The translations under genes were made by a program, and so were the position numbers. The notes under the pieces were generated by a model, which saw only the letters and a program-made list of their open reading frames with translations, made no database searches and was not told the DNA's origin. From Octopus sinensis (lineage: Eukaryota), in contig NC_043017.1 of the NCBI RefSeq assembly GCF_006345805.1, forward strand, positions 16,740,001 to 16,804,000: a DNA stretch of 64,000 bases, given 5' to 3'. This document shows, one piece after another, positions 1 to 64,000 of the stretch; positions within the stretch are counted from its first letter, which is position 1, and each line of letters starts with the position of its first letter.

Positions 1-550
1 ACATAAAATTACTTAGCTGATGTAAATGTCATACGATGGGCCTCACTGTCGTTGCCCAATCTGCTAGAAAGTGGGGCCAAAGCTATTTTTAACAACATTA
101 ATGGACAAATGTTCAGATACAATCACACACTTCCATATTAAATAACACAACAGCATAAATACAAACAACATCTTGAAAGGTAAGACAAAAATAGGGGATT
201 CTAGAAATTTAAAACAAAAATCCCAAGTTTTCAAAACAAAAATAAAGGAAGGTCAATATCAAAATTTGTTTTTTCCCAAAACATGAGTAGACAGGAAGTA
301 AAGATCACAGTGAAGAATTGTTGAAGATTTGTTGGAATAAGATGATGGCCTTGCAGAAGCCTTCAAAACGGACGCTTGGAAATCAAGTTGTTTCTGAAGC
401 TATATTCAAATTGGAATCGTTAGAGTTTTGCAATATTTGTTTTAGACCAAACTTGACTGCCCCAAAGATTGGCTGACATAGAAATACAGGACCCTGTTTT
501 ATGATCACTTGCTCCTACAAGATACATACACAAACAATATATATATATAT

Positions 551-879
551 CTGCTTGCGAAGACCTGTTGAGAGCAAGTGAAATCGAAATCGATCAAAAA
601 TCAATGGAAATTGTAGTTGTGATACCAGTGCTGGTGGCACGTAAAAAGCACCGTCCAAACGTGGCCGTTGCCAGTGCTACCTCAACTGACTTCCGTGCCG
701 GTGGCATGTAAAAATCACCCACTACACTCACGAAGTGGTTGGCGTTAGGAAGGGCAGCCAGCTGTAGAAACACTGCCAGATCAGACTGGAGCCTGGTGCA
801 GCCTCCTGGCTTCCCAGACCCCGGTCAAACCGTCCAACCCATGCTAGCATGGACAGTGGATGCTAAACGATGATGATGA
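551..879 (+). mobile_element. SINE family A (RTE-like tail ending (GAT)n)
   Basis: ggtggcacgtaaaaagcacc repeats, ggcgttaggaagggca, ccaacccatgctagcatgga, gatgatgat; further + copies at ~6790-7125, 11550-11770, 13338-13531, 16590-16738, 25228-25330, 26950-27080, 33455-33620, 63290-63380. Confidence 0.85.
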
Positions 880-922
880 AAGTATATGATTTAACTTATT
901 AAACAAAGTTCAACAAATTCAA

Positions 923-1393
923 TCATATTTTACGTAAATGAAGGAGATTAAATGTTAAAATGGATGATAATTTTTTTATTCATGTAGCTATACAATCGTT
1001 TCATGCAGAAAGACAATAAATTCATTTTAAGAATTTGTATTGTCAAAAAGTACTTGTCAGCAGCCAAAAATACGAAAAAAGCTAATAAAACTTTAAGATT
1101 ACACAGGTATGGTGTTCTTACCCATTTTTGTAATGTGTTATTGTTCTTGGAATCATGTCTGTTTAAAACAAGACTTGACTCCAAGAACAAAAATGACTAA
1201 GAACATCATACTTATGTAATTCCAAAGTATTATTAGCTTTTTTCTTATTTTTGGTTACTGACGAGTACTTTTTGACATCTCAAATTCTTAAAATGAATTT
1301 GTCTTTCTGTATGAAACGATTGTACAGCTACATGAATAAAAAAAATTATCATCCATATTAACATTTAATCTTCTCCATTTACGTAAAATATGA
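923..1393. repeat. Foldback palindrome (~470 bp), MITE-like
   Basis: tcatattttacgtaaatg...ggatgataattttttattcatgtagct pairs with agctacatgaataaaaaaaattatcatcc...catttacgtaaaatatga; inner arms ttgttcttgga / tccaagaacaa. Confidence 0.9.
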
Positions 1394-1495
1394 AGAAACA
1401 ATGTTAGAAATCTTTTGGAAACTACTCCAATTAAAGGACGAATTCACATTCAACCTTTCAAAAAATATATATATTAACTTATATTTTATATATAC

Positions 1496-1532
<37 letters not shown>

Positions 1533-1536
<4 letters not shown>

Positions 1537-1851
1537 GGGCACGTGGCTTAGTGGTTAGGGCATTCGGCTCATGATCGTAAGGTTGTGAGTTCGATTCCCG
1601 GCGACGCGTTGTGTCCTTGAGCAAGACACTTTATTTCACGTTGCTCCAGTCCACTCAGCTGGCAAAAATGAGTTGTACTTGTATTTCAAAGGGTCAGCCT
1701 TGTCACTCTCTGTGTCACGCTGATTATCCCCGAGAACTACGTTAAGGGTACACGTGTCTGTGGAATGCTCAGCCATTTGCACGTTAATTTCACGAGCAAG
1801 CTGTTCCGTTGATCGTATCAGCTGGGACCCTCATCGTCGTAACCGGCGGAG

Positions 1852-1856
<5 letters not shown>
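1533..1856 (+). mobile_element. SINE family C (tRNA-derived head)
   Basis: A-box TGGCTTAGTGG, B-box GAGTTCGATTCC, gtgtccttgagcaagacactt core; inserted in (TA)n; second copy at 51376-51700. Confidence 0.85.
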
Positions 1857-1896
<40 letters not shown>

Positions 1897-3317
1897 CATC
1901 ACCATTTAACATCCAACTTTTATGCTGGCATGAGTTAGATGATTCAACAGGATCTTATGAGTTAAAGAACTGAGTTCATTGTCTACTTCGACATTGTTTC
2001 TATGACCAAATATTCTTCCCAATGTCAGTGACTTTACAGATGGCACTGCTTTACAATGCTTTCTTTCTGGTGGTGCCAGCACTGGGCCACCAAATTATCT
2101 CTCCTTCTCCACCACGACACCTCTTTCTCTTTCTCTCATCCTTTCCTTGACTCCTGTATTCCGCTGCTCTTCACCTTCTCTGTACTGGCTGTCATCACTT
2201 ACTCTCCTCTAACTTCACTCCAACTCATACTCAACATTGACCCCTCCTCCTCTACCCTTGTTCATCATTCACCATCCCACCCTTCAACTCTAACCGTCCC
2301 TCACTGGCACCCAACATTCTTACAACCCTTACCCACACACCCACCTTTCTTGTTTTCTGTCCTCACTCTCTCTTCTGTTCACCTTCAAGTACCCTGAAAG
2401 CTCACACTTTCAAGCACCTGGATTATTCCCACCTGCTCATTAAACAAGGAAGCTGTGCATCTTCTCTACAGCAAGACACTTGTCCTACCCTTTTCACATT
2501 TTAGCTCTCAACACCCAACGAAAAACTTCTTCCCTCTCTACTGTAGTCCTGCTCAGTTGAGATGGATCATAGTCTTGTGAGCTCCATGGCAACCGCACAT
2601 CTCACTACCATGTAGCACTGCAGCTCTCTAAACTTTCTCCAGTATATTCTAACTCTGGTTACAATCTTCCAGAGCATCTTCCTCCACTGCTAATTAGGCC
2701 ACCTAGATAACAACCTCCCACCTCATAACTATCTGCCACATGTTCTGGTACGGACAGGTCCTCTGTCTCCAGCAAAATCATCCTACCAGGGCTTTACTCT
2801 CATTCAGCGCAGTAGCTGCAGGCTGGAAAAGGCCTCATTGCGAGCCTTGGATGTGATTGGGGAAGATCTCCAGAGGCTCGACATCACTTTGGAGGATGCA
2901 GAGGGGTTAGCAGGGGACTGCCAGCAATGGAGAGCACTGATGGTCCTAGTCAGCTCTACGCATGATGATGTCACTGGGACCACTACCTTGGAATGACCCC
3001 AGCCACATCAAGCAAGAGTATGAAGCCAAGCCAAGCCAAGATAACAAAAGTTATCTACGACCTCTAAAGATCCTCCTGAGTGTTTGAGAACATTTATTTC
3101 CAGCATGTTCTTCATGTTCATTAGGAACATTTTGTGCATGTACCACATACAAAGTCTATTTTCTTGTTTGTCAACATGTCAATAATACTACTTGCCATCA
3201 AAGTGCAACGCAATGGGACAAGACCCAAAGCCATGTGGTTGGGAGGCAAAGTTCTTAACCACACAGCCATGTCTGCACAGCTCTCTCTCTCTCTCACTCT
3301 TTATATATATATATATG

Positions 3318-3540
3318 CAAAGTCTGCCAAAAAAAAAAAAAAATGTATACACACTTCAGGAATGGAACAAAATCTGTATAAATGTTTAACTTGTATAAAT
3401 ACCTCTATAAATATAGATAACTCTTTTGATGTTTTATCAAATTGTGATAACACTGAATAAACTGCAACAATATTGAATTAAAATATTCATGAAGATTTTT
3501 CCTTTCCTGAAGTGTATATACATTCTTTTGGCAGACTCTG
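3318..3540. mobile_element. Tc1/mariner-type MITE in TA repeat
   Basis: ~55-bp imperfect TIRs CAAAGTCTGCCAAAA..TGTATACACACTTCAGGAA / TTCCTGAAGTGTATATACATTCTTTTGGCAGACTCTG, flanked by (TA)n. Confidence 0.75.
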
Positions 3541-3622
3541 TATATATAATATATACATATATATATATATATACACTCACGTACAAACACAATCACATAT
3601 TATACATGTACAAATAGACAAC

Positions 3623-3685
3623 CTGTAGGAAGAGCCAAACACACTTGCAGGTTCTCCTAGATGGGTGAGGCTGATGTTGTTTGAA
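3623..3685 (-). CDS. Candidate downstream 63-nt exon
   Basis: gcaacag|T...TAC AG|gttgtc, phase 2->2 matching the 5105 donor; SNNISLTHLGEPASVFGSSY; non-repetitive patch, weak donor. Confidence 0.25.
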
Positions 3686-5104
3686 CTGTTGCAGAATCAC
3701 CTGCCCGCAGGAAAGATAAGAACAGGGTGCCTGAGTGGTGGAGGGGCAAGACCAGCCAGCTCCAAGGACCAAAAGTCATTACGGTAGGAATAAAAAAAAG
3801 ACACATATGGAAGAAACATGCCACACTCAAGACATTTTTTTCTTTCAAAATATTAATAAATATAATTTTAAAAAAAACTTGGTTAGAAAATCAAGCTAAT
3901 TAGCAGATTAAATTAACAATTCTTTACATCTGTGCAAGGTTACAAATTTTTCCAGGTAACTGCTAATTAAAGTCTATCCTTCTATCTTAAAAGATAAAGT
4001 CAGTCAATTGCAATATGTGAACACTAGATTGTTAATAAATACCACTGGATATGATCCCTCTATTGATTCTGCCATCTTCAATAAAAATCCTGATAACGAT
4101 GAAGAATGATATTCAGGACGGACACCGAAATAGCATTTGAGACCAGGCCCCTTGAGAACCTCCCCACTCCCCTACAGTCTTTATCACAGTTGTAGTTAAC
4201 AGCCACACAAGCTCACAAGTTAACCCAGTACACTTCTGTTATTTTGTTTTATTATCAAAGATGGATGGTGTTGATTCCGGCAGGATTTGAACTTACAAAC
4301 TTTAGAGAGAGAGACGACTAACAGACTCCACATCATTTATCTAACTACCTCACCTTTTAGTTACTACTCCACTGGCCATTCTCAAAACAGTGCTGATAAT
4401 GATAATAGTTGATAATGTAGAGCCAAAAATTTTGTAATGGAGTATGATAGAATGAAACAATCCTTTACATTACAGATACACACTGAGGTCGGGGGGGGGG
4501 GGGGTCAACCAAAGAATCTATCCTGCATCTCAAAGAGGGAAAAAGAAGGAAGCAAACTCAAATAACAAACATAAAATATCTAATATGGCTCTCATTCTCT
4601 CAGTCATTTCATACCAAAAAAAAAAAAAACAACCTTTCTTAGGAAATAAAAATATGAAATTATCATTATTGTTGTTGTAGTAGTAGGATATATAATTATG
4701 CCGATTTTGTCTAATTAAATATGGGAGCCATAAAAGCAGGAAAACAAAACAAAAAAATGGAAAAATAAATTTCTTCTGAGTTTGATTAATTTGATATTTT
4801 CAAATAAAATAACTAAAAGTTGGGTTTGTGTAAAAAAACCCTTAATATCTTTTATGTTCTACACCCATATTTTAGACATGCTTCCCTCACTCATTTAGTA
4901 GGGTTTTACAAGATCACAGGATTTAATTCCCCATTCTTCAACTGCACAAGCTCTTGTCACACCAGCATAATGTATTATGTTAAATGTGTGTGAGTGTGTG
5001 CACATGTGCATATGTTTTGATGCATATGCTGAGAGAAGCACACATCAAAGGCATTGTGGATGACAATGACAAAACCAAAAATGCTTCAGTTAAGCATTAC
5101 TTAC

Positions 5105-5763
5105 CAAGAACTTTCGCCAGATATTGTAGTTAACTCCACTTTGTCTTTATTATCCAAGTTATTGTCAACTAAACTACCAATGGCAGACTCACTGCTCAGT
5201 TCCACAGATCTACCAGTTCCGTTCACGTCTACTATCTGCGGTGTCTTTGTACTGCCGTTCGAATCAGCGAAACCTGAGTCGTCCATACCAACAGACTGAT
5301 CAAAAGAAACGGATAATCTATTATTCTGAGATTTATCTTTGTCCACGAGGCTGTTTTCGGCTAGGTTGACCTCTGCATTCGTATCAACATCATTCTTCTG
5401 TCTGCTAATGTCCTTCGAAGATGTGCTGTCTTCAGCAAAGGGTTGATCCAAGCTCTCTTGGCTGGAAGCCAGCTTCTCTGATGAATCTGTCTTTAATAAC
5501 CTGTTGCCTAGGTTTGTCTTGCTTTTACCAAGGATATTCTGCAGAATTGGTGACTTGAATTTTGCACTGGATTCCCCACCGGAATCATCTGAACGCGTTT
5601 GTCATCCACTCATTTCAATGTCCTCTTGAGACGAAGCCTTCTTCATGTCGTTTGCAACGAGAGTTGTAGAAGCTTCCTCTTGGCGCTCATCAGGTGAAAG
5701 TTCGGTTGATGAGTTGCTGCTTCGGCTTGGGGAACTCTGAGCAGATTTTGTTGAGGATTCAAC
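5105..5763 (-). CDS. MAP7: MAP7-like large C-terminal acidic/Ser-rich exon containing an in-frame TGA at 5602-5604
   Basis: Long U-tract then acaag|GTT, phase 0; VESSTKSAQSSPSRSSN...DIEMSG*QTRSDDSGGESSAKFKSPILQNILGKSK...TTISGESS; ends at a perfect donor TG|gtaagt (or TAA at 5101-5103 if unspliced). Confidence 0.8.
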
Positions 5764-7238
5764 CTTGTAAAACAAAAAAAAAAAAAGAAATTAAATTTAA
5801 AAAGAAGTAAAAAAAATGTATTTCTCAATTATGGAACACAGTCAAGTGTTGTTGGAAAAATGTATAATCACCTGCACATAACCTGCTATATTAATTCTGC
5901 TGATTAAAAAGCCTAGTATAGAACTCGCAATATCGTCATTTTGACAGTTTTTCCAGGTTGGTGTGGGTTGGAAGTGTATTTGCAAAGTAAATCAGGATTC
6001 ATTTTGACTGTCTTCTGTTAAGAGCAGCATTTTTTTTATCTTTCTTTACTTTTTATTTTTTTTTTTTTTTAATTTTATCTAGTTTCAGCTCACAAGTTGT
6101 GGCCATGCTGGGGCACCGCCATTTCTGATTTTTTTTTTTTTGTCTGAAACTCCTTTGGGGTTAAGGATACATTTCCACAACTCTATCACTAAAAAGCATC
6201 TATTTAGCAATCAATATACCTAGCCCTTTATCCTGCTGAATTTAATATTTTTTTTTCAATTTAAATTTCATAGAACATTTCTATTTCATTACTTTGTGCT
6301 TCATTCTTTTTGCTTTGTTCATTAACTTACAGCAGCTGATGGCTTTTACGATCTTAACACCCTGCCCCACTCCTTCCCCTGACCAATCTGGTCTCTTTTG
6401 ATGTCACCAATTTCATTAAACAGCTGCTGCACAATCAATTCTCCTAGTCTGTTCCTTTTAGCTCACAACCTATATTCTACAATCGTGTACACGTGTCTGT
6501 AGCCCAGCGCATTTGAAGAGTACTACTGTTTTTATTTTAGAAATAAAGGTTCCTGTTTCAAATTTATTCCGAACGCTATGTACATGGCTACAGAGGTGGG
6601 AGTAAGAAGTTCACTTAGCAACCACAGTTTTGGGTTCAGCTCATTGTATGTGTGTTACTCTCATGCCACTTGATAATCAGAGCTGGTTTGTTATGTCCGC
6701 CCTGACATAATGCTTCAAGAAAAAGGGTAATAGAAAACATACCAAATGTTGATTTGATTGACTAAACCCTTCAGAGTGATGTAGTGGTTAACTGGCTTCT
6801 GTGCCAGTGGCACATTAAGAGGCACCATTCGAGTGGGATCGTTACCAGCATCGCCTCTTTACTGGCCACCTGTTGCCGTTGGCATGTGTCCAAAAGATTC
6901 GACGCGAGGGTCATTGCAGTACCGCCTGACTGGCCCCCATGCTGGTGGCATGTAAAAGCACCCACTACTCTCTCGGAGTGGGTGGTGTTAGGAAGGGCAT
7001 CCAGCTGTAGAAACATTGCCAGATCAGACTGGAGCCTGGTGCAGCCATCTGGTTCGCCAGCCCTCAGTCAAACCGTCCAACCCATGCTAGCATGGAAAAC
7101 GGACGTTAAACGATGATGATGATGATTGTTCTTCATATCCAATAAACCATAAAAATACATAGACTAGTGTTCTCAACACAGGTACACATTTTTTGAGGTC
7201 GGTGAGTGTAAGAGAGATAGATAAAGCAGAAAACTCAC

Positions 7239-7298
7239 TTTTACTGTATCAACTACATTTGGTTCAGTTTTCACCCGTTTCATTATCATCTCAAGGCG
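7239..7298 (-). CDS. MAP7: MAP7-domain terminal motif exon (not in ORF track)
   Basis: Acceptor tttgtctccag|CGC, donor AAA|gtgagt; 60 nt, phase 0->0; RLEMIMKRVKTEPNVVDTVK completes the conserved ERLxRKKRLExIMKR motif. Confidence 0.92.
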
Positions 7299-7799
7299 CT
7301 GGAGACAAAGAACGAAAGACAAACACGTGAATAAACAGACAACAAATCCAATTATTTCCTTAAATTATTTAATTTTCAAGAACTGATTTATTTCAGTTGT
7401 TTTTTTTTCTTTATTAAATGGGATTTTGTAATATCAGACGTTAAAGAAAAAGAGAGATGAACCTAATTCCTGAATCAACAAAACTGCACAGACAACAACT
7501 TAAGCATGGCACCAAACATCAGACCGTTCTTCCTCAGTTCATTCCACAGTTTCAGATATTTGCTGACAGAACATTATTAATTTCTTTGGATTCCACAGAT
7601 TTACATGGTTAGACAAGAAAGGATTATCTATTTCGTACTCATAGCAAAATATGTATGCACAATACAGGAGGCAAAGAGAAGGGAGATGGTTAGATTAAAA
7701 GGAGAAAATTGTGAAATTGTTTAAAAAAACAGGAAAAGAATTGCACTACTCGTGACCTTTGCAAACTCTACCAAGTCACAAATTTGTACGATTGAAGCA

Positions 7800-9000
7800 G
7801 ATGATGTTCAGTTTGAAAATGAGAAGGTCAGTGTCTGCCAGAAAAATATGGAAGGGGTTAGGGTTTTATCAAGAGTGGCAGTTTTGAGAAGGAAAGACTG
7901 CAAGAGTAATTAGTGAGACACAGTAGCATGTTGAAAGGAAAGAGATATGGCACGAAGGGCCTGAGTAAAGAGTGTGAAGTTAGCTGGTTTTGAGCTTGTA
8001 ATAGAAGTGAAAGAGAGAAACAGAGGATATTGTATGGCTGCATGCTAACGACTGTAGTATATCTATTGATTACAGAGTCTTTGTAAGTCGAATGATCTTC
8101 TTTGAAAGCAATCTGGGATGTTTGTGTTTGTAGAAGCAGCACCATGTATGCCAGCGGTAGTTCGATCTGAGCTGTAATTTACATGTGTTTCGTAGAGGAC
8201 TAACAGATAGTCCGAGCGAAAGACTTTTGCTGATGTACAATAATATTGCTGTTGCACAAGATAGATCTGGCTTTCCGAAAGCTATATTGATGATTGCTAA
8301 AGTAGGAGAAAGAGAGATCCAAGGTAACTGAAGATGTGATTGTTAACAAACTTTTCCCCAATATCAACTGAATTGTTGGAAGTGAGTGCAATAAGTTGGT
8401 AGTAAACAGAGTCAAAAGGGTTCCTTCTGAGTTGAAAGTAATGTGAGACACTACAACATGTTTTCTCGCAGTGGGAGAGATCCAGCAGATAGAATAAGAG
8501 TCTGACAGTGAGAAGCTAGCTTTGATGTGGACTTTGATGAGAGTGATGAAGGGGTTGATATAGGGAGCAGTTACCTTGCAGAGTTAGAATGATTGGAAGT
8601 GGTTTCTATGCGGTAGCTATGTCTCTCAGTGATGAGACTATAGGTGTAAAAGAGTGTGGGAACATAGTTGGCAGTCATCTTCACTGAGAAATGAATCACA
8701 AGAAGATTATGGAAAGTGGTAGAATCCCTCTTGGCAAGGAACCAGAAGGCTCTGCTGCAATTTGGGAAGCAAGAGTTTCAAACCATGTGATACATGAAGG
8801 CACTGTTTGCTTGTTTGATGACTATTGTTGGAGTATTTTGGAGTTTGTAGATACAGCAGAGGACTTAATGAAGAGAACCAGTGTAACCGAAATCACTTTT
8901 TGCTAAAATTCAGAGAAGAGACTTGAATAATGGGAAGGGTGAATTCTACGTGGGTCCAGGTGCCACCTTTTGGAGAAAAGATAATACACAGAATATAGCT
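7800..9000 (-). mobile_element. CR1/Jockey-like LINE relic
   Basis: Decayed RT C-terminal-like LYETHV...HGAAS...DCFQRRS; boundaries approximate. Confidence 0.45.
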
Positions 9001-10042
9001 TCAAGGGTTAAAATGGGTTAGAATTAGAGGTCCCAGAGAAGAATGCATGATTTACCTTTTAGCAAGAGGTGGTTGGGGAAGATTCACATACGTTTGTGTA
9101 GTGAATACAGCCATTGTCCATGTATTTATTGCCATTTAATATTATTGTTTATGTTTATAGAAGAGAGTTAAAAGAAGAAACCCTATTTTGTAAATTGCAG
9201 TTAAATATTAGATCAGTTTTTGAAAAAAGCTCACTGGAAGTCAGTGACAGTAGGTGGATCTCTCAAAATCTTGTGCTTGCTTTAGTACCAGTCATGAACT
9301 GGGGTAGCTACCCACAAGGCTATTTCTACCTCCTCTGGTGATGAACCTCTGCAGGAAAACTTATTCCATCTGTACCCTGTGACAAACAGAGACACAACAC
9401 AAGAGAAAGTCATTGGTGACTTGATGTTCAGGAAAACAGCCATTAATCCTCAAACCAGTGGTTGAATGTTTACAACAGAATAAACTCTGCTAAAGATACC
9501 CACAGACACTTATTCTGAGTCAATTGCCGAGTTTAATATGACCACCTGGCCCTCAAGAGACTTTTGAACACGTCTGTTAGAAGCGAATAGTGTCCAGTTT
9601 TAGGATAACTCATGAGTCATAGTTACTCTTCCCTTTTCCCCGACAATGAAGTCATGGGAGCTACTCTTTCTTTTCTAATTAAACTAATCAAAAGAATGGG
9701 TCATGAAGGATGAAGGGTAAGGTCAGATCTGTTGGATTAATAAAATGAATTTCTTATTTAGATACAAGTCCGGAGGGATAATGGTGAGGAGAAAGAGATG
9801 ATCTTCTCATTGGCATTTGTGGCAGAAGTTAAGCAACTAGACTTGAACGAGAATTAAAACCATTACTATTCTCTACGGAACAAAATCCTGAAATGAGTTT
9901 GGAACAGTTCCTAGAAACATAATGATGATATTTAACACCAGATTGATAGCCTGGAGATATTAAGCCAGAACCAGATGACAATTCAAAATGTAGATATGAA
10001 ACAACAAGTGTTTGGGAAATAAAAAAAATCAAGAGGCCATAC

Positions 10043-10147
10043 CTTCTTTCTGGCTAGCCTTTCTTCTTCTTCCTTCTTGGCTCTTTCTACACGCTCCTTT
10101 TCGAGGCGTTCAGCCTCTTCCTTGGCTTTCCTCTCAGCTTCTTCTTT
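10043..10147 (-). CDS. MAP7: MAP7-domain coiled-coil exon (not in ORF track)
   Basis: Acceptor attttgtag|AAA, donor AAG|gtatgg; 105 nt, phase 0->0; KEEAERKAKEEAERLEKERVERAKKEEEERLARKK. Confidence 0.92.
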
Positions 10148-10688
10148 CTACAAAATAATACATATAACTTTTAGTAGGCACAAACCAGAGATAGGAATTG
10201 AAGAGATGTGGAGAGGCAGTTGGTCAGCAGAATACTGTTTATTTACGACTCCTATGAATTTAAAAGTTAATATACTGGAGTCACTACCAGAACTAGAGAA
10301 GTTTCAGGGGTTGAAGCAAGGTCTAGAATCAAAGGGCCTTAGAGTCACTCTAGCAAAAACCAAAGTTTTAGTAAGAAGACAAATCTCTTCAGTAAAACCA
10401 TTTTTTAATGCCCTGTTAGTGATGGGAGTTTCCCTGTATCATTTGAGGATAATTAAGAAATTCCTACTGAGTATTAATACATTCCTTTATTTATATATTT
10501 CCGTCACAGTTTGGCCAACTCCATATTGTAGATTACAGTTATAGCTATAATTAAAGTTAAGAATGCAATGTCCAATTCCATTTCACTCTATAGCACTCTT
10601 TATAATAATTATTATTGTTATTCGTTTAGCGGTATGTCATGGCAGAAATCCAATTTTTTCAATTCTGTTTACTTGTGCTCTAAATCTT

Positions 10689-10789
10689 GAAAAAGAAAGA
10701 AAGAAAGAAAAAGAAAGAAAGGAAAAGAAAGAAAGAAAAAGAAAGAAAAAGAAAGAAAGAAAAAGAAAGAAAGAAAAAGAAAGAAAGAA

Positions 10790-10880
<91 letters not shown>
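10689..10880. repeat. Polypurine (GAAA)n/(GA)n microsatellite
   Basis: Directly visible; source of spurious K/E/R ORFs. Confidence 0.95.
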
Positions 10881-10885
<5 letters not shown>

Positions 10886-12261
10886 TGCTTTATGGATCCT
10901 CTGTTGATTCTGAAATGACCATTCAGTTATTTCAACAACTGACCATCTGGGTCATTAAATTAAAAACTAACTCAGTTACAGAAGTGTGTGCCCTTGTAAC
11001 TTTGTAATTCCTAAACTGAATCCACATAACACAGCACTTGACAAGACCAGTCTTTTGAATTATGGTTGCTATTTTCTGGCGGGATTTCTACAGTTTTGGC
11101 TTACCCCAACTTTATTTACATCATATAGGTTGACACATATTTTGGGAGTAAAAAGTAAAACATTAAAAAAAGTGAGTAAAAAGTATCACCAAAGAATATC
11201 AAATTCCTAAAAGAAGGTGACAAGACTCCCAAGGCGAAAGCAATGACAGGGGACCCATTTTCTGTTTTGCCCTCAGCCCCAGACTGGGAGATGCAAGTGG
11301 ACCTGAAGGGCAGACTTGTCTTCCCACCAGAGGAGATAGTAGTAACATCACTCCAACCAGACATGCTTCTGCTCTCCAAGAGTATAGAAACAATAATCAT
11401 TATCAAATGCACAGAACTCTGAGAGGACAGACTCGTTATTTCCTACCAGGTAAAGAAACCAGATATCAGGTCTTAGCTCTCTGTCAAGGGATGGCATGCA
11501 GCATCGTATCCCATGGAAGTCAGCTGCTGTGACTTTTCAGCTAGATCAGCCGGTGGCACGTAAAAAGCACCAACTGATCGTGGCCATTGTCAGCCTCACC
11601 TGGCACCTGTGCCAGTGGCACGTAAAAAGCACCCACTACACTCACAGAGTGGTTGGCGTTAGGAAGGGCATCCAGCTGTAGAAACACTGCCAGATCAGAC
11701 TGGAGCCTGGTGCAGCCTCCTGGCTTCCCAGACCCCGGCCAAACCGTCCAACGATGATGATGATGGTGATCAGCATGCTATTTCCTGCAGAAGATAGGTC
11801 TGAAATACAAACAACTGAAGGAAGCCATATAAGGAGATAGGCAAAGCAGCTGAATCCAGCTCAAGATAACTATGATTGATAAGACCACACATGGAATCAT
11901 TTTGCAGGTAAAGACTGGTTCAATCCCTTGCTGTCCCACTCAGGCAAAGCATACAGGCTAAGGGGTAAAATTCTTCTGACCCTGAGATATCTGATGATAT
12001 AGAAGGGTTTCCAGCATTGCATTGGACTTAGAAGAGCTTGCAAAACCTCTGAGCAGCTCTTGCAGCTTCAGCAGTTTCTGAATTGGGCAAAGGGTCTCTG
12101 AGGTTTATATTTCATCTCACTTTGCTCAACATGTCTTGTAGTGGTGGTATGACTGTGAAGCAGGTTTCTTAATTCCCCAGGTAAGTCTACATCCACAGGT
12201 GGCATTTGTTTTAACTCCTACAAAATGTCAATCCAAAAGAATGCAAGCTCATTGATATATA

Positions 12262-12661
12262 CTCTTTTCTCTTCTACATGTTTCAGTCATTTGACTGCGG
12301 CCATACTGGAGCACCGCCTTTAGTCGAGCAAATCGACCCCGGGACTTATTCTTCATAAGCCCAGTACTTATTCTATCGGTCTCTTTTGCCGAACCGCTAA
12401 GTGACGGGGACGTAAACACACCAGCATCGGTTGTCAAGCAATGCTAGGGGGACAAACACAGACACACAAACATACATATATATATATATATACATATATA
12501 CGACATGCTTCTTTCAGTTTCCGTCTACCATATCCACTCACAAGGCATTGGTCGGCCCGGGGCTATAGCAGAAGACACTTGCCCAAGATGCCACGCAGTG
12601 GGACTGAACCCGGAACCATGTGGTTGGTTAGCAAGCTACTTACCACACAGCCACTCCTGCA
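12262..12661 (-). mobile_element. SINE family B (tRNA-like head, internal microsatellite)
   Basis: tgtttcagtcatttgactgcggcca...gggactgaacccggaaccatgtgg...accacacagccactcc; copies at ~30960-31140, 31237-31640, 33835-34275, 56740-57070. Confidence 0.85.
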
Positions 12662-12715
12662 CTTATATATATATATCTACATACATTACACGATGTGTAG
12701 AAATTCACTATTTAC

Positions 12716-12896
12716 CTGCTTTCTTTCTAATTCCAACCGATCAGCTTCTTCCTTCTTGCGTTGCTCTTCAGCTTCGATGGCCTTACGAAGCCTTTCTTCC
12801 TCAGCCAACCTACCTTCGGCTGCAAGGCGTATGGATTCTTCTTCCATACGACGCTGCTCCTCCTCCTCTAAACGAATTCTCTCCTCTTCTTGACGC
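12716..12896 (-). CDS. MAP7: MAP7-domain coiled-coil exon
   Basis: Acceptor ttgttccag|G, donor CAG|gtaaat; 181 nt, phase 2->0; RQEEERIRLEEEEQRRMEEESIRLAAEGRLAEEERLRKAIEAEEQRKKEEADRLELERKQ. Confidence 0.92.
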
Positions 12897-13591
12897 CTGG
12901 AACAAAATAACAATCGTAAAACCTTTATTCCATACAAATTATACTCATACATATTCCTATTGTTCTTTCAATATGCCAAAGAAAAATTTTAGTGACAATT
13001 GAATTAAAACTATACTTTAAGCTGGATGATCCAGTACAGCACAGCTATAAAACAGGTACATGGAGACAACAGTTTCCAACTAAAAGCAAAGAAATGTAGT
13101 GAAGATTGATTAAAAGTCTGAGGGTCACAGATCTTAAACCATGGAACAATTTACCAGCTGGAATAATTTGTGTGTGCTTGCTATCATTAGTGTCATGCTG
13201 TATGCTTGGTAAATACCTTTCAACGGTCAAATACTTCTTACTGTAAAAAAGGTACCATAGAACTGAGACAGTAATGAGAAACTTCTTGAATATCATTTCT
13301 TGATCTTCCTCATTAAGTCTCTAATAAATCTAAATGACCCTGTGCCAGTGGCACGTAAAAAACATCTACTACACTCACGGAATGGTTGGCGTTAGGAAGG
13401 GCATCCAGCTGTAGAAACACTGCCAGATCAGACTGGAGCTTGGTGCAGCCTCCTGGCTTCCCAGACCCCAGTCGAACCGTCCAACCCATGCTAGCATGGA
13501 TAACGGACGTTAAATGATGATGATGATGATGACTATGGGATACAACTGACTTAATTACACAATTATGGAGAGAAGCAAATTCATAACACAC

Positions 13592-13800
13592 CTGAGTTCC
13601 TCTTGTCTTTGCCGCTCTAACTCTGCTTCCCTTTCAGCCTTTTCTCTTGCCTGGCGCCGTTTCTCAGCAAGTTTAATCTTATACTCCTCTTCAGTAATAT
13701 CTTGGGTTGAGCGTGTCATTTGGTCTTCAGGAGCTGATGGAGTTGGAGTACCTTCACGATTAGGGGACTCACGTGGCCCTTTGTCTTTGGTAGATTTGGG
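13592..13800 (-). CDS. MAP7: MAP7-like exon, start of C-terminal MAP7 domain
   Basis: Acceptor cacttcag|CCC, donor AG|gtgtgt; 209 nt, phase 0->2; PKSTKDKGPRESPNREGTPTP...ITEEEYKIKLAEKRRQAREKAEREAELERQRQEELR; LAEKRRQARE is a MAP7 hallmark. Confidence 0.92.
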
Positions 13801-15265
13801 CTGAAGTGAAATGGGAAAGTTGATGAAAGGGTCATGAAGGGAATGGTTGATATATAACATATGAACACAGTGGGAAATTGCTGAGTCAATGAATGGATGC
13901 AAACCAAGGAAGATTTGGAAAAGACAGACTCAAGGATATTTAGATTCACAGATCAAATTATACAAGAATATAAAATAGGAAATTGTACTCCGCAGTAAAC
14001 TTAGCTCATACCAGTATGAAAAATGGCAATGATGATAATGAAAAGGGAAGTAAAATAAAAGATTTAAGAATAAAGTATCTAATTAAAATTAGGAACCACT
14101 CAACTTCAACCTATATATTACAACTAATTAATTAAAGGTATGGATCACTGACCTGTCTATCAAACCTCATATGTGACTTGACAGAAGGGAAAAAAAAAAC
14201 TATCAAATATTACAAAAATTGAAATAGCTCTAACATTAAAGAAAATGATGTAGATGAGAAGGAAGATGCAAATCATTATGAAACAAGAAAGCATTTAATA
14301 ATACCCTACAGTAAAGGTGGGAAAGGTAACCACTTTAGGGTAAGGATAGTCTTTCTGGTCACCTATCAGTTCTGACTGTAGAACATGGAGTTGAGATCAT
14401 AGCTGTAATCATGCGTTTATGAACATCATAAGCTTAATTATTTTGCCAGACACCCTGACAACCTCGATTACAGTATCTATTCCTTTCTCTCCCAACAGTA
14501 TATCCACTCCATCCACTTCTGAGCTATTAATCACCAAAATGAACTCCTGTTTCTTGCAAGTGGGGAGTCTAACCAAGGATCTAACCATCTCACCTCACGT
14601 ACACAAGGTATATTGAGTCATCTCTCTAACATTTTCTGATCTTCTCTTCATTAGGCCAACATCAATGGTGGTAGCCCTGAAGTCCTGAGCTTCAAAGGAA
14701 AAGAGTTGCTAGGCACACACCAAGTGAACTTGACGACATGCCCACCACTAACAAAACAAGTCTCAGTCCCACTGATGCATTTGGTGGTTTTCATTGATGT
14801 TTGGCACCATTTTGACAGCTGAATGCCCTTCAGTTACCAATCAGCTGACAATATGCATTGAGTACATTTTAGCATGCGGTCAGTACCAGAGACAGTATTG
14901 AAGAGAACTGAATTTTCACTTGAACTTTTCGTTTCCAATGTCACTGTATTTCCAAACAGGTTGCCTTTGTTGCTTCTTCTGAGTGCTACACTCGTATGGG
15001 ACTAGGGAAGAGGCCTTTTCCATACTGCTGGGTTTTGCAATTTAGAGTGGTATTCACGAGACATGATGGATGTGATGCAACAACATCTGTGTTTATGCAG
15101 CATCATTTAGCCATGTAAACTGTGTCTTGGCTAAGAATAAACCCAGTGGGAAATCTAACTTTTTGATTCCCTGTAACTCTGATACATGTGACCAACAGTT
15201 CAGTTTAGATGAAAGTGGCATTAAAAAAACCAATAAAAACACAAAGCAATTAATGTGAACTGTAC

Positions 15266-15325
15266 CTTTCTTGGAGTAGGAGTTGTAGTTCCTGAATTAG
15301 GGGCTGAGGATTTCTTCTCAGTTGA
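15266..15325 (-). CDS. MAP7: MAP7-like 60-nt exon (not in ORF track)
   Basis: Acceptor gatttttcag|TCA, donor AAG|gtacag; phase 0->0; STEKKSSAPNSGTTTPTPRK. Confidence 0.8.
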
Positions 15326-17674
15326 CTGAAAAATCAATCAGAAAAATGAGTCAGTAGACAGATTACATATATTTTCCACTTTGCAGGGCTGGCAAAATAA
15401 ATAACAGTAAAGCACAAGAATATTTCTTTCTAAACAATTTGACTGTAACTGGATAAAATTCCACTGCTGAAGCTAAAGATCTTGCCAACAAATTAATGGA
15501 AGTGTAGAACATCCAAACAACAGCAGCAGACACAAAATGCAGAACCACTACCAGGAGAAAGAGAAGCTGTTCAATATTGGGCCAAAGTTGCCAGACTTAA
15601 AACTAGAAGTTCTCAACCACCAACCAAGACCCTTCTCAACCTGCCATGAACACAGATCAGAGATCACTCTCTAAAGATCTTTGCAAAATATTACACAAAT
15701 TTTAGACACAAAATGAAGCCTTATAAATATTTAGGAAATGACAGAAATGATAATTCACTGATATTTCTTGTGTCAGCATCTTGTCATGATGTAATTACTG
15801 GAACACTCATAGATTTAACATCTCCAAAAGTTAAAAAACAAAATTATATATAAAAAAAAAAAGATGAAATATTTCCTTATCAAAAATGATAATGATACTA
15901 CTGTGCATCATTCCCTGACCGAAAGTATCTACCAATTCAAACATACAGTTTGACATTCCATGTTTGGTAGATATTCAATATGTAGGCACATTCGCAGTCA
16001 CACTTTTTTTTACCTTATGGTTGATTATAAACAGTTGGGACTGTGTTAGGAAATAAGAGATTTCTTCAGCCATAGCAGTCATTCTATTTCAATGGTGTCA
16101 ACTTATCTGCTGTACCTACCAACAACTGGATTAGGAAACATTCAAGAAAACCAGCTGGGTCTGCCTGAAACAATGTCAGAATATTGTGACAGGCACCAAG
16201 CAGAAAGCTTCATCATGCCAACTTCATTGTGTAGAATATTCTCAACCCTCTCGCAGGATATGCTAATAGCATCGGCTCTTTGATTTATAGTCATTGCCTG
16301 TCATCGAACACCATGTGGTAAACATGGTCAAGGTCTTCCTCAGTTGCAAGACATCCAGATGGTGGGTCATCTTCAACACTCGCTTCCTCTCCTAAATTCA
16401 GCTGCCCGCTTTTGCTCTGTTAATAAAACTGGAGCCCGTCTATGAACTTTTCATCCCACTCTCGCATCAAGGTTCTTGATGCCAGGTTTATCCCAGCTCT
16501 AAACATCAACAATACCTCCACTGCTACTATAATTATTATCGTCAGTCTCCATCATCATCACTACTGTCCCATCACCGAATTTATTCACCTGATTGGCGTT
16601 AGGAAGGGCATCCAGCCGTAGAAACACTGCCAGATTTGACTGGGCTTGATGAAGCCTTCTGGCTTCACAGACCCCAGTAGAACCGTCCAACCCATGCTAG
16701 CATGGAAAACGGACGCTAAACGATGATGATGATGATGAGAGGAAGTAGAAAAGCAGTGAACGAAAAGGAAAAAATAACCAAATAACTGAAACCAGCTGCT
16801 TTTCGTAATTTTCCCTTTTCTAATTTTAAATTTGAAAACGACACACTTTTTTGTTGTTCCTAATAGATTGCATTAATTAATCTCAGCACAAATGAATAGA
16901 GATAAATACAGAGAAACACCAGCCAAAAGGATTAGTCTGGCTATTTTATGCTAATCTTATAAGCTACTTTAGTGTTAATGTTACATCAGCCAAATGACAA
17001 GAAATTCAGAAAAAGATACCCTATTAAAACAATCCACACACCCAAGCCATCACAACATTCTATATTAAAAGATAAAAATCCGTTGTTGCATAAGAGTTCT
17101 TTATTTCTGATTCAAGAATGCAAAGTAGATCTGCTCAAGACAGTAGTTGTTAGTGTGGTTTAGTTCCAAGGTCTCTCTGATCGAGCAGAGAGCTATGATC
17201 AAAGACATTCCTGTTATGACCATCCTATCTTTTCCCCATGTGCAGGGAACTGAAAACCTCGTTATCCAATGTGTCCTTTCTAAGACATCATCTAACGATG
17301 ACATACTGGCATAATATAAGATAATTTTCTCCAGACCTCAACTCCACTAGCTTCAATGAATGACTTGATAGTTTGAAAGGTGAATTAGTCGTTAAGGATA
17401 GAATTACTTAATGTGATTATTGCAAATAATTTGCAATCACTGCATAGTAACATGGCACAGATGATACCAAGATACTATTGCACAGACTGTTTTACTTTGG
17501 TATAGCAACCTGCAGAAAGACAAAGTGGCCAATTCAAAGATGATTTGAAAGGAGAAATATTAGTGTTAGAAAATACAAGGATGCCACAATGTGAGGCCAG
17601 CTTTATGGCAAACAAAGCGAGTGGTGTCCTCAACAAGGGTATTGAATTTTTATGCAGGTTATGAAAGCACTTAA

Positions 17675-17895
17675 CCCTTTAGCATTTAAACCGGCCATAT
17701 CTGGCCAAAAGTATTCTGCCTGTTTTATGTTCAAACTGGCCATATCTGGTCTCTCACACCAACCCTACAATATCATTTTAAAAATTAACAGTTATCTCAT
17801 CAAAATCTCATAGCTACAAGATAATGCATGATTAATTCAAAACAATGTGGATGAAAAAAAATTAATTTTGGCAGAATAATGTGACCACTAAAGGG
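17675..17895. mobile_element. piggyBac-type MITE
   Basis: TTAA|CCCTTTAG ... CTAAAGGG|TTAA; related decayed copy in opposite orientation at ~27085-27222. Confidence 0.85.
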
Positions 17896-18134
17896 TTAAA
17901 ATTGCTTTTGGCTGTGTTAAGAACATCCCATTTGGTAGAAGAGGGTTTCAGCCACACCAGTCTCTTGCTGTCTCAAAGTAGAAACAGGCTGAATATACCA
18001 TGGTAAGGTGACTGATTTGAAACCCAATATCTCTGTATTGGTGTTGTTAAACCAACCACAGATATCTAAAGAATCTTGTAACATGACAACTTCTCATATT
18101 TATTGTATTATTTTGGTATAGGAATGTTAATTAT

Positions 18135-18358
18135 GAGCTGGCAGAAATGTTAGCATGCCGGGTGAAATGCGTAGCCGTATTTCATTTGCCATTACGTTCT
18201 GAGTTCAAATTCCACCAAGGTTGACTTTGCCTTTCATCCTTTCGGGGTCAATAAATTAAGTACCAGTTATGCACTGGGGCCGATGTAATTGACTTAGTCC
18301 GTTTGTCTGTCCTTGTTTGTCCCCTCTGTGTTTAGCCCCTTGTGGGTAGTAAAGAAAT
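18135..18358 (+). mobile_element. SINE family D
   Basis: gagctggcagaaa...ctgagttcaaattcc...ctttcatcctttcggggtc...ccccttgtgggtagtaaagaaata; fragments at 32757-32830 and 43700-43770 (-). Confidence 0.8.
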
Positions 18359-18623
18359 AACTTTGAATGTATTTTTCTATTTCTATATCTTGTCATTCTT
18401 TTAGTCAGAAGATGAAAGGCAACAAATTATATGATACATTTATATTAATGGCCAATTTATGAGTGTCTGTCCTTGTTTGTCCCCTCTGTGTTTAGCCCCT
18501 TGTGGTAGTAAAGAAATAACTTTGAATGTATTTTTCTATTTCTATATCTTGTCATTCTTTTAGTCAGAAGATGAAAGGCAACAAATTATATGATACATTT
18601 ATATTTAATGGCCAATTTATGAG
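18305..18623. repeat. ~159-bp direct tandem duplication
   Basis: gtctgtccttgtttgtcccc...ggccaatttatgag occurs twice, differing only by 1-nt homopolymer indels. Confidence 0.9.
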
Positions 18624-19507
18624 GCAGAAAGTGCTTTTTCGATCAATTTGTTTGAAAATGAAAGATAACATAAAATAGCCAATTTGTTTTTGTCTTTTTT
18701 GATTCATAAAATAAAAGATAACAAAAATTATAAGATACATTATGTATATGCGATAATAATGTGTTATAGAGAAAATTAATTAGATCAGAGAGTGAGTACT
18801 GGTCCATTTATCATCAAAGAAACTCTTACACATATACAGTGAACAAATTATCTGAAGTGCCTCTCATTGATCTGCATTTAGTGAAACAGAAAAAGAAAAA
18901 AAATGGAACTAGATACAACAAAAGTACATTAAAAAAAGCGAATTAAAACAACAAACTAACCACCAAGTATGAAACTAATGTGCAGAATGTGATATTCAAT
19001 AAATATACCAAAACAAAAAAAAAAAAATACCTAAATTGTTTTATAAGAAATAATTTTTTGGCAGACTTTTGGATATTTTCTAAGCAGATGGGTGATGGAA
19101 ATAGTTTCTGTGAGAGTGAGTGGTGATGCCAAAAGTGTTTGAGAACCCCTGGTTTAGATGGTCCCTAATGAGGATGAACTAACAAACCACACATAAATGT
19201 AAAACATTGGTTCAGCAATTGAATTCCTGATTTCTTTACACACCACCATATAAATCCCCCCCCCCGGTTCATAAGATGCATCCTGTCCTCCCCACCCTTT
19301 ATATAGAGCATTCTTCATTCAGTATTTGACTCGCTATAACTCATGGGTTGTCTTTATCAATACTGCTTTGCTGAAATTCTCCTCAAAGATGACTCAAGCA
19401 GATATAAAGCATCCACTCAACTTTAAACAACAATAGCAACCCCAGTAGCCATAATAAAATCAGAATGCTTTGAAAACAATGTAGAAAGCTGAATGTTGTG
19501 TACTTAC

Positions 19508-19656
19508 TTTGGGGGGTGTGTCTGTAGGTTTCTTGGGTGTAGACAATCGATCGAAAATGGCCTTCCTACTATTTTTCGACTGAGTAGATGCGGTTGAGCT
19601 AACAGACTTGTCAGACTTTGCAGAGTCAATTGTAGAAGATCGATTCCGAAGTTTAT
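19508..19656 (-). CDS. MAP7: MAP7-like exon with FDRLSTP motif
   Basis: Acceptor gtttag|AT, donor AAA|gtaagt; 149 nt, phase 1->0; DKLRNRSSTIDSAKSDKSVSSTASTQSKNSRKAIFDRLSTPKKPTDTPPK. Confidence 0.85.
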
Positions 19657-21403
19657 CTAAACATGGTAAAAGAGAAATAATAATAGTCAAGACAGAGATT
19701 TATATTTTGTTTCATTCCAAATCAAAGAGAACATGCAAACAGCGTTACCTAAACTAATCCTGAAACCCCAAAACCAACCATAAAAGACGCATGCACACAC
19801 ACACACACACAATACATATATACTTTTTTTAAAATTATTTTCCAAGTCAACCAACAGAAGTTAGACTGGAGCACTGTGATATGCCATTGCTTGGAAGTTC
19901 ATTAATTGGCTTAAACAATCACAACTGAAGCCATGCTGGAGCAGTGTTTGCATTTTATTCTTATTTTCTTAGTAAAAGTTTGTATCAATATTGTAAGTTA
20001 AAAACATGCGGAATGACAACCTTCAGTGCTGTTTGTACTGCTGTGCATATTGGGGTTCAATTTCATCCCTCCTCAAAGAGACTAGGCCAAGGGGGAAATG
20101 TTACCTCCAAACAACATTTCAAGTGAAAACAGAGAAATGAATCAGATAAGTTAAGCCTCTACATTTATAATAAAACTCAACCGATTTAATGAAAGGGGCA
20201 AGAAGAAATTTCAATTGAATAGCAAACGTTTCTAATCTGATTAGCTTTATCACCATTGAGAAAAAAGTAGTATGTAGATTATCATCACCATTACTGTTGA
20301 CAACACAACTGTTACCAAATTTTCTATTGGGCATTTTCTGCACTGTGTTGGCTGTGATGTTGTTTCCAAACAAGTCTCCCTCAAAATACCACCTAAAAAG
20401 TGGGGACAGTCTATATTAGGCACAGAATTATTGATTTTCTTAATAGCATTTCAAGAAATTCAATAATCCGCAGCTCAGAGTACTACTAACGTCCTCTGTC
20501 GACTGACTGATGCCCAAAGATGTGGGCCAAGAGCACCTGCATTTTCAATGGGATTAAGATATTAGCTCCAAGCTAGGTGCCCTTTCCCAGAGTTTTAATG
20601 ACTCATCACTGTCGTAATCATCATCTCCATCCTTTAATTTAATGTCTGTTTCGTAAAGCTGTCATTGCATGCTTGTCATACAACAGCCACCTACATGTTT
20701 CGATGCTGCCCTACCCCCTCTCTCGAGCCGACTACATTTTCATAAGTTACAAGAAGTAAAATAACAGTCAGTACATACTGCAACCATTATTATAATCTCT
20801 GCTAATGGTAGCAAAAATAGGCATCATCATCATCATCATCATCATCACTATCATTATTTTTCAAGTTTGCTTTCCATGCTGAAATGTATTAGGCAGGTCA
20901 CAAACCAGAGTCGTTTCTTATTAGAAGCCACTGCTCTCATAGAACTGGTGTTCGTACATGGCATTTTGGCTTGGCTTCGAAAGGTTGGATGCTCTGGCTT
21001 ATGCCAACCACTTTACACTGTACTGGCTGTACTTTCTTGTGGCACCAGCATCAAAGAGGTTGTCAAGTCCTTGTTGAGACAAGACTAAAAGTACCTCTCA
21101 ACCCTACATCTTCTCTACTCATTTGCCATCCATTTTATAATGTGTACTGGTTAAGGCGAAACCAAAGTGACCCCTCAACCCTACTTTTTCTCTGTTCCGT
21201 CATCATTGACAATGACATCAGCATGGAAGGCAAGATGCCTTGCACACTGTAAATGTAGAGAGTAAGGAGTGGGAAAATGAGAGAGAGATGATGACAGAAA
21301 GATGAGAATGACTGGACGGAGGGAGCAAGAGTATAGTGATAAGGAGAGGGCTGTTGGGGTGAAGACAAGAAGAAAGTGATGGACAAAAAGTAGCCCAAAG
21401 GAG

Positions 21404-21443
<40 letters not shown>

Positions 21444-24049
21444 TGGTTGATAGTAGAGAAAGGGTGAAGCGAAAATGTAATGGATCGAGACGGGCTGATG
21501 CGGATGGCCTCGAGAAGGGCGATGAGGATAGTAGTAGTAGTAGGAGGAGGAGGAGGAGGAAGAAGAAAGATGGAAGGATATGAGTGACAAAGATGAGTGG
21601 AGGAGGGAGGAGACCAAGGATGTGAAGGGTAGCAGTAAACGTAACCTTGGTAGGATACGAATATACACACACATACATATGCATGTATACTCACACACAT
21701 ACATGAAAACATATCACTAACCTCATTTCAATATAAGTTTGTTTGGCTTTTTGTGTGGCTGCATCTTCTGCAGTACTGTGTATTGCCAATCAATACCATC
21801 CTTTGGCATCTCTGTGAGATGCAGCAGCTTCAAGTCAACCTTCACCACTTTGTTTAGACTCCCCTTTTCACAGATCCCATTCACTTGGAATACACAGCAC
21901 TTACTAATACAGCCACCATCCCACCATATTCATCACATGCCAACACCAAAGCAGCCTTCTCTTTGGCACATTATATACAATTCCCCTTATATTGGATTTC
22001 CTCTCAGCTTATTTATATTCTAGCATTTTACAGGCCCATTAGAGTAAGTTTGTTTCATTTCTTTCTAGCTTCTGCAAGTCTTCTAAACCCAAGGCCTACA
22101 TCTCCCAGCCATGCAGCATTGCAGTTTGAACACAGGCAATGTACAATATGCCCCTTGCTCTGAAGAAGAAGAAGACTGTTTAACAAAGATGGGTTGGTAT
22201 CCAGGAGTATTTGAGTCTGCCTGGTTAAGATAGAAGGGAATGATTTTGGTTGTTGGGTTTAGTGTTCAGAAATACAGTTGCTGTATTTAGAAGTTTGTCA
22301 GCAATGGAACATCTAGTTGAAGATCCGATCTATGTGCGATGGAAGAAGTTTTAACCATGAACTATACATGCTTAAGATGTTTGTATATCTGTGTGAGTAG
22401 CCCACAGCTGTGGCTATTTCATACATTATTTAACTGACGTGTAGATGAACCTGGTCAACTTAACAAAATCCAAAAGACATACAGTCTATATTCTTTCTCT
22501 CTTGTGTTTAACATTAAAACCTGTTTATAGGATATCTCTCATCATTAATTCAGCAAGTTCCCAACACTGAAATGACTAAGACAGAGATGAAAAGCAGCCA
22601 GGCTCCGTCTATCTCTTTCCTCAATCATTTCTTTCAAAATTGCTACCTATGAGCAAATCCCAATTGATTTATGTCCAATATCTGCTCATAGCCATCTCTG
22701 GCCTTAGTTTTCCACTATCTTCCCTTAAATCCTCTTGGTCAACTTCTCAGAATATATTGTACATTCAAAGTATTGATGTTATTTCCCTCACAAAAACAAA
22801 ATGTTCTGATCTGTTTTTACATTTCTATTTTTTATGTATAAACCAATGCCCTAGTGTTATCTATCTTATATAAACAAACCAGTGCTCTGGTGTTGTCTCT
22901 CCTACATCTAGAAACCAATGTTTTTGACACACAGCAGTAAATAAATTTATCCAGCCAAACCGATTTGCTGAGAATCCCAAAATAAAACCCCACACATAGA
23001 AACAAACATTGAAAAAAATTACACATCAATTTTTATGGTAAGTAAAATATCATATTATATCATGTCATAACAAATATCAATGCATATAAAATGTGAATTA
23101 CTGTGTTGGTAACCACAACAGGCTGCAAAAGACAACAACAACAAACATGGTAGACATGAAATCAACTCATGCTAGAAAAATGTAAAACATGGAACATGTG
23201 AATGCTGAATATGGATTCCAACTTGATTAGTTTTGAAAACATTACAAATACAAACATTTCATCAGATCTTGACACACAAACACAATGTAAATATTTTCAC
23301 CAATGTTTTTATGTAATAATTACCAAAGCAAAAACTGAAATAAATAAAACAGAATAGATGGGAATTTGATATCATCTATTCTTTGTTTATGAATAACAAG
23401 TAACATGGTATGGTAAATTGACACCAAAAAATGTTAATAATATGCATCAAGGGTTTCGTTTTAAGAGAATTTTCAATGGATGGTCAATTCAATACAAGTT
23501 TAAGATTTTAAAAAAAGTATTGTTGAGATTCCAGTGTTCACATGCTTTGATGGTAACTGAAAAATACAACAAGTGCATTTGTGCTTGCTTCCACACTGAC
23601 AAACTGTCCCATCAACAAGCATGACATAGCATTGAGCAAGAGAGGCTTTCTGACTGAGGTCTACAAAACTCTACAGGTAACAGAACAAGGCAAACATCGA
23701 GCGTATGGATAGAAGAGAGTAACAGAAGTAGAGGAAAGAGTGTAAAGATCATGCCACTGCCTTCAAGTGATGGAAGTATCAGCTATAGCAAGAGAGAGAG
23801 CATAATTGGACAGTTATTCAGACAAACAGCATGCTTCTGTATACGTGCCAGTGCATCACGTAAGTGGTGAAAGGGAGAACAAAAACCCGGCAGCCGTTAA
23901 GAACTTTGCTGCAAAGTAACCAAGTCATACATAGACATCTCCCTTTCTTTGTCTATGTATGTGTGGTATATATAATGAATATATAATGATAATGATAATG
24001 ATGGTGTGTGTGTGTGTGTGTGTGTGCATGTGTGTGGTTTGTGGTTCAG

Positions 24050-24478
24050 TCTCACAGTATAGCACTACTATATGGCTCAGAAACCTGGACGTTATCAAAG
24101 AAGCTTGAGAGGCGGTTGGATGGAACTTACACTTGCCTCCTTATGAGAGCTCAAAATCTCTCGTGGAAGCATCATCCAACCAAAATGCAAACATATAAAA
24201 AACTACCACCTGTGTCATCTCTTGTGAAAGGTAGGAGAGTCCAGTTTGCTGGACATTGTTGTAGAGCTGAAAACGAGGTAAATTTCTACTCTTCTCCTCT
24301 GGAAGCCATCTACTCGCGATACCAGAGGGCGCACACTCTCCTACCCTGATGTAATCTCCAGGGATACAGGCACCCAGCAACGGGACCTCCGTAATGCTAT
24401 GATGGACCGTGAAGTCTGGCGTAGCATGGTAAATTCCATTGTCTTGACCACGGTGGAACAATGATGATGATGATGATG
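24050..24478 (+). mobile_element. RTE-clade LINE 3' fragment
   Basis: LLYGSETWTLSKKLERRLDG...RVQFAGHCCR; ends in an (ATG)n tail. Confidence 0.85.
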
Positions 24479-24999
24479 GCACTTTGGGCAAGTGCTCTCA
24501 ACTATAGCCCCAGGTCAACCAATACCTCATGAGTGAATCTGGCTGATAGGAACTGAACACAGACTATCATACACACACATATATACAATGCATACATACA
24601 CATACCTATAACTATATGCACACAATATATACAGACACACACATACATGTAAAATGTATACATACATACATACATACATACACATACCTATAATTATATA
24701 CATGCATACATGTCTACACATTGTTATATGCACATGTGATTGTGCAACTGTTAACGTTTGTAGGTCTTCAAAAATTGCTGAGCGATGGGTAGCGATGCCC
24801 TGTCACTTCCCTGACTGCCCTTTTGAAGACACATGAAATACAGCATCCCTTGACTTGTAAAACAAGAAGGGTTAGTGACAAGAAGGGCATCTAGCTGTAA
24901 AAACAAGGCCCCATTGTCCAACTGGCATGGGAAAACAGGTATGAAAATAAATATATCATATATTTCAGCATGCCTTGACTGTTTAATTCAGACTCACTT

Positions 25000-25140
25000 T
25001 TTCTCGCTCCTCGTCTGTCCCTTCCGTAGAAGAGCATAAGCTCGAAATGTTAAGGAATCCTTCCATTTTTCCTGAGCACAAAACTAATTCACCCTGTCTG
25101 TTGTTCTTTCATTCATCTTTGTGTTGTTTTTTATTTTATT
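25000..25140 (+). mobile_element. Penelope-type terminal fragment with degenerate hammerhead
   Basis: CCUU-CCGUAGA-A-GAGC-AUAA-GCUC-GAAAU-GUU-AAGG at 25020-25055; same layout as the other motifs, with core substitutions. Confidence 0.5.
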
Positions 25141-25160
25141 TTTGAACCACACACATATTT

Positions 25161-25229
<69 letters not shown>

Positions 25230-25798
25230 CAGACTGGTGCCTGGTGCAGCCTCCTGGCTTTCCAGACCCCAGTCGAACCGTCCAACCCATGCTAGCATGG
25301 AAAACGGACGTTAAATGATGATGATGATGAAGATATATATATATATGTATGTATATATGTCTGTGTATATATATATATATAATGAGAGAGAGAAAGAGGC
25401 ATAGTATACCATGTTTAACGTAGAAAATTATGAAGATAAACTGCAGGTAATTTTGAAATACCTATAACTAAGTTTAGGTTTATTTCACACAAATTTTAAT
25501 ACAATCTTTTATATATTTTCTTAAGCCTTTTCTACACCTGCAAGTCTACATTTAAATCTGAAAAATCAGGACGTATCAGTTTGAGGTCATATATGGTAGT
25601 GAATGTGTGAATGGAGATAGATTATTAAGACAAAATTTTCAATGCATAATATCATTTCAAGAAAATTTTCATACCAGTTTTGGATGTATTCTGACAGATT
25701 TAATCTTAACAGGAGCAGAATATACTAGAAATATTTCTCACTAAACCTTCAAGTTAAATAAAAGCAATAAAAATAGAGTTTATTTATTTATTTATTAA

Positions 25799-26875
25799 CC
25801 CTTTCGTTACTATATTTCTGACCAAAATACACCCCTTATGTGTTTCAATTAATTTCTAACGTAATCATAAATTTAGTCTGGTTTCATTAAACAACTATAA
25901 CTTTTTTATTTATCAATATACTAACATGAATTTTGGAAGATAATTTAATGAAATGTTCTCAACCAATTCTATACTATAATTTTTGTCACAAAGTGACTAA
26001 TTGCAGGTAGATACAGGTAAATTCAACAATATATAAAATTATTAAAATTTTGTTCAAACATCGCTAGAGAAAATGGGTTATTAGCTAATATTCAATTGGG
26101 TATACAACAAAATTTTACGATAGAATTTGTTATTCTGGGTAACTTTCTGATACCCATAATAATATTTATGGCAAAATAGGCCTTAATTTCATTTAAGGTT
26201 GTGGGAAATAACAAACTATCCTTTCTTTCGCTTTGTTTACGTTTAGCGTAACAGTTCGTTTCTGCCGTAATGATTTCAAATAGGCTCATTCGAAAAAGTA
26301 AAACGAAATAGTTTAAGGCTTTACTCTTCTGGGAAAGTCTGTGGCTTGGTCCAGTTTCTTCAGAAAAATCACCGAAAGAAACAATTTTAAAATTTTCACT
26401 CCATTCAGGTGCCAATTCATTTTCTTTATCGCTGTCGGAGATCTGAGATTCACTGTTTTCACTTTCGGAAAATGAAACATCAGATTCATTATCAAATACC
26501 ACATGCTTTTTTTTTTTTCAGTCATAGAGTTAGATTTATGAAGGTCTTCAGTAGAAAATCCTTCGAATTCTGACTCGCTGCTTGATATAATGAAATTCGT
26601 ATCCATTTTTTGTCAGAATTACAAATTTTGAAAACACAATAGGAACAAATTTCGGAAAAAAATCTCCCATAATACACGGAATTAAAATTACACTTCGATT
26701 TTTGTACAAAACTGTAGTTGAACTGTTTACGAAGTATAATACGTGTTTTCACGAATGTACTAAAGAGATTTACTCTGATATTCTCATTTAAATATGAATA
26801 GGTAAATTCGGGCGGTTTGGGGCAGCTTGGTCACATTAACCAAAATTTTTTTCGGGCGGTTTGGTAACGAAAGGG
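25799..26875 (-). mobile_element. Internally deleted piggyBac transposon with N-terminal transposase remnant
   Basis: TTAA at 25795-25798 and 26876-26879; 12-bp TIRs CCCTTTCGTTAC/GTAACGAAAGGG; subterminal direct repeat TTCGGGCGGTTTGG x2; ORFs 26313-26606 (acidic N-term) and 26092-26502 (LFEIITAETNCYA...TTLNEIKAYFAINIIMGI) resemble the PGBD/DDE_Tnp_1_7 N-terminus; frameshift near a poly-T run. Confidence 0.9.
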
Positions 26876-27443
26876 TTAAAGCGGTATATTTCCCACCATA
26901 ACCAAGAGATCTGGCTATGTGTTTTTAACTATTTAGCATTTGAATCACTTGATGTTAGGAAGGGCCTCAAACGGCAGAAACTGAGCCAAAAAGAAGATTG
27001 GAGCTTGGTGCCGCTCTCCATCTCTGGTCAAACCATTTAACCTATACCAGCATGAAAAATGGACTATGATGATGATGATTGCTTCGAATTAATCAAGCAT
27101 TATCTTGTAGCTTTGAGATTTTGATGATGTGATTGTTCACCCTACATTGTAGGGTAGGTGTAAGAAACTGGATTTGGCCAGTTTGAAGTGGAATATTTTG
27201 GCCAGATATGCTGAAGGGTTAAAGTAATAACTTTAATAACTTATTCTGTTGAGAGCTTATGAAGAGCTACAAAAATGGAGAGAGAGTAAAAATAAGGTAG
27301 AACAATTCACTAACAATAACTTCTATAGTTCAGGTGTGTATTTCTAGTTTATATGTAAATAGGGTAGATTTGATATGATGGTAGGCAGTGATTTGTTATA
27401 ATTTATTTTAAATCTCTGAGTGAGGTATATACAGTAACAGTAC

Positions 27444-27789
27444 CAAATAGTAATGTTTATATGCCAACAGAATGTGGCAGTCCTATATAGGATGATGCTA
27501 CTGTTGTTTTAGCCCCGGGAATTGTTTTTCTCTATATGAGATCAGCAACTGTGTCGCTTATAGAATATATAGCATTTGCGAGTGGAGAAAGCTCATACTG
27601 AGGATGGGTAACCACCCAGAAACCTATGGGCTAGAGATGGGAGCGATGACCTCCCTTGCAAATTGCTATACGGACACAGAGTGTGTGTCGATAGCCAGCT
27701 GGAAGAGATGCTTTCCTGGGGCTAAAACCAGTAACAGTGCCCTTTATAGGGCTGCCACATTCTGTTGGCATGTAAACATTACTGATTTG
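27444..27789 (+). ncRNA. Rod-like ~345-nt inverted repeat with a hammerhead-like motif at 27591-27631 (retrozyme-like)
   Basis: Arms caaatagtaatgtttatatgccaacagaatgtggcagtcctat / atagggctgccacattctgttggcatgtaaacattactgatttg; ttttagccccgggaa / ttcctggggctaaaa; ctgtgtc / gacacag; tatagcatttgcgag / cttgcaaattgctata; apex GCUCAUA-CUGAGGA-UGGGU-AACC-ACCCA-GAAAC-C-UAUGGGC. Confidence 0.7.
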
Positions 27790-28804
27790 TTATTTAGGGT
27801 AAAATTCTTCAAGCAGAAGAGATTAAGGGTCTTTTTTTTTCCCCTAACAAAAGGCACTGGACCATGGCTGGTAATACACACAAGGAAAACTAAGCGACTG
27901 CCTAGGGTACTGAAATTTAGGGGCCCCACATAAGTTCAAAACAATTAAAATAGAAGTTCTTAAACTACAAAAAAAATCACAGTACTAAAAAGAGCAGGGA
28001 TGGTTACCCTTGGAACAGAGTAGGATGGGGGGGGACAGGCTTGAGGGGGAAAGGGAGGAGGAGGAGAGGGTTGTGTAGTATCTTGAACTACAGTTCTTGT
28101 TTGTAAGGTTTTTCAATTGTAATTTTCAGCTGGTGTAAAGATGATGATGGTAGAATTTCTAGAAACCGCAGGGCTGAGGGAAGTGGGTGCACGTTATCCA
28201 GCTGAGAGATGGGGAGCACATTGTAAGGGTAGAAGGGTGCAAACATGGGGGAGACGCGCACATTATAGAAGTCGGGGGTGGTGGATTGTAGGGCTTGGAG
28301 AAGGGAGGGGGGGGCATTGTATAGTTGGGAAAAGGGGGCATGCACTGCAGAGCTAGGAAAAGGGGGAGCACACTATAGGGCTAGACGAAGGGAGTGGTGG
28401 GAGAGGGGGACACATTTTGTAGGGCTGGGAGAAGGAGGGACGAATTGTAGAGCTGGCCTAGGGTGTTGAATATCCTGACACTGGCCCTACACTGACCAGA
28501 GATTTTTTTTACTCTGTGTCATGTACCAATATACTTCAACTTTTATTGAATTAACTTCTGCTGATGCATAGTGCAAATAAGTTAACTTGAATTTAGTAAT
28601 GTTAGGAATTGCTGGAACATGTTAATTACACTCAGTGTAGATATCAACTTCGAATAGTATAAATATTCGTTGGATTAAAGCAACCCAAGATTTGTGATAG
28701 GGAAAATTGAAAAAAAAAAAATTATTGATAAATAAATAGAAATTGATAATACCAGCTTCCAGCTGCTTTTTTTTAGCCAATTACAGCTTGGTAAATATCC
28801 TTAC

Positions 28805-29050
28805 CTTTGGAGATTCTTTCTGAACTCTTACTCCTTGGTGTGCTGGCTTTGGGTACTTCCAAGGGAACAAACCCAGGCAGCGTCCCGGCTAGACTGGCTG
28901 GGCGAGGTTTTCGAGGGGTTCGCATTTCTCGTGGCTTGACTGGAGCAGATGCTGATGGTGAGGACATGTGCAATCCTGTGGTACTTTTGGTCCGGTGAGG
29001 TGTAACTGTAGCTAGAAAAGAGCGACGTTTTTCGGGGATGGTGTTGAGGG
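28805..29050 (-). CDS. MAP7: MAP7-like exon, Ser/Pro/Arg-rich linker
   Basis: Acceptor ccccacag|CC, donor G|gtaagg; 246 nt, phase 1->1; LNTIPEKRRSFLATVTPHRTKSTTGLHMSSPSASAPVKPREMRTPRKPRPASLAGTLPGFVPLEVPKASTPRSKSSERISK. Confidence 0.85.
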
Positions 29051-29609
29051 CTGTGGGGCCGCCATAGGTGGTGGAAAAGAGAAAAATTTTAATTAAGGGT
29101 GTTCATTGGAACTAATTTAGTTCACTTTTTTTTTTTTAATTCTTTTTAGTTTGTTTCTAACTGGTATAAGCGCTAGAAACTACACCAGCAGCCCTCCACC
29201 ATCAGCAAGATTTTAGGGGTAAGAAGTACCGCCGAATAATTAGATGAATTTCCACTTTAAAAAAAGAAGCAGTGTTAATTGATTGTCGCTGAAATATTTC
29301 ACTTTAAAGAAAAGGATGAAATATTCAACATTTTTGAGTAAAAGCAGAAAAAAGTGCAAAAAAGAAATTTATGCTACCAAAAGGAGGAGGAAAAGGAGAT
29401 ATTATTTAGCTACAATTTGAACCCACAAAAAATTCTTCCAACAATCACCACCACCACTGTTGACCACTTTTACAATCAATAAATAAACAACAGATGCAAA
29501 AACATAATGATAAAAACAGTATATATATACACACACACATATATATATAGTATATGTATATATATATATAATGTGTATGTATATATATATATATAATATA
29601 TAGTGTACA

Positions 29610-29646
<37 letters not shown>

Positions 29647-31153
29647 TATACATAAGCACACAAACACGCATGTATGTATATGGAAAGACAACTATATACA
29701 AAAAGAAATAATGGTAATAAGTAAAAATGAAAAAAATCGCAAATCACATACACATGCACTTCATTATAGAACGCCTCTGCGAAGCAGCTGTGTGATTAAT
29801 AAAAAGGAGTAGTAGTAGTAGTAGCAGCAACCGTGCCACGCCAATGGTCTCACAATATCTGCAGAATGCTCCGAATCGGTTAGAAAAGCTCTGCTGGCTG
29901 ATGTTTTAGAACAACAATACGAGAAACTCAATGTTGGGAAGTTATAAAGTCCAGAGAAAGAAAAAGCGAAAAGAAGGAGCAAAGTATATATATTCAGGAG
30001 AAAGAATTTCAATTCCTAGTGCGCATAGGGTTAATGGATGGGTAGGAGAGAGAAGATACTCTACAGTTGGTCATACATTGACATCTCTATTAGCTAATGA
30101 CTGGTGCCCGTCAGGAAATTAAATTAATTTGAAACAAGAATAAAAAGTATAACATCAAGTCTAATAAGAGAATATGACTCATAAATATGACCTATATTTA
30201 CTGTAATTATTGCTAGAATTTACACGATAATGTTACCCAGTTACTGATGGAGATTTTCGCAAAATAAAGTGAGAAAACTTGAGGGTAGAGAGCAGAGAAT
30301 AGGGATCAGTTTAGATATCGTATTTTTTTTTTACCATCCTTTGTTACTGCTTTTTTGAAGAATCATTCAATGTCTTATATAAATTTATTTTCAAAAGTAC
30401 AAGACCCTATTTTCTACTAAACTTTGAAGAAATATAAAATCTGTCAGCTACCTTAACCATTAATAATTACGGGGATTTTTGTGTTTATTTTATAGCAAAA
30501 AAAAAACAAAAAAAAGTAGATTTGCTAAATATTCAAACACTTTCAGTGAAAGAAATTTCAGGATCAAAACCAGCTGGTCCAGTTCTTAGGAAATTTGAGA
30601 GTTTATATTTCAAAGAAGAACAGGGAAAGAGATTGTGTGAAGTCTCAAAGTAACTGAAATGAAGAGTTTTCTAAACGAGAATCAAAGACAGAGATGATGC
30701 ATAGAGAACATACCAACAAACTGTGTTGACAATCATAATAAGCTTCCACGGGCAGAATTTAAACAAGACCAAGATTAGAAGAGGAGAGAAATAGTCAACT
30801 GATTTCACTTGTAATATATTAGATTTATTAGATTTTACTGGTTTCCCACCTTAATTAATCTGGTGCTTAATTATATCCGCAACTTTCTACAGGTAAAAGT
30901 ACTTATTTTATTTTTAAAAAAAACAGTGAAAAGAAACCGAGTTTCCTTTACCATGTATTCTTTCTTTTATTTGTTTCAGTCATTTGACTGTGGCCATGCT
31001 GGAGCACCACCTTTCTTCAAATAAATCAAACCGAGGACTTATTCTTTGTAAGCCTAGTACTTATTCTACCAGTATCTTTTACTGAACCGCTAACTTACAG
31101 GGATGTAAACACACCAGCATCGGTTGTCAAGCGATGTTGGGGGGGGGGGGGCA

Positions 31154-31185
<32 letters not shown>

Positions 31186-31443
31186 CTGTATGTATGTATG
31201 TATGTATATATATATATGTGTGTGTGTGTGTGTATATACTCTTTTACTCATTTACTTGTTTCAGTTATTTGACTGGCCATGCTGGAGCACCGCCTTTAAT
31301 CGAGCAAATCGACCCCGGGACTTATTCTTTGTAAGCCTAGTACTTATTCTATCGGTCTCTTTTGCCGAATCGCTAAGTGACGGAGATGTAAACACACCAG
31401 CATCGGTTGTCAAGCAATGCTAGGGGGACAAACACAAACACAC

Positions 31444-31487
<44 letters not shown>

Positions 31488-34047
31488 CGGGCTTCTTTCA
31501 GTTTCCGTCTACCAAATCCATTCACAAGGCATTGGTCGGCCCAGGGCTATAGCAGAAGACACTTGCCTAAGGTTCCATGCAGTGGGACTGAACCCGGAAC
31601 CATGTGGTTGGTTAACAAGATACTTACCACACAGCCACTCATTCAAAATACTTTTACACGAAGTAATCACTTAGAAATGTTTTAGGCTGGTTTTATAGTT
31701 GAAATATGCCCTATTTAATGGCACTACTTGTTTCTATTTGCAGTTTCATGTAGAAAAACAAAATAAGGAAAAATTAAGCATTAAACAAAACAAATAAAAA
31801 ATATATACATTTTGCTCTTACTTTCTGGACTTCAGAAATTCCCAAACAATAAAACATAGCATACAAGGAATACAGTTATTCGTATTAGTAACAGATGTTA
31901 GCTAAAGCAAAAACATGCAGCTTATGCTAAAAAATAAACGGGAAAATACAATAATCAAGATTAAATTTGAAAACAAAGTCGTCGTGTACCACCTTCACCC
32001 TTGCATGTGCTGCAACAAATAGTTCACTTATTTTTGAACAATCAAGTAATTTTCAAACTGAATATAATCTATTCATAGCAAATCAAAGATCAAGGAACTC
32101 AATTGTCCAATTCTCTTCTACAATTAACCGTTGTTATGATTAAAATTCCCTTTCATAATCTTTACTAAAACCTCTTCGATGTAGGTTAAATGATGAACCA
32201 ATTTCTTTAAAATACAGTCCCATTTTATTCACACTCCTCAAGCATAACAAAATGCTAAAATCTTGGGTTTGTTAAAAAAAAAAAAAATAAATAAATAAAA
32301 ATAATATTTAACTGGATGAAATACAACTTCATACCTACTGATAAAACAATAAAAATCCATCTACTCTAAAGTCTCCAAGCCAAACTATACATCTACATCA
32401 AACATTTATACATGTGTGTGTATGTTTGCACGCTGTTTGAATCCCAGGTTTTAGAATATGAACAGCATAAGCCTGTGTTATAAGGGGTGATTAAAAGGGT
32501 TAGCATCAGGGAAAGCAACCAATCATAAAAGTCCCAATTAACCAAAGCCAATTTGGGGTGAAGCAGATGTAAATGCTGATATGATATTGTTTTTATGTTC
32601 AGTGAAAAGAAAAACAACCCTTACATTAATCTGATGGGTTACTCTATACTTTTGTGGGGTACAAATTTACTGTTCTTAAACAAGAATGTTATTGATAGGG
32701 ATTTCAAAGTTTCAGCCAGCTACTGCAATGCATTGAAGTTAAACTTCGAACCTTTGAGGTGGCAAGCTGGCAGAAACATTAGCACGCCGGGCGAAATGCA
32801 TAGCCGTATTTTGTCTGCCGTTACATTCAGTTTTAAAATGAAGTAGCATGAAACGATTGTACTACACTACCTTGGATATCCTTATTGCTTATTTTGATTA
32901 TAATCACCCCATTTGATTTATATGGATCATACCATACAAAATTCTGGTACCTTTGACTTAAGTACCATATTCATCTGAATCTAAATTTTGCTGATCTTAT
33001 ATATATATATATATATATATCATGTGACGTGACTGACCAGACCATCAGATGTTGTTACACATCGCTGGTCACAATGCGTTTGCATTGTTTTAGCCTTTGA
33101 ATGACGCCACCCCGCTGGCTAAGCGAGCAGGCCAAATATATATATATATATATGTATGCATATGTGTGTGTATTATATTATTTAGATATATGAAATAGTT
33201 TTTAAAAATATGTACTGTATTAAATTTTAGTGTGAAGATTTAACGGCAAATTACCTGACAGGAAAAGAACTATGTATATTTGCTTTTCTATAGAAGCCTG
33301 ATATTTAATAAGTCATACACATACGCACACACACAACACACAAATGTGTGTGTGTGTGTGCACGCAAATATATACGCATTGAGTTTATATGTAAATTTTG
33401 AGTCATCACTCCATATGTAAATTAATAATTAATAAAACACATAAAAAGCATCCAGTTCACTGTATAAAGCGGTTGGTGTTAGGAAGGACAACCAGTCACA
33501 GAAATCATACCAAAACAGACAACGGAACCTGGAGCAGGTTGCTAGCTCCTGTCAAACCATCCAATCCATGCCAGTAAGGAAAATGGATATATGATGATGA
33601 TGATGATGCTGATGATGATACAAGACAATTGTGAATGTCTGTCATGTTTATTCGACCTCACCATAGACTGGAAAAGAGGGATCAAATGAATGTCGTTATC
33701 ACTATACCTTCACCATTTGCCTAAATTTAGTTCATAACATAAATCCATGCACCAACACTCGGATCTTTCAGTCGTGTCCCACCCGGAACTACTCTCATCG
33801 AAAGTCTTGTTTATATTTCTTTTAAAGGAAGTTATACTCTTTTACTCTTTTAATTGTTTCAGTCATTTGACTGCGGCCATGCTGGAGCACCGCCTTTAGT
33901 CGAGCAAATCGACCCGGGGACTTATTCTTTTGTAGGCCCAGTACTTATTCTATCGGTCTCTTTTGCCGAACCGCTAAGTGACGGGGACGTAAACACACCA
34001 GCATCAGTTGTCAAGCAATGCTAGGGGGACAAACACAGACACACACA

Positions 34048-34109
<62 letters not shown>

Positions 34110-34798
34110 TACGACAGGCTTCTTTCAGTTTCCGTCTACCAAATCCACTCACAAGGCATTGGTCGGCCTGGGGCTATAGCAGAAGACACTTGCCCAAGAT
34201 GCCACGCAGTGGGACTGAACCCGGAGCCATGTGGTTGGTAAGCAAGCTACTTACCACACAGCCACTCCTGCGCCTATTGAAGTAATTTCAGAGAAAACTT
34301 CAATCCCATCCTCTTATTATATTCTGGAATATTTGCTGTTAAAACTGACGCATGTGTTGTACAAATTTTGTGATTTGTTTTAGGAGTTTTTTTGGGGTGT
34401 TTTTTTTAATCAAAGGTTTCATGAATACCTAGATCATCTTTTTACTGAAAGGACAGAGCTTAATAGTAAATTTAATAATGAAAAAACTGCAATAAGGCCA
34501 GTAATTAATTGGTTGTTACTAATTGCATTTTGTCACTCCTATTTTTTCTTTTTATTATCTTTTTGTCGTTTGTTCTAATTCATTATAATGTAATAAATTA
34601 ACTATGACACATGCAACTTTTAAGACCAAATGACTATTCACACTATGAAGACAAAAAAAGTCTTCTCTTTAATGCTACCAATTTTCACAATAAGGTGACA
34701 AGTATATACACTGGAAGCCTATGAATACCTAAGTTCATTTTTAGGTATTTTCTCCTTAATCATTAGAGGATTGAGGTTTAGGTGTAGAAAATTTTCGA

Positions 34799-35792
34799 CA
34801 GGGCGTTAAAAGCTAACTGCTGCTGTTGTTATGGTCCCTCTTTTCCTGTCCGTTGTTTATGATTGTCTTCTGCATCCAGTAAATTTTAATTAATTCAAGC
34901 AATCTCAGCAGGTCAATGAAGGCCACTGCCAATCATCTCCATGTGTTAAGATCAATGCTTAGATGTGTGGTACCCAGAGACATCAAATAGAGATACAAGG
35001 TTATGAGAAGAGTGAAGTTCATGTCCAGCAACACCCAGGAGAACTGTGTTATCCGGTTGAACCCAAGTGCCTGTTGAATAAACCCAAGCACCCCCGAGGA
35101 GTCCAACATGCTCGGATTCTCAGGTGAGAACTATGTCCAAGATCAAAAAGTGAACAAGAGAAATAATGACTGCCAGCCCCGCTGAAGTCCCTACAGTTAT
35201 ACACACCAAGTTCCCATCATCTTTGATGGTCTTGGGGATCATGAGCAACAAGGACCTCGACATGCCCCCACTCACTTTTTTGAGTAAGGTTTAGGGTCAA
35301 TGTGGTAGCCTACATTGAGGCAATGGAAATGATTGTCAGGACCTGGATCAAGAGGCCTGTTCAGGAGGGACAGTAAATGTTCCAGCAAGACCCCACTCCC
35401 TCTGACACAGCCTGCATGACACAGGAGTGGATGGTTCGAAAATTCTCACGACCATGTTATCTCTGATATTTGGCTTCTTATCTCTCCTGATCTACAGCCA
35501 GTGGACTGCTATGTCTAAAGTGTCACTGAAAGGGAGATCAACAAACATGCCCCAAAGCCTCACTGATGTCTGTCATTGGTGACGGTATAACCAACAGCAA
35601 TAAAGATTACCTGGTCAACACCTTCGTTTCAGAAGCTGTATTGAGGCTGATGACAGTTTTACTGAATAGCCTTTTGCTACGTGCATGTAAGAATGCGTGT
35701 ACCAAACGCTATAAAAATATGTTAGTTTTTCTAATAAGTCCTTTTATTTGCCTTTAACTAAAATTTTGTTTTCAAACAGCTGATGCACCCTG
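34799..35792 (+). mobile_element. Decayed Tc1/mariner-superfamily transposon
   Basis: Disrupted transposase motifs FQQD.. (~35380) and SPDL-like (~35483); termini CAGGG... / ...CACCCTG. Confidence 0.7.
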
Positions 35793-36499
35793 TTTATTTA
35801 CAGTGTATTTACTAAGAACAATGAAAAGGAAAACAGAGGAAGAATAAAAGTTGGACAAGTAGGGTATTAGCTTACTGCTTTAATGGAAATAAAAGGCATG
35901 TTTTGGACATCGGTCCTGCATCAAAAGAGAGAGATTACAGGGAGTGAAAAAGAGTCAGAGAGAGACCAGAGAAAAATGTTGTTCCACGGGAGGGGGGCGG
36001 GGAATAAGAGAGAAAGGGGCAGGAATGTGAATGTATCTGCCATTGTCCTCACCTTTTGTCACTCATAATATTTATCCCTATATGCCTTTGACCCCTATTA
36101 CTGTGCATCTCTCTCCCAACACTACACAACATTCCCCCTATTTCTTAACTGTCTAAGCAACCAGCTCTCCAACCCCAAACATTTTATGCATTACCACCTA
36201 TCACCTCCCACTCCTCCATGACCCACTCTTATCTTCCTACCATTCCTCCAAATTTGGATTCACCATTATCCATGCTTCCATCCATGTTCACCATTTTCTG
36301 CATTTCTGCCAACTGTTACTCTCCTTTCACACTCTTGTGAACATACCCCACTCACCAGCCATTCTAAATTCTCAGTTCCTATTCTCTCTTTATCCCTCTT
36401 CTTGGATTTCAAGAGAATGCCCTGAAACCTCTTCTTTATAATCGCTTCTCCCCTTTCACCTGGGGTAGCAGCCATGCATCTCCTCTGCATGAACATGTA

Positions 36500-37010
36500 G
36501 TATCTCAAGGATACTACATCTGATGTTGAGGAAGCCATTTCAATAGTCCCAGAGTTTCCAAATGAAGTGGTCCAGAGAGGTGGGGGTTTTTCCTATCCTT
36601 ACACCTGAAAGAGTTCATGTGTTGTGCTATCTTCCCTTAAAGTCATTGGTTGTCATGCCTGTGTAGTTTCTTGTGATGTGTAGCGTCTTGTGATGCTATC
36701 AGATGGTGTGAAGGTGGCCTTATAAACTACAACCTTTGAGGGGGGCAAGTTCCCTCAAGTGGGCAGTTGGTAGAATTCCAGCACTTACAGCTTGAGGCAT
36801 AGAGTGGGAGCTGTTATAGGTGTGCATTTGTGTCTAATGCAGTATGTGATGTTTGAAGTGATATTATATAAGAGCAGATAACCTTGACATTATCAGTTGA
36901 AGAGTTTATAATATCTATGGCTCATGAAATGCTTTGTAATTAACAGCAGGAAGCTCCCAGTCATATTATTGGAAATGTTTACATTGTATAGGGGGGATTG
37001 AACCAGATTA
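36500..37010 (-). mobile_element. Penelope-like GIY-YIG relic
   Basis: Minus-strand YTGMTTNDFKGR at ~36650; boundaries approximate. Confidence 0.5.
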
Positions 37011-37066
37011 TCTTCTTTCTATTTCTGTTTGGGTTCAGGATGGTGGGAAAGTCTTATGTATGTATG

Positions 37067-37111
<45 letters not shown>

Positions 37112-38899
37112 ATCATTTGATAAGTTTGCAAGAGTGTGAAAGGAGAGTGACAGATGGGGAGAGGGCTGAATGCAGTGAATGGTGAACACAAGAGGCAATG
37201 TGGTCAATGATGAATTTCAGGTGAAAGGGCGAGGGGGACGAAAGGATAAGTAGCAGCGTATATGGAGAAGTGATAAGGGAGACAAACATTATAAGACACT
37301 AGAGAGAAAGAGAGAGATGAAAAACAGAAGGGTTGATAAAGTGAGCCAAAAAAGATTGGGGGAAGGGGCTACTGCTGGTAGGCATGAGAAGGCATTCAGT
37401 GAGAAATAAAATAAGGGATAATATTGAGAATGCAGAATAGGTAAATGGGTCCAAGTAGTAGGAAAACTTGTACCACAGAAGAGAAGGGGTGGGGGTTAAA
37501 TTATGTGCAGTTCTGGCTTCATATTACAACAGTTGAGCAAAATACTATTGTAATAGGAAGTGTGATAGGGGGCACAAGTGTTATGAAGGTGTGATGTGGA
37601 CAGGAACAGCCTGGGTGTGAGGAGGGCATGGACATGGATGATATGCTTTCAGGACCTCATTTTCACGGGTCTTTTGTCTTCTAGGTGAGGCTCAACAACT
37701 TGAGGTAGTTCATTATATACAAAATATAATGAAATGTAAACAACATTATTGGCATCCTTAAGTATTATAAATAGTTGTTTCCAAAAGTTAGTGGTTGGGT
37801 TTTCTCAATATTTCAGTAAAAAAAATACAATATTGTAATTGTGATCTGCCCTCGTATATCCATAATCATGCAAATTAAACAAAAGCAAAGTGATAAAAAT
37901 AGCAAACAAGAGATAATAAAACAAAATAAGGAAGTGGTACTAGCCAGATAGAGAGAAGGTTAGAGAGAGAAGTAGTGAGAGGAGGAAATCATATTAGCAA
38001 AGAGGGAAAAAAAATACATACCAACAACAGTCTTAATGTATACATCAGAGAAAACAACAACAACAACAATCATGGGATATTAGAGAGAGAAATAAGAGTA
38101 GAGATAGTGCAAAGTGGGCAATTAAGGTTGAGTAAAGTTATATTCAGGCCATAAAATTGACCAGTAAGCCCTGGCAGTTGTTATATGGAGCTTCAGGTCC
38201 AGAGATCTCAAATAGGCAGACAAATTGCACATTAGTGGTTTTGTTATATCGTCATCGGTAGCTTTCATTATTTATAAAGACCATGTTTGAACTATTTTTG
38301 TTTGAAGTTTGCAACGAATCAAATACATACATTCACGTATGTATTGTATGTACACATGTGCAGGCAATCTCTCATACTGATTGGAACCTGTCTACACACA
38401 GTTCCAAAAACACATATACGGGTTTACACCAACATATGAAGATTATAGGCACAGCAGGATGGATGTCTGCTGCTGCTATCTCTGACCAGACAAAGACACT
38501 GTTCCTTCTTTCCAGACTAAATTGTAATAGTTTTTAAACAGCCCCTTTTTTTGCAACACCTTTCAAATACCTTGCTTACATTCACAAAACTGGTCAATGG
38601 TCTCAAACTGATAAACCTATCCTAAATCATTATGCAAATACCCTGTCTTTGTATCTCTGTCCTATTTGTAGTACCATGTGGAAGCTGGTCTATATAGATA
38701 TATATACACACACACACACATCATTTATTCAGTTACATGTGTATACAAGTTATGAGTTCTATATGTGTGAGTATAGATTTGTACCATTGTCACACATTGT
38801 ACACCACTGCAGAGTTACGGAAAACACATATGGCTGCCTTGAGACGCAAATATACGAAAGTAGAAGTAAAATGGTGTCTATATATGTATAGTGTCTTAC

Positions 38900-39031
38900 C
38901 AAGAAGTGATTCTGGCCGGTTGCTTGAGTTTAGGGTTCCTGAAGAGGAAAACTCAGGGCTTCGTTTGTAATAAAGAGCACTGGTTGATACAGACAGATGT
39001 TTTGATGGTGGAACACTTGCTGGATAAGAAC
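38900..39031 (-). CDS. MAP7: MAP7-like exon (symmetric 132 nt, possible cassette)
   Basis: Acceptor actccag|GT (second in-frame acceptor 12 nt inside, exon start 39019), donor G|gtaaga; phase 1->1; SYPASVPPSKHLSVSTSALYYKRSPEFSSSGTLNSSNRPESLL. Confidence 0.75.
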
Positions 39032-42000
39032 CTGGAGTCAATGACACATAACAATCCATGCAAATCGATTGACAAAAGACAGGACATGGCATGCAAGCTA
39101 AACGGAGGCATTCTTTTGTTGGCAAACAAAATATATATAAAGTAAAAATAAAATTAACATTTCACATTAGTATACGGTTTAATTCTTAATACATGCACAG
39201 CCATTTTTGAAAAATAATTTTAGGGATAAAAACCAACAATACAGCATAAACCAATTTTTGTTGTGCACTTCAAGAAAAAAAAAAAATATCTACAGCGCTG
39301 AGAGAAAAATTACACATCAAAATCAAGGTACTTTGGTTGTAAAGCTTACATGCTGTATTTAGGGCTTTTCATCGCAAAATTATTTAAGAAAATATGCATA
39401 TTCTTATATAGAATTAAAATAAGATATATATTAAGGAGGAGGAGATTATAAAATAAAATTCAAATTAGAGAAAAAAATGTATATTAAGTGTATACAATGG
39501 GAGATATACAACTAAAGGATATCCAAAATACATCAAGCCGCAACTTGAGACATGTCATAAAATATACTGCCTGAATGACAGGTGTCACAAATGCAAAGAT
39601 AAAAGTCTCCCAGTCCTAATTCTACATGTTAATTTATTCTCTTTTTAACATTCGGTTAATTCAGTTTCTTTTAGAATCATTTTTTGTTACTCTTCTTGGT
39701 AAGTACCAATAGTATCTTTTATATCCAATCGGAAGCAATCATGTCAAGCAAAGAGGAGATAGAGTATATATCTGTGTGTGTGTATGCAGATACACACACA
39801 TATACACACTCTTTTCGAGAGAAGAACAAGAGAAAAGAGCAAGATTGGAATGAAGGTTAGTTCTTGTCTAAAAAACCTCACGCAACACAAACGCTTGAAA
39901 TACATACCCTGACCTGTCGGTGCATTATCAGAACTGCCTTCTACATAGAAATGGTAAATGATAGAAAATTATGAGGATTGTAAAAAAACAAAAATTTTGT
40001 ATCATGATGTCAGTATCATACCACAACCACCACCACTATTATTATTATTATTATCACCACAACTAGTTTCAACCAATAAAGATTTCTCACCCTCTTAAGA
40101 ACTGTATAAGTCAATTAAGACAACCAGGCACATGCATGCCTGGTACATATCTTATTGACCTCAGAAGAATGGAAAATAGAAATGTAGAACTTTAACTCAG
40201 AACTCAGAGAAATAAACAATGATGTCACAAAGTGCCAGGGTTCTGCCATTTCTGTACCATCACCACTGCTGCTATCACTGAAGCCAGGCCCACCACCACT
40301 GATTATAATAATTTTAAGTCAAGTTACTAACATCAGGAAAATGAATCAATTCACTTTGTAGGGCAAATGAAAATATAGAGGTTTTCTTTGTTTGGTTTAG
40401 GAAGGAGGAAATGCCCTTAGCCTTGCAGGATTGATATGGTTGATGCCCTCCGCTTGTAACTTGGTGTCTGAAGGTAAAATGGACATTTGGAGGGAATGCC
40501 AGACAACTGACATTATTAAGAGGGATTAGAGAAAGTGAGTGCAGGGCCAGGGACGAGGCATTGTAGTGCTAATAAAGGAAGGAGGGATGAAGGGTCAGCT
40601 AGGCCTGAGAGGAGGTGGCATACAATAAACTGGTTCAGATAAACAAAGGCCACTTTGGAGCAATAATAATAAGAAAAGAACGCAATCTAGAACATGGACA
40701 AGAAGTTGGAGTGAGATGCCAAATGTTTGTCTGTCACTCATACGACCTTCATCTGGAAGTGGTGTAGAATGTTTATGTGAGCAACAGTACTGTTTCATAT
40801 ATAAGAATAGCACTACATTGCTGGCTTATTGCATCATAGAATTCTGTAACTAATCAAAGGAGAATTGATATTCAGGCTCTGAAAAGAAAATTAAGCTTTT
40901 ACAATGCACTTTTGGCAATGTTACATGTATGGCATCTTCAAGATTGCTACAAATGATGACATTTAGCAGGAATGAAGAGTAATACCGTCCGCATAAAACT
41001 GAGCTTTGTTGGATTTGATTTTCAAAAGGAGAGCAAGAGAGAAAACCAGACCTTGGAACATACCAGAGTTGATTGAAAGTGATTTTAAGGACTGTTTATA
41101 GTTCAAAATGAAGAAGGTTCAAATGATTCTTTGTCTTTGGTATAAGTAATGATTGTGTCTTGATGCTCGAGAAAGAGACTAGATTGTCACACCTCTGTTT
41201 GAGGAGTTTTGAGGTGCATATATTCATGTGGGTGATACAGGTTTTGCATGAAGGAATGATATTATCTGCATAGAGCTGAGCATTGTTAGTAGCAACAAAC
41301 AGCAGCAGGTTAATAATATATATAGAACAAAGTGAGTCAACATTAGAGTTGAGAGAATATGCGTTAGGTAAGGCACTGTCAATATATTTGGTCAGTGGTT
41401 GCCAACACGAGGAGTGCATCAGCAAATAAATACCTTCTTTGAATGTCCACAGAAATACTGTTTTGAAACAAAACACTATTGACATACAATTTATTGACTT
41501 AATTATCTACCAAGAAAGTAATATGCTAACTGGTCTTTCCAATCTAGCCCTTGATAACAAAGGGTTTATAAGCAGTATCACCACTGCCAGTTAAAGAGAG
41601 TAGTCAATTACTGAGGAAATTCCAGCAGGATTGAAACTAGCTCAACTGATCCTCTTTCTCTGTTCATGAATAAATCGTACATATAAAGACAAGGTGGTTA
41701 CATCTGCCTACACTTAGTGTTGGCTGAAAATCTATAGATATATTCCATAATATAGTAAAGTAGTAATGCTATACTATAGCATACAGTCATAAAAATTTAC
41801 TAAGAGATATTAAAGGGAATCACAAATAAAGATATATAACTTCCGAGGAGGAAACTAAAAAGAGATGAAATAAGGTTAATAAACACTATTTAAAAGAATA
41901 ACACTATCTTTATAAAGAGATGTACAATGAATTAATTCTAAAAATTTATCTGGACCCATACAAAGGTTCTACTGAAGGTGATACAAAAGTGAGGATAACT

Positions 42001-42347
42001 ATTTAATTAATTGCACAAGTTGGTAGGGTAACTTCTCCACAATACAAAAAAAAGTATCTCGATCACAAATGATACCATCACTCAACTCAATTTTTGAATC
42101 CTCTTTGAGAAAAAATTCAAATGTGCCTTGTTGTAAGCACTCACAACACATATGGTCCTAGCTATGATGTGCAATTTGCCTGGAGGAATCCTAGATGTTG
42201 GTGAGGTGCAGAATTTGGAGTAACTGTGGAGGCTTTGATTGAGGTATGTGGTGTAATGATAGTTTCTTGAATTTTTTTTGGTTGTTGTTGAAAGAGAGAT
42301 TGTCATGGATCTACATGAGAATGTTTCCAAAGTCAGTGTTCATAGAA

Positions 42348-42750
42348 TCAATTGAGGCATGTAGTATTCAGATTACATGTGGATGCCACATGACTAGGGA
42401 AGGAGATTAGGGAGGAATGAAGAGTAATACTGTCTGCATAAAAGTGGGCTTTGTTGGATTTGATTTTCAAAAGGAGAGCACGAGAGAGTTTGGAACATAC
42501 CAGAGTTGATTGAAAGTGTAAGAGAAAGGGCTTTGTCAACAGCAGCGGTGCCGTCTGATATGAAGTTACCAATCCAAAAGTTGAAGAATGGATGAAGCCC
42601 ATAGGCAAGAAGTTTTGAAAGGAAATTTGCATGCTGGACATGGTTGAAAGCTTTGCTGATGTCTAGGGCAGTAATATTGCTTTCACCAAAATTCTTTAAC
42701 ATGAGGGCCAACCTATGGGTGACACGACAGAACAGATGTCCAGTATATCT
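42348..42750 (-). mobile_element. CR1/Jockey-like LINE RT relic
   Basis: ALDISKAFNHVQHANFLSKLLAYG (RT LDxSKAFD motif); a ~70-bp segment is shared with 41004-41080. Confidence 0.7.
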
Positions 42751-42761
42751 GAAAGCTGAAC

Positions 42762-42801
<40 letters not shown>

Positions 42802-42849
42802 TGAGAGAAAGAGAGAGAGATAAGGTGTTGAAGATTGCCAATGTTAATG

Positions 42850-43048
42850 GCTGTTTCTTATTTTTCTTTATGTCTTGTTTTCATAAGTTTTGAATTAAAA
42901 TCTTCCACCAAATCATAGTCACAATTTATGTTCCTAACACTTGCTTAATGATAACTAAGTTATTTTACTAAATTCTTTGTTATATCCAAAATAATTGAGA
43001 GAAAGACAGAGTATCTCAAAAAAAAAAAATACAGAATTGAAAGGGTTA
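42850..43048. mobile_element. Partial piggyBac-type MITE
   Basis: Ends in GAAAGGG|TTAA; subterminal sequence resembles the 25799 end; other TIR not found. Confidence 0.45.
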
Positions 43049-44144
43049 AATAATATATAAAGGAAAACAAACCTACAATATAATCAATCAATCAATCTAT
43101 TAACCTCTGAGTAAATGTTTAACAAAAATTAAAAAAGAAAAGACTTCAGAATATGAACATAAAAATAAGGCTGAAATTGATTACAATCCTCAAATAATTA
43201 TCTCAAGGCAATAAAGATATCAAATGTATGATCAAACACTCACACATTCATGTATATAGGAAACAAATTTCCTTTTCAACATATTATGCTTGAAACATGA
43301 TTATGTGTTCAACTTTAATCTTTTCGTTAAATATTTTTCTTGTCATTTCTTCCTGCTTAATCTGAAACAATAACCTTCTTAAGCTCGTTAACATATTTGG
43401 AGCTTTCTGGATTTCATTCACTGAATGAAGTGTGACTGATAATGGTGTTCCTGTAGTCGGCAGCAAGGGGTCATGGGAATAATATCGCAAACTGCTAAAT
43501 TCTTCATCAATGGATGCAAAAGCCTTACCTGCACATACACCCCACCCACACTCCACAAACACAAAATATAAAAAAAATTTCTTTTTAAATTAACGAACAA
43601 TCTTTTGAATCCCAATTAACAGAATGTCGCACAACTTACAAAAGTGGATTCCAAACTGACAAACACCAGTCCCAATCAACATCCGTGAAACTGTTTGTCT
43701 TTCACCCCAACCATATCTATTTCTTTACTACCCACAAGGGGCTAAACACGGAGGGGACAAACACATATCATTAACAAAAAGACAAAGTTTCCACCCACAT
43801 AAGTCTTCTTTCGTAACTATGATACTGGCCAAGCTAAAAGAAAAAGTTTCATGTGGTGGTTGCATATGTGACATTGTAGACCCCACTCCAGGGAAACAAA
43901 TGGTGGTGGGTGGGGCATGGATGCTATTTCTCTCTACAAAACACCTGCCCTGTAGTATCACCAAATCTCATCACAAGTTTTACACTGTCACTTTGCAAAA
44001 ACAACTGAACCCTTGCTGACCCAATGCGCCTCTCCCTCACTTGTCAATAGGTGCCTCGACAAGTTGCATATTTCACGGTTCTTGGCAGCATGCGAGAGGA
44101 GATACTATATAATTGACGAGTGAATTCATTAGAATGCTCTAATG

Positions 44145-44362
44145 CAATGGTTTTCAACCAGGGTTCCACGGAACTTTAGGGTTCCGCCAGTACAGTCCAG
44201 GGTTCCGCAAGAAGTTACAAAACTGCTAAAATCAGCAGTTATTTTTAATACTCCTGTGCAGATATGCGTGCATAAGACTATTAAATTATTGCACAGGGGT
44301 TCCTCGAGCCAGTGGAATGTTTCCTTGGGGTTCCGCTCCAGCAAAAAGTTTGAAAAGCACTG
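44145..44362. mobile_element. hAT (Charlie-like) MITE
   Basis: Perfect 8-bp TSD CTCTAATG at 44137-44144 and 44363-44370; TIRs CAATGGTTTTCAA / TTGAAAAGCACTG; internal GGGTTCC repeats. Confidence 0.9.
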
Positions 44363-46097
44363 CTCTAATGAGTCACGAGGCATATAATGAAAAACATCTA
44401 GGGCTCTAGAATCCTAACCACAAGAACCAAACAAATGCATAACACTTGGTAAACCAATATGTATTCCAGAGGGATGTGGAAGCCCCAAAACAAATCTGAA
44501 GATAAATGGTAATATTTCTTTCTTTGTGATGTCTTGTCGAAATAACCCCATGAGGAAGACTGAGAAGGATTGAGAAAAGTAAGGGAAAGGATTCATGAAA
44601 ATACAACACTCCAAATGACTGTAAATGCCCCCCATGTAACCATAGTAATTTGGGTAAGTGTGCATGTGTGTATAAAATAAAAAATATTAGATAATGTGAT
44701 TCAAGGGCTGAAAGATCAAAAACATCCAAAGAATAATGTGCAGCTGAAATCTCCATCCTGTTACCCAAAGATTAAGTGCCTGGTGTTTTCCCCCAACAAC
44801 CTTGCCCCTACTGTGTGCTCATCTCATTTCATGGTCCCTATTGTATGTGTTTATCACCACCAGCAACAGAAAGTCTTCATTTCCATTAGACCCCTGCTTC
44901 CACACAAACTACTCCCTGCTAATACTGATTAAATAGACTTGCAATCTGTGGGTCCTCTGCTTCTCAGAAACAAACCAAAACACCCAGAAGAAACCTGAAC
45001 TTATCCCCCCAAAACGCATTTATGCACACACGAAAACAACGATGAAAGAAGCTACTTTGATGATATTTCTAATCTAAGTTTCCGTTTCATTTCTGAGTAG
45101 TGAAACAACCAAGCAGAAGCATGATCCATGTGCTCTTCTACTGCAGCACTGTGTACCGTCAGAGAGAATTATAAAGAAGTCTTCCAAGTGAATGGAGTCA
45201 CAATGGTCATTAGCAACACAGTAAGTCGTTATTGAAACTAATTTTACAGAGAGAAAAAGATGTTACGAAACACGAATAATTTAATTTATATTAACATTTT
45301 CTAGTTTATGCATAAGGGTGAGAGAGAAGAAATGGCTGGAATGGATAACAAACAGGTTCTATGAAGTGCGAAATTAATGAAACACAGAAGGGGATTAGAT
45401 TTGAAGATGACCCACCATATCTACATTGGCTACACTTCATCAGAAAAAGCACGGTGAGGGGACAGAAGGGTCGGCTGTTTTTGTTTTTCACTACTTACAT
45501 GGAAAGATGGATTGGACAGGAAAAGGAATATTACGAAGGAGAGAAAAAGTACAGGCATTGCTGTGTGGTTTAGAAGTTTGCTTCACAACCAACTGGTTGG
45601 TTGCTAGGCACAATCCTACTCATAGCCTTGAGTTGGCCAGTGCCCTTGTGAGTGGCATTTGGGAGGTGGAAACTGGGTAGCTATCCACTGTGTGTGTGTG
45701 TGAGTACTTTGATTTTAACAAAGAGGAGGGAAAATACTCAATATCATAGTAGAGAGCAATAGTTTAAGGCTAATACTGTTTGAAGAATGATAACATACTG
45801 GGGAAATAATGACCACTAGTTCGAATCAGAAGGGGAGAGAGAGAGAGAGAGTGTGTGTATTTATGTGTGTGTGTGTGAAAGAGACAGGCAGACACTGTGT
45901 GTGTGTCTTTTAATGGTGAATACTGGAAAGAGATTTAAACACTGGTGAATCAACCAATAAACAGGTGCTTTCAAACAAATTGCCAAGAGGTATTTGTTCT
46001 GCTTTAGTTGTGCAGATAATTTCTTGCTACAATAGCCATTGTAAATGAAGTGAAATAGCAACTGGCCTCCTGGAAACCTGTAACCAATGGTGATATT

Positions 46098-46217
46098 TAC
46101 ATTATTTACATTTGACGGATTTGTTGTTAACATGTTTCGGCTGATATACCCCCCAGCCTTCATCAGGTGTCCTGGGGAAATTTCGAACCTGGGTTCTAAT
46201 CCCTAAGGTAATTTTCA

Positions 46218-46254
<37 letters not shown>

Positions 46255-46506
46255 TCACTGCCTAGAATCGAACTTGGAATCTTAGGGTTAGTAGCCCATG
46301 CTCTTAACCCCAAGATTCCGAGTTCGAGTCCAGGCAGTGACCTGACAGCAACAGCAACAACAACAACGAAAATTACCTTAGGAATGAGAACCCAGGTTCG
46401 AAATTTCCCTAAGACACCCGATGAAGGCTGGAGGGTATATCAGCAGAAACGTTGTGTTAACAACAAACAAGATGAAGAGAAATATCTGTCAAATGTAAAT
46501 AATGTA
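46098..46506. mobile_element. Head-to-head inverted pair of a tRNA-headed element with a hammerhead-bearing tail
   Basis: ~200-bp arms in inverted orientation; each has a B-box-like AGTTCGA(T/G)TC, a trinucleotide spacer, and GACAC-C(T/C)GATGA-A-GGCTG...CAGC(C/A)-GAAAC. Confidence 0.75.
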
Positions 46507-46742
46507 CATAATTCCTCATCTCTTAAATATAGAACTGAATGATGTTTACAAAAATGGACATAAAAAGAAGAGGGCAAAGTCAAGAAAAAGAAAGAGAAAA
46601 AAAAGAGAGAGTAGGGTGTGTGTGTGTGTGTGAAAGAGAGAGAGAAATGCATGGAAAATGAAGAAATTTAAGATACTAATAGTTTAGATACTAATAGAAT
46701 AAATACTATTCTGTTGACAAATAAAGCTAAACAGAAAGATAC

Positions 46743-46815
46743 TTTTATCTTTTTCTGACTGTTCAAGGTATGAGTCATCAAAAGTAATCTCCCTCGGATA
46801 TCGTCTCATTTCCAT
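46743..46815 (-). CDS. Candidate alternative first coding exon of the MAP7-like gene
   Basis: ATG at 46815, MEMRRYPREITFDDSYLEQSEKDK, then A|gtatct donor in phase 1, compatible with the exons starting at 39031 and 29050; CpG-rich patch ~600-800 nt upstream. Confidence 0.35.
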
Positions 46816-48646
46816 GTATATTAGTACCACCATCACTATATCGTTATCCGTAAGGTAATATATGTAAATGAAGACAACGGTCAACAGAAGATTGCTTTAT
46901 ACAAACAACAACAAACATACACACACATGTGCACAAATAAAAAACAAAAAAGATAACATAATACAAATAAAAATAACAGTAAATAAAAAAAAACGAAAGC
47001 ATGAAATAGAAAATGTTTCTTTTTTTAAAAAGAAAGGCAAAATAATGGCAAAAAAAAAAAGTTTTAAAAAATAAATTAAAAAATATACAACAAAAGAAAC
47101 AAAATAAATAAATAAATGAACAAACAAGCCAAATGTGCAAGAATCATTTAAAGGAAGCTGAAGCAAAGCGAAGCAATAGAAAAAAACAAGCTACAGGCAG
47201 GAAGAAGATAAAAAAACGTAAATAAGGGCAATAATTGCAACAAGATTATTATCATTATTAAATAATAATAACAACAATAATAATAATACTAATTATGATA
47301 TTCAGCCACATGCAGTTCTCTTTTCTAGGAGGGGAGCGGGGAGTATTTTGGGCCCATTTGATCACAACATCACAAGCGGCACAAATACATAATGCTACGG
47401 ACGGTAACACAACAGGCCCAGATGTCTTGGAGACACATCAGCAATGCAATACAAACTGAAGATTGTCCGTCTGGCGGTGGAACGCCTGTCCTATGTCTTG
47501 GACAACTGAAATTCTCCGGTTTCGACATTTCCGAATATGCGCGCGTGTGCGCGTACGTGTCAGCACACATGCACTCATACGTATAATGATTTCGGCATGT
47601 TGGGTTGGTAGTTAATAATTAGTAATGTTTAGTAGTGTTTAGTAAGGAAAGCAATAAGAAATCATGCAGTTTCAAATTTAGGGGATTTTCTTAGGGTACA
47701 AAAAAATTAAAGGAAAAAAAAAAAAAAGAAGAACCTAAATATAAAAGGAAATTATTTAAAAAATACCATACCTATACCAAGCACATCTACGGTGGAGTGC
47801 GTGTGTGCATATGTATATCTGTGTGTGTATATATATACATATATATACACACACACACATGCATACACGCACACACATTCACACACGCACACATATATTA
47901 TTTATTCATTTATATATATATATATATATATATATGTATGGGTGTGTGAGTGTGAGGGAACATGCATGTAACCTTGATAAATATGTATCCATCAAAGAAG
48001 AAATAAAGAAACACACCGCTAAAACAAAACAAGCAGAGAAAGAACATTGAAAATAGAAACCCGGAGAGAATTTCGGCTCTAGATCCCTTCCAGGAACTGC
48101 AGAAATAGCAACAACAACAACAGCAAAATCAATGCCATTCTGAGTGATGACTTCTAAGAAGACATCAGGCCAGGTGTTGCAAAGAAAAAGAAAATAGGTG
48201 CAACCGCTTCCAAACAGAATTGGTAAGTAAGAATTTAGAAGGACGAAACATAACGATGGGGCTTGACTAAGCTGGTCCCAGTGCTTTTGATAATAACGAC
48301 TGATGGTACATCACAAAAAGGTAACTATACAGTATGGGAAAAGAAGTGATTCCTGCCCTGCTTAATTTTTCTCTCAGCATATTTTGTCATTCATTGCTCA
48401 TCAAATGCAGGATAATCCCATTTCTTTTTAACCTCGCACGTCCAATGCATTTAAAGTTTATATCTTGCTGTCCTGTAGAACTACTTTTCACTCAGAGAGA
48501 GAGAAATCTTTTGTTACCATCAGAGGTAATGGCTCTCTCAACTTTATGCAGCCTGTTTGTATTTTAGCAACTGTACTTTCAGAACAACATCATCCGCTGC
48601 TAATTCAGTTACCGAAGTAATAGAAGGTATTTACTTCTTTTAGGCA

Positions 48647-48832
48647 GATGGTATTTCGTCTGCCGTTACGTTCTGAGTTCAAATTCCGCCAAGGTCGACT
48701 TTACCTTTCATCCTTTCGGGGTCGATAAATTAAGTATCAGTTACGCATTGGGGTCGATGTAATCAACTTAATCCATTTGTCTGTCCTTGTTTGTTCCCTC
48801 TGTGTTTGGCCCCTTGTGGGTAGTAAAGAAAT
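48647..48832 (+). mobile_element. 5'-truncated SINE family D copy with 22-bp TSD
   Basis: AGGTATTTACTTCTTTTAGGCA at 48625-48646 and 48833-48854. Confidence 0.85.
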
Positions 48833-51800
48833 AGGTATTTACTTCTTTTAGGCATCCCATAGGTTCCTAGTGTTTCCTGCTCTTGCATATCTGCCACATA
48901 CAAAGTGTGCTATCTCTGCTATACTACTGAATCTCTTGTGTGTCCTTAGTTTGCACTGGGTACACCATATGGAACCTCTACCTACACCATTTCAACATAC
49001 TGAACTAGATAAAGAAGTACAAAATGTTTGAAGAAAAAAATATGGCGCACAAAAAAAGCCCCAAAACAAATGATGTAAAGAAATCAAATAACAAAAGAGA
49101 AATGAAATGATGCCAAACACCAGGAGTAGACAGGGATATTAACAGACATCATAGAAAGACAATAGAAGGTTGCCAGGAATTGCCAAAATTGAAAATTTCA
49201 AAATAAAAACACTGTAATAAGACAATATCTTAATAAAATAAGACATTCATCTTAAAAACCAAAATGGATGAGGCTATGAAATGGAATCTTCCAAAAATAA
49301 TCGAAATGACTGACCATAAAAATGGTATTAATCATATGCTTTCTTACTATAAGAGCCTAGTGTTAACACTAAGAAGATCTATCAACACCTAGATACAAAT
49401 AGCTAAGAACCAGAATAGGTTCATATAAAGGTCAGGGTGTAATGTAACATTAGAAAATTGCTGACAGAAAAACAAGATTATGACCGACCTATGCACTAAT
49501 TAGATATGCATAAATTGCAACCAGTGGTTATATGATTAAAATTTTCAGTTCACAATTGTATGGTTCTGAGTCTGATCAGTCTAATCGTTAAATCCTTAAA
49601 AATGTTTTAGCACGAAGGCCGCGGCCATGCTGGGGCACCACCGCTGAATAGAAAGTAAATAGAAAGTCTGTATAGAAAGTAAAATTGGGTAAACTGAATC
49701 CACAAAAAAAAGGCAGTGACCTGGGCTGTACCTGTTCTTGGGTGGTAGATTTAATCTGTTATCCAATTTGTGAATACCACCTGATCCTTGGGTATCTTTA
49801 ATGTTGCAAACATTCAGGCCTCTGAGAGTAACTTCTAAAATATAATGTTCTTCTCCCCCCAGCCCCAAACCAGTCGTAAAGTTCCTGTAAAGAGGATTCA
49901 CGAAAACTTGCATTCCCAAACGGAAACAAAAAAATACCAAATCACAAGGAAGGAAACTATTTACGTTCCACCTGGCTCCTGTCCTCCTAAACATTTCTGA
50001 ATTCTCAGAAAGGTTTGAAGGTTGATAGAATCAAGATAGATCCCTTGTTCTATATACATCATATAGCATTAGAAAATACTTGAGAAACTGTAAAATCTTT
50101 AATATCAGTCAATCAATCAATTACAGTTCACAGTCTTGAGTGCACAGCAAAAGGGACAACTTCTGCCCCCCATCTTTTTTCAGTCGTCAACTAACCATCT
50201 TCTTCCCAATCCTTTTTTTATGTTGGTCACCCACCCATTTCTAGTGTCCCTGCAGTATTAGCAGTTGTTAAAATAGAGAAAGAAAAAACAACAACAACTA
50301 AACAAAAAGCTATCTAAGACTATAATTACTTGATACAGCATGCATTTTCAGAAAGGTTCTCTTCATAAATGAAACAGATTAACACAAAAAAATAACACTG
50401 CATTCACCTGATTATATGATGTCGGGCATAATGATGTGAAATAAAAACCCTAACAGATGAATGAGGAGGAGCTTCTGACACTGACAAAATTTCCAAGGAA
50501 TCACTTCAAGTCCATGTGTGAATGCTAGATACTTGGTGAAGAAAGACAAGTTGTTCTTGACAGGACTTGCACTTAATTAAATTTCAATATTAAAGATTTC
50601 TTTATATCAGACATGCATATTGCGTCTGCCAATCAATTTCTTTTTGACAAGCCAGAAAGAAAATATTTATAGCGAAGATGTGCTTTCTTTTTTTGTGTTT
50701 TAGAATGTAAAGAAATGATAGAAGATACTGATTAAACTTCACCGCTGCCAGTTTATGTTTTACAAGGCACAAAGGCACTGTATTATTTGATAGCAAAATG
50801 GAAAGTGATATACATGCTTTTCTCAAGAGCATTAGTGGGCAAAAGTAAAATGGAAGGCTTCAACTAAAGAACAAGAATATATGACGACTCCAGCATCGTG
50901 TAAATAACAAAAATAACAATTTTGAAAACTTGCAAAAAGTTACAAATTTCACACACTGGAGGACGTAACTAGCAAGCAACACATAAAACAAAAAAAAGCC
51001 AAGTTAACAAAGAAGGATTTGAAATCCATAACAATTAACAGCTTCTAACAATTGGTACATGACCACAATTTTTATTTCATCACCAAAACTGACCTTGGCA
51101 GGATTTGCCTAGAAACACAGAGGGAGGCAATGATGCTCCGAGAGGGATACAACAATGTTCTAACTTTTCCATAAGGCAACAATTTGAGTTTTTAGGGTTT
51201 CATGTTTTTTGTGGGAGGGGCCATGTGTGCACATAAATGTATGTGCATTAAAAATTAAATATATTTATCACTCAAAGATGAATGATAAGCTGAGCATTTT
51301 CATCTGCTACTCTAGTGATTCCATTGCCCAATACTCTTAATAACAACACAATTTATATAGGATTGCACCTATATAGTGACGGCAAGTGGCTTAGTGGTTA
51401 GGGTAATCAGCTTAGATTCATAAGGTCATGAGTTCAATTCCTGGCAACACATTGTGTCCTTGAGCAAGACACTTTATTTCACATTGCTTCAGTTCACTCA
51501 ACTGGCAAAAATGAATTGTACCTGTATTCCAAAGGGACCGGCCTTGTCACATTGTGTCACACTGAATCTCCCTGAGAACTACATTAAGGGTATGCATGTC
51601 TGTGGAGTGCTCAGCCACTTGCACATTAATTTCACAAGTAGGCTGTTCTGTTGATCTGATCAACTGGGACTTCCATCACTTTAAATGACAGAGTGCCAGT
51701 CAATTTATATAGATGAGGAAACAAAATATATTTACTGAGAACATGGACACGGAGAAACTCATTCAGAAAGCAAAGTCTGCAAAGAAGCAACTATTATTTA

Positions 51801-52705
51801 GGCCCCTGTTCAAATTTGATTAAGTAGCACTATAATCAAGGGCCTTCTAGCCAGAGTTGACCTGTCTATTTTTCCATTTTTTTGGCAGGGTTTTTTTTTG
51901 ACAGGTATAATGTATCTTTGACTATATTATCCAATGAAGCCTTCATTTTTAAAAAAAAAACCTACAAGGGTTTGATAAAAGAAATAGGAATGTTTTTTTT
52001 CAAGAATGCTGAGCAAATGTATTTGGCTTACCCATTACAATAAAGAATATATAAAATACAGCAGGAACAAAACAAATTAGGATCATAATTAAAACGAAAT
52101 TACTGGCTACAAAGACAATTAATTAGGGGAAAGGAATGAGAAGTAATCAAAACAAAACAAGAAATTGAAACAAAAAATAAAGCAAAAAAGAAACTGCAAT
52201 GGATTTAAGAAATTATGCAAGAAACATTAGTGATGATAATGAGGATAACTTAGATATTTTAATAAGACTCCTTTTGAAGTGGGGGTGGATATTTTTTTTT
52301 TTTTTAAAGAAAAGACACATTTTCATAAAAAATGAAACTGATTGAGGAAATGAAGATTAATGATATGACTGATGTAGTTTGCGCAAACGACAAGTAGAAA
52401 TTATTTTCCCCTCTTTTAAAGAACAGACTTCAATATATGATTAGCATTTTCTTTCAGCGGCCTTAGATACAAATTACACTTCATTGAAATGAAGTTGTAT
52501 CAGAAACAGTAGTGATAATTTAAAATTATAATGATAATAATGAATCAAATTTATATGAGCTGAGTAGTAATGAAAAGATCATATATTTTCAAAAAGTATT
52601 ATGCAAGATTTCGTTTCAGAGTAATGCATCAAATCTGCAGCTCTTCTGTTTATAACAAATAAACAATAAAAAGTCATTAAATTATTAATATATTCACTAG
52701 GTTTC

Positions 52706-52761
<56 letters not shown>

Positions 52762-52769
52762 ATAATAAT

Positions 52770-53300
<531 letters not shown>

Positions 53301-53766
53301 CATTTTAAGAGAGCTTTTGGTAGCAAAATGAAATGATGGCAGTCAGGAACTACAGTTCCTAAATATGATTGAAAAGAAATAGAAAAAAATTTGAAACACA
53401 ATTTCAGAAAAATTGGGAAAATTATCCCAGCGAGACTTTGAGAATGAAGATTTAGTTCTTGTTTAGTCCCCGACTCAAGCTTCATTGAGTAGGACCTATA
53501 ATAAAAGGTGTTCCAGCCATGATTTTTTCCTCCTCTTCCCCCACCTTCTTAAGAAAATCAAGAATTCCCAAATTACGAATTACAGAGAAAATAACTGCCA
53601 CAATAACATCAAAGGCAAGTAACAGAGATTAAAAACCAATGAGAAGCAACACAGAAGAAAAGAAAAGATAAGACGAGAACCCCTACATCAGCTGGATACC
53701 GGATACATATTTACCACAGAAACATCTTCATGTTAATTGGTTAGAAAATTAGAAGGGTTAACCTAC

Positions 53767-54052
53767 CAGATGATTTAACATCAACACAACAGTGCCGTCT
53801 GACCATACTGCAGGCAGAGACTGCACGACGCTGTGGTCGGACATAGGTATCCGAGTCAGAATCATTGGCTGAGCATCGCAGAAGCGTACTATGAGAAGAT
53901 GATCTCTTGCGGTCTAAAGGCAAACAGATTTCACGTGGTGTACGGCTACCAAAGCCATAAATGCGCCCACCTCTATGTCGGCCTGATTGTTTCCACTGTT
54001 CGTAACGGGCAACTCGTTCTTGGGCTCTTTGCAAAATGGCTTCTCTTCGGAC
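53767..54052 (-). CDS. MAP7: MAP7-like exon: end of coiled coil plus GFGSRTPR region
   Basis: Acceptor ttttatttggtag|GTC, donor G|gtaggt; 286 nt, phase 0->1; VRREAILQRAQERVARYEQWKQSG...YGFGSRTPREICLPLDRKRSSSHSTLLRC...DVKSS. Confidence 0.85.
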
Positions 54053-54261
54053 CTACCAAAATAAAACAAAAAAAGATTTTAGAGAGAAATGTCAATACAT
54101 ACATATATATATATAATGCAAATAAGAAAATGGAGAAACAAATTTAGTTTGTTCATCAACTTTCGGATATTAGAATGTTGGATTATTTATTCATTTAACA
54201 AAATGAGAACCTTAATAGCATACATATATACATTATAATTCAATACATATAAGATAAGAAT

Positions 54262-54314
<53 letters not shown>

Positions 54315-54723
54315 AAGAAAATCCAAATACAAAATTTTGCAGCTATTTGTGAAACATTCTGCTAGTGCTGTATACTTTGAATTCTAAGAACCATTATCCA
54401 AAGAGCTCTACAGAGGGTGGCAAAACATTAAAACAATTTCATTAAAGTTTCAACAACCCCATGAGATTGTCTGTGTATGAGTGTGTGAGTGTACACATGC
54501 ACAATCCTGATATGGAAAGTATCTGAGTGTATGTATATATGTATATGGGTGGGGCAGAGGTGCACAATAAGTGAGACTTACTATATTATAGGAGACTATT
54601 GTAGTTTGCTTGAAGCATTGTGTATTGTTTGCAAAGAATAAAAAGTTTTGAATGACACAACAATGCACTTATAATACAAACGATGGACTCTAAGAACTGT
54701 TGTAATTTAATCATCCAAAGTCT

Positions 54724-54762
54724 GATATGATATTTCGGAATAAAATTCCTTCTTCAGACATC
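54724..54762 (-). ncRNA. Minimal type I hammerhead ribozyme motif (Penelope-type), core intact
   Basis: GAUGU-CUGAAGA-A-GGAAU-UUU-AUUCC-GAAAU-AUC-AUAUC: stem I GAUGU/AUAUC, stem II 5 bp, AUC cleavage triplet, loop-less palindromic stem III (AUAU); adjacent to a Penelope GIY-YIG relic. Confidence 0.75.
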
Positions 54763-55049
54763 TCTAGGAATTGATGGAGTCGCTACTATAATCGGTTTTC
54801 CAATGGCTTTTCTTTGTTTTTTCAGAAGCATCTCAGCAGTGGTATCATGAAACTCCTTCCGAAATCCTCATGAAACATGCATGAGGTTGGTCATATCTCA
54901 ATCTCGTGTGTGCTGGCACATCCTTAGCACTGCTTCTAAGTTATGTATTATACATGCAGCTTCCTTTTTTCTCTCTTCTTTTTTTTTTATAAACTACAGA
55001 TGAGCATATTATCAAAAATGAAACTATACACATCCAGATATATCTAAAT

Positions 55050-55925
55050 AATGTATTGATTACCAACCTCCAGTCTGTTGTTAATTTGGGGCCCTAGTCT
55101 GTGTATGAGTATAGCTTCCTTAATTCTTAAATTACCCAAATTTCTTTCATTGGCCTCAATTGTGACTGTTATGCTTTTGTCGGTGTTCCAGCATGTCTAG
55201 ATGTTTTCCAAAGGAAGAGGCTCTCGTGTTCAGATGTTCTTTGATGCGGACGTGTAACAGTCATGTTGTGCTACCCACATAGAACTTGTATTTGTTACAC
55301 TGTATTCTATACACAACATTTACCCGTTAGCATAAATCTGTGTCATGGATGGAACAGTTTGTTGTCCCTTGTTTGTTTCTCAGAGAGGGGCCGGAGTGGG
55401 CTAGTTGTATGTCTAGCCCTTCTCTTCTTATGGCTCTTCAGATGGATGTAGTCACCCTCTTGCTAAAATGGGGTATTTTAAGGAGACATGTGTTGCTGGA
55501 TTTTGTATGTGTTCGGCATGTTGGTCGTCTTGGGTACTTAAACCGATTTACAATGGATCCAGGGTACCCGTTGGTTTTCAATATATCTAAGAAGTGTGTA
55601 GTGTGGGTCACCTTGTCCTCCGTTCTGCTGCACTTACCCTGGATGCGTGCAAGTTCATTTCTGGTATATCCTATTTTTTGGCACCAAGTGGAAGTGCTGA
55701 ACTGTATTAGACAAACGTATCTCTACTGGATGCTTTCCTGTAGAACTCAGTGTGGATCTCACCTTCTCCTGTTATATTCAGTTTGAAGTCAAATAGTGAT
55801 GGCAGGATATTCTATAGTGAACTTTATGTCCATGTCCATGTTATCGAACGTCGTCAATGTTCTGTCAGCCTCTTCAAAGGAGGATGTGAGTTTGAGGATG
55901 TCATCTAAGTACCTGGTAAAGAAGA
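55050..55925 (-). mobile_element. Penelope-like element relic (RT plus GIY-YIG endonuclease)
   Basis: Minus-strand FTRYLDDIL (~55900), KFYVGSTT*LLHVRIKEH (~55260), IEANERNLGNLRIKEAILIHRLGPQINNRLE (~55100). Confidence 0.8.
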
Positions 55926-55954
55926 CTTCTATCTATCTATCTATCTATCTATCT

Positions 55955-56520
55955 ACCTAGGTCATCCCACAGGATGCCCGAAGACAGTTTCCACACGTTT
56001 TCTCCATTCATCTCGATCTCCCATAATGGTCCTCAGCTCCTGTACCCCTTCCATACCAGTATCCCCCAGCAAGTTGTCGATATAGGTCGTCTTCTTCCTT
56101 CCTCTCCTGGTTCTTCCTTCCGTTGGTTGCCAGAACACTAGGTTGTTAGCAATTTCCTTGGTGTGTTCGATGCAGTGTCCACCCAGCCTCATCCTTCTAT
56201 GCTATATCTTCAATGTTACCTTTGGTAGTCCCTGGTATAGGTCAGCGTTTGTTGTCTGACTCTTCCAGGAGACATTAAAAGTGCCATTCTAAGCATCCTC
56301 GTATAGCAACCGTCCAACTGCTTCTTCAATGCTTTAGTGAGCGTCCATGTTTCAGCCCGTATAGAAGAACAGACTCCACTGTTGCCAGAAACAACCTCAC
56401 TTTCAATTTCCTTGCTAACTTTGAACTCCATACCTTTCTCAATTTATGGCATGCGCTCTAGGCAAGAGCTTTCCTTGCTACGATGTCTTTTTCAGTACTT
56501 TGTGTTCACGCACCAAGGTA
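55955..56520 (-). mobile_element. RTE-clade LINE 3' fragment
   Basis: AETWTLTKALKKQLDGCYTRMLRMAL; RLGGHC...WQPTEGRTRRGRKKTTYID...DRDEWRK; (TAGA)n tail. Confidence 0.85.
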
Positions 56521-57960
56521 TTTCTGAATAGGCCTTATACTGTATAAATCTGTCCTTGAAAGAGTTTCATCTTAGGCCAACATTAAGTTCTTGCATCAGA
56601 GATATCAACTCTATAATCTATTTCTTCCTTGTGGAATTTATTGTTCAGAGAGCAGTTACATAGGCTTTGTGGGTGAGTTTTAACTTTCTTATTATAGCTA
56701 AACATTTGGGCAGATAAGTGTAACAAGCTTTTACTGTGCCAGAGCACTGCCTTAAAGGGTTTTAGTCAAAGAAATTGACCCCAGGACTTATTCTCTGTAG
56801 GCCTAGTATTTATTCTAATCAGTCTCCTTTGCCGGACTGTTAAGTTACAGGGATGTAAATGCACCAACATCAGTCATCAAGTGATGGGGGGGGGGGCAAA
56901 GACACACACACACGACAGGCTTCTTTCAGTTTCTGTCAACCAAATCCATTTACAAGGCTTTGGTCAGCCCAAAGCTATAGTAGAAGACACTTGCCCAAGG
57001 TGCCACGCAGTGGGACTGAACCCAGAACCATATGGTTAGTAAGCAATCTTTTTACCACAAAGCCACACCTGTATGTCTATAAAAAATTTAGGGTTGGTAT
57101 GTTCATACCACAAAACATTTTTATGTCTGCACCTCCTTGGTCTAGTGGGTAGATGATGTTTTTGTTTCTGCAAATCTAGATCTCACAAGTGCCATATTCT
57201 AAGGTGGGGCAGCTTTATTAAAAGTGGTTTTATATGGGAATAAGCTGGAGATACACCTACTTATTTTGCTAATAATTAAGAGTGTTACTGAAGATTTTAT
57301 TTCTTCAGATGGTTTCTTTGTTGGGTTTGTCAGAAGTAGAGTGGCCTGTGGTGAGATACATGCCTTAGTAGTCAATTATTTTTAGATTAGAATTAATGGT
57401 AATTTTTCAGTTTTGTTGTTTGACTATTGTGATGAGTTTATTCTATCTTCATGCTCTTATTCTGTGTCCACTTCTGTTAAGAACAACTCCAAGTTTACCA
57501 TTTCCGCCCAATTCTATATCAGCTTCCTCTTTTGTTCAGCCAATTTAGAATGTTTAAGTCTACAAATTGAGCAGTCTCAGCCCTGTTAAAGCACCTCATT
57601 GCTACATTAAACTATTCTTAATCTTATTTTCACCCAGTAAAATTGTGATGAAATAACAGCAATTTTCTGGCATTCATAATTATATTAATGCCAGAATCAG
57701 TAATTGTAGCACGTAGCTTGCTGGACTTCATGGCTTGGAGGTAGAAGAGGTTTGTTGCGGATGTTTTTTGAGACTGAGGGGTAGAATTCTACAATGTCTA
57801 ATTATTTAAACATATAGTCGGGTTTAAGGTTCGTATGCTTGAATCTTTCAATACTGCACCAAGTCCTCCATATCCAATGTTTAAGATTAGCAGCTCTTCT
57901 AATTTGAAGAAAAACAAATGTTGATATTTTCTTTATGCTGCCTATTTCACTTTTGGTAAG
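56520..57960 (-). mobile_element. Penelope-like RT relic interrupted by a SINE
   Basis: Minus-strand LDIVEFYPS at ~57790; many stops; boundaries approximate. Confidence 0.55.
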
Positions 57961-57989
57961 GCTAATTAATCTGTAAATAGGGTTCTAGA

Positions 57990-58425
57990 ATGAAGTCATC
58001 TCCTTGTGAACAAAAAGCAACTCCTCAATTCATTGATATTTAGCAGAGTCACCTATGGGAGCTGAATGCTGGATTATATAGAAAATTGACAAAAGGAAAA
58101 TTGAAGCATTTGAACAACAGTGTTTTAGACACATTCTCAGAATAAGCTGCATGGATAGAACTAATGACTGGGTCTTTCACGAGATAAACTACCAGGAAAG
58201 ACTTAAATACTATAACAAAAAGAAAATGGACATTCACCAGCTGTATACTTGGAAGACAAGACCTTGATACACATGTTCCTGTTAACAGGTGCAGCATATG
58301 GCAAAACAAGAGGAAGACCTAAAACCAGATTTAGCAATAACATCGACAAAGCTAGTAGTGGAAGTTTTGCAGAACTGTGCAAACTAGCACAGGACAGACA
58401 TGGGTAGACGGTCACAGTGGCTCAA
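57990..58425 (+). mobile_element. RTE-like LINE 3' relic
   Basis: YG.ECW-like and RGRPKTRF-like segments; decayed. Confidence 0.55.
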
Positions 58426-58689
58426 TTATTTGAGCCTTCCATCTAAAGCAGATGGGTTCTGAGTGAAGTTGGCTATGTCACCCTTCAAGGTCAAAATCAG
58501 TGTACAAAGGTTGAGATATTCTACTTGGTTGTCTACTTGGTTGGTAATTAGACATTTTGACATTAGACATTTAACTTCACTGTACATTCTACACAAGTCT
58601 ATAGGCAAGATTTTGTGATACTGTCTAAAATAGTTTGTTACACATTCCGCTATGTGTTTCATATAAGTTCTTTGTCTTATCAGCTTTTC

Positions 58690-59730
58690 TAAATGGGTGG
58701 CGTATGCAGGTCAAAGGCTACTGTATGTTTACAAGATCTTCCAAATGTGAGCTTTCTTTTCAGATGCGCAATGCTGCTGTCCCCCCATACCAGGGTCTCA
58801 TGTGCCCACACCTTCCACGCCCTCAGAGTTGGCACATTGAAAGATAGGTCTGGTGAGATTGTTGAGATGCGGAAATGTGTAGATGTGTGCTGCATCCAAA
58901 AAGTAAGGTAGAGAGGAAGTTCTGCTAGGTTACTCACAGGCAAAAAACATAGGTACAAGATATTTTAGATAGGGAACACTGATGGGGTCAGGGGCGTGGG
59001 TATACTTCTTATAGAGAAATGGGTTGATAAGGTAATCGAGGTAGTCAGAGACTGTGATAGAATACTTATGCTTAGATTGGTGCTGCAATATGGATTAGCA
59101 GTCATTATCTCGGCTTATGCTCCTGGTGGATACATGTCAGATTGACTACATTCTCACCGGGAAACAGGAAAGATGGCTACTTATAAATGCCAAAACTTTC
59201 CCAGGTGAAGAAAGCACCCCACAACATAGGTTAGTAGTTAGTGACTTCAGGATCAGGGCTAAATGGCTGCCCAGAAGACAACCAGCATGGAAAAGAAGGG
59301 TCTGGAAGCTTAAGGATCCTCTGAATGGACAGAGATTTAGAGAATAATACTTGATGCTTTTGACGAAAACGAGGAGAATATAGCATCACATAATGTGGAA
59401 GACAACTGGAGGTTTCTACAGGACAACCTGTTGAGGGTGGCTGACCAGACCTGTGGCTGGTGCAAGGTCCCCTCTCAACTCAAGGTAATGTGGTGGTGGA
59501 ACAATGTAGTTGACAGGGCCATTAGGGAAAAGAAACAGGCATGGAAGGACTGGAAGAGTGGTGGTAGTAGGGAACTGTATCATATCACCAGAAGGGAAGC
59601 TAGGAGACGGGTTTAGTTAGCCAGAGGAGCAGCAGAAAAGAAAAAATTTGCCAATGTTCTGCGCCATGAGGACCAAAGACTTGAAGTGTTTCATGTTGCA
59701 AGACAGAGAATCATAATGTCATAGGAGAGA
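58690..59730 (+). mobile_element. RTE-clade LINE endonuclease region, decayed
   Basis: VGTLKDRSGEIVEM..VDVCCIQ; QIDYILT...HRLVVSDF; WWWNNVVDRAIREKK. Confidence 0.8.
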
Positions 59731-60242
59731 ATGCCCTGAGCATATTGAAAAACAAAGTATTGCTTTGTAGAAGTACAAAATTTGCTGGAATCGGCAATTT
59801 CATGGCTGTATTACATTCTTAAAGCTCTTTTAATTCCTAGGACTCGTTTCTACTTGCAGCACTGACTGTATGTTTTTACAAAGCAAAAACAGGTCAATGT
59901 TTTTGACCTTTGCAGGTCAACCCACATTATTAAGATTGGTGTTTAGTGTTTTGCATTGATAGGACAATGTTTGCAGAAAGAGCATGGGGAGGGGGAAAAT
60001 TCCAGAATGTTTCAGTGCTGAGGAATATGAACTTACTTAGTGCAGGGTCCAGAAAGTGAAACACAGCGAGAATTACAAAAGGAGAGACAAATATCTGTTT
60101 AGGGAGTTGCTACATTGTTTTTACCAGCTGTTAAATATGTAATTATTATTTCCAAACACATAGCGTTCAGTATTAAGATCTTTATGATTCACTGGCAAGA
60201 ATGATGGAAAAAAAGTCGACGAAAAGTTCTCTATTCTATTAT

Positions 60243-60547
60243 TTCACCGTGACTGACCAGGCTATCAGATGTTGCTACACATCGCTGGTCACAATGTGCT
60301 TCGCATTGTTTTAGCCTTCAAATGACGCCACCCCACTGGCTAAGCGGGCAGGCCAACAGAAGAAAGAGTGAGAGAAAGCTGTGTCAAAAGAGTACAGCAG
60401 GGACTGCCACCACCCCTTGCCGGAGCCTTGTGGAGCTTTAGGTGTTTTTGCTCAATAAACACTCACAACGCCCGGTCTGGGAATCGAAACCACAATCCTA
60501 CGACCACGAGTATGCCGCCATAACCACTAGGCCATTGCACCTCCACT
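60243..60547 (-). mobile_element. SINE family E with 11-bp TSD
   Basis: tRNA-like head on minus strand (TGGCCTAGTGG, GGTTTCGATTCC); TATTCTATTAT at 60232-60242 and 60548-60558; partial copy at 33024-33135. Confidence 0.8.
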
Positions 60548-60662
60548 TATTCTATTATACAGTGATATAATGTTAATGGTCAAGGGTATAAAAAAAAAAC
60601 CCTAAGGGATTTGAGTGAAGTAAAAACAAAAAGTGAGAAACACAGAGGAACTCAATACTTAC

Positions 60663-60904
60663 TCTCTGGTCTTCTTCCTGTTTGCGACGGCGTTCTTCCA
60701 CGGCAGCTCTTCTCTCTTCCTCTCTGCGACGTAGCTCATCAATTTTCCGACGCCTTAATTCTTGCTGTCTTTCCCGATGCTCTTGTGCCAACCGCTGTTG
60801 TTCTTTCAACTCTTCTATCTTCTTTTTCCGTTCATCAGCTAACTTCTCTCGTGCAACTCTAACCCGTTCTTCTCTTTCTCTCTCCTTTTCCTTCCTTACA
60901 GTAC
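60663..60904 (-). CDS. MAP7: MAP7/ensconsin-like exon (first in window): N-terminal Glu/Arg coiled coil, probable microtubule-binding region
   Basis: Acceptor ttttgcag|GT, donor AGA|gtaagt; 242 nt, phase 1->0; (G)TVRKEKEREREERVRVAREKLADERKKKIEELKEQQRLAQEHRERQQELRRRKIDELRRREEERRAAVEERRRKQEEDQR; RRAAVEERRR is typical of the MAP7 family. Confidence 0.9.
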
Positions 60905-61999
60905 CTGCAAAAACAGAAATTTGGAAAATGAGCTTCAAACAAATGAAAAGAGGGAAGCAAATGCAAAGATTTGCTCGCAGCCGTTTCGAAATTGCTTTCA
61001 AGAGAGCATTTCTTTCAGAGTAGTTTCTTTTCTTCGTTAATCTTTTGTGCATGCATCGAGATCATTGGTCTGAATCTGAAGGGATAAAGACTTACCAACA
61101 ATGAAAATTTCCTGAAATTAGAAACCATTCTAAAATAAAAATAAAATTCTTAAGAACACATAGAAGGAGTTTCACTCTTAACAAAAGTCTCTGAGTATCA
61201 AACCAATTTCACTCTTTCCTGTGGTCAGTTTCAGTAAAATTTTGTTTTAATATTTTTTTTCAGGTAACTAACCAATAAGGATTATTTATACACATTCCTG
61301 AATTCACGACATCATTACCTGCAACATAAGCAAGCTTCTGATTATGGGTAAAGATGCTCTACTAATGAACCAAATGTACCCCCACCTTTATGAATTTGTC
61401 ATTGTGGACTTCAGAGAAGATTTAGAAAACTCTATCTCTATCTATTTGTATCTTCCTTTAGATGAACCTTATCTTAATGTCTCCCTGTTCTGCCTCATTC
61501 AGTTGGTTTGTAAGGAAAGTCAATCTCTCCAGTAGTCTTGTATTAATTTAATCCCTGTAACCTAACTGTAGCTACAGATTCCTACTTTGTGTTTTCTATA
61601 TTCTTAAAGTCCATAAATTAAATCTGACAACCTAATTTCTGAGTAATATATAATGGAATTTTCATGTACATTTCCTGGTCACCTATCATCGTTCAGTTAT
61701 GTGCCATGGAAAACAAACCATTAGAGCAGATCTTGGGACCACTGACCTTCTCACTCTTCAACCAAGACAATCCTCCAAGTTGTAGCATGTGTATTTTATT
61801 TCTGCTGTCACTGATTTCATTGCTGATTACTTCAGCAATGTTGTTGAAAACCTGGTCATATCTACAGATAGTTGCCCTTGCCCAGTGCTTTGTAACAACA
61901 GCTCAAGATGTGTTCAAAGGTCCTTGTTTTAAAACACAGGGGTCATAGAGGTGGTTTAAAAATGCCCTACATAATTAGATTGGATGGGCTGGTGAAGGT

Positions 62000-63125
62000 T
62001 TTGTAAACTGCTTGAATCAAGAACTTGATATGTCCTGCTATTCTGCTTCGTCATCATCTAGTTCCACCTCATCTAGGCACCTTGACATTGCTTTGCTTGC
62101 TTGCTCTTTATCCACACCATGCTTCTGCCTCTGCTTCCTACCTGTGGTCAGTCATTATGGGGTTCCCAAGTACAGACCTACCCTAAACCACATTCCCAAG
62201 AAGAGCTCTGAGTTCCAGCCTCATTCCAGCCTGCTGGATTACCTTGCAGCCTCCCACTTCTTTCTTGTCTTCATGGCAACACTTGCACTAGACACTTTGG
62301 TTTCCATTGAACTGGTGTACTACAAGTGTTCTTGTGCCCATATCACCATCAATTCCACCTTGAGAGAACTAAATGGAAACCTGAACTTCTTACCATTCCA
62401 TACAGCTCAACACAACTTAAGCTGCATGGCAAACCAAACTATCTGTGAAGATGGTTTCTGACCTTGAGCTCAAGAGATCTCCCATACAGCCCCATAAAGA
62501 CATTCGGACTTCAAAAATGAGCAAAAGCTAGAAGAGGAGGAGGAGGATCTCATGTTGGTAAACCTAGGCCTTGAATCTTTCTAGAAGCCTAAGCTTGTCC
62601 ACAGTTTGTGGAAGATGTTCCTAAGACAAACTCAGGTCTTCATGGGGGAGATAGCCATAATTTCCCTTAGCTTGATATACCTTCTCAAACATAGCAAAGC
62701 ACCAGAAGTTTCAGTCATTTGTCATATCCTCTGTGAAGCTCAACATCTGAAGATTATTTCTCACTGCTATGTCCCATGTTTTCCTAGGTCAACCCTTTCT
62801 ACAGGTTCCCTCCACAATTAGGAGAACGGCACTTCTTTATGCAGGTGTCCTTGTCCATTGGCCAATTTTTCTCTTAAGACTCTTACATGCACACTAACAT
62901 TGCACATCCAGCGCAGCATGCTGGTTTCATTTCTTTCAAGCCTTTGCATATCCTCAGTAGTCACAACCGATGTCACAGGCTTTCCAAAGGTCAACTAAAG
63001 CTAAGCACAGATGTTTGCTTTTGGCAAAAGACTTCTCCTGCAGCTAGCTTAACAGGAATATAGCATCAGCAGTGCTTCTCTCTGGTACAAAACCAAACAG
63101 TATCTCATCAAGGCCAACTCTCCCC
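62000..63125 (-). mobile_element. RTE-clade LINE RT region, decayed
   Basis: Minus-strand GFVPERSTADA (~63080) and a VDL-like motif (~62990); boundaries approximate. Confidence 0.6.
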
Positions 63126-63177
63126 TAAGATATGTATGTATATATTTGTATCAAATATATATATATAAGCTTCCCGT

Positions 63178-63217
<40 letters not shown>

Positions 63218-63422
63218 CGTGTATATATATGTGCGTATATATATATGTGTGTATCTATCCATCTATCTATATATATATATAAATCAAAATTGATCAACAT
63301 CAATGGAATTTGTAGTTGTGATACCAGTGCCGGTGGCACGTAAGAGAACCATCCGAACGTGGCCGTAGCCAGTGCCGCATCGCACACGCACACATACATT
63401 TGTGCATGTGTGAATATGTATG

Positions 63423-63459
<37 letters not shown>

Positions 63460-63462
<3 letters not shown>

Positions 63463-63861
63463 TAGAAAAAAACCACCTTTATCAATTCAAAATGAACAAT
63501 TAAATTACACCATCTAGAAAATTACATATAATAGAAGTATTAAAATTAAAATAATAATATACCGATGATTAAGTAAATTGCAAAATAATAATAAAAACGT
63601 ATATATTTGGTAGAATAACCATTTTAATTTTTATTTTTTATAATTATTTTGCAATTTGCTTAATCATTGGTATATTATTGTTATTTTATTTTTAATATTT
63701 CTATTATATGTAATTTTCTAGATGGTGTAATTTAATTGTTCATTTTGAATTGTTAAAAGGTGGTTTTTTTCTAATTTTTATATATATATTATATTTTGTG
63801 AAATTTGATTTAGTATTTCTAAACTGAATTTTTCCCTATAAGCTAGGAATAATATTCCCTC

Positions 63862-63862
<1 letters not shown>
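63460..63862. repeat. AT-rich hairpin element within (TA)n, same architecture as 52770
   Basis: ~135-bp arms attagaaaaaaaccacc...gcaaaataat / attattttgc...ggtggtttttttctaat; tail tttttccctataagctaggaataatattccct resembles the reverse complement of the 52770 tail. Confidence 0.8.
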
Positions 63863-63916
<54 letters not shown>

Positions 63917-64000
63917 TGTTACAAATGTTAGATTTGTTCCCACTGCATCACAGCTTCAGCAACTGTAATGCAGTGAGGATAAATCTAATTGTGAATGCAT

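Follow-up and report, generated by a model that had tools for sequence, protein, structure and literature searches.

A decayed hammerhead-bearing repeat in an intron of a MAP7-like gene, probably inserted as forward and inverted pieces by Penelope-like element enzymes

The foldback at positions 27444-27789 of the window (the whole 64,000-nucleotide stretch of Octopus sinensis DNA analysed here) belongs to an element that spans 27400-27783. This element, probably a decayed member of a high-copy repeat family with a hammerhead, is composed of forward and inverted truncated pieces and was likely inserted by the enzymes of a Penelope-like element (PLE). The original prediction had described a 345-nt rod-shaped retro-RNA. 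Its multi-copy, retro-type and hammerhead-bearing character is retained here, but the rod as an RNA selected for pairing is not, since the junctions vary among copies. Judged from sequence features, the element would work like members of the PLE/retrozyme kind and is classified as a candidate retrozyme only.

Extent and parts of the element

The element is flanked by an 11-bp direct repeat, TGATTTGTTAT, located at 27389-27399 and 27783-27793 (no strand assigned). It is the longest direct repeat between both ends, and the first base of its right copy is also the end base of the element. We interpret it as a target-site duplication; no empty allele was seen among the contigs. The repeat coincides with the ends defined by other copies, whose pieces have their left termini at 27397-27406 and their right termini mostly at 27782-27783 (chance about 2e-5, with ±3 bases allowed per end). 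The boundaries 27444 and 27789 could not be upheld. Namely, 44 bases on the left had been missed, and the last five on the right lie in the target duplication, from which the outermost five pairs of the rod had been drawn.

From left to right, the element consists of a one-sided 49-nt extension of the inverted copy, or 'tail' (27400-27448, minus strand); a second copy of the 3' part of the family unit, inverted and truncated at its 5' end (27449-27521, minus strand), which forms the long outer stem with 27712-27783; and a forward copy of the family unit (27522-27783, plus strand), which is non-coding, carries the hammerhead domain and displays repeat depth along its full length. The arms pair from 27449 with 27783 inward to 27521 with about 27712. 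Terminal inverted repeats are not present at both ends, the 49 nt on the left having no pairing partner at the right end or elsewhere within the element.

Neither a second copy nor a tandem repeat of the element was found within the 64-kb window. Compared with 1.84 billion representatives, the open frame of the element gave no match to a PLE protein or to any other named protein. Word-index protein searches with this frame and, at shorter lengths, with the related predicted ORF P0002 (see below) also gave no match, and no link between the element and a PLE ORF emerged from the protein searches with the open frame.

Copies, depth and junctions in the repeat family

The family was surveyed in public contigs from four of 24 listed runs at 80% likeness: X2 (organism A); X8 and X3 (both organism B); and X20 (organism C), the reading of X3 as RNA being a guess. 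The expected multi-copy repeat was recovered, with a rough depth of hundreds to about 1,400 times that of the flanks in three DNA-type runs from three organisms. In eleven bins covering 27406-27779, the depth in X2 was 380, 894, 766, 105, 48, 41, 226, 418, 1417, 527, and 25 single-copy units; the profiles of X8 and X20 had the same shape. Summed contig depth does not equal copy number and is taken only as 'hundreds to about a thousand'; the repeat is a family of roughly 10^3 copies, present in three organisms. Most contigs of the arm segment were placed on the left arm because the two arms are alike. The tail is less deep than the arm in X2 (about 380 versus 770-890 single-copy units).

Instead of the one rod that had been proposed, two pieces meet at 27521/27522. 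Other copies depart from the window sequence at 27512-27521 and pass into the reverse complement of 27709-27629, so this junction belongs to the present copy. At least nine joints of the left arm to a forward copy were found elsewhere, in a listing whose main table gives 15 of 108 joints, at 27533, 27631, 27633, 27634, 27637, 27639, ~27665, ~27666, and 27677; the positions ~27665 and ~27666 are approximate, their letters having been read by eye, and five joint rows had no printed strand. Because the point at which the halves meet differs in other copies (among the joints listed), the long outer stem was likely made at insertion, unlike that of a viroid-like rod, and the palindrome is likely rebuilt each time. 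Accordingly, the copies are not uniform with a constant interior: inversion junctions vary among the joints listed, and depth is graded.

A head-to-tail joint, from the tail end at 27406 to 27552, was present in X2 and X20 (two of the four runs) and was not among the joints listed for X8 and X3. The predicted ORF P0002 reads through four diverged head-to-tail units of 59 codons (177 nt) resembling 27667-27765 plus tail-like sequence. In one of three frames tried, none of 500 shuffles reached the arm likeness of any of the four units, and 0, 7, 1, and 401 of 500 reached the tail likeness. P0002 and P0004 are near-identical open frames of 225 codons, whose tandem units lack the hammerhead domain; the depth peak at 27678-27711 lies where units of this type start. 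P0002 belongs to no family in Pfam or the ESM Atlas, and its frame is likely spurious over a satellite, although the frame that stays open is also the one open in the window. P0003, with 54-aa tandem units (35% over 20 residues), was treated as a chance match.

Folding and mismatch statistics

The foldback at 27444-27789 is real, with a free energy of -168.1 kcal/mol on the plus strand (z = -15.2; none of 100 shuffles was as good). The minus strand scores nearly as high (z = -13.4 against its own shuffles). The plus strand had been expected to be the more stable one and is so by 15 kcal/mol, but the shuffled controls of the two strands already differ by 11 kcal/mol, likewise in favour of the plus strand. 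For the inner 191 nt, z equals -3.0 on the plus and -2.6 on the minus strand, the two being about equal. The forward copy 27522-27783, a partial unit of less than a full monomer, gives -3.3 and -3.2, respectively.

The outer stem has 62 Watson-Crick pairs in 71 aligned columns, 5 G-U pairs, 2 A-C and 2 other mismatches. The proposed excess of G-U over A-C mismatches disappeared on testing, both in this stem (5 versus 2, p = 0.45) and in the whole foldback (12 versus 5, p = 0.14); the G-U/A-C counts of four other palindromes in the window are 7/8, 6/13, 5/6, and 4/0. The locus-flanking contigs of X2, X8, and X3 have C in place of G27772, the G of one G-U pair; for G27751, the G of another, 743 of 1353 depth units in X2 read A. 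The G-U bias of the outer stem is neither significant nor conserved.

Outside the inverted duplication, the only stem that belongs to the repeat unit is an inner one of about 20 bp, within which the hammerhead lies. It pairs 27568-27587 with 27651-27670 (span 27568-27670, plus strand) and was recognized from fold predictions and shuffles, 1 and 6 of 2000 of which reached its score. An internal duplication of the 3' part of the element at 27532-27578 was rejected, as 184 of 2000 shuffles scored equally.

The four other long palindromes of the window (923-1393, 46094-46510, 52706-53202, and 63440-63794) are unrelated in sequence. A hammerhead motif is lacking in all four, as are duplications of at least 7 bp other than TA runs.

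Hammerhead-like core

The hammerhead motif has the composition that had been described: CUGANGA and GAAA boxes with helices I and II, helix III/NUH being missing. This type I hammerhead-like core, identified by motif scan and shuffles, occupies 27590-27632 on the plus strand. Helix I (27590-27597 with 27625-27632) comprises 8 contiguous pairs including G-U; the CTGAGGA box lies at 27598-27604 and the GAAA box at 27619-27622; helix II has 5 bp and a 4-nt loop. Between GAAA and the 3' strand of helix I there are just two letters, CC. A scan of both strands of the 64-kb window found no other motif of this kind, the chance rate being 0.003-0.007 per 64 kb (300 shuffles), and none of 20,000 shuffled elements contained it. 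The minus strand was free of hammerhead motifs in the window scan, so the ribozymes of both polarities seen in viroid/HDV-like RNAs were not found here.

The predicted cleavage position is after 27624. Reading the core as a minimal hammerhead (CCUA after GAAA) was rejected, since helix I then has only 2 pairs versus 8. Because the canonical register lacks helix III/NUH and the minimal one retains 2 pairs in helix I, this copy is predicted to be inactive under either, and the earlier view of it as probably inactive is thus likely correct. The covariance-model search that had been suggested detected neither a hammerhead nor any other credible Rfam family at gathering score (window) or at E values up to 10 (26900-28300). 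None of the rows listed for the four runs showed a copy with a complete core.

One other copy (X8 record 28) spans 27592-27728 with a net gain of seven letters, whose position within the copy is not given. The orthologous contig of organism B has 40 extra and 3 missing letters relative to the window, up to 34 of the extra ones being unplaced. In X2, the only contig covering 27630 has a depth of 23, half that of the flanks (44-50), which may reflect heterozygosity of the X2 individual for an indel close to the hammerhead.

A pattern scan of metagenomic sequences gave two matches, both to one bacterial coding sequence, and an 18-mer scan of prokaryote genomes gave 21, none extending beyond 29 bases; all were judged to be chance matches. 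Viral contigs gave none in the pattern scan.

Starts of forward copies near the predicted cut

In five of the nine joints listed, the forward copy begins at 27631-27639, that is 7-15 nt past the predicted cut, and is preceded by 1-22 foreign or inverted-arm letters. Also, depth drops five- to tenfold across the hammerhead motif. Under a uniform model for the joints listed, p equals 3e-4 for that bin and 4e-3 across all bins, and restriction to the stretch after the cut (five of eight joints listed) gives 5e-3 or 3e-2; the test is post hoc, and the gap in the core of this copy also breaks alignments at that point.

We offer, as a conjecture on which we would not rely, that these are copies from a retrozyme-like family of cephalopods with about a thousand members, whose forward halves would start after the cut because PLE reverse transcriptase copies ribozyme-cut RNA in vivo; only dead or uncut ribozymes would then be read through. 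The anole PLE differs in this respect: in the accessible part of that study, the element did not depend on hammerhead cleavage in vitro, and the cut site was not the start of any read (PMC11167929).

Host gene and RNA editing

The placement of the element antisense to MAP7 was confirmed, the hammerhead lying on the plus and the MAP7 exons on the minus strand. The name MAP7 derives from a weak Pfam hit (E = 7e-4, below the cut-off) on an exon other than 28791-29057. The latter, the nearest upstream exon of this MAP7-like gene (minus strand, ends approximate), has an open frame with a 97% match to an unnamed predicted protein, and the element sits about 1 kb into the intron that follows it. No RNA record containing the stretch is on file, which carries no weight as to its expression.

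The window has a G+C content of 37% with abundant TA microsatellites and dispersed repeats. The same intron houses a piggyBac-like relic at 25795-26879, with TTAA-flanked inverted ends and a DDE_Tnp_1_7 match on the minus strand (E = 5e-8). Beside the element, at ~27080-27222, there is a very high-copy, TTAA-ended small element (X2 depth up to 800,000) with an inverted relative at 17671-17899. Five imperfect G-rich repeats spaced by 28-44 bp occur at 28276-28435, between the element and the upstream exon, and a near-perfect 159-bp tandem duplication (98%) at 18304-18623.

One 2390-nt RNA-type contig (X3 record 20) spans the locus unbroken and is unspliced through the intron part 27108-28100; it has a net 37 letters more than the window, most of them unplaced. 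Nine of its 20 substitutions are T-to-C changes within 27743-27779, or A-to-G on the MAP7 (minus) strand. The orthologous DNA contig (X8 record 32) carries five other changes and none of these nine, seven of which are absent from every DNA contig examined. T-to-C changes affect 9 of 15 T in 27742-27783 versus 0 of 162 T in the X8-covered flanks (p = 1e-11), where the flank count omits two T-to-C changes common to DNA and the RNA-type and DNA contigs represent different samples. The left arm of the hairpin has no such changes. The cluster is likely due to ADAR editing of the intronic hairpin, provided that the guess of X3 as RNA holds. Editing of repeats in cephalopod introns is described as ordinary in the accessible text of Albertin et al. 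(2022, PMC9068888). The A-to-G cluster in an intronic repeat hairpin resembles the ADAR-edited inverted repeats of cephalopod introns and UTRs reported there, but comes from one contig only, compared with DNA of another sample.

Comparison with Penelope-like elements and retrozymes

In the available portions of the PLE literature, insertions include a copy that is inverted and truncated at its 5' end, one end may bear a tail of 30-40 bp, and the end repeat houses a hammerhead (PMC8557442); head-to-head palindromes and duplications of 8-10 bp are also described (Arkhipova et al., 2013, PMC3846280). Reverse transcription that begins at two internal positions accounts for the tail, and cleavage occurs on both strands at ATT-type sites (Frangieh et al., 2024, PMC11167929). 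The present element likewise has a head-to-head, inverted and 5'-truncated copy (27400-27521 versus 27712-27783) with junctions that vary among the joints listed, a target duplication in AT-rich DNA (11 bp versus 8-10 bp), a one-sided tail, although of 49 nt rather than 30-40, and, shortly upstream of the 3' ends, a hammerhead-like core that lacks helix III/NUH. The suggested tie to Penelope-like machinery is thus likely to be correct: the inverted truncated copy, the tail and the duplication of about 10 bp fit PLE anatomy. The ORF of the anole PLE starts at hammerhead stem II, in the text available (PMC11167929); an ATG occurs at 27604 here, at the start of helix II. Unlike in PLE insertions, no ORF separates the halves and the open frame has no protein match.

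Minimal PLE hammerheads, as far as the accessible part of PMC4209133 covers them, have a helix II of 7-8 bp, a helix I of 4-5 bp and G10.1-C11.1. In the present core helix I is longer, helix II is shorter and U-A occupies the base of helix II, which places it nearer to the canonical type. PLEs make up 6.83% of the Octopus vulgaris annotation (PMC13282606); ribozymes are mentioned neither in the accessible text of that report nor in its supplement. Among short motifs of the element, one chance 10-mer only was encountered in the supplements of PMC13282606 and PMC8557442. No hammerhead or ribozyme element of octopus, cephalopods or squid was reported in the literature searched, which omits most subscription papers.

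A decayed PLE relic lies at 55068-55929 (minus strand) of the window. It reads from the end of the reverse transcriptase region into a GIY-YIG match (PF01541, E = 2e-4, just below the cut-off), so endonuclease-bearing PLEs were once present in this genome. The relic has many stops and frameshifts, its 5' end is at a TCTA microsatellite, it shares no sequence with the element, and no hammerhead motif was found near it.

According to the accessible text of Cervera and de la Pena (2020, PMC7229834), animal retrozymes consist of tandem units of 150-450 bp, contain type I hammerheads, have long duplications and give rise to circular transcripts. Their derivation from PLE end repeats has been proposed in the available part of Li, Clavereau and Pollet (2026, 10.64898/2026.07.22.740005). 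The element shares with non-LTR retrozymes a small non-coding unit, a type I hammerhead-like core, a long target duplication, dispersed decayed monomers and some sign of a head-to-tail arrangement. It differs in being an inverted pair rather than a tandem and in its incomplete core; the complete type I hammerhead by which retrozymes are recognized is lacking in this copy. The accessible retrozyme texts give no example from cephalopods. A retrozyme-like family is possible, in view of the head-to-tail joint and the related 177-nt tandem array, but partial tandems are also normal for PLEs. Viroid-like and HDV-like circular RNAs differ from the repeat described here, which is high-copy genomic DNA with a target duplication.

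Origin of the element

Mutator-like elements generate target duplications of 9-11 bp. A foldback DNA transposon (a MITE, for example a Mutator-like one) with a chance or captured hammerhead-like stretch would explain the 11-bp duplication and the long inverted arms, the presence of four other palindromes in the same window, and a family depth that is mostly outside the hammerhead (about 40-50 versus 400-1,400 single-copy units elsewhere in the family). We regard this origin as unlikely, because the one-sided 49-nt tail means that the ends are not mutual inverted repeats, the centres differ from copy to copy at many positions, there are tandem units as well as a head-to-tail joint, and the motif is rare by chance.

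Even less probable are fragments of a 177-nt satellite or a SINE-like repeat with the hammerhead in a minor subfamily, whose inversion arose without PLE enzymes, through DNA repair or template switching. The target duplication, the dispersed single-copy contigs and the recurrent head-to-head junctions point instead to endonuclease-primed retro-insertion. The tandem units of P0002/P0004, which are devoid of the hammerhead domain, and the depth peak at their start (27678-27711) suit such a satellite, but satellites built from PLE ends are themselves described, in the accessible part of the same preprint (10.64898/2026.07.22.740005). The weakest candidate, with very little probability left to it, is the original one of a whole 345-nt rod acting as a self-cleaving circular RNA with plus-strand pairing under selection: for all its z of -15.2, its 15 kcal/mol below the minus strand, its five G-U pairs in the outer stem and a real inner stem around the motif, the passage from 27521 to 27522 does not continue in other copies, shuffled sequences show 11 kcal/mol of the strand difference, the G-U bias is not significant (p = 0.45) with two of the five G unshared by other contigs, and the rod ends sit inside the target duplication.

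An insertion by PLE enzymes, the preferred reading, would proceed as follows. PLE reverse transcriptase and GIY-YIG endonuclease would insert the element into AT-rich DNA nicked on both strands. Reverse transcription would start inside the RNA at two nearby sites, producing the end at 27783 and the tailed end at 27400, and two short cDNAs would grow inwards, halt at different points and be joined head to head. A perfect palindrome would thus arise at insertion and then decay. The hammerhead of an intact family member would cleave multimeric transcripts immediately past position 27624, where many copies begin; the present copy runs through the motif, likely since the ribozyme of its template was already broken or uncut. 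Within this reading, the template would be somewhat more likely a non-autonomous retrozyme-like unit of approximately 330-400 nt (a size deduced here), and somewhat less likely a pseudo-LTR stump of an autonomous PLE. The present role of the locus would likely be only that of an intronic double-stranded stem in MAP7 pre-mRNA, edited by ADAR.

Implications

The element provides an example of an insertion-made palindrome mistaken for a viroid-like rod. Hammerhead-bearing Penelope ends and retrozymes are a known kind, and the present finding adds a probable octopus to their hosts. What hammerheads do in PLEs is described as unclear in the accessible text of Craig et al. (2021, PMC8557442). The pile-up of forward-copy starts at the cut site, if truly due to copying of ribozyme-cut RNA, would offer a genome-only test of hammerhead function in Penelope-type retrotransposition, an open question, and would matter more if it holds genome-wide; cephalopods would then join the animals with ribozyme-made RNA circles. 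Every such insertion puts a ready-made ADAR substrate into an intron.
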